From the NCBI GenBank assembly GCA_965215505.1, contig OZ244065.1, positions 4,512,001 to 4,576,000 of the forward strand: a stretch of DNA of 64,000 bases, read 5' to 3'. The notes beneath the pieces were generated by a model, which worked only from the letters and a program-made list of their open reading frames with translations, did no database searches and was not told the origin of the DNA. The stretch comes from Capsulimonadaceae bacterium (lineage in GTDB: Bacteria > Armatimonadota > Armatimonadia > Armatimonadales > Capsulimonadaceae). Position 1 is the first letter of the stretch; each line of letters opens with the position of its first letter. Made by a program: the position numbers and the translations under genes. This document shows positions 1 to 64,000 of the stretch, in pieces.

Positions 1-26
1 CGTTCACCTGGGGCGAAACCACGCAC

Positions 27-1574
27 ATGGCAGACGCCGGCTGGGGGCGCATGACGCCGCTCAAAGACGGCCGCTGGCTGGGCGTCAACGCGCTCTATCC
101 CCATCCCAACAGTATCCTGCAACTGGAGATCAGCGCCGACAAGGCGCGGACCTGGACGCCCCTTGCCACCGTCGCCGAGCCGGGGCGCAACCTGGACAAC
201 GGCGAGGTCATCCAACTGCCCAATGGCGACCTGCTGCTGACGGGCCGGTCGGTCGTGGACGGGCCGGGCCGGCCCCGCTCGTACCACCTGCCGGTCTACC
301 GAAGTGCGGACGGCGGCAAGACCTGGACCTTCCAGAGCCAGATAGACACCTCGGAGCCGCCGCCGGCCCAAGCGCGGCACCCCTCGGTCGGGCTGTGGGA
401 GCCGCACTTCTTTTTTCTTCCTGACGGCAAACTCGCCTGTGCCTATGCCAACGAGAAACCCGCGGTCGCCACGCCCGCCTACAGCCAGATCGTCTCGGAA
501 AAGGTGTCGCCGGACGAAGGGAAGACGTGGGGGCCGGAGATCGTCCTGGCCGCCCAGGTCGGCGGCGGCGGGCAGCGGCCCGGAATGCCCGTCTTGACCC
601 GCCTGTCGAACGGCCAGTACATGGCCGTGTATGAAGTCGTCGGGGTGGGGGACGCCGACGTCTACTTCAAGACCTCGCGCGACGGCGTCACCTGGCCGCC
701 CGGCATCGGCGTCCGTATTCCCTGCCAGCACGCGGGGCCGTGGGTGACGACGCTGACGAGTGGCCGCGTGGTCGTCACTTCCTGCGAGAACCAGATCTCC
801 ACCAGCGACGACGACGGGGCGACCTGGCTCCTGGCGACCCCACCCGCCTGGCCCATCGGCCACGTCCTCACCTGGCCCGCCCTCTACCAGACCGCCCCGG
901 ACACGCTGGCCGCGATGAACACCTATCACGGCGTCAACATCCGGTGGGGGAAGATCATCCCCGTCAAACCCTGGCCCGCCCTCTTCACCTCGGATTTCGC
1001 GGCGGGGGATGACGATGGCTGGACCCGGTACGGCGGCCACACCGGGTTCGCCGGCGGGGCTTACCTCCTGAACAACGCCGGCACGACCGGCAAGTCGCTG
1101 ACGGGCGATCCCGCCTGGCACGACGGGACCTTGGAGGCCGACGTGATGCTGACCTCGGCGGGGAACGCAGGCCTGATGTTCCGCACGACGAACGCCGACC
1201 TCTCCGGCCCGGACTCGTTCTCCGGGTACTACGTCGGCCTGGACTCGACCGGCAGCGTCTTCCTCAGCCGCTCGGTGAATAATTATACCGAACTTGCGCG
1301 CGCCCCCCTGGACGTGCCGCTCAACACCTGGCAGCATGTGAGAATCGTCCTGCGCGGGGCTACCCTCGCCGTGTATGTGGGCGACAGCAAGACGCCCACC
1401 CTGCGCGTCTCGGACAGCTTTTTCCTTCGTGGCCAGATCGGCGTCCGCGCCCACAACTGCAACGCCGCGTTCCGGCGGGTGCGGTTCCAGAGCGCGGCGG
1501 CTGTATCGCCTGGGGGCGGGCGTCGGCGTGAAGGGCAGGCACGGGGGCCTGCCCCTACGTTTCGTGGGCGGTAG
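27..1574 (+). CDS. Sialidase-like (BNR/Asp-box) beta-propeller protein with C-terminal DUF1080-like beta-sandwich; probably 5'-truncated by the window edge
   Basis: Repeated Asp-boxes (SADKARTW, SADGGKTW, SPDEGKTW, SRDGVTW, SDDDGATW); C-terminal NAGLMFR...WQHVRI...GQIGVR. Confidence 0.75.
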   Translation: MADAGWGRMTPLKDGRWLGVNALYPHPNSILQLEISADKARTWTPLATVAEPGRNLDNGEVIQLPNGDLLLTGRSVVDGPGRPRSYHLPVYRSADGGKTWTFQSQIDTSEPPPAQARHPSVGLWEPHFFFLPDGKLACAYANEKPAVATPAYSQIVSEKVSPDEGKTWGPEIVLAAQVGGGGQRPGMPVLTRLSNGQYMAVYEVVGVGDADVYFKTSRDGVTWPPGIGVRIPCQHAGPWVTTLTSGRVVVTSCENQISTSDDDGATWLLATPPAWPIGHVLTWPALYQTAPDTLAAMNTYHGVNIRWGKIIPVKPWPALFTSDFAAGDDDGWTRYGGHTGFAGGAYLLNNAGTTGKSLTGDPAWHDGTLEADVMLTSAGNAGLMFRTTNADLSGPDSFSGYYVGLDSTGSVFLSRSVNNYTELARAPLDVPLNTWQHVRIVLRGATLAVYVGDSKTPTLRVSDSFFLRGQIGVRAHNCNAAFRRVRFQSAAAVSPGGGRRREGQARGPAPTFRGR

Positions 1575-1596
1575 GGGCGGCCCCCCGTGGCCGCCC
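1533..1596. repeat. GTAG-family REP dyad
   Basis: Inverted pair GGGCAGGCACGGGGGCCTGCCCCTAC (1533-1558) and GTAGGGGCGGCCCCCCGTGGCCGCCC (1571-1596), each a hairpin with a GTAG foot, between convergent genes. Confidence 0.75.
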
Positions 1597-1636
1597 TTTC
1601 CCTCCGCGCCCAATTTCCCGCCTTTTTCCCCGTCGC

Positions 1637-2656
1637 CTACACCACCCACCACGCCTTAGCCGCCGCGACGCGCGCCACCGACTCGTCAACCCGCGACTCG
1701 GACAGCCGCCCCGTCTCGACGGCCCCAACCAGCGCCCGCTGAATCTGCCGCTGCGTCTCCCAGGTGTGGCAGCAGAGCAGGACATCCGCCCCGGCAAGCA
1801 CCGCCAGCACGGCAGCCTCGGCAGCCCCCCAGCCGTCGGCCACGCCCTTCATTTCCAGATCGTCCGTGATGACCAGGCCCTCAAACCCTAGCTCCCCGCG
1901 CAGCAGCCCCGTCAGGATGGCCGGGGACAGTGTCGCGGGCAGGTGGGCGTCGAGGGCCGGGAACAGGATGTGCGAGGTCATCACGGCCGAAAGCCCCGCC
2001 GCCAACGCCGCCCGAAAGGGGACCAGTTCCACCGCCTCCAGCCGCGCCCGGCCAATCCCAATGCGCGGCAAAGCGTGGTGCGAATCCGTGTCCGTGTCGC
2101 CGTGTCCGGGGAAGTGCTTGCCGCAGGCCAGGATGCCCGCGTCCTCCTGGAACCCGCGCACGGCCGCCGCCCCCATCGCGGCAACGAGGGCAGGGTCGGA
2201 GCCATACGCCCGGTCCCCGATGACCGGGTTCTTCGGGTTGTTGTTCACGTCCAAGACCGGCGCGAAGTCCCAGTTGAACCCCACCGCCCGCAGCCCCTCG
2301 CCGATTTGCCGTGCCGCCGCCCGTGCCTGCTCTGGGTCCTGCGTGTCGCCGACCACGCGGGCGGCGGGGTGGGCGGGATAGTACGGCGGGCCGAGCCGCT
2401 GGACGCGCCCCCCCTCCTGGTCCACGGCCACGAACAGCGGCGGCAGGCCGTTCGCCTTCGCCCGCGCCTGAATCTCCGCGATTGTCGCCCGAGTCTGGTC
2501 AGGCGGCCCGACATTGCGGCCCATCAGGACGATGCCGCCCACGGCGAACTCGTCCACCAATGCGGCGGCATGGGCGTTGACGGTGCGGCTCCCTTCCGGC
2601 GTGTCGCCGGACCAGCCGAACAGGAGCATCTGGCCGATTTTATCGTGGAGTGTCAT
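1637..2656 (-). CDS. nagZ: Beta-N-acetylhexosaminidase (GH3)
   Basis: DQEGGRV, FAPVLD, KHFPGHG-x-T-x-x-DSH and TDDL motifs; near anmK. Confidence 0.92.
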   Translation of the reverse strand: MTLHDKIGQMLLFGWSGDTPEGSRTVNAHAAALVDEFAVGGIVLMGRNVGPPDQTRATIAEIQARAKANGLPPLFVAVDQEGGRVQRLGPPYYPAHPAARVVGDTQDPEQARAAARQIGEGLRAVGFNWDFAPVLDVNNNPKNPVIGDRAYGSDPALVAAMGAAAVRGFQEDAGILACGKHFPGHGDTDTDSHHALPRIGIGRARLEAVELVPFRAALAAGLSAVMTSHILFPALDAHLPATLSPAILTGLLRGELGFEGLVITDDLEMKGVADGWGAAEAAVLAVLAGADVLLCCHTWETQRQIQRALVGAVETGRLSESRVDESVARVAAAKAWWVV

Positions 2657-2662
2657 GGTAGG

Positions 2663-4111
2663 TTAATGGATATCCGGGGGCGGCGTGTCCGAGACCGGCA
2701 CGGTGAAGGTCATCGGGATCGTCTGAAGGTCCACGCGCTGGTGGATGATGACGGTGAAGTCTTTAAGGACCGGCGGCGGGTCAAGAAACAGAGGGACACG
2801 GGGAGCGCCCTTCGGCTGGGGGTAGTGCCATGCCGGGTTCTTCGGAGGCCACATGCTGTACGTCCGCGTGTCTCCAGGAGCGTCGATGTAGCCGTCCGCA
2901 TCATAAGGCGGTGCGAACTTGACGCTGACTTCGACTGGCTTCCCGAACTGGCGCACGAGCGGGGACTGGGGGAGATCGCTCGGTGCAGCGGTATGTCGGG
3001 CCGTGATCTTAAGGTTGATCCTCTCACCCATCACGGCACTTGTATCACGACTCTGCGCTGGAAGCGTCACGACGACGCCGCTCGGCGTCGTGAGAGTCAC
3101 AGGGCGCGCGAGTACAAAGGTGTAGGTCCTCAAAGGCCAGTCCCTAGGGTTGCCCGTGTCTCCCTTGACGGCCAGGTTGTGGAACGTCACCTGCTCATCG
3201 TAGGTTTCAAACTGGTGCAGCTCGCAGTCTACCTGCACATACCGGCTTGCAGAGCGGTAGGGAGCAGGGAAGCGGGCGGCATGGCCACTGGAGTACACGT
3301 CGTCCTGCTTCATAAAGATGCCCCCGCGTCCCAAAATCGGCGGCCAGGTGGTGGCACCGTCCGGTCGGGGCCGATCAAACTTTTCCCACTCCGACCACTG
3401 ATCGTTGGTCGCGAGTTCCCATTGATGGGAGTCGTTCGGCAGAATCGGACGTATCTGAGTGAATATCTGATGCCGACCTCGCCAGGCGCGCGCCGTGGTA
3501 GTGATGCCGTCTTTTGTCACGCTGTCCGCGATCTGGGGCGCATCAGGGATCGCATGGCGCATGTTCGGCAGGCGCTTGATGCGCCAGCGGGGGAAGGGGC
3601 CAGTGCTGGGGACGAGCGTCACGTTCATGTACCGGCACTCGCTGGAATAGCCGCCGGGGACTTCAACGCGGTAAAACTGTGGCCCCGACTGAGTGCCGAC
3701 GATCTTCCAGTTCAGCGGCGTGACATCGCCATTTGAGGTCTGGGCCGAGGCTTGCATGGGAGGCATTCTGCTGTCGTAGTTGTCGCCATAGTAAGAAGTG
3801 CCATCAGAACTTTGGGATTGGGCGGTGAGGCGCGGGAAGGCGGGCGGGCGGATGAGGAGAACTGCGGCGTCCTCTCTGTCATCGCCCCATGGCCCGTCAT
3901 TGTTGCCCGGAGTCTTGATTTCTTTCAGGGTGAAGCCGTTCTGTGTGCGCGGCGTGGAGGCGTCCAAAACCGGCGGCAGGTGCAGGACGTTGACCCAGCC
4001 GCCGCGCGCTGTGACGTACCAGGCTGCCGCACTCGCTATCAGGAGCGTGATCAGGGCGAATCGCCGCAACGGGCGCTGCCATAGGGAACGAAGTAGCGGG
4101 CGCATTGCCAT
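2663..4111 (-). CDS. Hypothetical membrane-anchored or secreted protein
   Basis: 482-aa ORF with N-terminal hydrophobic helix, co-oriented between anmK and nagZ; no recognisable motif. Confidence 0.7.
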   Translation of the reverse strand: MAMRPLLRSLWQRPLRRFALITLLIASAAAWYVTARGGWVNVLHLPPVLDASTPRTQNGFTLKEIKTPGNNDGPWGDDREDAAVLLIRPPAFPRLTAQSQSSDGTSYYGDNYDSRMPPMQASAQTSNGDVTPLNWKIVGTQSGPQFYRVEVPGGYSSECRYMNVTLVPSTGPFPRWRIKRLPNMRHAIPDAPQIADSVTKDGITTTARAWRGRHQIFTQIRPILPNDSHQWELATNDQWSEWEKFDRPRPDGATTWPPILGRGGIFMKQDDVYSSGHAARFPAPYRSASRYVQVDCELHQFETYDEQVTFHNLAVKGDTGNPRDWPLRTYTFVLARPVTLTTPSGVVVTLPAQSRDTSAVMGERINLKITARHTAAPSDLPQSPLVRQFGKPVEVSVKFAPPYDADGYIDAPGDTRTYSMWPPKNPAWHYPQPKGAPRVPLFLDPPPVLKDFTVIIHQRVDLQTIPMTFTVPVSDTPPPDIH

Positions 4112-4150
4112 GATCGCTTGTTCGCGCTCCGGCAGCCGATCTCCTGCTCC

Positions 4151-5314
4151 CTACGGCAGTGTCACCACGCCCAGCAGGCGCGGGCCGCGCGCGCCGGTGG
4201 CGGCGGAGACGTTGGCGGGGATGCCGTGCATCCGGGCGGCGGCGAGCAGGGCGAAGGCGAGGCTTTCCTTCGCCCCGGCGGGGATGACGCCTGCACTGGT
4301 GGGGAAGGTGTCGTGGGTCTCGACGGTGACGGCCGGCAGGGCGGAACGGAGGCCGTCCATCAGGGCGCGGTTATGCGTCCCGCCGCCCCCCGCGATCAGG
4401 CGGTCGGGGAGGCGGGGGAGGAAGGCGCGCAGGGCGTGGGCGATGCTGTCCACAGTGAGCCGAGTCGCCGTGGCGAGGGAGTTGGCGGGGGACAAGTGGG
4501 CGGCTAGGCGCAGGAGATCGGCGACATAGGCGGGGCTGAACAGTTCCGCGCCGGTGCTTTTGGGCGGCGGCAGGGTGTAATAGGGGTGCTGCAAAAGGCG
4601 CGCGAGCAGGGCGGGGTCGGGACGGCCCGAGGCGGCCAGCGCGCCCTCTTTGTCATACGGCTGCCCGGTGAGGGCGATGGCAAGGCCGTCCAGGATGAGG
4701 TTGCCGGGGCCGGTGTCGAAGGCCAGCGTGTCGGCCAGCGCGCCGCCTGCGGGCAGGAAGGCGACGTTTGCGATGCCGCCCAGGTTCAGGGCGACGCGGG
4801 TTTCCGTCGGCGAATGCAGCAGCGCGTAGTCGGCGAACGGCACGAGCGGTGCGCCCTCGCCGCCCGCCGCCATGTCGCGGGCGCGGAAGTCGGAGACGAC
4901 GGGGCAGCCGAGACGTTCGGCAAGCATGGCGGGCTGGCCGAGCTGGAGCGTATTCGGGACGGGAGCGCCCGACGAGGGCGGGGCGTGCCACACGGTCTGC
5001 CCGTGCAGGCCCAGCGCGGCGAGTTGGGCAGTCTTGATGCCTGCCTCCAAAGCGGCTCGGAGGACGGCGTTGGCGTAGACTTCGCCGAGTTCGTAATGCA
5101 GTGCGGCGATCTCGCCGACGGGGACGGGTTGGCCCGCCCGGACGGCCTGAAGGCGGGCGCGTAAGGCATCGGGATAAGGGGCAAAGGCGGTTCCGCGCAG
5201 GGCGATGGCGAAGCGCGGGCGGGCCGGGTCAGCGCCCAAGACGGCGATGTCGGCGAACGCGGTGTCCATGCCGTCGAGGCTGGTGCCCGACATGAGGCCG
5301 GCGTAGAGCGTCAT
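4151..5314 (-). CDS. anmK: Anhydro-N-acetylmuramic acid kinase
   Basis: GLMSGTSLDG, HGQT, GGEGAPLVP, FDTGPGN motifs; start at MTLYAG overlaps the upstream stop (ATGA). Confidence 0.95.
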   Translation of the reverse strand: MTLYAGLMSGTSLDGMDTAFADIAVLGADPARPRFAIALRGTAFAPYPDALRARLQAVRAGQPVPVGEIAALHYELGEVYANAVLRAALEAGIKTAQLAALGLHGQTVWHAPPSSGAPVPNTLQLGQPAMLAERLGCPVVSDFRARDMAAGGEGAPLVPFADYALLHSPTETRVALNLGGIANVAFLPAGGALADTLAFDTGPGNLILDGLAIALTGQPYDKEGALAASGRPDPALLARLLQHPYYTLPPPKSTGAELFSPAYVADLLRLAAHLSPANSLATATRLTVDSIAHALRAFLPRLPDRLIAGGGGTHNRALMDGLRSALPAVTVETHDTFPTSAGVIPAGAKESLAFALLAAARMHGIPANVSAATGARGPRLLGVVTLP

Positions 5315-6774
5315 TGCCGCGCCGCCTGCCGCCCGTTGTCCACCCAGATGCGGGTGTGGGTGGGGGGGGGCAATGTCTGGTCGCCCGCGTCCTGGGCCAG
5401 CGCCTCGATAACGTACTCGCCGTCGGGGACGGAGCGCGTGTTCCAGGAGAAGACGTAAGGGGCCGAGTTGGTGACGCCCCGCAACTGGCCGTCCACATAG
5501 AAAGCGACGTAGGCGGTGCGGCGGTCGGGAGTGGCGGCGGTGAGGGTGATCAGGCCGCGCGTCACCATCGTCTTGCCCGCGCGGGCGGCGGCCAGGGCGG
5601 TGGCGGCGTAGTCGCGCTCGGCGACGGCGATCTCCCCCTTGCGCCAGGCCGCATCGCCCGGCTCGTCCCGAACCAGGCGCAGGGCGGTGACGTCGGCCAA
5701 GCCCAGCGTGTGGTCGCCGATGACGGTGGGCATCGCCTGCCATGGGCCGTGGCGGCGCTGAACCTCGGCCCGCCAGGAGTGGCCGGGCTGGTCCCGGCTC
5801 CAGGCCAGGTCGAAGTAGCCGTAGAAGAGCGGCGGCGTCCCTTCCATTTCGGGCGCGGGCGGCTTCTTGCGGGACCCGATGACAAGAACGGAGGGTGCGC
5901 CCGCACCGTCCCCCTGGGCGTTATGGTAGGCGGGCTGGATCTGGAAGCCACCGCGCCGCTCCGGGCCGATTCCCTCGAACAGCGGCGAGGTCGTGACCGG
6001 GGCCGTCGAGACCGTCAGCACGCCGTCGTGGTTCGTGTTCAGCGCCCCGACGCCCGTATACGAGCAGCCGTCGTAGCGGCCCACGCCGACGACGGGCTTG
6101 ACGACGTGCGTCAGCAGTTTCGTCGTCCGGTCGGCGAAGGTCGCCCGCACCTCTCCGCCCGCCACGTTGTCGAAAAACACCTCTTTGAGCGGGTTGGCCG
6201 GGGCGAGGGCGCGGATGAGAAGAACGTCGCCTTCGTGCGGTATGTAGTTGAGCGGGAGCGGCATCGAGTCCCCACCCACTTTGTTCTCCAGCGACACGGG
6301 GTTGCCGACGAAGGGGCTGAGGTCGCGGAAGATGCCGGTGCCGACGGGAATGTTGGTGTAGATGCCGGACAGGCCCGAGACGTGCCCGCCGAACAGGTTG
6401 GGCGTCTGGGCGAACTCGCGCGGCAAAATGTTGATGAGCAGCGGGTCGGGCGCGTCCAGATCGCCCACCCGTATCCGCAGGCCGTGGACGGCAACGGCGG
6501 CGACCGTGCCGGGCTGGGCGTAGCCGCTGGCCGAGTAGCCCATCAGGCTCTCCGTCGCGGGCGCGGTGACGCGCCCGACGAGGTGCCAGGTCTTGCCGGT
6601 ATCGCTTGAAACCTGGATCGCGCCGTCAATGCTGTTGACGATGCGGATGCGGTGCGTCTCCACCTGCGTGAACGGGGCAAAGGCCGGCGGCCTCTCGTCC
6701 GCACGGGCGGGGTGAGACGTAAGGAGGCTGGTGAGGAGAAGGAGAACGGAGAGCAGCAGGGCCGGGACGCGCAT
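5311..6774 (-). CDS. Secreted protein of unknown function with C-terminal Ig-like domain
   Basis: Signal peptide; C-terminal VAFYVDG...APYVFSWNT..VPDGEYVIEA Ig-like signature. Confidence 0.75.
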   Translation of the reverse strand: MRVPALLLSVLLLLTSLLTSHPARADERPPAFAPFTQVETHRIRIVNSIDGAIQVSSDTGKTWHLVGRVTAPATESLMGYSASGYAQPGTVAAVAVHGLRIRVGDLDAPDPLLINILPREFAQTPNLFGGHVSGLSGIYTNIPVGTGIFRDLSPFVGNPVSLENKVGGDSMPLPLNYIPHEGDVLLIRALAPANPLKEVFFDNVAGGEVRATFADRTTKLLTHVVKPVVGVGRYDGCSYTGVGALNTNHDGVLTVSTAPVTTSPLFEGIGPERRGGFQIQPAYHNAQGDGAGAPSVLVIGSRKKPPAPEMEGTPPLFYGYFDLAWSRDQPGHSWRAEVQRRHGPWQAMPTVIGDHTLGLADVTALRLVRDEPGDAAWRKGEIAVAERDYAATALAAARAGKTMVTRGLITLTAATPDRRTAYVAFYVDGQLRGVTNSAPYVFSWNTRSVPDGEYVIEALAQDAGDQTLPPPTHTRIWVDNGRQAARQ

Positions 6775-6796
6775 GGGGTGAGTATACCCGACACGG

Positions 6797-6842
6797 ACCT
6801 AACCCCGGCCCAAGGGCCGACCCTTCCCCGTCAAGGAAGGGG
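6797..6842. repeat. REP-like double hairpin, copy 1
   Basis: ACCTAACCCCGGCCCAAGGGCCGACCCTTCCCCGTCAAGGAAGGGG; reverse-complement relative at 18175-18217. Confidence 0.65.
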
Positions 6843-6844
6843 CT

Positions 6845-7188
6845 GGAAGGGATGCTTGAGCGCGGGCCGCGCGTCTCGGCGACCGCCTTCACGAACGGGC
6901 CGCCGAGGTCTGCGAGCAGCGTGGCCGAGGCCCGCCCGCCGTCGTTGAAGAGGATCGGATGCTGCTGGTCCAGCGGGGGCCGGTTTGTCTGGTTGCAGTA
7001 GCCGCCCAAGACTTCGAGCGTGCCGCCGTTCTGCCGCAGCAGCGTCTCAGGAAACGTGATGTCCGGCCCCCGCTCTGGTCCCCCGTCCGCGCGGCATGGG
7101 CGGGGTTGGGGAGGGCAGTCAGGGCCAGGATCAGGAAGAAAATCGCCATTCGGAGGAGCGCGGCACGGGCGCGGTGGGTGTAGGTCAT
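6845..7188 (-). pseudogene. Frameshifted or truncated secreted-protein gene fragment
   Basis: Signal-peptide frame (MTYTHR...AHA) appears to switch at a G run near 7065-7085 into PDITFPETLLRQNGGTLEVLGGYC, then runs into the REP. Confidence 0.35.
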
Positions 7189-7262
7189 GGGGGCAGTCTT
7201 TCCGCGCCGTGGCCTGGTTCTCCTGCCTGGCGTGCAGGCGGCCAAGAGCAGGACGAGAACAG

Positions 7263-7402
7263 GCCGAGTGATTGAAATCACTCGCTACGTTAGGATTTGT
7301 CCAGGGGACAATCGGACAGAGGGAGGCTGCCCCCGACTACTGTACTCCCTCTTCTGTCCCCTGGACAGGTCCGGCGTCAGCGAGTGATTTCAATCACTCG
7401 GC
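7263..7402. repeat. REPIN-like long hairpin (GTAG REP with TTTCAA loop)
   Basis: GCCGAGTGATTGAAATCACTCGCTAC (7263-7288) inverted against AGCGAGTGATTTCAATCACTCGGC (7379-7402); inner arms TGTCCAGGGGACA/TGTCCCCTGGACA. Confidence 0.75.
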
Positions 7403-7494
7403 CCACATCTTTGTCCCACATTCTTGTCCCACACCCTTCCGGCCCGGAAGTCCGCCCGCGAACCCTTTTGCCCCCGGGCCCCGTTATCACAGCC

Positions 7495-8256
7495 ATGACA
7501 CCCACACGCCGCCCCGGCTTTACGCTGATCGATCTGCTCGTCGTCCTGGCGATCCTCGCCGTCATCATGGCGATCCTGTTTCCCGTCTTCGTCCATGTGC
7601 GCGAACGGGCGTGGCAGGCGACGTGCGCCTCCAACCTGCGGCAGATCGGGATCGCGACGATGCAGTACGCGGGCGACAGCGACGGCGTACTGTTTAATGC
7701 GCTGCCTCACGCTGATGCCGGCGGCGTCACGCATTGGAGTTTCTGTTCCGAGCAGACGCCGGGCACGCCCGAGGTTAGGGTTGACGCCTCCTGCGGCCCA
7801 TTGGGTCCTTTCCTCAAGAGCGCGAGCATCTGGCAGTGTCCGTCCGCGTCGGGAGTGAAGGCCGCAGACTATTACACGGCTGTGCCCCCCGCTTACGGCC
7901 TTAACATCGCGTATGTGCGGGTGGAGATCAGCCAGGGACACCCTACATCCCTCGCCCAAGTCGCGGCTCCTTCAGAAACCATCCTCGTCGCCGACAGCGC
8001 CGCCGCCTCTTCGGGGGCGGCGACATGGGCTAAATATATTTTCCTGCCCTCCGATCACGAGCCTGCCGTTCACGGGCTGCATTCGGGGATGGCGAACGTC
8101 CTGTGGCTCGACGGCCATGTCAAGGCCCGGAGGCCGGTCGGCCCGGACGCACAACATCAGGCGCTAAACATCGGCGACATCCTGAAAGGTTCTTACACAG
8201 GGAACGCGCAGGCCGACGACTACTATTACGAGCTGGTAAAGCCTTCGGGGAAGTAG
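7495..8256 (+). CDS. Prepilin-type N-terminal cleavage / H-X9-DG (DUF1559-like) protein
   Basis: GFTLIDLLVVLAILAVIMAILFPVF, C.SNLRQIG and H-SGMANVLWLDGHVK motifs. Confidence 0.9.
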   Translation: MTPTRRPGFTLIDLLVVLAILAVIMAILFPVFVHVRERAWQATCASNLRQIGIATMQYAGDSDGVLFNALPHADAGGVTHWSFCSEQTPGTPEVRVDASCGPLGPFLKSASIWQCPSASGVKAADYYTAVPPAYGLNIAYVRVEISQGHPTSLAQVAAPSETILVADSAAASSGAATWAKYIFLPSDHEPAVHGLHSGMANVLWLDGHVKARRPVGPDAQHQALNIGDILKGSYTGNAQADDYYYELVKPSGK

Positions 8257-8323
8257 CAGGTGTGAGCCGCCGCCCGCGCGGGCGTAACAGCCTTGCACAA
8301 AGCCATCATCAAGGGAGGACACT

Positions 8324-8680
8324 ATGGGAAACGCTTCGCTGGAAGGGCTGACGCTGCACGTCGCCGACCTGGACCGCTCCTTGGAGTTCTACGGCAAGAT
8401 ACCGGGGGCGTGCGTCGTGGACCACCGCCCCGGCGTGTTCGCGATGCTCCAGATCGGCAAGACCCGGCTGGGGCTGCTGGCGCGCGGGCAGAAATTGGGC
8501 TTTCACCTGGAGATCGAGACGGAGGACTTAGAGGCGATGTATACGCGCCTCCGGGCGGCGGGGATCGAGCCGAAGACGCCGCCGACGAAGCACCCCTGGG
8601 GAGAGGTGGACTTTACGGTCACGGACCCCGACGGCAATACAGTCGAGTTTGGGGAGCCGAGCGGGCGGGGCGGCGCTTAG
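8324..8680 (+). CDS. VOC/glyoxalase family protein
   Basis: LHVADLDRSLEFY and PWG...VTDPDGNTVE; GGAGG RBS. Confidence 0.9.
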   Translation: MGNASLEGLTLHVADLDRSLEFYGKIPGACVVDHRPGVFAMLQIGKTRLGLLARGQKLGFHLEIETEDLEAMYTRLRAAGIEPKTPPTKHPWGEVDFTVTDPDGNTVEFGEPSGRGGA

Positions 8681-8695
8681 GAGGTACGGATTCCG

Positions 8696-9673
8696 TCAGG
8701 CCTTGGCGGGAATCTGTTTCCGCAGGGTGGAGACGTACCAGTCCATAAACAGGTCCGCGTGTGGATGGACGAGGACCGTGACGTTCGGCGGGCCGTCGGT
8801 GATCCGCGTCAGGCCATTGTCATCCACCACGACGTGGTCCCGCTCCTCGTCGCAGAAGCTATGGCCGAGGCTATAAGCCACCGCCGCCACATCGTAGAGC
8901 GTCGGGGTGATCCCGCCCCACAGGTTTGTCAGGGCGGCCAGGGCATCCGTCCCCGGCGTCCCATCGGCGAAGAGGCGCTTCTGCCGCTCGGCGTCCAGGT
9001 GGAGCATCGTCGTGACCTCCAAGCCCGCCATTACCAGCGGCACCCCGCTCGTGAAGACGACGCGGGCGGCGGCCGGGTCGCGGCTGATGTTCCACTCCGG
9101 CCCGGTTGGGGCCTGGCCGTTGTAGCCGGTGTAGACCGCCCCGCCCATCAGCACGATGCGTCGTATCTTCGGCTTGACCTCGGGGTAGCGGGCCAGCAGG
9201 TCCCCCAGGTTCATCAGCGGGCCGATGCCGATCAGCGTGACCTGCCCAGGCGCGGCCTCTATCTGGGCCTTCAAGAACAGGACCGCGTCTCCCAACCGAA
9301 GGGTGGGGGACCGGAAGCCGCGCGCCCACTCGGACTGACGACCGATCACCGAGGCGCCTTTGCGGCCCGCGTAGACCGGGACATCGCTCCGCCCCAGGGC
9401 CGCCAACAGTTTGGCGGCGACCTGCGCCCGCTTCCCGGTCTCGCCGAAGGCGGTCGTCACCCCCAGCAGCTTCACATTGGGCGCGGAGGCCAGCAGGGCA
9501 AGCGCATAGGCGTCATCAATGTCATCCGCGATGTCCGTGTCCAGGATGACTTTTTCCTGCACCGCCACGGCAACCGGGGGCAGGGCGCGGCCCGGCCCGG
9601 CGGACAGGAGGAACGCGACCACCACGGCGGCCCACGCCGTCAGCCCCTGCGGCCATGTGCAGCGTGACCTCAC
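8696..9673 (-). CDS. Nucleoside hydrolase (IU-NH family), possibly exported
   Basis: [32 protein letters not shown] motifs; start uncertain, GTG overlapping the cysK stop assumed. Confidence 0.88.
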
Positions 9674-10626
9674 TGGTCGTCGCGCAGGTCCGCGAACAGG
9701 ATGGTGGACAGGTAGCGCTCGCCGTTGGAGGGGATGATGACGACGATCGTCTTCCCGGCGTTCTCGGGCCGGTGGGCCACCTGCATGGCGGCGCACATGG
9801 CGGAGCCAGAGGACAGGCCGATCAGGATGCCTTCCTCGAAGGCCGTGCGTCGCGCCCAGTGGACCGAGTCCTCGGTCGTCACCTGGATGACCTCGTCAAT
9901 GATGCTCATGTCCAGGTTGGCCGGGATGAACCCCGCGCCGATGCCTTGCAGTTTGTGCGGGCCGGGCTTCAGAGGCTGCCCCTCGCGGGTCTGGGTGATG
10001 ATCGGCGAGTCGCGCGGCTCGACCGCGATGGCCCGGAAGGACGGCTTGCGCGCCTTCAGCACCTCGGCGGTGCCGCTGATGGTGCCGCCGGTGCCGACGC
10101 CCGCCACCAAGATGTCCGCCGTGCCGTCCGTGTCGTTCCAAATCTCCTCCGCCGTCGTGGTGCGGTGGATGGCGGGGTTGGCGGGGTTCGTGAACTGCTG
10201 CGGGACGAACGAATACGGCGTCCGGGCGGCGATTCGCTCGGCCTCGGCGATGGCCCCGCGCATCCCTTCGGTGCCCGGCGTCAGGACAAGCTCGGCCCCG
10301 TAGCCGCGCAGCAGCAGGCGGCGCTCCATGCTCATGGTGTCCGGCATGGTCAGGATGCAGCGGTAGCCCTTGGCCGCGCAGGCGAAGGCCATGCCGATGC
10401 CCGTGTTGCCCGAGGTCGGCTCGACCACGACCGAGTCGGCCGTGAGGATGCCGCGCTTCTCGGCGTCGTCGAGCATGGCGACGGCGATGCGGTCCTTGAC
10501 CGAGGAGGCCGGGTTGAAAAACTCCAGCTTGGCGAGGACCGTGGCCGGTGCGCCGTCGGTGACGCGGTTCAGCTTGACCAGCGGCGTGAAGCCGACCAGA
10601 TCGGTGATACGCTCATATACCTTCAT
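9670..10626 (-). CDS. cysK: Cysteine synthase A
   Basis: PLP lysine motif [32 protein letters not shown]. Confidence 0.97.
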
Positions 10627-10652
10627 GGGATTTGGGTTCCTTCTTTGGCCTG

Positions 10653-10681
10653 ATGATACCCAAAGGGGGGGTGGGTGTCAA
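10653..10681 (-). promoter_or_regulatory. Sigma70-type promoter of cysK
   Basis: TTGACA-N17-TATCAT on the minus strand, 26 nt upstream of the ATG. Confidence 0.8.
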
Positions 10682-10723
10682 CCTGCCCCGGCGTGCCCGT
10701 CGACTGCGCCGGAGAGCCATGAC

Positions 10724-11524
10724 TTACGGGGCCGCCACGAGCCATCGGAAGGCTGCTCCGATTTGGTAGCTGCCATCCTCACGACAAAACGGTGCCAATG
10801 CGGCGGCATGTGCCTGGTTGACCGCCTCCTCGCTTGAGTTCTCCGCCGCGCGGACGGCGACACCGGAGGAGCCGAGGCCTCGCAAGGCAATTTCCAAGTC
10901 CGGGTACTGCCACACACACGCAACATCCCTGACTTCCAACGGCTTGAGGCCCGCTGCCGTGGCAAAGGTTGTCAGCGCCGCCGCATCGGACAACGCGAAC
11001 GGCCCCGGTGCGCCCGGCGGAGGCGGCGGCAGCAGAGGCCGCAGCGCGCTCACCAAGGAAGCCGCCTCCATCCCTTCCGGGCTGCCCCAGGTCATCACGA
11101 CGACGCGCCCGGTCGGCTTCGTGATTCGCTTTGCTTCTGCAAGTGCGATGACTGGACTTGCCGCGTATTGGAAGGAATTGAAGCCGGTGACAACATCAAA
11201 CACACCGTCTGAAAACGGAAGTTCCTCTAGTTCCCCTAATCGCAAGTCCGCCCTCGGCACTCTTGCGCGGGCGAGACTGAGGAGAGCGTCTGCCGCGTCG
11301 AGGCCGGAGACGTGTGCGCCCCGTTGTGAGGCGATCAGTGCCGCCATGCCCGCTCCACAGCCCAAATCACAGTAGGAAGTCGCCTGCGTGAGATCAAGGC
11401 CGTTGAATACAGCTTCATAGGCCGCACGAAATTGGCCTTCCTGCACCTCCGCCCAATCTTGGGCGTGCGTTCCCCAAAGGCGGCCATTACTCGCTGCGGT
11501 TTTTGGCATTTCCCTTGCTGTCAT
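10724..11524 (-). CDS. Class I SAM-dependent methyltransferase (distal cassette; own attC absent)
   Basis: DLGCGAG motif I, LPFSDGVFD; begins just after the R' site at 11596-11602. Confidence 0.88.
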   Translation of the reverse strand: MTAREMPKTAASNGRLWGTHAQDWAEVQEGQFRAAYEAVFNGLDLTQATSYCDLGCGAGMAALIASQRGAHVSGLDAADALLSLARARVPRADLRLGELEELPFSDGVFDVVTGFNSFQYAASPVIALAEAKRITKPTGRVVVMTWGSPEGMEAASLVSALRPLLPPPPPGAPGPFALSDAAALTTFATAAGLKPLEVRDVACVWQYPDLEIALRGLGSSGVAVRAAENSSEEAVNQAHAAALAPFCREDGSYQIGAAFRWLVAAP

Positions 11525-11595
11525 GCTCCACCTTTGTCTCGCGGGCGTAGAGTGCTCGACTCTCTGTTGCCTCTCTGCTTAGTCCCCGGTATGGT

Positions 11596-11692
11596 GTCCA
11601 ACGGTGGCGCTCACCGGCGACACCGCCTGCACAGCCAACCGACCTGGCAGAGACAAAGGACAGGGGGCGTCCGGTGCAGCGCGTTGTTGGGC
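11596..11692 (-). mobile_element. Integron attC site
   Basis: Minus strand GCCCAAC (R'') ... GCTGCACCGGAC (L'') ... GCCGGTGAGC (L') ... GTTGGAC (R'); 97 bp imperfect palindrome with two extrahelical bases. Confidence 0.92.
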
Positions 11693-11702
11693 CGCACACG
11701 AC

Positions 11703-12026
11703 TCAGGCTTCGGACAAAGGCTCTTTGGCCGCCTGACTGCGCTTCTTCCTCTCGGCCAAATGGTAAACCGCCATAAATACCATCGGCATACCGCAACCCA
11801 TCGCGATACCCGTTTCCACCGGGGACATCCCCACACTATGATGATAGTTCAATGCTTGAGGCGCAATAGCAAACCCAAGGCGCAGAAGAACGGCTTCGAA
11901 AAAGAAGCCGAGCAGAACGGTGTAAGACCCCTTGTACCTCAGCCGCCAAAGGACAGAAAAGGTAAACAAGAACAACGGGAAGAAAAGCGAGGCTGTTATG
12001 CCAAGGTCGATGAAAAAGTTGCCCAT
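11703..12026 (-). CDS. Cassette-encoded small membrane protein
   Basis: 107-aa ORF with about three hydrophobic helices filling the space between two attC sites. Confidence 0.7.
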   Translation of the reverse strand: MGNFFIDLGITASLFFPLFLFTFSVLWRLRYKGSYTVLLGFFFEAVLLRLGFAIAPQALNYHHSVGMSPVETGIAMGCGMPMVFMAVYHLAERKKRSQAAKEPLSEA

Positions 12027-12088
12027 TCGTGTTTCCAAATACTTCTGTCTCTGAAAGCGTCGGCTATTAGGAACGGCTACTTTGTGCG

Positions 12089-12187
12089 GCCCAACGGTGG
12101 CGCTCACCGGCGGCACCTGACTGCACAGCCAGACGACTTTGCAGAGATGCCCCGACAGGTGGCGTCCGGTGCAGCGCAGTGTTGGGC
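12089..12187 (-). mobile_element. Integron attC site
   Basis: GCCCAAC...GCTGCACCGGAC...GCCGGTGAGC...GTTGGGC; 99 bp; similar to the neighbouring attC sites. Confidence 0.92.
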
Positions 12188-12209
12188 CGTCAGGCTGTTG
12201 GAGGCTCAG

Positions 12210-12662
12210 TTATCGACGCTCCGTAAAATAGTGTTGCCAATCGTTCCAAATCGGACACCACCCGGACTTGTGCAACTCGACACCGCGCCTGTAGGGATCA
12301 TCCTCCGCCAATGCCTGTACTGCCTCTTTTGTCTGGCGAACATCCAAGCCCGTAAAGCCCAGCAGGTTTCCCAACAAGAACGCTTTGACCTCGGTTTCGG
12401 TGTCAAGACGGAGCATCCGATGTTCGCCCTGATAAACATCAAATAGCTGACCATCAGAAACATCAAACCGGAAGCCGTCTCCCTCGCGTTTCAGGCCGAA
12501 CCATAGGCTCTCCAAACCATCGGCATTGACGTTTCTTTCTGTTGTCATCCACCCATGAGCAATACCGTCCGGTTCAATCACTGAAAAACTCAAGCCGACC
12601 AGGCTAAGAGCTTCAAGAATATCGTCCAAGGTGTCGGAGATACTAACATTGGTTTGCGCCAT
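12210..12662 (-). CDS. Cassette-encoded hypothetical protein
   Basis: 150-aa ORF from MAQTNV with GAGG RBS, lower GC, bounded by attC sites. Confidence 0.75.
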   Translation of the reverse strand: MAQTNVSISDTLDDILEALSLVGLSFSVIEPDGIAHGWMTTERNVNADGLESLWFGLKREGDGFRFDVSDGQLFDVYQGEHRMLRLDTETEVKAFLLGNLLGFTGLDVRQTKEAVQALAEDDPYRRGVELHKSGWCPIWNDWQHYFTERR

Positions 12663-12683
12663 GATATAAGCCTCTATACTGCG

Positions 12684-12781
12684 GCCCAACGGCAAAGCTC
12701 ACCTGCGACACCGACCCGCACAGCACACTGACCTTGCAGAGACAAGGGACAGGTGGCGTCAGGTGCAGCGCATTGTTAGGC
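12684..12781 (-). mobile_element. Integron attC site
   Basis: GCCTAAC...GCTGCACCTGAC...CAGGTGAGC...GTTGGGC; 98 bp. Confidence 0.9.
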
Positions 12782-12808
12782 TGAACTGCTTGTCCGCCTC
12801 CGCCCGGC

Positions 12809-13078
12809 TCATGATGCCGAACGTGTCAATATCCGCTGTAATCTTCGCAGAGGCTCTGGAAAGGGAGTTTCCTCAAAATCCTGCACCAATTCGACTTCGT
12901 CTTGGGTCAACACTAAGTCTACATCCTGCTCGTGACGATTGATGAATGAAGCTTCATAGTAGGTGAAAGGAGGGCAATTGTCAATGCACCAAATAATTCC
13001 ACAGTCACCTTCTCGTAAATCATCCTCGTCGGGATCATGTCTGAGACGGACTATATCACCATAATCAAGTTTGGTCAT
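12809..13078 (-). CDS. Cassette-encoded DUF4926-like small protein
   Basis: GDIVRL..D....LREGDCGII...YEASF pattern; AGGAGG RBS. Confidence 0.65.
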   Translation of the reverse strand: MTKLDYGDIVRLRHDPDEDDLREGDCGIIWCIDNCPPFTYYEASFINRHEQDVDLVLTQDEVELVQDFEETPFPEPLRRLQRILTRSAS

Positions 13079-13117
13079 AGTTGCCTCCTGACGGCTGGCA
13101 GGGCTTCCGCCAGTGCG

Positions 13118-13140
13118 GCCTAACTAGTATTCAGCCGCAC
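13118..13140 (-). mobile_element. Putative attI site at the start of the cassette array
   Basis: Minus strand GGCTGAA-TACTA-GTTAGGC: R core, 5-nt spacer, degenerate L, with no attC palindrome upstream; GTTAGGC is complementary to the GCCTAAC R'' of the first cassette. Confidence 0.6.
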
Positions 13141-13476
13141 TATTGCGGCAGAACACGCCTCCCCGGTTTCTCTCAAACCTAGCGAGGAGACACCGGCGCA
13201 ATTACCGCACAATCATCCACGGATATGACTTAGCCCCTCGCCGGGACAGGTCAGGAGAACATACCACCTGGATTCCCTCGAATCCTCCCTTGCTTTCGTT
13301 CGACGCACCGTTCGCGCCCGCCCCGACGTGCGCGGCGTCCGCAGCCCCCAAGCCCATTCTCTGTTTCGCCCCTTGACGATCTGCGCCACCGCCGGGGCTT
13401 TTTGTAGTCCCGGCGGCCAGACTGAGGCGGCTGGCCGCTTTTCAGCGCTGGGCAGAACGCTCGCGTCAGGACTGCT

Positions 13477-15019
13477 TCATAATGGACGGTAACGGAAATC
13501 GGCGAAGCGTGCGCCGCCCGTGCCGCTCGCCGCAAGCGCCGGGCGGAGAGATTGAAATCCGTGCAAGGCGTTATTGTTGAAGCCCGACGCATCAACATCG
13601 GCGGCCAGGTTTTGCCAGTCGCGCCCGTTCTCGCTGGCTGAAAAATCGACGCGGTTGTGGCGGTTCTGGACCCTCAAATGCGCCGCGCCCGCCTTCCATG
13701 GGCGGCTCGCCAGCGTTTCTTTCGCCCCGAAAACGCGCACTTGGCCGCCTTTGAGTTCGGCGAACAGCCAGTGTTCGGGGCTGTAAAACAGGCCAATCGC
13801 CGCGCCGCAGCCGTCCTGCGGCGTCGCCGCGACCTGCACCTGGTAGCTCGCATCGCGCGCCATGACGGTGAGCGGCGAGCTATGGCCGGGCGCGTCGCCC
13901 TTGGCCCGCACCGTCAGCGCGCCATGTCCCACCTGGAAACGGCTCATGTCGGTCTCGTCCCACGCGCCCCAGGTCGCCCGGAGGCTGGGCGCGCGGAAAT
14001 CATCCGACAGCCCAATCATCGGGCGCTGCGCGACGCCCATGGGCGCGGGCATCGGCTCGCCGCGCCGTGCGCCAAGCGGCGCGCGCGGCCAGCCGTCCGG
14101 CGTCCACTCGACCGGCTCCATCAGCGTGTGACGGCCCAGCGTTTGCAGCCCGTTCCGGTAGCCGTGGTAGACGAAATACCAGCGGTCGTCGGGCGTCGAA
14201 ACCAGTGTGCCGTGCCCGACCGACCACCAAGCCTCGTCCGCGCTGTAGGTGTGGATGAGCGGGTTGTGCGGCGAGTTCTCCCACGGGCCGAGCGGCGATT
14301 TTGACCGCGCCACGACCGCCATGTGGCTGGTCGGGGGACCGGCGGTGCCGCCCTCCGCGCAGATGAGGTAGTAGTATTCGCCGCGCTTCGTCAGCTTCGG
14401 GCTTTCCAGCCAGAACCCTTCAGTCTTCCACTCCGAGGGGAACTGCCAGCCGTCATAGATTTTCGTCCGCTCCCCGACCGTCGCCAGGCCGTCGGGGCTT
14501 AGTTCAACGGCGTGGCCCCCGGCGGTGTAGAGGTAGCGTTTCCCGTCCGGGCCGACCACATGGCCGGGATCAATGTCGTCAACCTTCAGGCTGATCGGGG
14601 CGCTCCAGGGTCCGCCCGGGTGGTCGGCATGGACGACAAAAATGCCCCCCATCGGGAAATAGATGAAGTAGCGCCCCCATGCTCGACCATCTCGGGTGCC
14701 CAGACCTCTGCGCGCGTGCCCCACATGTCGGCCAGCGCGTGCGAGATCGGCGTCCAGTTGACCATATCGCGCGAGTGCCAGACCACCAACCCCGGCGCGT
14801 AGCGGTAGGAAGTGTGGGTGAAGTAAAAATCACCGCCCACGCGCAGGATCGTGGGGTCGGCGAAGTCGCCGGCGAACAGCGGGTTTTGGAACTCGGCGGC
14901 GTGGCTCTTGGGGCGATCTCCCCCCACGCCGCCGGGAAGCGGCCCGCCAGCGTCGCCGCCGATGCGCCTGCCGCGAGCTGAAGCAGAGCGCGGCGCGAGA
15001 GTCTGTCATCGTTTGGCAT
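13477..15019 (-). pseudogene. GH43 beta-xylosidase/arabinofuranosidase with Tat signal, split by two 1-nt frameshifts (possibly sequencing errors)
   Basis: SRRALL Tat leader; NPLFAGDFADPTI, WAP, IDPG, ESPKL and GHG motifs spread over three frames; shifts at C/G runs near 14910 and 14675. Confidence 0.85.
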
Positions 15020-15090
15020 CGTCTAGTATCCTCGCGCCATTATACTGCAACTGCGGCCCTGGTGCAAGCCGGGCTGCGGCGCGAGGCCCA

Positions 15091-15229
15091 GACCATGCGT
15101 TGAAACGCACGGCTAGACGGCCTGCGGCCCGGAAGCGCCGCTTCGCGGGGCTAACATCCTTTCCCGAGTGCCGCGAAGCGCTACTTCCTGGCGTCCTCGC
15201 CGCGTAGCCGTGCGTTTCAACGCATGGTC
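15091..15229. repeat. REPIN-like long hairpin (GTAG REP with TTTCAA loop)
   Basis: Perfect 25-bp inverted repeat GACCATGCGTTGAAACGCACGGCTA (15091-15115 / 15205-15229) plus imperfect inner arms. Confidence 0.8.
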
Positions 15230-15275
15230 CGAACTGCCATAGCAGCCTCGGTGCAAGGCCCGCCCCCGCCGGGTC

Positions 15276-15304
15276 TTGACAACCCGCCCCAAAAATGCTA
15301 CCCT
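15276..15304 (+). promoter_or_regulatory. Promoter for a leaderless rbsK transcript
   Basis: TTGACA-N17-TACCCT with extended TG, 6 nt before ATG 15311. Confidence 0.65.
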
Positions 15305-15310
15305 CTACCC

Positions 15311-16279
15311 ATGAGCGATGCCGCCACAGGCCCACCCGCCGGCCCGCCTCCGAGGAGAACACATGTGGTCGTGGTCGGCAGCGCGAACACGGACATGACG
15401 GCGCGCGTCGCGCGCCTGCCTGGGCCGGGCGAAACGGTTCTGGGCACCGGCTTCGAGAGCCTGCCGGGCGGCAAGGGCGCGAATCAAGCCGTGGCGGCGG
15501 CCCGGCTGGGCGCGTCCGTGACCTTCATCGCCTGCGTCGGCGCAGACGGGCTGGGCGACGACATGGTGCTGGGCCTGGAGGCCGAGGGCATCAACACCCG
15601 TTACGTCGTCCGCGACCCGGACGCGCCGACGGGCGTCGCGCTCATCACCGTGGACGAGGCGACCGGCGAGAACGTGATCGTCGTGGCCTCGGGGGCGAAC
15701 GCCAAGCTGAGCGTCGGGCTGATAGACATGGCCCAAGATGCCATCCGCGACGCCGACGTGCTGGTCTGCCAGCTCGAATCGCCGCTGGAGACGGTCACGG
15801 CGGCGTTGAAGCTGGCGCGGGCGGCGGGGAAGACGACGATCCTCAACCCCGCTCCGGCGCAGTCCCTGTCCGACGCACTGCTGGCGCTGGTGTCCGTCCT
15901 GACGCCGAACGAAACCGAAGATGCTTTGCTGGCGGGGGATGCTTCCCTGTCGCCCGAGTCTGCGGCAAAGATGCTGCTGGCGCGGGGTGTCGGACAAGTC
16001 GCGGTGACGCTGGGCGCGGCGGGCGTCCTGCTGGTGACCTCGGACGGCGAGGCGCGCATTCCGGGCCGGGCCGTGGCGCAGGCCGTGGACACGACGGCGG
16101 CGGGCGACTGCTTCACCGGTGCCCTGGCCGTGGCCTTGGGCGAGGGGAGACCTTTGGAAGAGGCGGCGGCCTTCGCCAACGCCGCCGCCGCGCTGAGTGT
16201 GACGAAATCCGGCGCGCAGCCGTCCCTGCCGTCCCGGTTTGAGGTGGAAGAGTTTTTGGCCGGTGTCCCACGGGGCTGA
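15311..16279 (+). CDS. rbsK: Ribokinase
   Basis: [33 protein letters not shown]. Confidence 0.95.
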
Positions 16280-16425
16280 ACCCCCGTGCCTCGGTAGTGC
16301 AAGCCCCCGCCTCCGCGGGCGAAGATTCCAAACGCTCCGATGCCCGCGCCTCCTAGTCGCTCCGCTCCATAGCGGAGTGAAAGGCGGGGAGTTGCTTTTC
16401 TAAAGCCCAGGGGTTCAGCCCTGGG
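16269..16425. repeat. REP dyad (TTCAG loop)
   Basis: CACGGGG-CTGAAC-CCCCGTG (16269-16288) and inverted CCCAGGG-GTTCAG-CCCTGGG (16406-16425). Confidence 0.6.
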
Positions 16426-16446
16426 GATGTCAGGTATCTGTTTATT

Positions 16447-17919
16447 ATGACCAATGTTCGCGTGCGCTTCGCGCCGTCCCCGACCGGGGCGCTGCACATC
16501 GGCGGCATCCGCACCGCCTTCTGGGACTGGCTGTATGCCCGGCACACCGGCGGGACCTTCGTCCTGCGGATCGAGGACACCGACAAGAACCGCGAGACGG
16601 CGGACGGCGTCCAGGTCATCCTCGACTCGCTGCGCGAGTACGGGCTGGACTACGACGAGGGGCCGGAGAAGGGCGGGCCGCACGCGCCCTACATCCAGTC
16701 GCAGCGGCTCCCCCTCTACCACAAGTACGCCGAACAGCTCATCGCCGAGGGCAAAGCCTACCGGGCCTACGACACGCCCGAGGAGCTGGCCCGGATGCGC
16801 GAGAACCAGCAGAAGCGCGGCCTGCCGCCCGGCTATGACCGCCGCCATCGGCATTTAAACGACGCCGAGCGGGCCGACTATGAGAGGACGCGCGGCGAGT
16901 TTGCCACCGTCCGCTTCGCCGTGCCCCTGGAGGGCAAGACGACGTTTGAAGATGCCGTCTACGGGGAGATCACGGTCGAGAACCGCATCCTGGAAGACGC
17001 CATCCTGCTGAAGTCCGACGGCTACCCGACTTATCATCTGGCCGCGCAAGTAGACGACCACCTGATGGAGATCTCGCATGTGCTGCGCGGCGAGGAGTGG
17101 CTGCCCTCCGCGCCCATGCACATCCTGATTCACCGGGCTTTAGGCTGGGAGCCGCCGATCTACGCCCACCTGCCCGTGATGATGGGGCCGGACAAGAAGA
17201 AGTTCGGCAAGCGCAACGGGGCACTTGGGGCGTTGGAGTATCCCAAGCAGGGCTATTTGCGGGCGGCCTCGCTGAACTTCCTCGCCATGCAGGGCTGGTC
17301 GCCCAAGGAGGAGCGCGACCTGTTCACGGTGCCCGAGCTAGTGGAGCGGTTCGACCTTGACGGCATCCTGAACCGCTCGCCGATCAGCGACCCCGAGAAG
17401 TTGCTCTGGTTCAATGGCCAGTACATCCGGCAATTAACGCTGCCGGACCTCGCCGCCCAGACCCTGCCGTTCCTGCGCGAAGCGGGCCTGGTCGGTGCCG
17501 ATTCGGACGCCCAAACGCTGGACTACATCGGCCGCGTCCTGGCCTTGGAGCAGGAGCGGATGAAGACCCTGGCCGAAGCGCCCGCCCTGGCCGACTTCTT
17601 CCTGCTAGGCGACGACGAGTATCTGTTCGACGACAAGGCCGTCGCCAAATGGTTCACGAGTCCCGGCATCGGCGACCGTCTGCGCCGCGTCCGCGCGGGC
17701 TTCGCAGACGTGGAAGTGTTCGACGAGGCGGCGACCGAGCAGGTCGTCCGGGACACCATCACGGAGTTCGAGGTCAAGGGCGGCGAGGTCATCCACCCCG
17801 TCCGCGTCGCCCTCTCAGGCCGGACGACCGGGCCTGGCCTGTTCGAGATGATCGCCGTTCTGGGCCGCGAACGCTGCCTGCGCCGTCTGGACCGGGCGCT
17901 GGGGATGGTGGGGGCCTGA
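16447..17919 (+). CDS. gltX: Glutamate--tRNA ligase
   Basis: RFAPSPTG, HIGG, LRIEDTD, KKFGKR, C-terminal PVRVALSG...GPGLF. Confidence 0.97.
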   Translation: MTNVRVRFAPSPTGALHIGGIRTAFWDWLYARHTGGTFVLRIEDTDKNRETADGVQVILDSLREYGLDYDEGPEKGGPHAPYIQSQRLPLYHKYAEQLIAEGKAYRAYDTPEELARMRENQQKRGLPPGYDRRHRHLNDAERADYERTRGEFATVRFAVPLEGKTTFEDAVYGEITVENRILEDAILLKSDGYPTYHLAAQVDDHLMEISHVLRGEEWLPSAPMHILIHRALGWEPPIYAHLPVMMGPDKKKFGKRNGALGALEYPKQGYLRAASLNFLAMQGWSPKEERDLFTVPELVERFDLDGILNRSPISDPEKLLWFNGQYIRQLTLPDLAAQTLPFLREAGLVGADSDAQTLDYIGRVLALEQERMKTLAEAPALADFFLLGDDEYLFDDKAVAKWFTSPGIGDRLRRVRAGFADVEVFDEAATEQVVRDTITEFEVKGGEVIHPVRVALSGRTTGPGLFEMIAVLGRERCLRRLDRALGMVGA

Positions 17920-17920
17920 T

Positions 17921-18118
17921 ATGGAACTGCTGCGGCGGATACGTCGATCTTTTCGGAGGTTCGGGAACCGTCCCGGCGTATGCCCTGACTGCGATTCGGA
18001 GGACGTTACTCTAAAGATGACCGAATGGATCATCGGCGCTCAGGTTGAGAACGCGGGCCGAACCGCCTTCCTTCGGCTCTGTGAAACCTGCGGGCACGAG
18101 TGGCAAAGGAAGCCATAA
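17921..18118 (+). CDS. Small zinc-ribbon protein
   Basis: CPDC...CETCGHEW; starts 1 nt after the gltX stop. Confidence 0.55.
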   Translation: MELLRRIRRSFRRFGNRPGVCPDCDSEDVTLKMTEWIIGAQVENAGRTAFLRLCETCGHEWQRKP

Positions 18119-18174
18119 ACATGTCACCCATCTGCCCGCTCCGCCAAGCAATCGGTCACTACTTATTTTTCACG

Positions 18175-18217
18175 CTTCCCTAACAGGGAAGGGTCGGCGC
18201 TCGCGCCGGGGTTAGGT
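18175..18217. repeat. REP-like double hairpin, copy 2
   Basis: CTTCCCTAACAGGGAAGGGTCGGCGCTCGCGCCGGGGTTAGGT; matches the reverse complement of 6797-6842 with variable loops. Confidence 0.65.
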
Positions 18218-18221
18218 TCTT

Positions 18222-18953
18222 ATGGAAATCACGGACGTCAACACGCTGTTCGGGGCCTACCCCGCCCAGCACGCCGACAGCAGCCCCGAGTCGCTGGTCG
18301 AGGTGATGCGCGCGCAGGGCGTGGACTGGTGCCTCGCCCTCTCCACCTGGGGCCTGTTCCACTCAGCGGAAGCGGGCAACGCGGAAACCATGCGGGCCTG
18401 CCAGGCGCACGACCACCTGATCCCCGTCGCCACGGTCAACCCCTGCCACTACTGGGGCCAGGAAGGCATGATCGAGGGCATCGCCGAGGGGGCCTTCGAA
18501 ATGTTCCGGTTCTTCCCGCACCTCCAGGGCTGGCCGCTCGAATTCGCGCCCTTCATGCGGATACTCTCCGTCCTGGGCCGGTCCGCGCGGACGCCCATCA
18601 TGGTGAGCGTCGAGGCGCGCGGCGAGGCGACCCAGCTCCTGCGCCTGCTGGACGACTTCCCGCACCCGGTCATCCTGGCGGGCGTCTCGCCCGCGACCTT
18701 GACCGAGGCCGTCTCGCTGATGCGGGTGCATGAGAACCTGTACGTCGAGACCAGCGCCCTACTCGCGCCCCACGCCCTGCCCCTGCTGCGGGACGCGGCG
18801 GGCATCGGGCGCGTCCTGTTCGGGTCCGACGCGCCGGGGCGCTCGCTGGCCGCCGCGCTCGGCTATGTGCGGGCCTCCGGGCTGTCCCCGGCGGACCAGG
18901 ACGCGGTCCTGTCGGGCAACGCCCAGCGGGTCTGGCACGGCGGGGGAGAATAG
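18222..18953 (+). CDS. Amidohydrolase_2-family TIM-barrel protein
   Basis: PVATVNP, NLYVETS, RVLFGSDAP, SGNAQR. Confidence 0.8.
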   Translation: MEITDVNTLFGAYPAQHADSSPESLVEVMRAQGVDWCLALSTWGLFHSAEAGNAETMRACQAHDHLIPVATVNPCHYWGQEGMIEGIAEGAFEMFRFFPHLQGWPLEFAPFMRILSVLGRSARTPIMVSVEARGEATQLLRLLDDFPHPVILAGVSPATLTEAVSLMRVHENLYVETSALLAPHALPLLRDAAGIGRVLFGSDAPGRSLAAALGYVRASGLSPADQDAVLSGNAQRVWHGGGE

Positions 18954-18956
18954 ATT

Positions 18957-19718
18957 ATGCCGACTCTTGATGTCCACGCCTACTACGGCGCGACGCCCTT
19001 CTCGTCCGACATGGCGACCCGCGACTCGCTGCTGGCGACCCTGCGGCGGGACGGCCTCGACGGGGCCGTACTCATCTCCGGGCTTGCCGCCGACTGCGAC
19101 TTCGTGGCCGGCAACCGGCAGCTCCGCGAGGCCGTCTCGTCCGAGGACGGCCTGTTCGGGTGGGTGACTCTGAACGCGGGCTACCCGGTCGAGTCGCAGG
19201 AGGAGCAGCGGCGGCACATGAACCGGCGCGGCATGGTCGGCGCGGCCCTGTTCGGGACGCCGGGGCGGCCCGTGACCCTGACCGACGCCCGCGAGATATT
19301 GAACGCCCAGCGGCGCTACGCCAAGCCCGTCGCGATCTCGGTCCCCGACGCCGACGCGGTCCACGCCGCCCGGCTGATCGCTGCCGAGTTCCCCGCCATG
19401 CGCTTCGTCTTCCTGGGCATGGGCGGCGAGGACTGGCGCACCGCCGTCGCCGTGGCGAAGCAGCACCTGAACGTCTATCTAGAGGTTTCGGGCAGCCTGG
19501 ACGCCGACAAGGTGGCCCAGGCCTCCTCCGTCGTGACCGCCCGCAAGCTGCTCTACGGCAGCGGCCTGCCCCACGGCAGCCCGCACCTGACGCGCGCCCT
19601 GGTCGAGAGCGCGTCGACCCTGACGCGGTCCGACAGGAACCGCATCCTGTCCGAGAACGCCGCCGCCCTGCTGCGGACCTCGGTCGAGCCGGAAGAGGGG
19701 GAAGACGGGGCGGAATGA
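18957..19718 (+). CDS. Amidohydrolase_2-family TIM-barrel protein
   Basis: DVHAY, HLNVYLEVSG, KLLYGSGLP, ILSENA. Confidence 0.8.
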   Translation: MPTLDVHAYYGATPFSSDMATRDSLLATLRRDGLDGAVLISGLAADCDFVAGNRQLREAVSSEDGLFGWVTLNAGYPVESQEEQRRHMNRRGMVGAALFGTPGRPVTLTDAREILNAQRRYAKPVAISVPDADAVHAARLIAAEFPAMRFVFLGMGGEDWRTAVAVAKQHLNVYLEVSGSLDADKVAQASSVVTARKLLYGSGLPHGSPHLTRALVESASTLTRSDRNRILSENAAALLRTSVEPEEGEDGAE

Positions 19719-19730
19719 GCCGTCACCCGA

Positions 19731-20183
19731 ATGCCTGAAGTCAAGTTCACGGCGCAGAGCTATCTGGCGGCGGCTCAAGAACACCTCTCCGCCTCCCGCC
19801 GTCTGCATGAGGCCGCCTCGTTCTTCCTGGCGCACTACATCGCCGGGCTTGCCGTGGAGTGCATCCTGCGGGCACACGCGCGTCAGGCGGATGACACGTT
19901 CACGGGCAGACACGACCTGAGCCAGCTCGCGGCGCAGGGCAACTTCTTCAGCCTGGCGCGTGGCGGGAAGCAGATCGAGTATGACGCGAAGCTGAACGAG
20001 ATCAACCTGCGCGGGCGGAGCAACCAGCGTTACATGACCGAAAGCCAGTTGCTATCTTATCTGAACAACACCCGGCTGGACTGGCGGGCCCGTGGGGACC
20101 GGATGAAGTACAACAGCAAGCGGATGTACAACCTCGCGGAAGAAACCGTAGGCTTGGGGGTGCTGAAGTGGAAGAACGAATAA
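19731..20183 (+). CDS. HEPN-domain protein
   Basis: A..HL..SRRL....FFLAHYIAGLAVECILRA, HDL, RSNQRY. Confidence 0.75.
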   Translation: MPEVKFTAQSYLAAAQEHLSASRRLHEAASFFLAHYIAGLAVECILRAHARQADDTFTGRHDLSQLAAQGNFFSLARGGKQIEYDAKLNEINLRGRSNQRYMTESQLLSYLNNTRLDWRARGDRMKYNSKRMYNLAEETVGLGVLKWKNE

Positions 20184-20416
20184 AAGAAGCACTGCAACGG
20201 AATTTCGTGGGCGCGCAGGTCTACCTGCGGCAAGACGATGGGGCAGAAAAAGTCAATGGGTATGTACTCTGGGAGGGCTTCTCCGGACACGACTTCCTCT
20301 GGCGTCAGAACTCCTTGCACCGTGTGCTGCGCCGCGAGTTCGGGGCGGAAGCGCAGGGCATCGCACACCTGTTCACCTACACGCCGAACGAGTACGAACA
20401 GATGACTGCCGTCTGA
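20168..20416 (+). CDS. Small BolA-like or degenerate MNT-like partner of the HEPN protein
   Basis: VLWEGFSG..FLWRQ..LHRVL...HLFTYTPNEYE pattern; overlaps the HEPN stop. Confidence 0.55.
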   Translation: MEERIKEALQRNFVGAQVYLRQDDGAEKVNGYVLWEGFSGHDFLWRQNSLHRVLRREFGAEAQGIAHLFTYTPNEYEQMTAV

Positions 20417-20463
20417 GATGCCCTGCGTATGATGCCCTGCGTATTGAGAAAAGGTGAGACGGA

Positions 20464-22266
20464 ATGAGCGAGGCCCCCACTGCCGACAGGGCCGAGCGCC
20501 GTGTCGTCGCCGCCCTGCTCGCCTTCACCCTGCTCGCCTCCACCCTGCCGTATGCCCTGGGGTACTTCCTCGCGCCCGTGATCGGGCCGCAGGGGACCAC
20601 CTTCATCGGCACCCCCTACAATATTGACGACTACTGCAACTACCTGTCCTGGCTGCGGCAGATGGCCGACGGCCGGTTCTTCCTGCACAACATGTTCACG
20701 ACGGACGCCCAGAACGACCTGGAGTTCAACGTCTTCTTCTGGGTGCTGGGGCGCGTTATGGCCCTCACCCACTGCTCCCCCCAGGCCGTTCTGCAAGGGG
20801 CGCGGCTGGCCGGCGGCGGCGTGCTGCTGCGGCTCGTCTATCGCTTCTACCGGCACTGCCTCCCCGCCGACCGGAACGCCCGTCTGACCGCCTTCGGCTT
20901 CGCCTGCCTGTCCAGCGGGTTCGGCTGGGTGCAGTGGTCGCACTGGCGCGACAAGAACCTCCCCGGCGCACCCGTGGACGCCTGGCAGCCGGAGGCGTAC
21001 ACCTTCCTCAGCGTCTACACGTCGGCCCTGATGACCGTCAGCACCGTCTTCATCGTGGGCGCGCTGTATGCGCTCCTGCGCGGCGAGCAGACCGGCAAAA
21101 TGCGCTACGCGGTCTATGCGGGGCTGTGCGGCGGCATCCTGGGCAACATGCACTCCTACGACGTCCTGCACCTGTCGGCGGCCTGGGGCCTGTTCCTCGT
21201 CGTCTGGACCATCTTCAAACGCGGCCGAGGCGTCGCCCCGAGCTGGGCGCGCGCCCTCGTCGCCCTCGGCTTGACCCTGCCGACGACGCTCTACATGTAT
21301 CACGTTTTCAACGCCGAGGCGGTCTTCAAAGCCCGCGCGAACGTGCCGACTCTGTCCCCCGCCGTCTGGCACTACTTCCTGGCCTACGGGCTTGTCTTCC
21401 TGCTGGCGGTCGTGGCGGCAGTGAAGATGATCCGGTCAGCCCCCACCCCCCGCCCCTCCCCCGCAAGCGGGAGAGGGGAGCCGGATGGAGAAGGTCTGGA
21501 TAGAGAAGGTGCGGGTAGTCTCCATTCCCCTTCTGAATCCAAATCTGACTCCCCTCTCCCGCTTGCGGGGGAGGGGCGGGGGGTGGGGGCCTCCCTCCCC
21601 CTCGTCTTCGCCCTCTGCTGGGCCGTCGGCGGCTTGCTGGTCTGCTACCTGCCCTTCGCCTTCCAGCGCAAGATGCTGATGGGCGAACACATCCCCCTGT
21701 GCCTGCTGGCCGGGGTCGGCGCGGCCTGGCTGGCGCGTCGCCATGCGCCCCGTGTTCAGGTGCTTGTCCTCGCCCTGCTCGTGCTGGCCTCCGCCCCCTC
21801 CAACGCCCTGTTCCTGCTCCGCGACATGCATCACCTCACGACCGACCACAGCGAGACGCACCTGTTCCCCTTCCTGCCCGCAGACCTCGTGGACGTGTAC
21901 CGCTGGCTCCGGGCGGAGACGCCCGCCGAGGCGGCCGTGGTCGGGCCGCCCGGCTACTGCACCTACCTCCCCGGCGAGGCGGGCCGCGTCGTCTGGGCCG
22001 GCCACTGGGCCGAGACGCCGCACTACGGCCGCAAGGACGCCGAGTTCGCCGACGCCTTCGACCGCGTCGCCTCGGACTATGGACGCCATCAGTTCCTGCT
22101 GGACACCAAGGCGCAGTACCTGTTCTATCCCAACGAGATCACCCCGACCGACACGTTCAAGCGCCGCGACGGGCCGCATCATTGGGTGGAACTGACCAAG
22201 GCGCCTCCGCCGTACCTGAGAGAAGTCTACAAGAACGGCTCGTTCACGGTGTACGAGATACGGTAG
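20464..22266 (+). CDS. Polytopic membrane protein, GT-C glycosyltransferase-like
   Basis: Many TM helices, DD motif in the first loop (NIDDY..Y), HSYD, C-terminal VWAGHWAET. Confidence 0.7.
   Translation: MSEAPTADRAERRVVAALLAFTLLASTLPYALGYFLAPVIGPQGTTFIGTPYNIDDYCNYLSWLRQMADGRFFLHNMFTTDAQNDLEFNVFFWVLGRVMALTHCSPQAVLQGARLAGGGVLLRLVYRFYRHCLPADRNARLTAFGFACLSSGFGWVQWSHWRDKNLPGAPVDAWQPEAYTFLSVYTSALMTVSTVFIVGALYALLRGEQTGKMRYAVYAGLCGGILGNMHSYDVLHLSAAWGLFLVVWTIFKRGRGVAPSWARALVALGLTLPTTLYMYHVFNAEAVFKARANVPTLSPAVWHYFLAYGLVFLLAVVAAVKMIRSAPTPRPSPASGRGEPDGEGLDREGAGSLHSPSESKSDSPLPLAGEGRGVGASLPLVFALCWAVGGLLVCYLPFAFQRKMLMGEHIPLCLLAGVGAAWLARRHAPRVQVLVLALLVLASAPSNALFLLRDMHHLTTDHSETHLFPFLPADLVDVYRWLRAETPAEAAVVGPPGYCTYLPGEAGRVVWAGHWAETPHYGRKDAEFADAFDRVASDYGRHQFLLDTKAQYLFYPNEITPTDTFKRRDGPHHWVELTKAPPPYLREVYKNGSFTVYEIR
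21439..21590. repeat. Palindromic element with perfect 42-bp terminal inverted repeats inside a CDS
   Basis: GCCCCCACCCCCCGCCCCTCCCCCGCAAGCGGGAGAGGGGAG at 21439-21480 and its exact reverse complement at 21549-21590. Confidence 0.9.
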
Positions 22267-22303
22267 GTTGCATTTCCTGCCTGACTTACGATATAATATC
22301 CTG

Positions 22304-23746
22304 ATGACAATTGTAAGCGAAGTGCCCCCGTCGGGCCTGAACTCCATAGAACTGCCGGGCACCGGGCGGGGCGGCTACACCGTCTTGACCTGGGGCTGCC
22401 AGATGAACGAGGACGACTCGGCCCAAATGGCCGCCATGCTCGAAGGGCAGGGGTACGTCCCCGCCGAGCGGATCGAGGACGCCTCGGTCATCCTGCTCAA
22501 CACCTGCTCCGTCCGCGCAAAGCCCGAGCGCAAGGCCTACAGCAAGTTGGGCGAGCTGCGCGAGCTGAAGGCGCTGAACCCCGACCTCGTGATCGGCGTC
22601 TGCGGCTGCATGGCGCAGAAGGAAGCGCCCGAGATCCGGCGCCGCGCCCCCTATGTGGACCTCGTCGTCGGGACGGGCCAGATAGACCGCGTCCCGGCCC
22701 TCGTGGAGCGGGTCCGGGCCGAGCGGTCGGCAATCATCGCCACCGAACTGCCCTCGCGCCGGGACCGTAATGATAAGTTCACGCCGCTCCGCGTCGTGGG
22801 CGTGCCGCGCGGGACCGCCCCCAAGCTGAAGTCGTTCGTGTCCATCTCCTATGGATGCGACAAGTTCTGCGAGTTCTGCATCGTCCCCATCACGCGCGGC
22901 AAGGAGCGGTCCCGGCCCGCCGATGACATTGTTCTGGAAGTGGAGAGGCTGGCCTCGCTCGGCACCAAGCAGGTGACACTGCTGGGGCAGACCGTGAACT
23001 CCTACGGCAAGTTTCTGGACGAGCCGTGTTCCTTCGCGCATCTATTGGAGCGTCTGAACGCCATCGAGGGCATCGAGCGGATACGCTACACCTCGCCATA
23101 CCCCAAGGACTTCCATCAGGACGTCATTGACGCCATCGCCGGGCTTCCTAAAGTCTGTGAGCAGGTGCATATGCCCGTGCAAGTGGGCGACGACGTTCTG
23201 CTGAAACGGATGCACCGTGGGTACACTCTCGACCAGTACAAAGACATCGTGGCCCGCCTCCGGGCCGCCGTCCCGGACGTGGGGCTGACGACGGACCTGA
23301 TGCTCGGCTTTCCCGGCGAGACGCACGAGCAGTTCGAAAACACCTTGCGGTTCGTGGCCGAGACGCGCTACGACGCCGCCTTCATGTTCGCCTACTCGCC
23401 GCGCGAGGGGACGAAAGCGGCCGTCCTGGACGACCAGATCCCCGAGGCCGTCAAGATGGCCCGGCTGAACGAATTGATAGAACTGCAAAATCGGATCACC
23501 CTGCAAATGAACGCGGAGCAGGTGGGGAACGTCTATGAGGTGCTGGTCGAGCGGCGCAGCCCCAAGGACCCCCTGAAGTGGACCGGGCTGAACCGGCAGG
23601 GCAAGACGATCAACTTCCCCGCTTCGCGCGACCTGGAAGGCCAGCTAGTCCGCGTGAAAGCCGTCAAGTCGCACCTATGGGGCTTCACGGGCGAGATGCT
23701 GCCCGCGCGCACGGGGCGCGGGCTGACGCTTACGATGGCGGAGTAG
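22304..23746 (+). CDS. miaB: tRNA-2-methylthio-N6-dimethylallyladenosine synthase
   Basis: TWGCQMN, LNTCSVR, GCMAQ, radical SAM CDKFCEFC, C-terminal TRAM; TATAAT 6 nt before the ATG. Confidence 0.95.
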   Translation: MTIVSEVPPSGLNSIELPGTGRGGYTVLTWGCQMNEDDSAQMAAMLEGQGYVPAERIEDASVILLNTCSVRAKPERKAYSKLGELRELKALNPDLVIGVCGCMAQKEAPEIRRRAPYVDLVVGTGQIDRVPALVERVRAERSAIIATELPSRRDRNDKFTPLRVVGVPRGTAPKLKSFVSISYGCDKFCEFCIVPITRGKERSRPADDIVLEVERLASLGTKQVTLLGQTVNSYGKFLDEPCSFAHLLERLNAIEGIERIRYTSPYPKDFHQDVIDAIAGLPKVCEQVHMPVQVGDDVLLKRMHRGYTLDQYKDIVARLRAAVPDVGLTTDLMLGFPGETHEQFENTLRFVAETRYDAAFMFAYSPREGTKAAVLDDQIPEAVKMARLNELIELQNRITLQMNAEQVGNVYEVLVERRSPKDPLKWTGLNRQGKTINFPASRDLEGQLVRVKAVKSHLWGFTGEMLPARTGRGLTLTMAE

Positions 23747-23756
23747 GGTTTCATCT

Positions 23757-25172
23757 ATGAGCAAAGGCAAAAAGATCGCGCTGTGGTCTACCCTGACCGT
23801 TCTTTTCCTGGTCGCATTCGGGGCGACCGCGTTGCTGCGGACTTACGGCAAGATGATCCACGCGGGCGGCGGCTTTAAAGGCATCGGCCGGACCATCAGA
23901 GGCATCGGGGAGACACTGCACCCCAAAGAGGGCTTCCCAGGTCAGGACAAGCTCACCATCGTCTGCATGGGGATCGACGACAACTGGACCAACAACGATG
24001 TCGTCTACACGGCCAACGCCCGCACCGACACCCTGTTTGTCCTGACGCTCGACCTGAAGAACAAGAAGGCGACGATGCTTTCTATCCCGCGCGACACCTA
24101 CGCCCACATCGTCGGCACCAAGAACGACTGGCACTTCAAGATCAACGCCGCCTACACTACGGGCGGGCCGCTCCGCACCGTCGCCACCGTGAACGAGTTC
24201 CTGGGGACCAGCGCCGACCACTACATGGTGCTGAACATTGACGCCACCAAAAAGATGGTAGACGCCATCGGCGGCGTGGACGTGAACGTCGAACACGAGA
24301 TGCACTACCACGACAAGTGGGGCCACCTCAGCATTGACCTCCACCCCGGCGAGCAGCACCTGATGGGCGACGACGCAGTCGGGTTTGCCCGCTACCGCCA
24401 CCCGGACGCGGGCAAAAAGATCACGCCCGAGGACGGCGACGAGCGCCGCATGTACCGCCAGCACCTCCTGCTGCGCGCGATGGTGGACAGGGGCAAGACC
24501 TTCGCGAACGTCGCGCAGGCCCCGCACCTGGTGGACGTCGCCATGGGGTCCATCCGCACCGACCTGACTCGCCAGCAGCTCTTCGACCTGGCCGCGATCT
24601 TCAAGGGCGTCCAGCAGAACGACATCCAGACCGCCTCCATCCCCGGCGATGACTTCCGGGGCGAGGACGGTGCGTGGCTCTACCGGATCAAGCCCGAGAT
24701 CGCCCACGCCTACGCCGACTGGCTGGTCAAGGGCGACCCGACTGCCCCCCGCCGGCTGGTCACGGTGGTCGTCAAGAACGGCACCCTGACGCCGGGCCTG
24801 GCCCAGCGCGCCGTGGAGCAGCTCCGGGCGATGGGCTACACGGACGTCCAGAACGGCGGCAACGCCGACCGGCCCCGCCTCCAGATGGCCTCGGTGAAAC
24901 CCTCCGGCAAGGCGGAAGTCCCCCGGACCACCCTGCTCGACACGGGCGTCGCCGACGCCGCCGCCCCCCAGGACGTCGCAAACCTGCTGGGCATCAGCGC
25001 GCCCGTGGCCTCGCGCCACCCGCTCAAGCCCAACAAACTCGGCTGGACACCCCCGCCCACCGTGACCGTGACGCTGGGCCAGGACTACGCCTCCGCCTAC
25101 AAAACCGCCGTCGCCAACGGCCTCCTCCCATCGCCGCGCATGGGGAGCGGTACGCCGGCGAGCGCGAACTAG
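23757..25172 (+). CDS. LCP (LytR-CpsA-Psr) family protein with LytR_C domain
   Basis: N-terminal TM, RTDT, SIPRDT, KINAAY, ARYRH, D..R..RQ; VVVKNGT...GLA. Confidence 0.92.
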   Translation: MSKGKKIALWSTLTVLFLVAFGATALLRTYGKMIHAGGGFKGIGRTIRGIGETLHPKEGFPGQDKLTIVCMGIDDNWTNNDVVYTANARTDTLFVLTLDLKNKKATMLSIPRDTYAHIVGTKNDWHFKINAAYTTGGPLRTVATVNEFLGTSADHYMVLNIDATKKMVDAIGGVDVNVEHEMHYHDKWGHLSIDLHPGEQHLMGDDAVGFARYRHPDAGKKITPEDGDERRMYRQHLLLRAMVDRGKTFANVAQAPHLVDVAMGSIRTDLTRQQLFDLAAIFKGVQQNDIQTASIPGDDFRGEDGAWLYRIKPEIAHAYADWLVKGDPTAPRRLVTVVVKNGTLTPGLAQRAVEQLRAMGYTDVQNGGNADRPRLQMASVKPSGKAEVPRTTLLDTGVADAAAPQDVANLLGISAPVASRHPLKPNKLGWTPPPTVTVTLGQDYASAYKTAVANGLLPSPRMGSGTPASAN

Positions 25173-25200
25173 CCACGCCCGCTGGGGCAAGGGGGCCAGT

Positions 25201-26019
25201 GTGCAGCAGACCCCGATCCGCGCTTTGATGATCGGGGCGCATCCCGACGACTGCGAATATCTGGCCGGCGGGCTTGCCGCCAAGTACCGCGCCCTGGGCC
25301 ACACAGTCAAATTCGTGTCCGTGACCAACGGCAATGCCGGGCATCACGAGATGGGCGGCGGGCCGCTCGCCCGGCGGCGCTTGGAGGAGACGCGCCGCGT
25401 CTCCGCCCTGACCGGGATCGAGTACGAGATCCTGGACAATGACGACGGCAAATTAGAGGCCGATCTCGCCGCCCGCGCCCAGGTCATCAGCCTGATCCGT
25501 GCCTCCAAGCCTGACCTGATCTTCACCCACCGGACCAACGACTACCACCCCGACCACCGGCGCACCGGCATCCTCGTCCAGGACGCCTCCTACCTGATCC
25601 GCGTCCCCAACGTCTGCCCCCTCGCCCCCCACCTGAGCTACAGCCCGGTCATCCTGCACCTCCAGGACGGCTTCCAGAAGCCCATCCCGTTCTCGCCCGA
25701 TGTCGTCGTCGCCATTGACGACGTGCTGGACGACAAGGTCCGGATGCTCCACTGCCACGAGTCGCAGTTCTACGAGTGGCTGCCCTGGATCGGCGGCTAC
25801 GCCGACCATCTCCCCGACGGTGACGCGGCCCGCCTCGCCTGGATGCGCGAGCGCCGGGAAGAGTACGATGGCGAAGTCGCCGACCGCTTCCGCGGCCATC
25901 TCGTCGCCCGCTACGGCGAGGCGGAAGGCCGGGCCGTGCGGTGTGCCGAGGCGTTCGAAGTGAGCGAATACGGCCGCCCCCTCCCCCCGGACGAGGTCGC
26001 CCGCTGGTTCCCTTTGTAG
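25201..26019 (+). CDS. PIG-L family deacetylase
   Basis: GAHPDD, R..E, DYHPDH, HESQ, AEAF. Confidence 0.92.
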   Translation: MQQTPIRALMIGAHPDDCEYLAGGLAAKYRALGHTVKFVSVTNGNAGHHEMGGGPLARRRLEETRRVSALTGIEYEILDNDDGKLEADLAARAQVISLIRASKPDLIFTHRTNDYHPDHRRTGILVQDASYLIRVPNVCPLAPHLSYSPVILHLQDGFQKPIPFSPDVVVAIDDVLDDKVRMLHCHESQFYEWLPWIGGYADHLPDGDAARLAWMRERREEYDGEVADRFRGHLVARYGEAEGRAVRCAEAFEVSEYGRPLPPDEVARWFPL

Positions 26020-26038
26020 GGGCGAGGTTTCCCCGCCC
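26016..26038. repeat. Single GTAG-family REP
   Basis: GTAGGGGCGAGGTTTCCCCGCCC; its TAG is the stop codon of the deacetylase. Confidence 0.5.
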
Positions 26039-26118
26039 TCCCTCATCCCGCCCTCGCCTTGCCATTCGCATTCCGTATCTGCTATAATCAAGAGGCCGTG
26101 TGATGGGAAGACTGCCTC

Positions 26119-26527
26119 ATGCCTGCGATAGAGGTCGTTTTTTATAAAGGATGTTGATGACACCGTCCCTGTGCGAGACCGGCTCACGGCACTACGGCGC
26201 AGACAGCCTCGTGCGTATGCCAAATGCGAGGTGCGTATCGCCCGACTGGCAGAAGTCGGCCATGAGATACGGCCTCCTGAGTCTGACTTCTTGCGGGACG
26301 GCATCCATGAATTGCGGACACGCCTCGGTACTGTCAACTACCGCCTCCTCTATTTTTATCACGGTCAAACCGCTGCTGTGTTGGTACACGCAATGACGAA
26401 AGAGGCCGCCGTGCCCGGTCGTGAAATAGATCGCGCCATCGAGCGAATGCAGAAGTTCCAGGCAGGCCCGGACAGGCACACTTATCGGGAGCCGGTCGCG
26501 GAGGACGATAATGAAGACGACCAGTGA
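26119..26527 (+). pseudogene. RelE/HigB (Gp49-like) toxin with one extra base near 26140-26150
   Basis: MPAIEVVFYK then frame change to DVDDTVPVRD...LRDGIHELR...YRLLYF...LVHAMTK; TTGCCA-N18-TATAAT upstream. Confidence 0.75.
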
Positions 26528-26822
26528 TGCCGTAGAAATATTGGACCGGATGGTAGGTGATGATCGCGAGATGCGGGTCATGCTCGAAGAAGAGCAGGAA
26601 AAATCGCGCGTCGCCCGGATGATTTATGATGCCCGTATTGCAGCAGGCTTGACACAGGGAGAGCTTGCAACGCGTGTCGGTACGCGGCCCTGGGTCATCG
26701 CCCGTCTGGAAGACGCGGATTACGACGGGAATATATTGGACATGCTGGCCCGTATCGCACGTTGCCTGGATCAGCGGGTGGAAGCCCGATTGGTTCCTCG
26801 TCAGGCCGCAGCAGTGGCCTGA
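26511..26822 (+). CDS. XRE-family HTH antitoxin (HigA-like)
   Basis: ARIAAGLTQGELA.RVGT....IARLE; overlaps the toxin end. Confidence 0.88.
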   Translation: MKTTSDAVEILDRMVGDDREMRVMLEEEQEKSRVARMIYDARIAAGLTQGELATRVGTRPWVIARLEDADYDGNILDMLARIARCLDQRVEARLVPRQAAAVA

Positions 26823-26935
26823 GCCTCGTCCGACGACCTCCTGACCCATCCCGCCGCTGCGCGGCCACCGAAAGCGCGCCGGGGCGGGTTCTTTTTGTTT
26901 CTTGGGCACCGATACCGAACGGGTGTACGATAAAA

Positions 26936-29593
26936 ATGGCCTTCTCACTCTCCAGCCTCAACTCTACCAGCCTCTCCCCCATGCTGCGGCAGTACTTCGA
27001 CTTCAAAGCCGAGCGGCCCGATGTCGTCCTGCTAATGCGCGTCGGGGACTTCTACGAGGCTTACGGGGAGGACGCCGAGATCATCGCGCGGGAGCTGGAG
27101 ATCACGCTGACGGGCCGCGAGGACAAGCAGGCCGGCGCGCGCATCCCCATGGCGGGCGTCCCACACCACGCGATGGAGCGGTATGTGGCCCGGCTCATCG
27201 GCAAGGGGTACAAGGTCGCCGTCTGCGACCAGGTGGAAGACCCCAAATTGTCCAAGGGCCTGGTCAAGCGCAAGGTGACGCGCGTGATGACGCCCGGCAC
27301 CATCGTCGAGGACGCCATGCTCGACGCCAAGACCAACAACTACCTGGTCGCGGCGATCACCGGCGCGAAGGTGCCTTCGGGCGTCGGGGTCGTAGACGTA
27401 TCCACGGGCGAGTTCCTGGCGACCGAGATGCCCTGTGATGCGGGGCCGGAGAAGGTGGTGGAGGAGATCATGCGCCTCCAACCCGCCGAGTGCCTGCTGC
27501 TGCCGGGCATGGAAGAGCTGGGCGACCAGATCAAGGCGGCCTCCAAGACCGTCGTGACCTTCCACCAACCCGCCGAGACGCGCCGGTCCTCCCGGCAGGT
27601 GCTTTTGGACCACTTCGGGACGCCTTCGCTTCGCGGCTACGGGGCCGAGCAGATGACGTCCGGCCTGGACGCCGCCGCCCTGCTTCTGGACTATGTCAAG
27701 CAGACTCAGCAGGGGGCGGCGACGCACATCCGGAGCCTCGCGACCTACTCCACCGAGAACTACATGGTGCTGGATGCCGCCGCCCGGCGCAACCTGGAGC
27801 TGACGCACTCCCTGGCGGACGGGGCCAAGAGCAAGAGCCTCGTTTCCATCCTGGACCGCACCGTCACCCCGCTTGGCGGGCGGCTGCTGCGGAAGTGGTT
27901 CGACCAGCCCTTGCTGGCGCTGGACAAGATTCACAACCGGCAGGCCGCCGTCGGCGAGTGCCACGCCGACGCCCTGCTGCGCGGGGACCTGCGCGACGCC
28001 CTGCGGCGCATCGCCGACCTGGAGCGGCTGACCGCCCGCATCTGCTCCGGGGCGGCCAACGCCCGCGACCTGATCTCGCTCAAACAGTCGCTCCAGGCCT
28101 TGCCCGAAGTAGAAACCGCCCTGGCCCGCGCCCCCGAAGGCGGCGCGCTCGCCCCCATGCGGGCGGTGATCGCCGACGCCCCGCCCGCCCTGCTGGAACT
28201 GCTGGAGACGACCATCCAGCCCGAGCCGCCCGTGCTGCTCCGCGAGGGCGGCCTGATCCGGGACGGCTACAGCGAGGAACTGGACGCCCTGCGCGAGCTT
28301 CGGTCCGGCGGCAAGGCGTTTATCGCCAAGATCGAGGAAACGGAGCGCGAGCGGACCGGCATCAAGGGCCTCAAAGTCGGCTTCAACAACGTCTTCGGCT
28401 ACTACATCGAGGTCAGCAAGGCCGGCGGCGGCGGGGCTTCCATCCCTGCTGACTACCAGCGCAAGCAGACCACGGCGAACGCCGAGCGGTACATCACGCC
28501 CGCCCTCAAAGAGTACGAGGCGCAGGTCTTGGGGGCCGAGGAAAAGATCTTCGAGTTGGAGTACCGGCTGTTCATCCAGGTCCGGGACGAGATCGCGGAC
28601 AAGTACACCGGCCAGATTTTGAAGCTGGCGAAGACCCTAGCACGGCTGGACGTGTTCGGCGGGCTGGCCGAGGTCGCCCTGTCGGGCCGCTTCGTCTGCC
28701 CCGAGGTCCATGCGGGCGACACCCTCTCGATCACGGCGGGCCGCCACCCGGTCGTGGAAAGCCTGCAAAGCGGGACGTTGTTCGTCCCGAACGACACCTA
28801 CCTCGACGGCGAGGCGGCCCGGCTGCACATCATCACCGGCCCGAACTCGGCGGGCAAGAGTACCTATCTCCGTCAGGTCGCCCTGATCGTGCTTCTGGCC
28901 CAGATCGGGTCGTTCGTCCCCGCCGACGCCGCCTCCATCGGGCTGGTGGACCGCATCTTCACCCGAGTCGGCGCGCACGACGACCTGGCGAGCGGCCAGT
29001 CCACGTTCATGGTGGAGATGAACGAGACGGCCAACATCCTTAATAACGCCACGCCCCGGTCGCTGGTCATTTTGGACGAAGTGGGGCGCGGGACCAGCAC
29101 CTATGACGGCCTGGCCCTGGCCTGGGCGATCACCGAGTATCTGCACGCGGTCGGCGTCAAGACGCTGTTCGCCACCCACTACCACCACCTGAACGAACTC
29201 GAAAAGACCTTGGCGGGCGTCAAGAACTACCGCGTGGCCGTCAAGGAGCAGGGCGACCACATCGTCTGGCTCCGCAAGATCATGCCCGGCGGCACCGACA
29301 AGAGCTACGGCATCCAGGTGGCGAAGCTGGCCGGCGTCCCCGACCCCGTCCTGCGCCGCGCCCGCGAGGTCCTGAAGACCCTGGAGTCCATGGGCAAGGG
29401 TGAGGGGGCCGTCGGCGGCACCGACGCCGGGGAGCGCCTGTCGGCACAGACCCAGCGCCTCCAGGCCACGCTCTTCGAGGCCGAGCGCCACCCCGTGCTG
29501 GACGAGCTGGAGTCGCTCGACCTGGGCACGCTCTCGCCCATCGAGTCCTTGACCAAGCTGTACGAGCTACAGCGCAAGCTGACGGCCGGGTGA
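26936..29593 (+). CDS. mutS: DNA mismatch repair protein MutS
   Basis: PMLRQY, GDFYE, GPNSAGKST, STFMVEM, DEVGRGT, SYGIQVA. Confidence 0.98.
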   Translation: MAFSLSSLNSTSLSPMLRQYFDFKAERPDVVLLMRVGDFYEAYGEDAEIIARELEITLTGREDKQAGARIPMAGVPHHAMERYVARLIGKGYKVAVCDQVEDPKLSKGLVKRKVTRVMTPGTIVEDAMLDAKTNNYLVAAITGAKVPSGVGVVDVSTGEFLATEMPCDAGPEKVVEEIMRLQPAECLLLPGMEELGDQIKAASKTVVTFHQPAETRRSSRQVLLDHFGTPSLRGYGAEQMTSGLDAAALLLDYVKQTQQGAATHIRSLATYSTENYMVLDAAARRNLELTHSLADGAKSKSLVSILDRTVTPLGGRLLRKWFDQPLLALDKIHNRQAAVGECHADALLRGDLRDALRRIADLERLTARICSGAANARDLISLKQSLQALPEVETALARAPEGGALAPMRAVIADAPPALLELLETTIQPEPPVLLREGGLIRDGYSEELDALRELRSGGKAFIAKIEETERERTGIKGLKVGFNNVFGYYIEVSKAGGGGASIPADYQRKQTTANAERYITPALKEYEAQVLGAEEKIFELEYRLFIQVRDEIADKYTGQILKLAKTLARLDVFGGLAEVALSGRFVCPEVHAGDTLSITAGRHPVVESLQSGTLFVPNDTYLDGEAARLHIITGPNSAGKSTYLRQVALIVLLAQIGSFVPADAASIGLVDRIFTRVGAHDDLASGQSTFMVEMNETANILNNATPRSLVILDEVGRGTSTYDGLALAWAITEYLHAVGVKTLFATHYHHLNELEKTLAGVKNYRVAVKEQGDHIVWLRKIMPGGTDKSYGIQVAKLAGVPDPVLRRAREVLKTLESMGKGEGAVGGTDAGERLSAQTQRLQATLFEAERHPVLDELESLDLGTLSPIESLTKLYELQRKLTAG

Positions 29594-29627
29594 ATACTGG
29601 TATAATGGCCGCAGAGGGAGACGGGGC

Positions 29628-29936
29628 ATGGAGAACGTGACGCTGGACCGAGCCGCCGAGATCGTCAAGGCACTCACGCCGCAGGAGCAGTTGCAGCTCC
29701 GCGCGATGATAGACTCGTGGCAGGTGGAAACGCCGACTGAGACGCCAGCGGAAACGACGCCGGAACAGCAGCGTCGGCTGGCGGAGCATCTTTTCGCGGA
29801 GGGGATGATTGAGAATCTTCCCGCCCGCTATCGTGAGGGTTATGATCCTGAAGATGGCGCTGACCGGCATCCGCCCATCGTGGTGAGAGGCCGCCCCGTT
29901 TCAGAAACCCTTCTGGAAGACCGGGGGCCACGATAG
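29628..29936 (+). CDS. Putative antitoxin (VapB-like)
   Basis: Directly upstream of a PIN toxin; C-terminal GRPVSETLLEDR; TATAAT upstream. Confidence 0.7.
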   Translation: MENVTLDRAAEIVKALTPQEQLQLRAMIDSWQVETPTETPAETTPEQQRRLAEHLFAEGMIENLPARYREGYDPEDGADRHPPIVVRGRPVSETLLEDRGPR

Positions 29937-30398
29937 ATGGCGGTCTACTTCCTGGACAGCAGCGGCATCGTCAAGCGGTACGTCACTGAAACCGGCACGA
30001 CATGGATCAAGCGGGTTTGTGACCCTGCCGTGGGTAACGACATTTACACGGCCCATGTGACAGGGGCGGAAGCCGCCGCCGTCATGCGCCGCGCTCGCCG
30101 GGGTGAGGTTTCCGTTGCGGATGCTGTCACTGCCGTTTCCGATCTGCAAAATCATCTTCGCAGCGGCTACACGCCCGTTTACATTACCGACGGCCTGGTG
30201 CAACTGGCGATTGAGTTGGTCCAGCGTCATCCGTTGCGCGGCTATGACGCCGTCCAACTGGCCTCCGCTCTGCAAGTAAAAGCCGGGTGTGCCGCGCTCG
30301 GCATTCCCGCTCCGATCTTCGTCTCCGCCGACAATGACCTCAACGCCGCCGCTGCCGCCGAGGGTCTTGCGACCGACGACCCCAACGCGCACCCGTAG
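29937..30398 (+). CDS. vapC: PIN-domain toxin
   Basis: YFLDSS.IVKRY..E.G, LRGYDAVQLASAL, FVSAD..L. Confidence 0.9.
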   Translation: MAVYFLDSSGIVKRYVTETGTTWIKRVCDPAVGNDIYTAHVTGAEAAAVMRRARRGEVSVADAVTAVSDLQNHLRSGYTPVYITDGLVQLAIELVQRHPLRGYDAVQLASALQVKAGCAALGIPAPIFVSADNDLNAAAAAEGLATDDPNAHP

Positions 30399-30418
30399 AC
30401 TCTAGGTGAGGGAACCCG

Positions 30419-30964
30419 ATGATCACCAAGACACGCGCAACGCTCGATGACCTCTACGCCACGCCAGGTAAGGCGGAACTCGTGAACGGAGAACTGGTGC
30501 TGATGAGTCCTACTGGAGCTACGCCGGGCTACGCCGGGGACGAGATATTCGCCAGCCTCCGTGACTATGTGCGGATGACGCGGTTTGGGCGGGCCGTGAG
30601 TGACAACAAGGGCTTCCTGACCCATCTCCCAAACCGCAAGTCTTTCAGCCCAGATGCGGCATTCTATCTGGGGCCGCTGCCCGGCATGAAATTCTTCCCT
30701 GACCCACCGGTCTTCGCCGCCGAGGTCCGCAGCGAGAACGACTATGGGCCGAAAGCCGAGCAAGACATGGCCGCCAAGCGCGCCGACTACTTTGCCGCCG
30801 GCTGCCAGGTCGTCTGGGACGTGGATCTGCTTGGTGAAGACGTGGTGCGCGTCTACCGCGCGGACGACCCCGACAGCCCGACCGTCTACCGCCGGGGCGA
30901 AACTGCCGAGGCCCGGCCCGCCGTGCCCGGCTGGACGATGCCGGTGGACGACCTGTTCGAGTGA
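30419..30964 (+). CDS. Uma2-family endonuclease
   Basis: ELVNGEL..MSP, PDAAF, AAEVRS, K.ADYF.AG..VVW.VD. Confidence 0.92.
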   Translation: MITKTRATLDDLYATPGKAELVNGELVLMSPTGATPGYAGDEIFASLRDYVRMTRFGRAVSDNKGFLTHLPNRKSFSPDAAFYLGPLPGMKFFPDPPVFAAEVRSENDYGPKAEQDMAAKRADYFAAGCQVVWDVDLLGEDVVRVYRADDPDSPTVYRRGETAEARPAVPGWTMPVDDLFE

Positions 30965-30986
30965 ACAAAGCATCGGAGGAACAGTC

Positions 30987-31331
30987 ATGCAAGTGCACCA
31001 GACGTTTCAGCTTGTTTTCGGGATAGTGATAGGAAGCGGCGGGCTATTCATCCTCTTCGGGAGTTCTTACGAGTGCTTCAAGAGCAAGTCCTTACCTCCC
31101 GATGTTCAGCAACTTTTGGTGTCGGCCGTACTCTTCACTGCTCTGGCGGCCACGCACCTCTCTCAATCTTTCGACTGGCCGCATCAAGACTCGCATCGGA
31201 CGGACCTAATTAACTTGGTTGCGCTGCCGGTCGTCTTTATCGGCCTTGTTTTGCTGTTCCTTCTCAAGCGGGCTGAGAAGAAGGCGAAAGCCGATGTGGG
31301 TACAACTGCACTGGGAGAACACAAAGTATGA
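30987..31331 (+). CDS. Small membrane protein
   Basis: GGAG RBS, three hydrophobic segments, stop overlaps the next start. Confidence 0.6.
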   Translation: MQVHQTFQLVFGIVIGSGGLFILFGSSYECFKSKSLPPDVQQLLVSAVLFTALAATHLSQSFDWPHQDSHRTDLINLVALPVVFIGLVLLFLLKRAEKKAKADVGTTALGEHKV

Positions 31332-32446
31332 CCGACATCACCAAGGGCCCCTGGCAGGTGCAGGATGAACTCATCGAGCAGCCGAGTTGGGGCGGGCAAT
31401 ATATCATTGACCTGAAAGGGCTGGCCGACGACCCGCAGTGGAAGGGTAAGAAGGTCGGGCAGTCCTATGAAATGGCGAAGGCGTCGAAGCTGATTGACCC
31501 CGACGGCGGGGCGGTGACGCCGCTGGCCGATCTGATCGAGGCGGGCCCGGCGGGCTTCCTGGGGCAAAAAGTGCTGGACCGACACGGGCCGGACCTGTCG
31601 CTGCTCATCAAGCTGACCCAGGCCAAGGGCAACTCGTTCCAGGTCCACCTCCCGGAAGGCAGGTCGCTCGGCCATTGGGTGCCCAAGCCAGAAGCCTGGT
31701 TCTACCTCGCGCCGGGCCTGTACACGTTCGGCCTGAAGGCGGGCACGGACTTTGAGGCGTACTCGCGCGTCCTGCACACCCTCGACGACGACATGGGCCG
31801 CCTGAGCCGCGAGGTCAAGTCGGGCCGGTTCTCCGTGGAGGAGGCGCGGGCGCAGGCGCAACAGCGGATCCAGACTTTGGACCCGTTCGCCTATGTGAAC
31901 ACGGTCGAGGCGCAGACGGACGACGTGATCGACCTGACGGCGGGCGGCATCCACCACTCCTGGGAGCAGGACGACGCGCGCTTCCCGGACGGCAACCTGG
32001 TGTACGAAGTACAGGTGGATGTCCCCGACGACAAGTGTTCCATGCGCGGCTTCGACAAGGGCAAGTTCCTGGACGACGGCGGCCTGCGCCCCACCCATGT
32101 GGCGGACTATCTGGCGACCATCGTGCCGGACCCCGCCCACAACGAGTTGTCCCGCCACGTCCGCAAGCCCGAGGTCGTGGAGGAAGCGAACGGTTCCAAG
32201 ACCGAGTCCCTGTTCCGCACGGCGCACTTCAACACGGACCGGCTGACTGTCACGGCGGGCGCGACCCTGCCGCAGTCTCTCGCTGACGGCTTCCACCACC
32301 TGTTCGTTCACTCCGGTACGCCCACCATCGGGGGCAAGACGCTATCGCAGGGCCGCTCCTACGTCCTGCCCGCTTCCGTCGGCGAGTACACGATCGAGGC
32401 GGGCAGCAAAGACGCGGTCATCTTGAAGACGTACCTGCCGGTCTAG
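31328..32446 (+). CDS. Phosphomannose isomerase type I-like cupin protein
   Basis: WGG, LLIKL....NSFQVH, KPEAW, GGIHH, YEVQ. Confidence 0.7.
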   Translation: MTDITKGPWQVQDELIEQPSWGGQYIIDLKGLADDPQWKGKKVGQSYEMAKASKLIDPDGGAVTPLADLIEAGPAGFLGQKVLDRHGPDLSLLIKLTQAKGNSFQVHLPEGRSLGHWVPKPEAWFYLAPGLYTFGLKAGTDFEAYSRVLHTLDDDMGRLSREVKSGRFSVEEARAQAQQRIQTLDPFAYVNTVEAQTDDVIDLTAGGIHHSWEQDDARFPDGNLVYEVQVDVPDDKCSMRGFDKGKFLDDGGLRPTHVADYLATIVPDPAHNELSRHVRKPEVVEEANGSKTESLFRTAHFNTDRLTVTAGATLPQSLADGFHHLFVHSGTPTIGGKTLSQGRSYVLPASVGEYTIEAGSKDAVILKTYLPV

Positions 32447-32454
32447 GAGACTCC

Positions 32455-33345
32455 ATGCCCGCCGCCCAAACACTGCTCGACCCCGCCTTCCTCAAGAAGC
32501 TCGAAGCCCTCAGCCTCGTCTCCAAGCGCGTCTTCGCCGGGCAGACCAAGGGCGAGCGGCGCTCCACCAAGCGCGGCTCGTCCATCGAGTTCGCCGACTT
32601 CCGCGAGTACACGTTGGGCGACGACCTGCGCTATGTGGATTGGAAGGCGTATGGACGGCTGGAGAAGCTGTTCCTGAAGCTGTTCGTGGAGGAGGAGGAC
32701 CTGAGCATCCACCTCCTGGTGGATACGAGTCAGAGCATGGAGTTCGGCAGCCCCGTCTCCAAGGCGATATATGCGCGCCGCCTGGCCGCCGCCCTGGGGT
32801 ACATCGCGCTGTCCGAGTACGACCGCGTCCTGCTGGCCTCGTTCAGCGGCGGATTGGGGGAGATGATGCCGCCGATGCGCGGCAAGCCGGGCATCTTCCC
32901 GTTCTTCAAGTTCTTGGAGACGCGGATGCCGGCGGGGGGCGGGACGAAGTTCGGGGAGGCCCTGACGCAGTACGCGCTGCGGGCGAAGAACGTGGGCATC
33001 GCCGTGGTCGTCTCCGACTTCTTCGACGAGACGCACGTCCAGGGCATCAAGGCCCTGCTGTCGCGGCGCTTCCAAGTGGTCCTGCTGCATGTCTTGGACG
33101 AGGAAGAGCTGCACCCGACCCTGACCGGCGACCTGCGGCTGGTGGACTCAGAGACGGGGGCGATCCGGGAGGTCAGCATCTCGCCGCACCTGCTGGCACA
33201 GTACGAGGCGCAGCTCCAGTCGTTCTGCGCGGGCTTGCAGGCGCTGGCGAACCGCTATAGCATGGACTACGTCCGGGCCTCCACGGGCTTGCCCTTTGAA
33301 GACGTGGTCCTGAAGTCCCTGCGCGGCGGCGGGATGGTGCGCTAG
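32455..33345 (+). CDS. DUF58 (vWA-like) protein
   Basis: G.SIEFADFREY..GDDLR.VDWK, DTSQSM, VVSDF. Confidence 0.93.
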   Translation: MPAAQTLLDPAFLKKLEALSLVSKRVFAGQTKGERRSTKRGSSIEFADFREYTLGDDLRYVDWKAYGRLEKLFLKLFVEEEDLSIHLLVDTSQSMEFGSPVSKAIYARRLAAALGYIALSEYDRVLLASFSGGLGEMMPPMRGKPGIFPFFKFLETRMPAGGGTKFGEALTQYALRAKNVGIAVVVSDFFDETHVQGIKALLSRRFQVVLLHVLDEEELHPTLTGDLRLVDSETGAIREVSISPHLLAQYEAQLQSFCAGLQALANRYSMDYVRASTGLPFEDVVLKSLRGGGMVR

Positions 33346-33357
33346 TCGGGATCGCGG

Positions 33358-34212
33358 CTAGTCGGCGTCCTCGGCGGGCCGTCCGTGCTTGTCGAAGCCG
33401 ATGTAGATGCGCGCCTGGGCGGACTTCGCCAGTTCCCGCAGCGCCTCCAGTTCGCGCAGGCGCAGCAGGGCGGGGTGGGTGGTGTAGGCCTGCGCGGCCT
33501 GATCTTGGGCGCGCAGGGAGTCCACCTCGGCCTGTGTCCGAATCGCCTGCGTTTCGGCCTCTACCGTGGCCGCCAGCCGCTGCGCCCCGGCCAGTGCGTC
33601 GGCCTGGAGCCGCTGGGTCTCGGTCTTGGCCTGCATCTCGATCCTCTGCACGTCCGCCTTGGTCCGCGCCTCCACGAGCTGCGCCTCGCTCATGCGCTCG
33701 GCGGCCAGCACCTTGTTCATGATCTCCTGCAAATTGCCGGGGAAGATCAGGTCCTTGACGTCCGCCCGGAAGATGGCGACGCCGTAGGTGGCCGCGATCT
33801 CCTTGACGTCCCGCAGGATGTCTTCGGAGAGCTGGTTGCGGTTCGTCAGGATCTCCTCCAAAGGCATGGAGGCCAGCGACCGGCGGGCGGCGAGCTGCAC
33901 GTCGCTGTACAGCCGGTCCTCGTACTTCTCCACTTCATGCAGGGCGGCGCGCGGGTCGGTCACGCGGAACTGGACGATGATGCTGACCCGAATCGCCACC
34001 TTGTCCGCCGTCAGGATTTCCTGCCCCTTGATCGTCAGGTCCCGCTCGCGCACGTCCACCAGCACGACCTCGACTTTCGGCACGCGCCCGAAGAGGGAAG
34101 GGAGCAGGCGCGGCTTGGGGAAGACGTAGCGCCCCGCCTCCAATATCCGCGTCAGGACGCCGTCCTCGTACCACAGCCCCCGGTGCGTGTCTTTGATGAT
34201 GATGTCGTTCAT
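33358..34212 (-). CDS. SPFH/band-7 (slipin-type) protein
   Basis: GQEILTADKV, DVKDLIFP, coiled coil, ALLRLRELE. Confidence 0.9.
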   Translation of the reverse strand: MNDIIIKDTHRGLWYEDGVLTRILEAGRYVFPKPRLLPSLFGRVPKVEVVLVDVRERDLTIKGQEILTADKVAIRVSIIVQFRVTDPRAALHEVEKYEDRLYSDVQLAARRSLASMPLEEILTNRNQLSEDILRDVKEIAATYGVAIFRADVKDLIFPGNLQEIMNKVLAAERMSEAQLVEARTKADVQRIEMQAKTETQRLQADALAGAQRLAATVEAETQAIRTQAEVDSLRAQDQAAQAYTTHPALLRLRELEALRELAKSAQARIYIGFDKHGRPAEDAD

Positions 34213-34229
34213 GCCAAAAACCGAAAAAG

Positions 34230-34348
34230 CAAGCCCCGTAGCCGGACCGATGGGGAGGACGAGCGTTCAGATAGCATCACTCAACCGCGTGTGGAAGGGG
34301 CGGCAGAGACACCTGATGGCGGCTCGCTCCTGAACCGGCCGGGGCTTG
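34230..34348 (-). ncRNA. Putative structured RNA or leader upstream of the SPFH gene
   Basis: TATAAT at 34354-34359 (minus); ends pair CAAGCCCCG-GCCGG / CCGGC-TA-CGGGGCTTG; U-rich tail before the ATG. Confidence 0.5.
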
Positions 34349-34381
34349 GGGCCATTATACCAGAAGAGGGAGGGCAGGACC

Positions 34382-35374
34382 TCAAAGAGACGAGCCTGCG
34401 ATCTTCTGCGCGAGGTTCCGGGCGATCTCCTCGTGGCCCAGCAGGGAGGGGTGGACCAAGTCCGTGGTGAGGCCGCCGACGGACGCCAGCAGGCTCCGTC
34501 CCGGCAGATGAAACAGATTGGGCAGGGCCAGGGCTTCCACCTGTGCCCGCACGACCTCCCGGAACTCCTCAACCTTTGGAAAATCATCCCAGTCCCCACC
34601 ATGCGTGAAGATTTCGGTGCAGAAGACTCGTCTGTCCGTATTGCTTCCAGCGATGCGCCCGGCGAAATAGCCGACTTTGCGCGCGAACTCGTCCGGCGTC
34701 CAGCCCAGCACATTGATCCCTAGTTCCAGGGAGGCGACGTGCCATTCCTCATTGTCGGCGATGAAGTCCGCGACGCTCTCGTCCATCCGCGCGCTGCCCG
34801 ATGTGCCCAGGCCGACGAGGTCCATGCCGAGTAGCTGCGCCGTCCGCATTGCGTATGTCCCGCTCGGCGTTGCCGCATTGCCCCCCTGCGTGATGGACGA
34901 GCCGTAGGTCAGCAGGCGGCGTGCCGGGACCTGTCCGGGCTGAGGCGGGGTAGGGGTGCCGGTTAGGCCGAGGAGTTCCGTCGGCCACCCGTGCGGCAGC
35001 AGGATGCGGACCAGGGCAGGGTCGAACGGGAGGCCCTGCGCCGACGCCAGCCGGGTCATCCGTTCCAGTTCGGCGGACGGCCCGACCGTGATCTCGGTCG
35101 GATCGGCCCCGACGGCATGGGCGCTCTCGGGGAACGGGCCGCGCCACACCTCCGCCACGTTCAGGAACGGCCCGCGCGAGGCAAGTGTCACCGTCACCGG
35201 TCCCGCCCCGACGTTGAAACGGATCTCCCCGCCTGACGGTGTCACCGCCATTTCTTGCCCGAACTCCCCCAGCGTCTCCCGCACCCGTGACGGCAGGCGG
35301 CTCATCTGCCACCCCCCAATGGCGCGCGGCAGCAGCTCGCGGACATTGTAAAGCTCGACGTTCTCGTGGATCAT
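34382..35374 (-). CDS. SGNH/GDSL hydrolase
   Basis: YGSSITQG, G.SG, ELGIN, DLVHP. Confidence 0.9.
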   Translation of the reverse strand: MIHENVELYNVRELLPRAIGGWQMSRLPSRVRETLGEFGQEMAVTPSGGEIRFNVGAGPVTVTLASRGPFLNVAEVWRGPFPESAHAVGADPTEITVGPSAELERMTRLASAQGLPFDPALVRILLPHGWPTELLGLTGTPTPPQPGQVPARRLLTYGSSITQGGNAATPSGTYAMRTAQLLGMDLVGLGTSGSARMDESVADFIADNEEWHVASLELGINVLGWTPDEFARKVGYFAGRIAGSNTDRRVFCTEIFTHGGDWDDFPKVEEFREVVRAQVEALALPNLFHLPGRSLLASVGGLTTDLVHPSLLGHEEIARNLAQKIAGSSL

Positions 35375-35375
35375 G

Positions 35376-36803
35376 TCAGAGCAGGTTCTTCTTGACCACC
35401 GTTCCTAACGGCGAGTCGCCGACCGTGTAGCCCTGCCCCTCGATCTCCGCCCGCAGGGCGTCCGAGCGGGCGAAGTCTCTGGCCTTGCGCGCCTCGTCCC
35501 GCTGGCCTTTCAGGGCGATGATGCTTTCGGGCAGGCCGTCTGCGTCGTTCTGCGCCGTCGGGAGGGCGGCGCGGGAGCGTGCCTCGATGTCCAGGCCCAG
35601 GACGGAGTCGAACTCGCGCCACAGGCGGTAGGACTTGGCCTCGTGCAGGGCGGCGACGGCGCGCGGCAGGTTCAGGTCGTCGGAGATGGCATCAAAGACC
35701 GTCTGATAAGCCCGCGCGTATTCCTCGTCGGAAAGGCCGTCGTCCTCGCCGATGCGCGCCTTCAGCTCGTAAACCTTGCCCAAGGCTTTGGTCGCCGCCG
35801 CCAGCGACTCCCAGGTTTCCACGTTGAAGGCCAGTTCCGAGCGGTAGTGGGCGGTCAGGCACAGGTAGCGGTAGGCGAGCGGGTCGTAGCCCTTGTCCAT
35901 CAATCGCTGGACGGTCAGGAAGTTCTCGCCGGACTTCGACATCTTGATGCCTCTGGCGTCCGCCGAGGGCGTGACGACGTTCAGGAACGCGCCGTGGAGC
36001 CAGAACCGGACGAACGGGTGCCCCGTCGCGCACTCCGACTGGGCGATCTCGTTGGTGTGGTGGACGGGGATGTGGTCAATGCCGCCGCAATGGATGTCCA
36101 GAGTCTCGCCCAGATACTTCATGCTCATGGCCGAACACTCGATGTGCCAGCCGGGGTAGCCCTCGCCCCACGGCGACGGCCACTTCATGATGTGGGTCGG
36201 CTTGTTGGTGAACCACAGGATGAAGTCGGCGGGGTGACGCTTGCCCGCGTCCACATTGACCTCCTCGCGCGCCCCCTCGCGTTGCGCGCCCAGGTTCAGT
36301 CCGGCCAGCTTGCCGTAGTCGGCGTCCTTGGCGGTGTCGAAGTAGACGCCCTCTTCCGTCTTGTAAACATACCCCTGCGCTTCCAGCCGCTCAATCAGGG
36401 CGATCATCTCGGCGACATGATCGGTGGCGCGCGGGGCGACGTTTGGCTTGATGACGTTCAGCCGGGCCGAATCGCGGAAGAAGGCTTCCTCATAGAATTT
36501 GGCGATGTCCCAGGGGGACTTCTTTTCGCGCTCCGCCGCCGTCGCCATCTTGTCCTCGCCCGCGTCCGAGTCCGAGGTCATGTGGCCGACGTCGGTGACG
36601 TTCATCACATGCTCGACCGCCCAGCCGTGCAGGGCCAGGGTCCGGTGCAGCAGGTCCTCGAAGATGTAGGTCCGCAGGTTGCCGATGTGGGCGTAGTTGT
36701 AGACCGTAGGCCCGCAGCAGTACATCCTGACCGTGCGGCCGTCGGCGGGCGTGAAGACTTCTTTCGAGCGCGTGAGCGTGTTGTGCAAAACCAGGGGTGT
36801 CAT
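35376..36803 (-). CDS. cysS: Cysteine--tRNA ligase
   Basis: CGPTVY, HIGN, PGWHIECS, HHTNE, KMSKS; TATAAT 6 nt before the ATG. Confidence 0.98.
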   Translation of the reverse strand: MTPLVLHNTLTRSKEVFTPADGRTVRMYCCGPTVYNYAHIGNLRTYIFEDLLHRTLALHGWAVEHVMNVTDVGHMTSDSDAGEDKMATAAEREKKSPWDIAKFYEEAFFRDSARLNVIKPNVAPRATDHVAEMIALIERLEAQGYVYKTEEGVYFDTAKDADYGKLAGLNLGAQREGAREEVNVDAGKRHPADFILWFTNKPTHIMKWPSPWGEGYPGWHIECSAMSMKYLGETLDIHCGGIDHIPVHHTNEIAQSECATGHPFVRFWLHGAFLNVVTPSADARGIKMSKSGENFLTVQRLMDKGYDPLAYRYLCLTAHYRSELAFNVETWESLAAATKALGKVYELKARIGEDDGLSDEEYARAYQTVFDAISDDLNLPRAVAALHEAKSYRLWREFDSVLGLDIEARSRAALPTAQNDADGLPESIIALKGQRDEARKARDFARSDALRAEIEGQGYTVGDSPLGTVVKKNLL

Positions 36804-36897
36804 GGGGTTATTATAGCACATGGCAGCCCATGCCGCCCCCGCCCGCGAAGGTGGTATACTGAGGAAGGATCACCCGCGCGAGAGGAGAGCCTTCCCA

Positions 36898-37275
36898 ATG
36901 ACTGCCACCATTGAGATAGATGAAGAAACGTACAACGGCTTTCTAGCCATCGCTGAACCCGGCGAGGATTTCGCCGCCTTCGTCGCCGCCGCAGCGCTCA
37001 AAGCTCTTGCGCGCCGCGAGTACCAGGCGGCGGGCCGCGCCGAGATGCAGGCCATGCTCGACGGCCCGCGCCACCGGTTCGACGCGGAAGGGACTTACCG
37101 GTCATACTGCGAGAAGTATGGCTGGCCCGACCTGTCGCACCTGTCGCGCGAGGAGATCGAGGAGCGGTGGGACGCGCTGATGGATGCCGCGCCACCCGAA
37201 AAAGCGTTGATGCGGACCGGCTGGCACCCGCATGAACAACGAACAAGACGGGCCGATCCGGTATGTCGTCGTTGA
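36898..37275 (+). CDS. Putative antitoxin
   Basis: Possible N-terminal RHH-like strand-helix; AGGAG RBS and TATACT promoter; overlaps the ParE-like gene. Confidence 0.55.
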   Translation: MTATIEIDEETYNGFLAIAEPGEDFAAFVAAAALKALARREYQAAGRAEMQAMLDGPRHRFDAEGTYRSYCEKYGWPDLSHLSREEIEERWDALMDAAPPEKALMRTGWHPHEQRTRRADPVCRR

Positions 37276-37639
37276 AAGTGACCGCTTTGCCGACGACCGC
37301 GACAGGGCCGTTCTCGGCTTCAACAGCAGGCAAGGTCCGGAGCGGGCGACTCTGTGGTACAAGGATTTGGCTCAGGCGATCAACGCCCTGACCGGCTTCC
37401 CCGGCCCGCTGCCCCATGCTCGGGACGAAGACGCCTCGGACTTCTACGGCCGCGAGGTCCGCCGCCTGCTCTACTACGGGCCGACGCGCAAGCGCAGCGG
37501 GACCCCCGTCCGCATCCTCTTCACCATCTTGCCGCCCGCCGCCGATGAGCCGCCGGAGACTGCCGAATCGGTCATCTTCCTGCTGCGGCGGCTGCGCGGC
37601 GGGCAGACGCTGGCCTCGGAAGAAGAAGACCCCACTTAA
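37232..37639 (+). CDS. ParE/RelE-like toxin
   Basis: Y.V......D......A..W...L..AI..L..FP, VRRLLY, RILFTI, IFLLR. Confidence 0.7.
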   Translation: MNNEQDGPIRYVVVESDRFADDRDRAVLGFNSRQGPERATLWYKDLAQAINALTGFPGPLPHARDEDASDFYGREVRRLLYYGPTRKRSGTPVRILFTILPPAADEPPETAESVIFLLRRLRGGQTLASEEEDPT

Positions 37640-37724
37640 ACAAGGAAGGAAAACGCCGACCCGGTGCCGAACGGCCTTACAGCCACCTCATCGAAGACCC
37701 TCTCGTTGAAGACAGGAAACTCGC

Positions 37725-38810
37725 ATGACCACACCCATGAAAATCGGAATCGTCGGCTGCGGAAACATCAGCAACATCTACCTCGGAGCGGGCAAGAAGT
37801 TTGACATCTTGGACATCGTCGCCGTGTCCGACCTGGACCTGGCGCGCGCCCAGGCCAAGGCCGAGGAACACGGCATCGCGAAGGCCGTCTATGTGGACGA
37901 GCTGCTGGCCGACCCCGAGATCGAGATCGTCGTCAACCTGACCGTGCCGGGCGCGCACTACGACGTCTGCAAGGCCACGCTGGAATCCGGCAAGCACGCC
38001 TATGTGGAAAAGCCGCTCTCGCTGACCCGCGCGCAGGGGCGCGACCTGCTCGAGACGGCCCAGGCGAAGGGCCTGCGCGTCGGCGGCGCCCCGGACACCT
38101 TCCTGGGGGCGGCCCTCCAGACCTGCCGCAAGCTGATCGACGACGGGGCCATCGGCCAGCCCATCGCCGCCACCGCCTTCATGCTCGCGCGGGGCGTCGA
38201 AACCTGGCACCCGAACCCCGAGTTCTTCTTCAAAGCCGGCGGCGGCCCGATGTTCGACATGGGTCCCTACTACCTCACCGCCCTGATCTCGCTCCTCGGG
38301 CCGCTGAAGCGCGTCACCGGCTCGGCACAGATGTCGTTCCCGGAGCGGCAGATCACCAGCCAGCCCCTGTCCGGCCAGACCATCCTCGTCGAGACGCCCA
38401 CCCACATCGCGGGCGTCATGGACTTCGCGGGCGGTGCGGTCGGGACCATCATCACCTCGTTCGATGTCTGGGCGCACAACCTGCCCCCCATCGAGATCCA
38501 CGGCTCGGAGGGGTCGCTGTCCATCCCGGACCCGAACTATTTCGATGGGGTCGTAAAGCTGTACCGCGACGGCAAGTGGGAAGAGGTCCCGCTGACGCAC
38601 GGCTACGCCGAGAACAGCCGGGGTATCGGCGTCGCCGACATGGCCTACGCCATCCAGGAGGGCCGCCCGCACCGGGCGAGCGGCGACCTGACCTTCCACG
38701 TCCTCGACGCCATGCACGGGTTTCTGGACGCCTCGCAGTCGGGCAAGCATTACCTCCTGGAGAGTCCGGGCGTCCGCCCCGAGGCCCTGCCCGAGATGTG
38801 GCCGGTGTAG
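37725..38810 (+). CDS. Gfo/Idh/MocA oxidoreductase
   Basis: GIVGCGNIS, EKP, GGGPMFDMGPY. Confidence 0.95.
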   Translation: MTTPMKIGIVGCGNISNIYLGAGKKFDILDIVAVSDLDLARAQAKAEEHGIAKAVYVDELLADPEIEIVVNLTVPGAHYDVCKATLESGKHAYVEKPLSLTRAQGRDLLETAQAKGLRVGGAPDTFLGAALQTCRKLIDDGAIGQPIAATAFMLARGVETWHPNPEFFFKAGGGPMFDMGPYYLTALISLLGPLKRVTGSAQMSFPERQITSQPLSGQTILVETPTHIAGVMDFAGGAVGTIITSFDVWAHNLPPIEIHGSEGSLSIPDPNYFDGVVKLYRDGKWEEVPLTHGYAENSRGIGVADMAYAIQEGRPHRASGDLTFHVLDAMHGFLDASQSGKHYLLESPGVRPEALPEMWPV

Positions 38811-38822
38811 CACGACACGAAG

Positions 38823-38861
38823 AAAAAGAGGGGGCGGGCCAGCGGCCCGCCCCCTCTTTTT
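38823..38861. terminator. Bidirectional intrinsic terminator
   Basis: AAAAAGAGGGGGCGGGCC-AGC-GGCCCGCCCCCTCTTTTT between convergent genes. Confidence 0.9.
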
Positions 38862-38871
38862 GACTCACCCG

Positions 38872-39162
38872 TCAGTGCTTGTGTCCAACTCGGTACTTGC
38901 GATGGATGCGGCCGCTGGAGGTGACAACTGACCGATAGGTGCGGTTGCCGTTGCGCCGGTGGACGACGGACTTCGCGCCCACCGTCCGGTGGGCGGCGAT
39001 GCTGGCATTCTCCGAGGTCTTGCGGATGGGGTACTCGATGGCTTTGCCCAAACGGTGCAGCGTGTTGCTGTCGTGCTTGGCCTGTGCCATGGGGACCACG
39101 AGCGCGGTCCCTAGGACACACGCGAGGACGGCGGCAGTGCCGCGCAGGTTGATGCGGATCAC
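38872..39162 (-). CDS. Small secreted basic protein
   Basis: Signal peptide ending AQA, AAGGAG RBS, His/Arg-rich. Confidence 0.7.
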   Translation of the reverse strand: MIRINLRGTAAVLACVLGTALVVPMAQAKHDSNTLHRLGKAIEYPIRKTSENASIAAHRTVGAKSVVHRRNGNRTYRSVVTSSGRIHRKYRVGHKH

Positions 39163-39276
39163 GTTTCTCTCCTTGTGTCGGTTTTTGGATCGGGGTGATG
39201 TCCCCTGTCATGCCCGTAAGCGCCCGAATTGAAACGGAAGTTTCCGCCCATCTGCGTTCCGCGCGTCTGCGTTCCG

Positions 39277-39564
39277 CTAACTGCGGGGCGGCGTCAGGTC
39301 GCGCTCCGCCTGCTCCCACTCGGCCTCGACTTCGGCCCAGCGCTCTGGCTCCAGCGTGACCGCTGGGAGAGGCTTGGACAGGCCCTGAAGGCGCGCGTGC
39401 ATCCCGCGCAGAAAAGGGAGCGAGGACTGGCACTGCGGGCAGCCTTTGACGTGCTGCTCCGTGTACCAGCGGGCCAGACCCGTCAGCCTCTCGTCCGTCC
39501 AGGCGGAGACCAGGGTCCGCATGTGCGGGCAGGGCTTCAGGTCGGCGGGGTCTTGTTTCTTCAT
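39277..39564 (-). CDS. Zinc-finger anti-sigma factor (zf-HC2)
   Basis: HVKGCPQC (HxxxCxxC) downstream of an ECF sigma. Confidence 0.85.
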   Translation of the reverse strand: MKKQDPADLKPCPHMRTLVSAWTDERLTGLARWYTEQHVKGCPQCQSSLPFLRGMHARLQGLSKPLPAVTLEPERWAEVEAEWEQAERDLTPPRS

Positions 39565-39576
39565 GGTCCTTCACTT

Positions 39577-40185
39577 TCAGGGGGTGGCAGTTCGCGGCAG
39601 AATGCCCCGGCGGCGGGCAAACCCTTGCAGCAGGTCGTGGAGCTTCATCCGCCCCCGCGCCAGGCGCGAGCGGACCGTGCCGATGGGGACGTTTAAAGCC
39701 AGGGCCGCCTCGGCGTATTCCAGGCCCTCCACGTCCACCAGCAGTACGCACAGCCGCAGGACCTCGGGCAGCATCGCCAGAGCTTTTTCCAGCTCCTCGT
39801 CCAGAGTCCCCGCCAGCAGGGCGACGCCGGGGACGTCTGAGGGGGCGGCGTGAGTCTGGGCCGGGCCGGCTTCACCCAACGAGGTCAGCGTGTCCAGGTC
39901 CGGCCCGGACTCGAACTTGCGCCGCCGGTGGTACTCGTTGATGAAGAGGTTGGTCAGGATACGCAGCAGCCAGGGTCTGGCGTCCGTGCCCTCGCGGAAG
40001 CGGCCTTCCAGGTAGGCGACATAGGCGCGCACCAGGGCATCCTGCACCAGATCCTGTGCCCAGTCGTGGTCGCCCCGGCACAGGCGCAGGGCCGCGCCCA
40101 TCAGGGCCGCCTCATGCCGCCGCGCCAGATCCGCGAAGGCGGCCCGGCGCGTCCGCGCTTCTTTTCCCGGCGGTTCTTGTGTCAT
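39577..40185 (-). CDS. ECF sigma-70 factor
   Basis: AQDLVQD, WLLRILTN, EGLEY.E.A..L.VPIGTVRSRL.RGR. Confidence 0.95.
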   Translation of the reverse strand: MTQEPPGKEARTRRAAFADLARRHEAALMGAALRLCRGDHDWAQDLVQDALVRAYVAYLEGRFREGTDARPWLLRILTNLFINEYHRRRKFESGPDLDTLTSLGEAGPAQTHAAPSDVPGVALLAGTLDEELEKALAMLPEVLRLCVLLVDVEGLEYAEAALALNVPIGTVRSRLARGRMKLHDLLQGFARRRGILPRTATP

Positions 40186-40195
40186 GTCCCCCTTC

Positions 40196-40221
40196 TACAA
40201 AGCGGTACTCCGGAAAGTTCC
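40196..40221 (-). promoter_or_regulatory. Possible autoregulatory ECF promoter
   Basis: GGAACT-N16-TGTA just upstream of the sigma gene. Confidence 0.4.
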
Positions 40222-40366
40222 ATAAAAAATCAAGGCAGGGGACTGTCGCCTTTAGGCGTCTGGGGAATGCCTTCCTGTCTGCCGAAGGCGTATCCCCGCC
40301 CTGCGACTTCCTTTCAGTTTTCGTTGAGTGTTTGACATTTGTGTAACGCGTCCCATATATGGGGCT

Positions 40367-40867
40367 ATGCCGCAAGAGAGCTACAGGAAGACAGCGGGAG
40401 GCGTTTTCAACCTCGGCTACCACTTTGTCTGGTGCGTCAAGTACCGAAAGCCTTTGCTGGTCGGCGACGTGGAGACTCGGCTCAAAGGACTGCTTCACGA
40501 ACGCGCCGCCGTGCTGGACTTGACGGTCGCACAGTTGGAGGTCATGCCCGGCTACGTTCACCTGTCTGTCAGCGCACCGCCTACCGATGCGCCCCAGCAC
40601 TACGCGAACCAGTTCAAGGGTCACACGTCCCGCGTTCTGCGGCAGGAACTCCCGCACCTGAAAAGCCGTCTGCCTGCGCTCTGGAGCAGAAGTTACTATT
40701 GCGGTTCGGCGGGCGATGTCCCGGCAGCGGTCGTTCAGCGGTACATTGAAGCGCAGAACACGCGCGACGCGGTTCTTCCGAGAGGCAGGGGGCAGTTGAA
40801 CAAGGCTTTCCGTTATCTCCTGTACCCGAACCGCTGTACCCGAACCGCGAACAGTCCGAGGCCATGA
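40367..40867 (+). CDS. tnpA: Y1 HUH transposase TnpA, probably inactive
   Basis: YHFVWCVKYR, FKGHTSR, LWSRSYY, YIEAQ; HUH reads YVH; no stop before the tnpB start. Confidence 0.85.
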   Translation: MPQESYRKTAGGVFNLGYHFVWCVKYRKPLLVGDVETRLKGLLHERAAVLDLTVAQLEVMPGYVHLSVSAPPTDAPQHYANQFKGHTSRVLRQELPHLKSRLPALWSRSYYCGSAGDVPAAVVQRYIEAQNTRDAVLPRGRGQLNKAFRYLLYPNRCTRTANSPRP

Positions 40868-42362
40868 CAATCCTCCTGAACACGCATCGGCATCTCTACA
40901 ACTCGGCTCTGGCAGAACGCAAGTCGGCCTACGAGGCGGAGAAACGTACCGTGGGTTATCAGGACCAGTCGGCGCACCTGAAAACCACCCGCAAGGAGAA
41001 CCCGTACCTGGCTCTGGCAAACTTCTCGTCCTGCCAGCGCACATTGAAGCGGCTTGACCGAGCATTCGCCGCCTTCTTCCGCCGCATCAGAGATCAGTCC
41101 AAGAACGGTGACAGAAAGATTGAGAGAACGCCTGGCTACCCGCGCTTTTGTGGCTATGGCCGCTTTGACAGCGTGGAGTTCACGCAGGGCGACGGGGCCA
41201 GACTGACTGCCGATGGCCGCGCCTACTTCCAGAGCGTCGGCAACGTCAAGGTCAAGATGCACCGCCCCGTGGAGGGCAAAATCAAGACCGTCACGTTCTG
41301 CCGACAGGCAGGCCGCTGGTACGCCGTGTTCGTGTGCGACGTTGCCGACACTGACGCCGAACAGTCCGAGAACCCTGCCGTGGGGATTGACCTCGGCTTG
41401 AAGTCCTTCTTCGTGACCAGTGACGGCGCGGAAGTGAAGCCGCCGAAGTTCTACCGCAAGGCGCAAAAGAAACTTCGCCGCGTCCAGCGGACCGTGTCCC
41501 GCAAAAGGAAGGGCGGCACGAACCGCCGCAAGGCCGTTCAGCACTTGGCGCGTGTTCATCAGCACGTTGCCTGCCAGCGCAAGGACTGGCAGCACAAAAC
41601 GGCCCTGTCGCTGGTTCAGCGGTACGGGTTGGTCGCCCACGAAGACCTGAACGCGAAAGGCATTGCCCGCTCTAAACTTCCTGGGCTTGCCAAATCCACG
41701 CACGACCCAGGGTGGTCGCAGCTTCTCTCCGTTCTGAGGCAGAAGGCTGAAAGCGACGCTGTCCTCGTGGTCGGAGTGAACCCGCTCAAACATGGGAGTC
41801 GCTTCTTGTCGGCAAGGAGTTGTTGCATAAACTCGATCTCGCTTTCAAGGTCTTCAATGCTCATGTCTTTATATCGCCTGCCGTTGCCGTTGTTCCCGCG
41901 CCACAACTCTAAGTTTTCTAAACAGTTGTCGGTTTTCTCTCCGTTCTTGTGGTGTACGGTTTCCGTTGGCTGTAAATATCTGCCTAAGTGCGCCTCCATC
42001 ACAAGGCGGTGTTGAAACACATAGCCGTTTCTGGCATTAGGATGTTCGGGATTACGGACTTGAACGTACCCCCGTCTGTTGGTACGCTTGCCGCCTTTCC
42101 AGTTGAGATTACTTTCGCCACGGGGTTGAGGCTTGGAAATCTTGAATGAACAAGGCTGGCAAGTTCCCGATAGGCTGCCTGCTGTTATGCTAGACCTAAC
42201 CGTTGCCACTGACACTCGTTCCACTTTCTTGCAGGCAACACAGGTGCGTTCAGTGGCTTTCAGGCTGACCGCGACTTCAACGCGGCCAAGAACATACTTT
42301 GCCGTGGTACGGCTTTGTGCAGGGCGGGGACACCGCCTTTGGGAGCCAACGTAGGCCAGTAG
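40796..42362 (+). pseudogene. tnpB: TnpB RNA-guided nuclease, frameshifted and interrupted
   Basis: KAFRY.LYPN start, 14-bp duplication at 40821-40848, RuvC-I GIDLGL, RuvC-II HEDL, break after VNP (41784), resumes GFQADRDFNAAKNIL at 42255. Confidence 0.92.
41785..42254 (-). CDS. Zinc-finger plus HNH endonuclease reading frame, antisense inside tnpB, with no clear start or stop of its own
   Basis: TCVAC...CQPC, NWKGG, GYV..HRLVME.HLGR.L, VHHKNGEKTDNCLENL; AT-richer than the flanks. Confidence 0.85.
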
Positions 42363-42420
42363 GCTGCCAGTAGGCTATGCGTTTCCCAAGAAGCCGGCCC
42401 CTCTAGGGGTAGGAGTCGTC
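42320..42420 (+). ncRNA. Putative omegaRNA/reRNA scaffold at the IS right end; 5' end uncertain
   Basis: Overlaps the tnpB 3' end and right end; GGAGCCAACGTAGG...GCGTTTCCCAAGAAGCC then hairpin. Confidence 0.5.
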
Positions 42421-42433
42421 CGCAGACCCTTCA

Positions 42434-45139
42434 TCACGCAGACCCTTCATCTTGTGCCAGCGCGTAATCCACCGTCTGCTCCCAGTCCATTCCCTGCCCC
42501 GTGGCCCAGGCGCTGCGGAAGGCTTCCGTGCCCAGTGCCTCGCGCACGGAGGCGACGCGGCCGGCGAGTTCCTCCTGCTCCGCGGAAGTCGGAGGGTTCC
42601 CTATGGTCTCGCGCAGGCAGGTAGCGGCCCCTAGAAGCCGGGCGGCCCGCGATGACCTCCCCTGCGCGTGTGCCACCCCCGCCAGGCCCTCCAGGCTGTC
42701 GGCGGTGTCCAGCCTGCCGCCCAGGCGTCGCAGGATCGTCAGGCACTCCTCAAGCAAGGCCCGTGCCGCCGCCAGGTTGCCCTGCCGGAAGGCCACATTC
42801 CCGAGGTTGCTGAGCGCGGCGGCAATCCCATTTTCGTTCCCGAGGCGCCGCGCGATCGCCAGACTCTCCTCGTGCAAGGCCCGCGCGAGGGCGGGGTCGC
42901 CCTGCCGTTCGGCCACGACCCCCAGGATGTTGAGTGAGACGGTGATGCCGGTCTGGTCTTTCTGCGCCCGCAGGACCGCCAGGCACTCTTCAAGCAAGGC
43001 CCGCGCCTGCGTGTGGTCGCCCAGCCGGAAGGCCACAAGCCCCAGCCCGAGCAGCGAGTAGGCGACGCCGTTCCGGTTCCCGACTTCCCGCGCGATCGTC
43101 AGGCTCTCCTCGAACAGGACACGCGCCGCACCGCTGTCGCCCTGCTCGGAGGCCAGGATGCCCGCCCCGTAGAGCGCCCTCGCCCGCACCGGTGCCGCGC
43201 CCGCCGCCCCGTTCAGCCCCGCCGCCTTCGCGAGTGCCCGGTCCAGCCACTGACGCCCCTCGGAATGATTGCCGCGCACCGACCAGAGCCACCAGAGCGC
43301 TGCCGCAAGCCGCAGGCCCTCCGCCGCACCCGCCACCGACCGCTCCGCCGGACGCATGTACCAGAAGAGGCTCGACCGTAGGTTGTCGTGTTCCGCCTCC
43401 AGCCGCCTCAGCCACGCCGCCTCCTCCGGCCCCCGCGCCTCCTTCTCCGCCTCTTCCGCCAGCGCCAGGAACCAGGCCGCGTGGCGGCCGCGCACGGTTT
43501 CCGCCTCGCCGCTCTCTTCCAGCCGGTCGCGGGCGTACTGGCGCATGGTCTCCAGCAGGCGGTAGCGGGCCGTGCCGCCCGCCTGTTCCTCGTAGACGAC
43601 CAGACTCTTGTCCACCTGCCCCATCAGGAGATCCAGCACCTCGGCGCTCTCCACATTCCCCCCGGAGCAGACGTGTTCCGCCGCCTCCATGGTCCAGCCA
43701 CCTGTGAACACCGACAGCCGCCGCAGCAGAATCTTCTCCCGATTCGTCAGCAGGTCATACGACCAGTCGATCAGTGCCCGCAACGTCTGCTGCCGGGGGA
43801 GGGCGGTGCGGGAGCCGCCCGTCAGCAGGCGGAACCGGTCCTCCAGACGCGCCATGACCTGCTCGACGGGCATGGCCCGGACGCGCGCCGCCGCCAGCTC
43901 GATCGCCAGGGGGATGCCGTCCAGTTGCCGGCAGATCTGCGCCATGGCGGCGGCGTTGGAGTCCGTCACCGCGAACGACGGCTGGACGGCCTGGGCGCGC
44001 TCGGCGAACAGGAGGACGGCCTCAAACCGTGACACGGCCCCAGCCGTCTGCGCCTGCTTCGGGTCGGGCAGCGACAGGCCGGGGATGCGGCAGGTCTGCT
44101 CACCCGCCACGTTCAGGGCCTCGCGCGACGAGGCCAGGAGGCGGACGTGGGGACAGGCGCGCAGCAGATCCGACGCCAGTGCGGCGCAGGCGGGCAGCAT
44201 GTGTTCGCAGTTGTCCAGGATCAGGAGGAGGTGACTCGTTTTCAGCGCGTCCGTCAGCGTGTCCGCGATCGGCCGGCCTCCCTGCTCCTTGATGCCCAGC
44301 ATCTGGGCGACGATCTGGGGCAGCAGGGAGGGGTCGGAGAGCGAGGCGAGTTCGGCGAGCCACACGCCGTCGTTCCCCTCGGCGAGCAGGTCGGCGGCCA
44401 CCCGAAGCGACAGGCGCGTCTTCCCCGCGCCGCCGGAGCCTACGAGCGTCACCAGGCGCGACTTCCGCATCAGCGCCTTGATCTCCGCGACCTCACCCCC
44501 CCTGCCGATGAAACTGGTCGTCTGCTGGGGCAGGTTGTTGGGCGGGGCCGGGCCGTCCAGTGAGCGCAGGGGCGCGAAGTCGGTGGGCAGGGCAGGGTGG
44601 AGGAGTTGGAAAACCCGCTGCGGGCCTTTCAGGTCTTTGAGGCGGCGCTCGCCCAGGTCCTGGAGCGCCGCGCCGGGCGGCAGGGAGTCCCGAACCAGCG
44701 CCTGCGTCGCCTCCGAGAGCAGTATCTGGCCGCCGTGCCCCGCCGCCACGAGGCGGGAGACGCGGTTGAGGGGCGGGCCGAAGTAGTCCCCGCCGCGCTC
44801 CTCGCAGGCCCCGGTGTGCAGGGCCATCCGCACCAGGAGCGGCGTCGGCAGGCCCCACGGCTCGGCGCACAGGGAGGTCTGGGCGGCTAGTGCCGCTTCC
44901 AGAGCAGCCCCGGCGACGGCGAAGGCCGCGTAGAAGGCATCGCCGACGGTCTTGAAGACATGGCCGCCGCTCCGCTCGACGGCGCGGCGGAGCAGGACGT
45001 CGTGCCGCGCCAGGGCCGGGCGCATGGCGTCGGGGTGCGCTTCCCAGAGGCCGGTACTCCCCTCGACGTCTGTGAACAGAAATGTGACCGTGTCTGTGGC
45101 CGTGTCTGTGACCGTATCTGTGGGCATGGCGGCGGGCAT
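42434..45139 (-). CDS. Class III adenylate cyclase - STAND ATPase - TPR protein
   Basis: FTDVEGST, KTVGD, DYFG..LNR..R; Walker A GSGGAGKT, LDNCEH, GIPLAIELAAAR; TPR repeats. Confidence 0.93.
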   Translation of the reverse strand: MPAAMPTDTVTDTATDTVTFLFTDVEGSTGLWEAHPDAMRPALARHDVLLRRAVERSGGHVFKTVGDAFYAAFAVAGAALEAALAAQTSLCAEPWGLPTPLLVRMALHTGACEERGGDYFGPPLNRVSRLVAAGHGGQILLSEATQALVRDSLPPGAALQDLGERRLKDLKGPQRVFQLLHPALPTDFAPLRSLDGPAPPNNLPQQTTSFIGRGGEVAEIKALMRKSRLVTLVGSGGAGKTRLSLRVAADLLAEGNDGVWLAELASLSDPSLLPQIVAQMLGIKEQGGRPIADTLTDALKTSHLLLILDNCEHMLPACAALASDLLRACPHVRLLASSREALNVAGEQTCRIPGLSLPDPKQAQTAGAVSRFEAVLLFAERAQAVQPSFAVTDSNAAAMAQICRQLDGIPLAIELAAARVRAMPVEQVMARLEDRFRLLTGGSRTALPRQQTLRALIDWSYDLLTNREKILLRRLSVFTGGWTMEAAEHVCSGGNVESAEVLDLLMGQVDKSLVVYEEQAGGTARYRLLETMRQYARDRLEESGEAETVRGRHAAWFLALAEEAEKEARGPEEAAWLRRLEAEHDNLRSSLFWYMRPAERSVAGAAEGLRLAAALWWLWSVRGNHSEGRQWLDRALAKAAGLNGAAGAAPVRARALYGAGILASEQGDSGAARVLFEESLTIAREVGNRNGVAYSLLGLGLVAFRLGDHTQARALLEECLAVLRAQKDQTGITVSLNILGVVAERQGDPALARALHEESLAIARRLGNENGIAAALSNLGNVAFRQGNLAAARALLEECLTILRRLGGRLDTADSLEGLAGVAHAQGRSSRAARLLGAATCLRETIGNPPTSAEQEELAGRVASVREALGTEAFRSAWATGQGMDWEQTVDYALAQDEGSA

Positions 45140-45232
45140 GGGAGACCTCGTTTCATGCCGGGCTGCCGGGGACAAGATTCCCAGCGGCCCGGAGACCAGC
45201 AGGAACAAACCGCCGGGCCTGGGGGCGGGGGG

Positions 45233-47692
45233 TCATTCGACCACTCCGACCAGAAGGCAGACGTCGTCACGCGTGAAGCCGCCCGCCGCCGCCGCATCCA
45301 CCCCAGCGATCAGGTTCCGGGTCATGTGTTCGGCCACCGACCCGGCATCGCCGGTCTGCGCGCAGGCGACACTCCGCCCCAGGAGGTCGGCGACGCCCCC
45401 GATCCCCAGCAGCTCCGCGCGCGACCTGCCCACCTCCGTCAGCCCGTCCGTGAACACCGCCAGCGCGTCCCCGGACCCGAGGGCGACCGTCCGCTCCTCG
45501 AAGACCCCTCCCTCGAACGATCCCAGGACCGGGCCTGTCGGGGCAAGAGGCTCGACCATCCCCGCCTTCCGCCGCACGAGGGCCGGCTCCTGCCCGCAGT
45601 TCACATAAGTCAGCGTGCCCGCCGCGCTGTCATAGGCCCCGACGAACATCGTACAAAAGCCCGACAGGAGGCCCTGCGTGGCGAGGAGCGCGTTCAGCCC
45701 CCCGAGCGCCCCCGCCAGCGTCCGGGCGCGGTACAGGGCGTAGCGGAGCATGTTCCGCACCGTCGCCACCTGCGTCGCCGCCGCCAGGCCCTTCCCGGAG
45801 AGGTCGCCGACCACGAGGGCGGTGCAGCCCTCCTCCATGGGGAACACGTCGTAGAAGTCTCCGCCCACTCCCGCCTCGTCCAGCGCGGCCCGGAAGTAGT
45901 GCGTCAGCGCCATGCCGGGGATGTGTCCCGGAACGGCGGGCGTCAGGGCCGACTGGAGCTGCCGGGCGATGTTGCGTTCCCGCTCCGCCAGGCGCTCCCG
46001 CTCCTCGTCCAGCGCCCTGCGCTCGCTGATGTCCGAGAACGTCACCACGGCGCCGCTGACCGTCCCATGCTCGAGGATCGGCGCGGCGCTGTAGGCGACG
46101 GGGAAGGGGACGCCGTCCGCGCGCCAGAACACGTCGCCTTCCGCATGAACACTCTCGCCGCTGCGGAGGGCGCGGCAGATCGGGCACTCGGCCTCGGGGT
46201 AGGGGGTGCCGTCGGGCCGCGAATGGTGGATCAGCGCATGGTCGCTCCGCCCAATGACCTGAGACCGCACGAGGCCGAGCATCCGTGCCGCCGCCTGGTT
46301 GACGAAGGTGAAGCGGCCCTCCAGGTCGATGCCGTAGACTCCCTCGCCCGTGGACTCCAGGAGCTGCCGGTATCGCTCCTCGCTCTCGCGCAAGGCCTGT
46401 TCACTGCGCTTGCGGGCGCTGACATCCTGGTAGAACACCGAGAGGCCGTCCGCAGAGGGGAAGGCGCGGACCTCAAGCCAGGCGTCCAGGGGCCGGTAGA
46501 ACTCCTCGAACGTGACGGCGGTGTCCTCGGCCATCGCGCGGCGGTACTCGCGCTCGAACGTCGAGCCGAGCAGCCTCGGGTAGACCTCCCAGAAGTTGCG
46601 CCCGAGGATCTGGCCGCGCTTCTTGGTCATCAGCCGCTCGGCCTGATCGTTGACGCGGGTGACGTTCCAGTCCCGGTCGAGTGTGAAGAACGCGTCGGTG
46701 ATGCTCCCGAGGATGCGCGCCGTGGCCTCGGCTTCGCGCGCCAGGGCGCGCTCCTGGCGGGTGACCTCGACGGTCAGCCAGGTGTGTTCGACGGCCGTCC
46801 GGAGCAGTCCCACCTCCTCGGGCTTCCAGCGCCTCGGCTCGCCGCTGTGGACCGCGATGCAGGAGACGAGGCGCGCGGAATGCACCACGGGCACGGTGAC
46901 GTGGGCGCGGATGCCGATGGCCTCATACGCGGCGATGTTGCCCTCGGGGACCCGCATGGTGTCGGCGCGAACGTCATCCACCGCGACCTCCCGCCCCGCC
47001 GCGTACTCGGAGACGACGAACGGGCCGAAGGAGGAGATCGAGAAAACGCCCACGATGCTCGGCACCGAGTCGTCGGCGCAGTAGTCATGGGGGATTACGC
47101 AGGTGTCGGCGACGATGTCTATGTCGGCGAAGACGCAACGGGAGACAGCGAGGAACTCGCCCACCGAGTTTACGGCGTCGGCGATGACGGCATCCGGGTC
47201 GGTCAGCCGACGCGCCCGCTCGGCGAGGTCCGCCAGGAACCGCTCGCGCCGCCCGCGCTCGACCCGCTCGGTCGCGTCCTGGAAGAAGACGGCCAGCCCC
47301 TCGCTGGACGGGAAGACGCGGACCTCGAACCAGCAGGAGAGCGGCGGGAAGAACTCGTCGAAGGCCACCGCGACCTGCTCGCCGGCGGCGCGGCGGTATT
47401 CATGTTCAAACGTCGAGCCGACCGCCTCCGGGAACTCGTCCCAGATGCCCTTGCCCAGCAGGGCCGCGCGCGTGCGGGAGAGCAGGCGCTCCGCCTGGGC
47501 GTTGACATGGGTAAAACGCCACTGGAGGTCAAGAGCGAAGAAGGCATCGGTGATGCTGTCCAGGATGTGGGCGGCGCGGGCGTGAAGGAGGGCGCTCGTC
47601 TCGCCGACCGGTGCGGGTGTGGCATCGGGCGCGGCGTCGGACACTGCCGTTTCTCGGGTTGGGCCTGGGTCGGTGAAGGGGTCGGACGCCAT
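45233..47692 (-). CDS. PAS-GAF-PAS-PAS-SpoIIE (PP2C) phosphatase
   Basis: Three PAS domains (SITDAFF.LD..W), GAF, VGGDFYD, GDLSGKG, FTDGL.E, DDVC. Confidence 0.93.
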   Translation of the reverse strand: MASDPFTDPGPTRETAVSDAAPDATPAPVGETSALLHARAAHILDSITDAFFALDLQWRFTHVNAQAERLLSRTRAALLGKGIWDEFPEAVGSTFEHEYRRAAGEQVAVAFDEFFPPLSCWFEVRVFPSSEGLAVFFQDATERVERGRRERFLADLAERARRLTDPDAVIADAVNSVGEFLAVSRCVFADIDIVADTCVIPHDYCADDSVPSIVGVFSISSFGPFVVSEYAAGREVAVDDVRADTMRVPEGNIAAYEAIGIRAHVTVPVVHSARLVSCIAVHSGEPRRWKPEEVGLLRTAVEHTWLTVEVTRQERALAREAEATARILGSITDAFFTLDRDWNVTRVNDQAERLMTKKRGQILGRNFWEVYPRLLGSTFEREYRRAMAEDTAVTFEEFYRPLDAWLEVRAFPSADGLSVFYQDVSARKRSEQALRESEERYRQLLESTGEGVYGIDLEGRFTFVNQAAARMLGLVRSQVIGRSDHALIHHSRPDGTPYPEAECPICRALRSGESVHAEGDVFWRADGVPFPVAYSAAPILEHGTVSGAVVTFSDISERRALDEERERLAERERNIARQLQSALTPAVPGHIPGMALTHYFRAALDEAGVGGDFYDVFPMEEGCTALVVGDLSGKGLAAATQVATVRNMLRYALYRARTLAGALGGLNALLATQGLLSGFCTMFVGAYDSAAGTLTYVNCGQEPALVRRKAGMVEPLAPTGPVLGSFEGGVFEERTVALGSGDALAVFTDGLTEVGRSRAELLGIGGVADLLGRSVACAQTGDAGSVAEHMTRNLIAGVDAAAAGGFTRDDVCLLVGVVE

Positions 47693-47809
47693 TGAATCAA
47701 GTCCAGCCTTGCTTGAACGATAAGGCATTATACCCGCAGACTCGGGGCGGGGCCTCATTTCTTCAGCGAGCGGCTCGGCTCGGTCAACACCGGCGTCGGA
47801 ACTCCGGCG

Positions 47810-48064
47810 TCAGGGCTGCGTGGCCCAGGCCAGACGGTAGATGCAGACAGAGGCGGAGGTCAGGATGAGCAGGATGACGCAGAGCAGATACCAGTCGACG
47901 CGCACCCGCCGCCGCTTCGCCGTCACGGCGGGTCCGGTTCTGACCCGCCGGCTGGGCAGGACCCGTGCCGGCACCCGCGCCGGGCGCACCGGGGCCGTGG
48001 GGCTTCCCGCGAACTCCGAGAGAGCCGCGCTGCTTTCTACTACTTTTGCTGTGCTGATCGCCAT
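47810..48064 (-). CDS. Small single-TM protein; may extend to 47755 if one C is surplus
   Basis: GGAGG RBS, TM helix, CATAAT promoter; the alternative frame ends LTEPSRSLKK like the peptide at 51909-52001. Confidence 0.6.
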   Translation of the reverse strand: MAISTAKVVESSAALSEFAGSPTAPVRPARVPARVLPSRRVRTGPAVTAKRRRVRVDWYLLCVILLILTSASVCIYRLAWATQP

Positions 48065-48145
48065 CGTGTCTGTCCTCCCGTGCTTTTGATGGGGCCATTA
48101 TGGCACCCCGACGGGGGGAGGGCGGTGCGACGAGTCACAGCGATT

Positions 48146-48161
48146 TGTGATAAGTATCACA
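48146..48161. promoter_or_regulatory. Consensus CRP-family binding site
   Basis: TGTGA-TAAGTA-TCACA immediately downstream of the crp-like gene. Confidence 0.8.
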
Positions 48162-48184
48162 GGGAATCAAGTATCACAGGGGGA

Positions 48185-48880
48185 TCATGTCGCGCAGCGG
48201 TGGCGCAGTGCTTGGGGGTCAAGCAGAGTCAGGCTGCTGCCGCTGGTGTGGATGAGGCCCGTCTTGCGGAGGCCCGACAAGGCGCGGGTGACACTTTCCC
48301 GCGTCGCACCGATGCGGTCGGCGAGTTCCTGATGCGTGATCCGCAGTGTGATCTCGGCTGGACCTCTGTCAGCGTTCGGGCCGCGATCGGGTGCCAGTTC
48401 CAGGAGTGCTTTGCAGAGCCGCCCCAGGACATCAAGCTCCTGGGCACTTTCCAGGGCGTCGGCGGCTTCGCGCAGGCGCTCGGCCAGAGTCGCCATGATC
48501 TGAGAAGCCACGGAGGGGGCATCACGGAGGCAGTGCTGGAATGCCGCCCGCTCGATGGTCAGACAGACGCACTCCGAGACGGTCACGGCGGAGGCCATGC
48601 GCGGCTTGCCGTCCAGCAGCGCGAGTTCCCCGAAATGGTCGCCCCGCCCGCGATACGCCAGATGGATCATTTCGCCGGACGCGCTGACTTTTTCGATTCG
48701 CACCTGCCCGGCCACGATGACATACAGCATGTGTCCCGGCTCACCGGCATGGAACAGCGCGGTATGTGGCGGATAGGTCCGGTGCCGCGTGAGGGATGCC
48801 ATTTCCCGCAAGGCCGGCTCGTCCAGTTCTTGGAACAGCGGGACGACTTTCAACGCGGACACGATTTGAGCCTGGTTCAT
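48185..48880 (-). CDS. Crp/Fnr family regulator
   Basis: FGELALLD..PRMAS cNMP pocket; THQELADRIGATRESVTR HTH. Confidence 0.95.
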   Translation of the reverse strand: MNQAQIVSALKVVPLFQELDEPALREMASLTRHRTYPPHTALFHAGEPGHMLYVIVAGQVRIEKVSASGEMIHLAYRGRGDHFGELALLDGKPRMASAVTVSECVCLTIERAAFQHCLRDAPSVASQIMATLAERLREAADALESAQELDVLGRLCKALLELAPDRGPNADRGPAEITLRITHQELADRIGATRESVTRALSGLRKTGLIHTSGSSLTLLDPQALRHRCAT

Positions 48881-48956
48881 CTTTTTTGCCCCATCCAGTC
48901 ACTAGTGTCTTCCCCTGCATAATCCATGCCAAATGTTCGCCAAGACTCCGCCCAGT

Positions 48957-51899
48957 CTACGCCGGATCGCCTCCCGCCGTTGACAGCGCGTACTCCACCG
49001 CCTGCTCCCAGGTCATCGCCCGGCCCGCCTCCCAGGCGGCGGCAAAAGCTTCCTCCCCCAGCGCCTCACGCACGGAAGCCATAGTCTTCTCCATGTTCTC
49101 TTGGTCTAACGGGGGCCGAAAGCTGCCGATGCTCTCGCGCAGGGCAGAGGAGGCTCCCTCCAGCCGCGCCGCCCGTGACTGCTGGCTCTGTCCCCGCGCT
49201 ACCCCCGCCATGCCGTCTAAACACTCGGCGATGCCCTGCTGGTCCCCCAACTGCCGATGAAGTGTCAGGCCCTCCGCCAGCAAGGTCCACGCCGCAGCGT
49301 AGTCGCCTTTCAGGGAGGCCAAATCACCCAGGCGGGTGAGCGAAAAGGCAACACTTCCCCGATCCCCGACCTGCCGAAAGAATTCCAAGCTTTCCTCGTA
49401 CAAAGCCTGTGCCCTCGCCAAGTCGCCTTGTCTGATGGCCACATCCCCTAGGCTGATGAGTGAGTCGGCGATGCCACTCTGATGCCCTACCTGTCGCCAG
49501 AGTGTCAGGCCCTCCTCATACAGAGTCCGCGCCCCCGCCAAGTCGTCCTGAATCCGGGCCACACGCCCCAGGCCGAAGAGCGCGTAGGCGATGCCGGTCT
49601 GGTGCCCCATCTGCCTCCGAATGGCCAGGCTCTCCTCATACAAAGCGCGCGCCCGCGCCAAGTCGCCCTGGAAGGTGGCCACGTCCCCTAAGATGCTGAG
49701 CGAGTAGGCGATGCCCCACCGGTCCCCCACCTGCCGACGGAGAGTTAGCCCTTTCTCCAGCAAGGCCCGTCCCCCCACATGGTCGCCTTGTCCAATGGCT
49801 ATGTCCCCCAGGGTGTTGATCGAGAAGGCGATGCCCCACTGATCCCCCAGCCGCCGATGAAGTGTCAGACTCTCCTCCAGCAAGGCCCGTGCCGCCGCAG
49901 CGTCGCCCTGCTGAGAGGCTAGATATCCTGCCCCGTTGAGTGCCTTGGCCCGTCCCGATGATGCCTCCCTTCCTGTTGCGCCGTCCCGACCTCCTGCTTC
50001 TGTCGTTGCCCTTGCTAGAGCCTGGCCCAGCCACTGACGCCCCTCGGAATAGTGACCACGCACCCACCAGAACCGCCACAGCGCCCCCGCAAAACGGAGG
50101 CCATCCTCGGCGTCCCCCGCTGACTGTTCAGAGGTCTGCTCGTGCCAGGACAGACTCGCCCGCAGATTATCGTGTTCCGTCTCCAGCCGTCTCAGCCACG
50201 ATGCCTGCTCCGCGCCGGTCAGATGCGGCTCTGCTTCTTCCGCCAGACCCAGGAACCATGACGCCGACCGGCTGCACACGGCTTCCGTCTCCCCGCTCTC
50301 TTTCAGGCGATCCCGAGCGTATTGCCGGACCGTCTCCAGAAGACGGTAGCGGCCTACGTCGTCATCCCCCTCTTCATACACTACTAGAGACTTATCCACC
50401 AGCCCCGTCAGCAAGTCCAGCACCTCAGAGTCCTCGACCCCTTCGCCGGAGCAGACCCTTTCCGCCGCTGAGAGCGTCCACCCGCCTGCGAACACCGACA
50501 GCCGGCGCAGTAGAGCCTTTTCGTTTCCGGTCAGCAGGTCGTAGGACCAATCAATGAGCGCCCGCAGCGTCTGCTGGCGGGGGAGCGCCGTGCGAGTGCC
50601 GCCCGTCAGCAGGTGAAACTGGCGGTCCATCCGGACGTTGATCTCCTCGACAGACAGCGCCCGCACCCGCGCCGCCGCCATCTCGATCGCGAGCGGGATG
50701 CCGTCGAGCCGCCGGCAGATCCCGGCTACGGCGGGCGCATTGGCGTCCGTCACGATGAACGCAGGCCGTACCGCCTTCGCACGCGCGGTGAACAGCCGCA
50801 CCGCCTCATACCGCGACAGGCTCTCCGCCGTCTGCGTCTGCTTCGGGTCCGGCAGCGACAGCGACGGGACGCGGTAGGCCTGCTCTCCCGACACGTTCAG
50901 CGCCTCGCGCGAGGAGGCCAGCAGGTGAACGTCCGGGCAGGCGCGCAGCAGGCCGGCGGCGAGGGACGCGCAGGCCGAAACCAGGTGTTCGCAATTGTCG
51001 AGGATCAGCAGGAGGCGCTTGGGCCTCAGCCACTCTACCAGGCTTGCCTGGATGGCCTTCCCCGACTGCTCCTTGACGCCCAGCACGTCGGCGACGGCCT
51101 GCGGGACTAAGGCAGGATCGGCCAGGGCGGCCAGTTCAACGAGCCACACGCCGTCCCCTTCGCCGTCCAAGAGGTCGGCGGCCGCTTGCAAGGACAGCCG
51201 CGTTTTGCCGCTGCCGCCCGCCCCTGTCAGCGTCAGCAGGCGCGTCCTGCCCAGCAAGTCTTTGACTTCCTCGACCTGCTTCTCCCGGCCGATGAAGGAG
51301 GTAGTCTGCTGGGGCAGGTTGTTGGGCAGGGCGGGGTTGTCCAGGGACTTGAGGGGCGGGAACTCGGCGGGGAGGGCGGGATGGAGGAGCTGAAACACCT
51401 GCTCCGAGCGGCCTAAATCCTTGAAACGGTGTTCACCCAGATCGCGCAGACTCGCCCCGTCCGGCAGATGGTCACGCGCCAACTCCTGCGTCGCGGCGGA
51501 CAGGAGTACCTGGCCGCCGTGCCCGGCTGCCATTAGCCGCGCGGCGCGGTTGAGCGCGCCGCCGTAGTAGTCGCCGTCACGCCCCTCCGCGCTGCCGGTG
51601 TGCAGTCCCATCCGTACCGAGATCGGAATTTGCGGACCCCATGGCTCGTCCCAGAGCGCGCGCTGGGCACTGAGGACGGCGGCGAGAGCCTGGGGAGCGG
51701 TGGCAAAGGCGGCATGGATGCCGTCGCCCGTGGTCTTGACGACGTAGCCGTGATGCTGTTCCACGGAGGAACGAATGAGCGCGTCGTGGCGGGCGAGGGC
51801 GGGGCGCATGGCGTCGGGCTGCTGCTCCCAGAGGCGGGAACTGCCCTCAATGTCGGTGAAGAGGAACGTCACGGTGCCGGTGGGCGGCGCGGCGGGCAT
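48957..51899 (-). CDS. Class III adenylate cyclase - STAND ATPase - TPR protein (paralog)
   Basis: FTDIEGSS, KTTGD, DYYG..LNR..R; GAGGSGKT; LDNCEH; more TPR repeats than the 42434 paralog. Confidence 0.93.
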   Translation of the reverse strand: MPAAPPTGTVTFLFTDIEGSSRLWEQQPDAMRPALARHDALIRSSVEQHHGYVVKTTGDGIHAAFATAPQALAAVLSAQRALWDEPWGPQIPISVRMGLHTGSAEGRDGDYYGGALNRAARLMAAGHGGQVLLSAATQELARDHLPDGASLRDLGEHRFKDLGRSEQVFQLLHPALPAEFPPLKSLDNPALPNNLPQQTTSFIGREKQVEEVKDLLGRTRLLTLTGAGGSGKTRLSLQAAADLLDGEGDGVWLVELAALADPALVPQAVADVLGVKEQSGKAIQASLVEWLRPKRLLLILDNCEHLVSACASLAAGLLRACPDVHLLASSREALNVSGEQAYRVPSLSLPDPKQTQTAESLSRYEAVRLFTARAKAVRPAFIVTDANAPAVAGICRRLDGIPLAIEMAAARVRALSVEEINVRMDRQFHLLTGGTRTALPRQQTLRALIDWSYDLLTGNEKALLRRLSVFAGGWTLSAAERVCSGEGVEDSEVLDLLTGLVDKSLVVYEEGDDDVGRYRLLETVRQYARDRLKESGETEAVCSRSASWFLGLAEEAEPHLTGAEQASWLRRLETEHDNLRASLSWHEQTSEQSAGDAEDGLRFAGALWRFWWVRGHYSEGRQWLGQALARATTEAGGRDGATGREASSGRAKALNGAGYLASQQGDAAAARALLEESLTLHRRLGDQWGIAFSINTLGDIAIGQGDHVGGRALLEKGLTLRRQVGDRWGIAYSLSILGDVATFQGDLARARALYEESLAIRRQMGHQTGIAYALFGLGRVARIQDDLAGARTLYEEGLTLWRQVGHQSGIADSLISLGDVAIRQGDLARAQALYEESLEFFRQVGDRGSVAFSLTRLGDLASLKGDYAAAWTLLAEGLTLHRQLGDQQGIAECLDGMAGVARGQSQQSRAARLEGASSALRESIGSFRPPLDQENMEKTMASVREALGEEAFAAAWEAGRAMTWEQAVEYALSTAGGDPA

Positions 51900-52072
51900 C
51901 GCAGGGCCTCATTTCTTCAAGGGGCGGATCGGCTCGGTCAACGGCTGGTACAAGGCCGTGTACGCCTCCCACGCACCTTTCTGATAAAGGTCGTGGAACA
52001 TTGAAAACTACACGCTTGCGAACGTCGAAATCACTGGGCAACGTCGAAATCGCTGGGCGCGGAACGGCTACA

Positions 52073-52309
52073 TCATCCGCCTGACTCTTTCTCCTCGGCC
52101 CGTTCTTCACCCTCTTGCCGACGATCCCGGAACTCGCGTAAGAGGCGGCGGATTAAGACGCTCGCTCCGCCATCCTCTTCAAGTGCGATGCTCCATAAAT
52201 CGTCCGGGACGTAAATCATCCGCCCCGGATATTTCTCCCGCCGCTTTCCAGGCGGGCGTCCTGGCCTTTTAGCCCCCTGTCCCTCGGTTGTCTCGTCGTT
52301 TGCTTCCAA
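52073..52309 (-). CDS. Small DNA-binding protein (AT-hook plus RHH-like)
   Basis: RPGRPP, RMIYVPDDLW, ASVLIRRLL; divergent from the nuclease pair. Confidence 0.6.
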   Translation of the reverse strand: MEANDETTEGQGAKRPGRPPGKRREKYPGRMIYVPDDLWSIALEEDGGASVLIRRLLREFRDRRQEGEERAEEKESGG

Positions 52310-52413
52310 TCCTGCATCCTAAAACCGAGACCTGGTGCTTGGCCCCGGACATCACCTCAAACCATGTTACCATGGCACCATCTAAAAAACTTCTATCTCG
52401 CCCCGGATTCCCC

Positions 52414-52454
52414 TTGACAGAAGATGCAAGTTTATGTTAAGCTATTTTTATAAT
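52414..52454 (+). promoter_or_regulatory. Promoter of the nuclease pair
   Basis: TTGACA (52414-52419), TG-n-TAAGCT and TATAAT (52449-52454) in an AT-rich tract. Confidence 0.65.
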
Positions 52455-52556
52455 AGTGCAGTAATGGTGCAACATTGATCGCCCTGCTGAACACTCGAAA
52501 GCCATGCCGACCACCAGGCGAAGTCGGTGACCGTCCACCGACGAAAGGAGTCAACT

Positions 52557-53357
52557 ATGACCGATCGTGTATGGACCGACCTGCCCCGCATCACCCCAAG
52601 CAGTGTTGGCGACCTCACCGGATGCGGCAAGCGATTCGCGGAGACACGCATCCTGAAGAACTGGGGCAGCAACAACCGCGACTTCCCGGAGAGCGTCGCT
52701 CATGGGACTGCCGTCCACGCCGTGCTCCGTGACGTGTTCCACGACCGACAGAATGACCAGGTCAACCTCACAAACTTGGGGGCACTCTCGCGGGCGGCAG
52801 TCTATAAGGGCCGCTACCCGAAAGGCTTTGAGCGGGAGCGTGCTGTCGAACGGGTCATGGAGGCCGTCTGCGGCTACGCTCGGTCCCAGGCCCCTGATGA
52901 TGTCGTGGGCACGATCCGGTGCGAGGACCAGATCGAGTTCCCTTTCTCATGGGAAAACAGGCCGCTCTGCATGATCTCGGCCACCCTCGACCGGGTCCTG
53001 GTGCGACCGGACCAGCCGACCCGTTTAATCGTCAAAGAGTACAAAACCACCAGGCCGAAGATCGACCTTCAAGAAATTTTCGTTGCGCTTTTTGCCGCCC
53101 GCCGCGCCTACCCGGACTACGAAACCTACGCCATGGAGATCGACTGGATCGCCGACGACGGCACCGTCTCGACGGACACTATCGAGGGGCGAGAGTTGCG
53201 CGGCCTGCACCCGGTCATCTTCCGGGCCGCCGTGAAGGTCATCCACGAGAAGCAGTGGGACGCCTGCCCCTCGGAGCGATGCACTTTTTGCCATCTCCGC
53301 GCCCAGTGTCAGAAGCTGCCAGCCGTCGAGATGAGAGAAGGGGATGAGGTGTTCTGA
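52557..53357 (+). CDS. PD-(D/E)XK nuclease, RecB/AddB/Cas4-like, with Fe-S cysteine pattern
   Basis: N-terminal C, GTAVH, E, LDRV, EYKT, C-terminal C..C.....C; AAGGAG RBS. Confidence 0.85.
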   Translation: MTDRVWTDLPRITPSSVGDLTGCGKRFAETRILKNWGSNNRDFPESVAHGTAVHAVLRDVFHDRQNDQVNLTNLGALSRAAVYKGRYPKGFERERAVERVMEAVCGYARSQAPDDVVGTIRCEDQIEFPFSWENRPLCMISATLDRVLVRPDQPTRLIVKEYKTTRPKIDLQEIFVALFAARRAYPDYETYAMEIDWIADDGTVSTDTIEGRELRGLHPVIFRAAVKVIHEKQWDACPSERCTFCHLRAQCQKLPAVEMREGDEVF

Positions 53358-53880
53358 ATTGGCCGAGGAAATATCCGATCTCGCACCTGACGCTGCGAAT
53401 GGCCCAACTGATGCCTATGCCGCGGGCTACTTTGACGGCGAGGGTTGCGTCGGCCTTTACACACGCGGCGGGAACGTTATTCCCCGCATCCGCATCGCTG
53501 TGAAAAGTGCAAATCTGCCGTGCCTTTTGGCACTGAAAGCCCGCTTCGGAGGCACCGTGACGATGGCTTCGCCACCGGGCCACAAGCGAAAAAGTCAATA
53601 TCGGTGGCGCATCGGCTCAATGCAGGACTGCCTGGCGTTCATCGCCGCTGTGGAACCACACTCCATCGAGAAGCGGGAGCAACTCGCTCTGGCTCGGGAG
53701 TGGCTCGAACACCGCTCGCGAACTCCCCTGCGTGGTCGCCGCTTCCCGGAGACATACTCCATGGCGGCCCGGATTCATGAGGCGATCTCCGTTCAGAAAC
53801 GCCTCGACTTCTACGCCTCCGCCATGGAGACTGAAACCAGCGGCCTGCACAGCCCCGCGATAATCAAGCCTCCTCCCTGA
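53344..53880 (+). CDS. Single-motif LAGLIDADG homing endonuclease
   Basis: YAAGYFDGEGCV, L..LK..FGG, YRW, PHSIEKREQ. Confidence 0.85.
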   Translation: MRCSELAEEISDLAPDAANGPTDAYAAGYFDGEGCVGLYTRGGNVIPRIRIAVKSANLPCLLALKARFGGTVTMASPPGHKRKSQYRWRIGSMQDCLAFIAAVEPHSIEKREQLALAREWLEHRSRTPLRGRRFPETYSMAARIHEAISVQKRLDFYASAMETETSGLHSPAIIKPPP

Positions 53881-53886
53881 AGCTGT

Positions 53887-56652
53887 TCATGTGATGCTCA
53901 TCTTGGCGAGGTCGTAGACGCGCAGAACCTCGTCGCCGTAGTGGTTGATGACCTTGACGGCGATCTTGCCCGTGTCGGGGGTGTCGAACGGGCGGCTGAC
54001 GGTGGAATACAAGGCCGACCACGCGGACTCGTCTATGTCGGCGCGCAGCGTGTCCCGCAGCTTCTTGTACGGGTCGCCGTCGCCCGTGAAGTAGGCGTGG
54101 CGCACGATGAACGCCTCGCCGTTGTAGGCGGTGTCCACGAACCAGCAGGCCAGGTCGTTGGTGCTGGACGGCTTGATCTCGCCCGTAGTCGGGTCGTAAA
54201 TGTCCAGGCCGAAGATTTCGACTTCGAGTTGCTCGGCCTTCTTCCGAATCTCGATGTCCGGTTCACCGAACACCATGAAGAGGTTGCCCGCGCCCGTCTT
54301 CTTCAGCAGATTCCCGCCGATCATCAAGTCCTGGTTGATGCGGGCCATCATCACCGTCAGCGGTCCGAACTTCTTGATGAGGTAGGTGTCCTCGGTCTGC
54401 TCCTTCGCCTCCTCGTACACGGCGGGGTCGAAGGCGAACCCGCAGATCACCAGGGTGTCGAAGTGCTTCCGTGCCTCCTTGACGGCCTCGCGCACCTGTT
54501 CCGCCGACACGGTGCCGAACTGCGGGCCGAGCGAGACGGCGATACGGTTCCCCGTGCCGCGCTGGACGCCCTCGGCTTGGATATACACGCTGCTGAACGG
54601 TTCCAACTGCTCGAACTCGATCTTCTCGCCCTTCTTCGTATTGCCGACACCCGCCCGCTTCAGGTTCTCGATAATGCTCTGCTCGTACTCGCCGTCCGCC
54701 TCGGCGGTGGCGCGCTTCTCCGTCGCGGGCCGCTCGGCTTCTTCGTCGGGGGCGACGACGCGGTGCGGCGAGATGCTTTCCACGGTGAAGGGGCCGCAGA
54801 CGCGCACGGCCTTGTTGTTCTCGTAGGGCCTGTCGTAGAGGTAAACGGTTTCAGCGCGGCGGGCGATGCTGGCGTCCATCTCCTTCTTGCGCTCGATCCA
54901 GTTCTTCCAGTAGTCGGCGAGCAGTATCGTCGCGGCGGCGGGCCAGTCTTCGCTCGCGATGCGGGGTATCTGCCAGGGTTCCAAGGCGTGACCGAGTTGA
55001 GCGTTCAGGGCGGCGCGAACCGGTTCCAGTTTCGCCTCCCAGCGTTCGTGGATGCCATCGATTTCATCGTTGTTGGCGATGGACTTCAGCGTCACACGGG
55101 GGACGCGTTCATAGACGAAGCCCTTCCGAACGTCGTTCATGGTCGGCGCATCGGGCTGCACTTTGCCGCTGACGATCTGTTCTCTTGCGCGTCCTTCGGG
55201 GCTGTCGGCCAGCAGGAAGGCGGGGTACTTCGCGGCCATCAGGCGGGTGCGGGCGAGGGCCAGAGCGACGCGGCTACTGTCAATCGTGACCCAGCGGCGG
55301 CCCCACTGCTCGGCAACGGTGGCGGTTGTGCCGCTCCCGCAGGTTGGGTCAAGAACGATGTCGCCTGGGTCAGTGGTCATCAGGATACACCGCTTGAAGG
55401 CTTCTGTGGAAGTTTGAACGACGTATATCTTTGGGTCGGATCGGCTCTGAACAGAACCGCTTATGTCGGACCACAAATTCCCCTTAGTTGTTAATTTGAA
55501 GTCGTCCAAGAAATGAATGTAAGAAAGCGTTCTTCCATTACCAAGTAGACGACCAGCCTCAGACAAGCGTTTGAGGCCAACTTGGTCTGTTCGAAATGTC
55601 CTATTGCCTGATGAATACGGAACTCCGTAAAGACGAAACGAAGATGCGTCGCCTGCACCCGGTGCACGGGTACTTGTCACGTCATCCAGCCGAAAATACC
55701 TACCAGAGTCGTCGGGAGTTGTCTGATTGTATCGGCGTTCTGCGTCGTCAGATTTCTCAACCACGATGGGATGCCATTTTGTATGGTTCTTGTCCCTACC
55801 ATACCACAGAAGGTAGTCGCAGGTCGCCCCCAAAAAGTCGCTGGTTTCACCTGTTGTTTTTCGGATGGTGATTTGAGATATAAAGTTTCTGTCCCCGAAC
55901 ACTTCATCCATGAGAGAGCGGACGCGGTGAACATTAGCGTCCCCAATCTGTACGAAAGCACTGCCACTCTCGGTCAGAAGTTCGCGGGCGACTGTCAGGC
56001 GGTCGCGCCAGTACGTCAGGTAGGTGTGAATGCCCTTCTCCCAGGTATCGCGGAAGGCGCGAATGACTTCGGGTTCGCGAGATAAATCCGCAATTTTCCC
56101 ATCCGTGACGGTGCGGCTCCGCGTTGTGGCCTGCCAGTTGGAGCCGAACTTGATGCCGTAGGGTGGGTCCATGATGATGCACTGTATCTGCCCCTTCAGG
56201 CTCGGTGTCTCGCCCTCGGCCAGCGCGTTCATCACCAGGAGCGAGTCGCCCAGGATCAGGCGGTTCCGCCACTTCTCCTGGTGCTGGCTGTATTCGATCT
56301 TCTTCTCCAGAGGCAGGAAATCTTCGACGGAGAACAGCGCGGGCTGCTCCCGCACGACGCCGCCCTCCTTCGCCGCCTTCGCCCGCTCCGCGTCGTACTG
56401 CACCGCCTTGATGATGTCCTGGGGGTTGATCTCCTCCTGGATGTAGAGCGGCACGACCGGGACGGCCAAATCCTCCGAGTCCAGTTCGTCCTTGCCCTGC
56501 CAGACCAGTTGCGGGTCGAGCGACGGGTCGCGGGGGTAGAGTTTCGGCTTCGGGCTGGCCTCCCGCTCCGCGTCAAAGTCGGAAAGTTCCGACGTGAGGA
56601 TGTTCGGGCGGGTGTCGTCGTGCTTGATGGTGTCGATCTTCGTCTCAGGCAT
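53887..56652 (-). CDS. Type III-like DNA amino-methyltransferase (Mod, beta class)
   Basis: DPPY motif IV before DPTCGSGT motif I; C-terminal IAVKVINHYGDE. Confidence 0.92.
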   Translation of the reverse strand: MPETKIDTIKHDDTRPNILTSELSDFDAEREASPKPKLYPRDPSLDPQLVWQGKDELDSEDLAVPVVPLYIQEEINPQDIIKAVQYDAERAKAAKEGGVVREQPALFSVEDFLPLEKKIEYSQHQEKWRNRLILGDSLLVMNALAEGETPSLKGQIQCIIMDPPYGIKFGSNWQATTRSRTVTDGKIADLSREPEVIRAFRDTWEKGIHTYLTYWRDRLTVARELLTESGSAFVQIGDANVHRVRSLMDEVFGDRNFISQITIRKTTGETSDFLGATCDYLLWYGRDKNHTKWHPIVVEKSDDAERRYNQTTPDDSGRYFRLDDVTSTRAPGAGDASSFRLYGVPYSSGNRTFRTDQVGLKRLSEAGRLLGNGRTLSYIHFLDDFKLTTKGNLWSDISGSVQSRSDPKIYVVQTSTEAFKRCILMTTDPGDIVLDPTCGSGTTATVAEQWGRRWVTIDSSRVALALARTRLMAAKYPAFLLADSPEGRAREQIVSGKVQPDAPTMNDVRKGFVYERVPRVTLKSIANNDEIDGIHERWEAKLEPVRAALNAQLGHALEPWQIPRIASEDWPAAATILLADYWKNWIERKKEMDASIARRAETVYLYDRPYENNKAVRVCGPFTVESISPHRVVAPDEEAERPATEKRATAEADGEYEQSIIENLKRAGVGNTKKGEKIEFEQLEPFSSVYIQAEGVQRGTGNRIAVSLGPQFGTVSAEQVREAVKEARKHFDTLVICGFAFDPAVYEEAKEQTEDTYLIKKFGPLTVMMARINQDLMIGGNLLKKTGAGNLFMVFGEPDIEIRKKAEQLEVEIFGLDIYDPTTGEIKPSSTNDLACWFVDTAYNGEAFIVRHAYFTGDGDPYKKLRDTLRADIDESAWSALYSTVSRPFDTPDTGKIAVKVINHYGDEVLRVYDLAKMSIT

Positions 56653-56654
56653 CG

Positions 56655-59600
56655 TCAGTTCTCTTCCTTGCGCGTCGGGAACCAGTGCGCGAACGGGTCG
56701 TTGGCGATGTGGCCGCGAATGACGCTCGCCGCCTCCCACGGGTCGGCGATCTCGATGTAGGACCAGCGGCCAAACGTCTGGTAATTGGTCGCGCCGTAGT
56801 TGTTCACGGCGGGAACCCAGAAACCTTTCGCCGTCATCGCCTTCTGCTGCTTATCGTTCTTCCGCAGGCCCGTCACCTCGATAATGAGTTGCAGCGGATC
56901 ATTTTTACCGTAGCCGTCGTCCACATGGGCGATGAAGTCGGGGAAATACTGCCGCTCCTTGCCCGCCAGCGTATACGGAATCGTGAAGCCGATGTTGTGG
57001 TTCTTGACGTAGCACCGCACTTCGTCCATCTCTTCCAATACCTGCGCCATCTTCTGTTCCCACGAGTCCGTGTCGCAGACGACGTGCGAGATGTGGCACT
57101 TGTCGGCGCGGGTGACATACGTCGGGCGCGTGGTCAGGTAATCTACATGGCGCGTCGTGCCGACGTACTCGTAAGGGCGCAGGATCGGCAGGAGTCGCTT
57201 GACGGGGGTATCTTGCCCCCCGTTGACAATGCCCCCATAGATTTTCTCCGCTGCCTCGTCCGCAGGCTCTCGGAACCGTAACAACTGGGGGAACGTCCTG
57301 TCACCGCAATGGAGGCAGTCCTTCATCCAGCGTTTCGTTATGGAGAGGACCTGTGGAAACAACCAGGACTTGTCGTTGCCAGACCCAGTCGGGAAGTACC
57401 GCTTCAGAATCAGGTGCGCCAGGTAGAACTCCACCTCCTGCACTCGCCGATGCCTTGCCTCCTCGACAGAAATAGTTACGGACTCCCCGATAATAGGCGC
57501 GTTTTCAGTGTCCATCGGAATGTCTTTGGTGGACAAGGAGTAGTGGTGGTCGAGTTGGAAGTCCGCCGTCAGCCGCTCCGTCGGCAGGTCGAAGCGGTAG
57601 CCGAGGACGCGGGGGAAGCGAATCTCGCAAGCCTCCCGCCGTTCTTCCAGGGCACGCACCCGCGTCGGGATCGGGCCTGGCTGCGGGTCGGTCGGCGTCC
57701 CAGCCGATGGGATGAACGAGAACGGCACCCCGAACACCTCGGCGTATTCCGGTTCCAGCATTCCATGTTCGTTCGGCGCGTAACTCATGCGGCGCAGGGC
57801 GCGGCCCACCACCTGCTCGCACAGAAGCTGCGTCCCGAAGGCGCAGACGCCCAGGACGTGCGTTACCGTGTTGGCGTCCCAGCCCTCGGTCAGCATGGAC
57901 ACGGAGACGACGCAGCGGACGCCCTCGCCGAGTTTGCCGCGCTTGCCGACTGTATTCATCACCTCGCGCAGAATGTCTTCGTCGTCCAGGTCGTCGGAGT
58001 CACGGCCTGGGTAGCGAATACGGTACTCGGACTTGAACTCCTCGATCTCGCGGGCGGCGATCTTCTTGAAGTCGTCGGTCAGGCCCTCACCCGAGTCCAG
58101 TTGCTCCGAGTCCACCAGGATCGTGTTCGGGCGGTGCAGCCACTGGGCGTCCTCGCTGACGTTGGAGAACAAGTCGAACTCGCCCCGCTTCAATTTCTTT
58201 GTCTTGCCGTCGTTCAGAGTGATCTCGTACCCCGCGACGTAATCGTAGACCAGTTTGGAAATCTGCGTGTTTTGACAGACGACGATGAAAACGGGAGGCG
58301 TGGTCGCGGCGCGGGCGGCGGGGCTACCCTCCCACCGCTCGTAGAACTTGCGGTAGTTGGTGTATAGGGCGTCCAGTGCGGCCTCCAACTCCTTCGGTAA
58401 GTTCGGGTCTTCGCTGGCCCGCTCCGCCGTCTTGCCACGGCCCGCCTTCGGCAGACCGTGCTTGATGTTCACCCAGAGGTTGCGGAACTTCGGCCCCTCG
58501 CTCGCCATCGTGTCATCGGAGACGGGGACCCGCGGCACCTTGACGATCCCGGACTCGATGCCGTCGATCAACGAGAAGTCCGATGCGACCCAGGGGAACA
58601 GTGCGCCTTCGGGGTAGCCCGACCCTTTCAGGAAGAACGGGGTCGCCGAAAGGTCGTAGATGGCGCGGACGCCGAGTTTGGCCTTGACGTGTTCCAGACC
58701 CGTATGCCACAGGTGGGCGGCCTTCGACTCCTTCTGCAAGGCCCGCTTCTCCTCCGCCGTCAGCGCAGTCATCGCCGCCGCCGCGTCGGTGTCGGGCTTG
58801 CGCGTCCAGCAGTGGTGCCCCTCATCGTTCAAGACGACGACGTTTTTCTTCGTTCCCAAGTCGCGGCAGACCCGCGCCACCATCTGCGCGGGCGTCTCCA
58901 GGAACGGACTGACATCCTTGCCCGTCAGCAGTTTCTTGGTCAGGGCCGCCGCGTCGCCTGTGTCGCGCAGGCGGAAGGCATGAAAGTTCACGAGGGCGAT
59001 CTTGGCACGGTTCATGTCGTCGCGCAGGTGGGGCGGCACGAGTTCCAGATCGGCGTAGTAGTTGTTCGGGTCGGACGGCAGCAGCACCCGCAGGCGGTCA
59101 CGGATGGTGATGCCAGGCGCGACCAGCAGGAAGGCGTCGGCGAATTTCGGGTTCTGCGGGTTTGCCAGCTTGTTCAGCGTGTGCCACGCGATCAGCATCC
59201 CCATCACCGCCGTCTTGCCGCCTCCGGTGCATAATTTGAACGCCGTGCGCTGAAGCGTAGAACTGGCCGTCTCATTGGCCGCGCTCAGTGTCACCGCGAA
59301 GTGACGATACTGCGGGATATTGGGGACGACTTCAGTGAGAAAGATCGCCGTCTCTGCCGCCTCAATCTGCGCGAAGAACAGCCGCCGAAACCGTCCCTCG
59401 TCCTGCCAGTAGTCCAGCAGGAGCCGCGTCGTGCGTGTCACGCCCTCGTACCGTCGCTCGCCCGAACGCCAGACCTTGACGTAGGCGCGCAGTTCGTTGA
59501 TGTACCGGTTCTCCTCGACCTTCTCCGGGACCGGTTCGTCCATGCCAGGCAGGACGGCCATCTGCGCCTTCCTGGACTTGACCTTCGGGATGGGTGAGAA

Positions 59601-59723
59601 GTACGAACTCACCCGCCGTTCGGGAACGACGCGGTTGGTGATGCCCTCGCCATCAAACTCGTGATGCTGCTTTGGTTCGTGATATGGGCTGTTGATGATG
59701 GGGTTTTTGATGACTTCAGGCAT
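56655..59723 (-). CDS. Type III-like restriction helicase-nuclease (Res, BPTD_3080-like)
   Basis: TGGGKT, DEGHH, SAT, EGWD, QVVGRALR, C-terminal YFPDF...IEV. Confidence 0.92.
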   Translation of the reverse strand: MPEVIKNPIINSPYHEPKQHHEFDGEGITNRVVPERRVSSYFSPIPKVKSRKAQMAVLPGMDEPVPEKVEENRYINELRAYVKVWRSGERRYEGVTRTTRLLLDYWQDEGRFRRLFFAQIEAAETAIFLTEVVPNIPQYRHFAVTLSAANETASSTLQRTAFKLCTGGGKTAVMGMLIAWHTLNKLANPQNPKFADAFLLVAPGITIRDRLRVLLPSDPNNYYADLELVPPHLRDDMNRAKIALVNFHAFRLRDTGDAAALTKKLLTGKDVSPFLETPAQMVARVCRDLGTKKNVVVLNDEGHHCWTRKPDTDAAAAMTALTAEEKRALQKESKAAHLWHTGLEHVKAKLGVRAIYDLSATPFFLKGSGYPEGALFPWVASDFSLIDGIESGIVKVPRVPVSDDTMASEGPKFRNLWVNIKHGLPKAGRGKTAERASEDPNLPKELEAALDALYTNYRKFYERWEGSPAARAATTPPVFIVVCQNTQISKLVYDYVAGYEITLNDGKTKKLKRGEFDLFSNVSEDAQWLHRPNTILVDSEQLDSGEGLTDDFKKIAAREIEEFKSEYRIRYPGRDSDDLDDEDILREVMNTVGKRGKLGEGVRCVVSVSMLTEGWDANTVTHVLGVCAFGTQLLCEQVVGRALRRMSYAPNEHGMLEPEYAEVFGVPFSFIPSAGTPTDPQPGPIPTRVRALEERREACEIRFPRVLGYRFDLPTERLTADFQLDHHYSLSTKDIPMDTENAPIIGESVTISVEEARHRRVQEVEFYLAHLILKRYFPTGSGNDKSWLFPQVLSITKRWMKDCLHCGDRTFPQLLRFREPADEAAEKIYGGIVNGGQDTPVKRLLPILRPYEYVGTTRHVDYLTTRPTYVTRADKCHISHVVCDTDSWEQKMAQVLEEMDEVRCYVKNHNIGFTIPYTLAGKERQYFPDFIAHVDDGYGKNDPLQLIIEVTGLRKNDKQQKAMTAKGFWVPAVNNYGATNYQTFGRWSYIEIADPWEAASVIRGHIANDPFAHWFPTRKEEN

Positions 59724-60294
59724 GGGGTCCGTTTCTCGTGCGCGGGATGCACCGAGAAATTCCACAAAGCGGCCTTGAACTCCTGCACGATTATCCCAAA
59801 GCCTGATAGCGCGATTGGCGGCAGGCACTCCTGCACGCGCTACAAGCCTCCTCGAAGACGTTGACGGTGTCCGGTCATCACGACGCCTGGAAATGCGTCC
59901 TGGGGGTGTTCTGCGCGGTCCTGAGGCATATGGACGAGACAAACCGGGGGCGCACCGAAACCGGACGGCGGGCGCACCACCGGGTAGCCTGGAGCATGAC
60001 GGTGCCAGACACCGCAAATACCTTCCGCCAGAATGCCGATGACGAGGATGACGGTAAGCCACTCCTCCAACTTGACGCTTCCAGAGACCGAGGGGAGACA
60101 GGAACACAGAGATGCCCCGGTCGAGATGGCGACTTCTGAGTGCGAGTTGTAACCACATGAATGATAGACGTATGTCTAAAAAATGGTGTGGTTCCGGGGT
60201 ATCATGAACGCGGTGCAGGTGGGGACCACTTTTATCCCGAAGCACCTCTATGTAGGATGATCCGAGATCATCCCTGATAAAGGAAGCCAACACA

Positions 60295-62325
60295 ATGGAT
60301 AAAATATGGACCCCCGACGCCCTCGTCCGGGAACTCGAAACGATGACGCCTGCCCATGCCGTGGATGTGACGGGGAGCATTGACCCGCGCAGATGTTCGA
60401 CGCCCCTCATCGACCGCATCCTGATCGATGGCGAGGTCATCGAACTGTCTCTCGTCGGTGGTCGCTACGGCGCGGGCAAGGTGCGTGTCTCCACCAAACG
60501 CCAGCGCACGGGCAAAGAGGCCAACCCGGACGGATTCAGCGAGAGCGACCAGGTCAGGCGCATCATCAACCACTTCGTGGCCCTGCGCCAGAGTTTCCGC
60601 ATCTTCACCGACTGCGGACTGAGCGGCAGCCTCCCGCCCAACGACCCGTACCTGATGAAGAAAATGTGGACCAAGAAGGCCGTCATGTACGGGCGCATCT
60701 TCGACAAGGTCTTCCTGTCCGAGTTCGCTGCCGAGAAGTTCACGAAGCTGCAGTTGCTCGAACTCAAGGGATACCGGGACGCCCGCGTCAAGAAAATCCT
60801 CGCGGGCAAGCTGGGCGTCGAGGAAGAACCGGTCGAGCCTGAGGACCCGGAGGCCGAAACCGAGAAGCTGGTTCTCCGGGGGCGGCCCCGGATCACGCTC
60901 GACTACCGACCGGGGCTGACCCTGCTGATGCAGTCGCTGGACGAAATTCACACGGTGGCCGTCACGGACCTGTCGCGCCTGTGCCGCTCCCAGGTCCTGG
61001 CGGCGGAACTGGCTGAACAGTTCATCGAGCACAAGGTCAAGCTGGAGGGCCTCGTCGAGACGATCAAGTTCTTCAACAGCACCGAGTTCGGCGACGAGAT
61101 CGCCAAGGTCGTCCTGTCCATGCTGGCGGAGCAGAAACTTCAGGAGGTGTGTCTGCACTCCCTGCGCGGCCTATACGCGATGCTGGAGTCGGGTAGGCCC
61201 CACGGCACGCCACCGCACTGGATTACCAAGAACGAGAACGGCAAGGCCGTCCTGAAGCCCGGACCCGCCGAAACCGTCAAGGAGATCGTGGAGATGTACC
61301 TCTCCTCGGACGACGTGTCGGCCAACGTGATCCGCAACTCGCTGCGCGAACGCGGCGTGAAGATGCCTTCGGGCCGCGAGTACGGTACTCACACCATCTA
61401 TCACCTCCTGAAGAACCCCGCCCTCATGGGCGTGCAGAAGAACTTCGGCATCTCCTGGCACATTTACCCCGCCTTGGTGACCCCGGAGCAGTTTGAGTTA
61501 ATCCAGATCAAGGTGACGCGCAGGCGCAGTTACCGGTACTCCAACAACAGCGTCAAGGAGAAGGACGGCTACCTGATGACATCCATGGTCAGGTGCCACT
61601 GCGGGACAGCCGTCGTCCACGCCGTGACAGGCAGGCGCGTCCATCTCTACCGCTGTCGGCGAAAGAACGAGAGCGGGGCGTCCCACCACGGCGCGATCTA
61701 CCACGACTCGCTGAACGACTTCATCAACGGCCTGATGTCCGCACACCCGCTCGTCGTGTTGGGGTCATTCAAGAACGACGCCAAGTACACCGAACTGAAG
61801 GCGCAGATCAAGCACCTGGAGCATCAGGCGGCGGAACTGAAGGTCCAGCAGCGTATGGCGCACGAGGCGGCCAGGAACCGGGCGGTCGAGCAACTGGCCC
61901 TCTCCAACATCGACGACAGCAACCCCATGTTCTCGGCGACGGTGGACACGCTGACGAGGGCGTTCCTCGTGGACAAGAACGAGCACGCCCAGCACATCGA
62001 GGACACCCTGACGAAGCTGCGCCTGAAGCTGAACGGCCTTGTACCCGCGGATAAGTTCCTGACGATTGAGGAGCGGGTCCGCTGCTGGAACGGCCTGAGC
62101 AACACCGAGAAGAACACGATCCTGTTGCTGCTCTTCGAGAAGTTTCAACTGAGGAAGGTCGACGGCCAGCAGTTCCTGGAGGTGCGGCTGAACAACTCGA
62201 CGCGCACGGTCATGCCGCTCATCCCGCTGATCCTGCCCGCAGGACGGGTCCGCAACCGGACGTGTCTGCTGCCGACGGTGGAGGAGTGGCTACTCGGCTT
62301 CACGAGCGTAGAGGAACAGCCGTAG
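60295..62325 (+). CDS. Large serine recombinase, atypical
   Basis: RVST..Q, D.GLSG, RPGL, DLSRL.R, recombinase domain, CHCG...YRC zinc ribbon, coiled coil. Confidence 0.88.
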   Translation: MDKIWTPDALVRELETMTPAHAVDVTGSIDPRRCSTPLIDRILIDGEVIELSLVGGRYGAGKVRVSTKRQRTGKEANPDGFSESDQVRRIINHFVALRQSFRIFTDCGLSGSLPPNDPYLMKKMWTKKAVMYGRIFDKVFLSEFAAEKFTKLQLLELKGYRDARVKKILAGKLGVEEEPVEPEDPEAETEKLVLRGRPRITLDYRPGLTLLMQSLDEIHTVAVTDLSRLCRSQVLAAELAEQFIEHKVKLEGLVETIKFFNSTEFGDEIAKVVLSMLAEQKLQEVCLHSLRGLYAMLESGRPHGTPPHWITKNENGKAVLKPGPAETVKEIVEMYLSSDDVSANVIRNSLRERGVKMPSGREYGTHTIYHLLKNPALMGVQKNFGISWHIYPALVTPEQFELIQIKVTRRRSYRYSNNSVKEKDGYLMTSMVRCHCGTAVVHAVTGRRVHLYRCRRKNESGASHHGAIYHDSLNDFINGLMSAHPLVVLGSFKNDAKYTELKAQIKHLEHQAAELKVQQRMAHEAARNRAVEQLALSNIDDSNPMFSATVDTLTRAFLVDKNEHAQHIEDTLTKLRLKLNGLVPADKFLTIEERVRCWNGLSNTEKNTILLLLFEKFQLRKVDGQQFLEVRLNNSTRTVMPLIPLILPAGRVRNRTCLLPTVEEWLLGFTSVEEQP

Positions 62326-62508
62326 GCCATGGAAGGCCCGCACGTGCCGCTCCTCGCCCCCCTTTTCGGCCATGGCCGAGAGGTTGCGGGCTACAAGGTC
62401 CCGGTTCCGGTGTAGGTCGGGGTGGCATTGGTCCTCGGGCGCGGCCTGAATAAGTCGGGCCAGGTGGAGGTAGTCATCGCGTGTCGGATTCTCGGTGAAG
62501 ATGCTCAT
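62290..62508 (-). CDS. Small hypothetical protein
   Basis: 72-aa ORF convergent with the recombinase. Confidence 0.35.
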   Translation of the reverse strand: MSIFTENPTRDDYLHLARLIQAAPEDQCHPDLHRNRDLVARNLSAMAEKGGEERHVRAFHGLRLFLYAREAE

Positions 62509-62633
62509 GTGGTTCTACCCTGTCTGCTCATTCATGGCGTCCATGCTGGTGATGTTCGGCATAGAGCCTCCCAGAACATTCTACCCCAAACTCGCATCGG
62601 CCAGGACCACCCGGTCCTGGCCGATGCGTCCGT

Positions 62634-64000
62634 CTACTGCCGCGCCAGCCAATTCCGCTTCTGCGCCTCGATGATCGCCGTCGCGTGCCGCTCGCGCTCC
62701 TCCCGATGGCGTTGGACGCGCCCCTCCGCCCTGCCCAGCGTCCCCTGCTCCTGCGCGATCTGGTCCAACACCGCGACGGACACGTCCACCGCACGCCAGT
62801 GTCCGTCATCGGCATGGGCAAGGCCATGACCGTCCAGCTTCCCGAGGGCGAGCCTGACCGTGGGCCGCGTCTTGCCCGTGCGCGCCACGATCTCCGCCTC
62901 CGTCAGCCCCGGAGCCGCCTGTAACGTTGTCCAGCAGGCCAGGGCCGACTTACCCAGCGCAAGGCTGTGCCAGACGTCGTGGGCCTCCGAGTTCCGTACA
63001 CTAACCCCTACAAGGGCGTAGGCTTCGCCTACTGTACGGGTTTGGGATTGGTTCTCCCCGCTGGCGGGGGGAGGGCAGACCGGTTCCTGGGCGACAGGAA
63101 CGTACTCCGAGAGGACGTGGACGGCCAGGGAGTAGCGGGCACTGCGCGCCGCCCCATCCTGACCCTCCAAGTGGACCAAGCCCGCTTTCACCAGCCGAGA
63201 CAGAGCCGCGCACGCCGTCTCCTTGTTGACCCCTGCCAACTCCGCCACCTCGCGCACCGACCCCCGGAACGGTATCCCGCCGTCCATCCGCATCCGCTGG
63301 CACAGGGCCAGGTACACGGCCCGGTCGGTGTTGCCCGTCCTTCCGGGCCACGGGCGGGCTTCGGCCCAGCGCATGAAGGCCGAGGAGTGAGGATCGCCTG
63401 GCCTGCGGGATGAGGCCCGGTCGGGCGGCCTCTGCTTCATGCGGGCCTGATCGAGCACCGACCGCTTGAAGTGCGTCTCGCCCACCTTGGCGTAGTGCGG
63501 CGGCGGGAAGAGCGAGAGGAGGTACATGATGTCGGCGTCACCATAGCCGACGCCGATCAGCGACAGGCAGACCGCGAACTCGGCCTCGCTGTCCGAGTGG
63601 TAGGCCGAGGTGTCCTGCTCGACGAGCACCCGGTCCGCGACCACGGGCAGTTCGTGCATCTTCCCCCTGGCCCTGCGGCGGCCCACCGTCTCCAGGCCCA
63701 GTCCGAGCACGCCGAGCGTGTCCAGGGACACCAGCGGCGGCTGCGGGCCTGCGCGGTGCAGCCACTCGTAGACCATGCCCGACGGATGAAGGCTGGGCGG
63801 GGCGACGGTGTACTTGCGGTTGCCGAGGACGTCCACGTCGCCTACCTTCGCGTTCGCGACTTCCCCATCCTGGCACCGGAGCCAGTATTGCCCGCCGTCC
63901 ACGCCGTTCCGGGGCCAGGCCGCGATGCTGAGGGTCGCCAGGCCGTGGCCGATTCGCTGGAAGGACCCTTCGGAGTCGCAGTCCAGGACGAACAGGTTCC
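62634..64000 (-). CDS. Primase/polymerase (Prim-Pol) replication protein with C-terminal HTH domains; 5'-truncated
   Basis: Frame open to the window end: VLDCD, YTVAPPSLHPSG..YEW, SDSEAEF, SVREVAELAGV wHTH. Confidence 0.8.
   Translation of the reverse strand, partial: NLFVLDCDSEGSFQRIGHGLATLSIAAWPRNGVDGGQYWLRCQDGEVANAKVGDVDVLGNRKYTVAPPSLHPSGMVYEWLHRAGPQPPLVSLDTLGVLGLGLETVGRRRARGKMHELPVVADRVLVEQDTSAYHSDSEAEFAVCLSLIGVGYGDADIMYLLSLFPPPHYAKVGETHFKRSVLDQARMKQRPPDRASSRRPGDPHSSAFMRWAEARPWPGRTGNTDRAVYLALCQRMRMDGGIPFRGSVREVAELAGVNKETACAALSRLVKAGLVHLEGQDGAARSARYSLAVHVLSEYVPVAQEPVCPPPASGENQSQTRTVGEAYALVGVSVRNSEAHDVWHSLALGKSALACWTTLQAAPGLTEAEIVARTGKTRPTVRLALGKLDGHGLAHADDGHWRAVDVSVAVLDQIAQEQGTLGRAEGRVQRHREERERHATAIIEAQKRNWLARQ

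Follow-up and report, generated by a model that had tools for sequence, protein, structure and literature searches.

Could a TnpB nuclease have exchanged its zinc finger for an HNH nuclease domain, or has a decayed tnpB gene taken up a piece of foreign DNA? The question is raised by a locus in a 64,000-nt window of the genome of a Capsulimonadaceae bacterium (contig OZ244065.1; the window is the whole stretch that we analysed, and coordinates are counted from its first letter). A preliminary description of the window had reported that an antisense ZnF-HNH frame stands in place of the TnpB finger between RuvC-II and RuvC-III, and had proposed that the arrangement could be what an inversion left of a dual RuvC+HNH TnpB, with chance capture of a phage-type HNH gene fragment as the simpler alternative. 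The replacement was confirmed by analysis of the domains and by comparison with relatives. As to its origin, we give a probability of roughly 0.85 to the insert being a fragment of a foreign, phage-type HNH gene captured in a decayed tnpB, that is, to ordinary pseudogene wreckage.

The IS605-type element and its tnpB

The tnpB is part of an IS605-type element (~40223-42421), the ends of which were set at the limits of its conservation with relatives (alignments A3 and A2). Very probably, this is a decayed single-copy element of the IS200/IS605 family, composed of a Y1 tnpA and an ISDra2-type tnpB pseudogene with two independent lesions. It is flanked by an ECF-sigma-like gene on one side and a 924-codon gene on the other, both on the minus strand. 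As in IS200/IS605 elements, both ends are conserved with relatives. The left end (40223..40366, plus strand) matches the left end of the element in relative L005 (A3), and the right end (42363..42421, plus strand) contains a short palindrome, CCCCT-CT-AGGGG; the invariant columns of A2 run to ~42420 and are followed by divergence. By analogy, the 3′ part of the guide (omega) RNA would come from the right end. An Rfam scan of 39800-43000 matched no family and returned only two sub-threshold chance hits.

The tnpA gene (40367..40795, plus strand) encodes a Y1 (IS200-like) transposase (PF01797, E 1e-32). Its frame meets no stop before tnpB begins and continues across the opening tnpB codons (ORF 40328-40867), ending at 40867, only past the 14-nt duplication described below; in L005 the tnpA stop directly adjoins the tnpB ATG. 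When 40236-40300, within the left end, was searched against the genome's own DNA, three places were found including itself, the other two with 78-83% identity, and one of these adjoins the only other, distant tnpB (G000:C1:5981283-5981340).

The 5′ part of tnpB (40796..41784, plus strand) starts with TTG, comprises HTH/WED, REC, RuvC-I and RuvC-II, and ends with VNP; it is 61-69% identical to intact TnpBs of relatives. The opening from the TTG at 40796, MNKAFRYLLYPN, is the same as in relatives. The N-terminal HTH/WED domain (PF12323, 32.4 bits, cut-off 21) and the OrfB_IS605 RuvC core (PF01385, 84.5 bits, cut-off 30.5) are both present. Two lesions interrupt the reading frame, namely a frameshift at a 14-nt duplication and a 467-nt insert across which the frame changes. 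The first of these lesions, which the preliminary description had overlooked, is a perfect tandem duplication on the plus strand (40820-40833 = 40834-40847) that frameshifts tnpB after the 12th codon. With a single copy of the 14-nt unit the reading would continue as in relatives (MNKAFRYLLYPNREQSEAMT...), and past the duplication the shifted frame keeps good tnpB homology up to 41784.

At 41784 the frame, reading ...AVLVVGVNP, breaks off, and tnpB resumes in the third frame from 42255 as GFQADRDFNAAKNIL..., with a stop at 42360-42362; translation thus bore out the break after VNP and the point of resumption that had been given earlier. The 3′ remnant (42252..42362, plus strand) consists of the last finger Cys codon, GFQADRDFNAAKNIL (RuvC-III), the C-terminal tail and the stop. 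The TNB finger (PF07282) is absent: only profile positions 47-60 of 60 are matched, with 17.3 bits versus a cut-off of 26.3 (E 0.0055), and ~29-30 residues (~87-90 nt) with CxxC...CxxC, which relatives have between VNP/VAP and GF, are missing. The RuvC acidic motifs are kept and align with those of relatives, namely D in GIDLG, E in AHEDLN and D in ADRDFNAA. The three predicted RuvC catalytic residues, D, E and D, are accordingly retained in this alignment, as the preliminary description had stated.

The closest TnpBs are found in different genera within the same order; those of L005, L006 and L007 (69, 66 and 61% identity; 384, 396 and 389 aa) are intact and each has a normal finger, so the related copies that had been proposed as a check do carry the usual domain. 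The L005 protein matches the solved ISDra2 TnpB (8bf8/8exa/8h1j) with E 8.8e-62. In ISDra2 TnpB, the TNB zinc finger is formed by residues 327-359 (C331, C334, C351 and C354), is inserted in the RuvC fold, and accompanies the catalytic residues D191, E278 and D361 (PMC10097598). The window element resembles ISDra2-type elements in having a Y1 tnpA followed by tnpB, the HTH/WED domain, the OrfB_IS605 RuvC core and the D/E/D motifs. It differs from them in that the TNB finger is gone except for its last Cys codon, which encodes Ser in the present genome, and in that the ORF is broken by the 14-nt duplication and the 467-nt antisense insert. It is also the only close copy in its genome, where a tnpB search returned the locus itself and one distant tnpB, 28% identical. 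The tnpB is presumably a pseudogene, and neither it nor the HNH fragment is likely to function.

The antisense insert and the HNH family it comes from

The insert is 450-467 nt long and replaces the finger-coding stretch in antisense orientation. It carries a fragment of a foreign HNH_3 endonuclease gene (41799..42251, minus strand) with a CxxC...CxxC finger, an HNH core and a C-terminal helix. The minus-strand frame, already open at 42350, continues to a stop at 41616, encodes ERTCVAC...CQPC...HRLVME...HHKNGEKTDN... and matches HNH_3 (PF13392) with 33.3 bits versus a cut-off of 24.8. An open minus-strand frame with no start before the finger had been claimed, and indeed the first ATG, GTG or TTG in the HNH frame is the GTG at 42224, past the first CxxC. 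The fragment also has no stop codon of its own, its frame entering tnpB antisense until 41616, and it lacks the first ~35-50 residues of the family.

The junctions can be placed narrowly. Contigs of X4 and X9, from two other studies, have TGT (Cys) where the present genome has AGT (Ser) at 42252-42254. The Cys at 42252 in X4 and X9 corresponds to the last finger cysteine before GF in relatives, so tnpB-derived DNA starts at 42252 or earlier, and the insert is therefore at most 41785-42251, or 467 nt. HNH homology is certain only over 41799-42248. Between tnpB and the HNH fragment lies a 14-nt filler (41785..41798) that codon comparison with relatives and alignment A1 could assign to neither gene.

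In base composition the insert stands apart, as had been noted from its higher A+T: its G+C is 0.50, compared with 0.61 in tnpB and 0.68-0.72 in the flanks. At third codon positions the G+C is 0.56 in the HNH frame versus 0.78 in tnpB, and the HNH module thus has not shared the history of tnpB. Searches of the genome's own DNA and proteins found the insert and the HNH sequence only at the locus itself, and 40 relatives yielded no close homologue of the insert, with three weak partial matches only. The insert, of lower G+C, unique in the genome and without a close homologue in 40 relatives, is foreign and recent.

The family to which the fragment belongs is large and free-standing. Word-indexed searching gave 1370 of 1381 candidates (87-279 aa) that match the fragment at E <= 0.001, the best of them, of ~190-200 aa, with 50-57% identity over 94-98% of the query, and an exhaustive search returned 40,869 matches at the same threshold. 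In the alignment of the window fragment with 15 homologues (A1, 16 sequences), the finger cysteines C37, C40, C64 and C67 are invariant in 16/16 sequences; being invariant among free-standing homologues, they mark the finger as belonging to the HNH family itself. The window frame keeps each of the 36 columns that are invariant in A1, H114, H133, H134, N142 and N146 among them. The family is also one of phages: it matches phage family phrog_20891 (E 1.8e-30, profile positions 76-207 of 219), and relatives were found in 222 phage records and in 562 of 607 matched viral-contig stretches. A sequence search against solved structures gave no match at E <= 0.01.

Comparison with complete members of the family shows where the fragment was cut. 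In 14 of the 15 A1 homologues ~40 extra N-terminal residues (ELPxxL...YDFxSQ...) precede M-T-I-x-R-T-CxxC, and all 15 have their C-terminus a few residues past an LLAxKK-type helix, which is where the window homology ends (~41799). In the three best exhaustive matches, query residues 4-5 align to residues 39-53, and the query end falls 1-4 residues from the C-termini. At its 3′ side the fragment thus reaches as far as the gene naturally goes, and at its 5′ side it begins only a few codons ahead of the first CxxC. That the insert should match a free-standing HNH gene running past both junctions, an expectation set out in the preliminary description, holds at the right junction, beyond which homologues continue for 35-50 residues; at the left one it does not, the natural end of the gene being the junction. 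Overall, the window copy shares with free-standing HNH_3 proteins (PF13392; phrog_20891) the CxxC...CxxC finger, the HNH core and the C-terminal helix, and differs in lying antisense inside another gene with no start, no stop and none of the first 35-50 residues. The family match, the truncation and the composition support the simpler alternative of the preliminary description, a captured fragment of a phage-type HNH gene.

A 316-aa close-family protein (L104:495-1445) has the "EIPxxxxxxYDFxSQ...CxxC...CxxC" module twice in tandem, followed by one HNH core. The N-terminal extension that is absent from the window copy behaves in this protein as a repeatable unit, and is probably DNA-binding.

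The free-standing, phage-borne character of the family would also fit a mobile HNH homing gene that cut the finger site of tnpB and was copied into it, losing its 5′ part during the event or later. Members occur in replication modules, as homing-type HNH genes do (in L102, the homologue lies between a DnaB-like helicase and a Toprim primase), and the junction coincides with a natural gene 3′ end. However, none of 240 HNH loci has the HNH gene inside a tnpB, the genome has a single copy, and the window HNH is antisense and disrupts its host gene. Moreover, with no start codon and ~40 codons missing, it is not autonomous in its present form. Homing genes are usually borne by introns or inteins or lie between genes, and are not antisense disruptions of a host gene. 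We consider an invasion of this kind unlikely.

Strain comparison and the search for sense fusions

The arrangement is not an artefact of one assembly. A 3903-nt contig of X1 spans 40171-43000 with zero differences; a 5526-nt contig of X4, from another study, spans all 3 kb and differs by 13 substitutions and one 16-nt insertion; and contigs of X9 and X10 cross the junctions. The same arrangement in the same orientation is thus found in four runs from four studies (Logan contigs, which are blind to rare inversions, starts and strands). Misassembly, which had been named as a possible explanation, is ruled out, because contigs of four studies share the junctions. The 14-nt duplication is present in X4, X9 and X10 too, since no gap was reported there. 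Both the HNH insertion and the 14-nt duplication predate the divergence of the compared strains.

In the HNH-homologous part the strains differ in two codons, and each difference changes the amino acid in the HNH frame (A->V and L->R), the latter at a leucine kept in 16/16 rows of A1. In numbers far too small for a test, these changes point towards drift. They bear on whether the minus-strand frame could be an active HNH nuclease taken over by the host or the element, encoded by the 202-codon ORF from the GTG at 42224 to the stop at 41616 or by a longer form with a non-canonical start. The open frame, the retention of all invariant family residues and the persistence of the arrangement in several strains would agree with such a gene. 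Against it, a product started at the GTG at 42224, past the first CxxC, would have only part of the finger; the 61 codons at the end are tnpB antisense with no family homology; no sigma-70-like promoter site was found in 41500-42600 on either strand; and both strain differences are non-synonymous, one of them at the leucine conserved throughout A1. A functional antisense gene is, in our judgement, very unlikely.

Some further features of these contigs concern the element and its surroundings. An X4 contig of depth 38.7 matches 40246-40293 in the IS left end, which suggests that related organisms have an IS-end or MITE-like repeat in multiple copies. In X9, a low-depth contig joins 40880 to 41458, omitting 577 nt of tnpB, and a 256-nt contig matches 40264-40518 with 34 differences; these two contigs imply divergent or deleted copies of the IS family in the X9 sample. 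Immediately beyond the right end of the IS there are two tandem copies (42421-42452) of a 16-nt unit (CGCAGACCCTTCATCA-like), which overlap the 3′ end of the 924-codon minus-strand gene; X4 and X9 contigs have one extra copy, showing that the copy number differs among strains. The 924-codon ORF itself (42434-45208, minus strand) looks, from its translation, like a multidomain signalling protein with a cyclase-like N-terminus, an NTPase and TPR-like repeats, and its internal repeats at 42729-42886 draw many unrelated contigs in read mapping.

The reading that first drew attention to the locus supposes an ancestral TnpB with a sense ZnF-HNH in place of the TNB finger, comparable with IscB and Cas9, that was later inverted. 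It has in its favour that the insert sits exactly between RuvC-II (AHEDLN) and RuvC-III (ADRD), that this interval is the site of the TNB finger in TnpB (PMC10097598) and of HNH in IscB (PMC4810608), and that the module is nearly complete with an open frame. Frame arithmetic, however, speaks against it. Whether 41785-42251, 41785-42254 or 41785-42263 is inverted (467, 470 or 479 nt), the 3′ part stays out of frame: every segment that includes the filler has a length that leaves 2 when divided by three, so inversion fails to restore RuvC-III. The earlier remark that the inverted reading comes within one base of frame would apply to every length not divisible by three, and is therefore uninformative. 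The resemblance of the inverted join, VNP-(L)KATERTCVAC, to the usual VNPxxTSxxCxxC dissolved in a similar way. LKAT arises when the S/C-G-F-Q codons of tnpB itself, needed in the sense protein too, are read in antisense, and RTCxxC is a conserved motif of the HNH family, so the resemblance is a composite of two unrelated things. Further against an inversion, the finger, invariant in free-standing homologues, belongs to the HNH family, a third-position G+C of 56% versus 78% speaks against co-evolution inside tnpB, the closest TnpB relatives keep a normal finger, and flanking inverted repeats are at chance level only (short matches). As candidates for driving an inversion we rejected 22 short inverted-repeat pairs in 851 nt, which are of an abundant kind; inversion between the repeats of I3, the best pair close to a junction, would turn round tnpB codons too.

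A sense-orientation fusion of TnpB and HNH, the search for which had been proposed, was not found in the samples searched; these searches sample the databases through a word index, length windows and top-N lists. TnpB domains occurred in 0/66 longer HNH relatives (280-2000 aa), and an HNH domain in 0/120 longer TnpB relatives (435-2000 aa) among the matches listed, 117 of which have a normal PF07282 finger. A re-scan of five longer TnpBs, including two of the three with no PF07282, found HNH in none. Among the best 150 HNH representatives, the 14 longest have either tandem HNH domains or an HTH-HNH architecture, and TnpB domains are present in none of them (0/14). Within flanks of 2.5-4 kb, a TnpB was seen at 2 of 240 HNH loci (genome 0/80, metagenome 2/80, viral 0/80), and in both it is uninterrupted. 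In one (L116) it is intact and separately encoded with its own finger; in the other (L146) it is a contig-end fragment 1.3 kb from the HNH gene. The L116 metagenome contig (L116:1-2321) contains an HNH-type ORF (31-468), followed by an HNH_3 protein of 211 aa that has another HNH-like motif at its C-terminus and, 3′ of these two HNH genes on the same strand, the intact TnpB of 365 aa, with no tnpA. In its searchable portion, outside which ~1.7 million PMC articles lie, the literature makes no mention of a TnpB-HNH or Cas12-HNH fusion, and broader queries returned IscB/Cas9-type HNH only.

The likeness to IscB and Cas9 is thus one of position only, with HNH-coding DNA between the RuvC-II and RuvC-III motifs, where IscB has its HNH (PMC4810608). 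In contrast to those proteins, the window HNH is on the opposite strand, out of frame and of the HNH_3 subfamily with its own finger, the RuvC is TnpB-type rather than IscB-type, and no sense fusion is in evidence in the sampled databases. With the HNH family free-standing, the frame unrestored and no fusion found in these samples, an inverted relic is extremely unlikely, and the placement of the fragment at the IscB/Cas9 HNH position would be coincidence.

Probable capture of foreign DNA in a decayed tnpB

Capture of a phage HNH fragment would account for the locus by two lesions. In one, tnpB loses its frame after codon 12 through a 14-nt tandem duplication. In the other, a deletion-insertion would have removed ~87 nt of the TNB finger, sparing the last cysteine codon, and placed the 450-467-nt antisense HNH_3 fragment in the finger's stead. 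Phage DNA may have been captured when a break or an error of replication in the stretch encoding the finger was mended, whether by break repair, illegitimate recombination or template switching. Ku (PF02735) was not found in the genome, and classical end-joining is therefore not evident. A donor search over 257 loci (L005-L261) gave no near-identical DNA, the best match being 76% over 88 nt. In the comparison of the insert with the genome and relatives that had been proposed, the insert proved unique in the genome and had no close homologue in 40 relatives; a donor was not found.

Two further observations count against random capture. The HNH frame is fully open with the A1 invariants kept, which is expected if the capture is recent and would also fit selection. 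Besides, the captured piece is approximately a whole ZnF-HNH module and lies exactly at the finger site, a double coincidence if DNA was taken up at random. The module-like boundaries may be a coincidence too, or may hint that the DNA taken up stopped at the boundary of a gene or genome. Because the module is near-exact and ends at the natural 3′ end, we leave a few per cent for rival readings.

One of these is more speculative. A short-lived ancestor may have had a functional in-frame swap of finger for HNH, convergent with the IscB/Cas9 layout, that was later inverted and frameshifted; in a weaker variant, the HNH family homes into the tnpB finger site, one mobile element parasitising another. 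We regard this as highly improbable. If true, the Cas9-like layout of two nucleases would have arisen independently in a natural TnpB with an HNH insertion, and such a TnpB would be a compact candidate for genome editing.

On the favoured reading, capture of a phage HNH fragment, the locus is an ordinary decayed insertion sequence that holds captured foreign DNA. The locus also calls for caution in reading such arrangements, as CxxC fingers come with HNH_3 genes themselves, and conserved TnpB codons read in antisense can mimic a plausible join. What it provides is a dated example, common to several strains, of the capture of foreign DNA within an insertion sequence.
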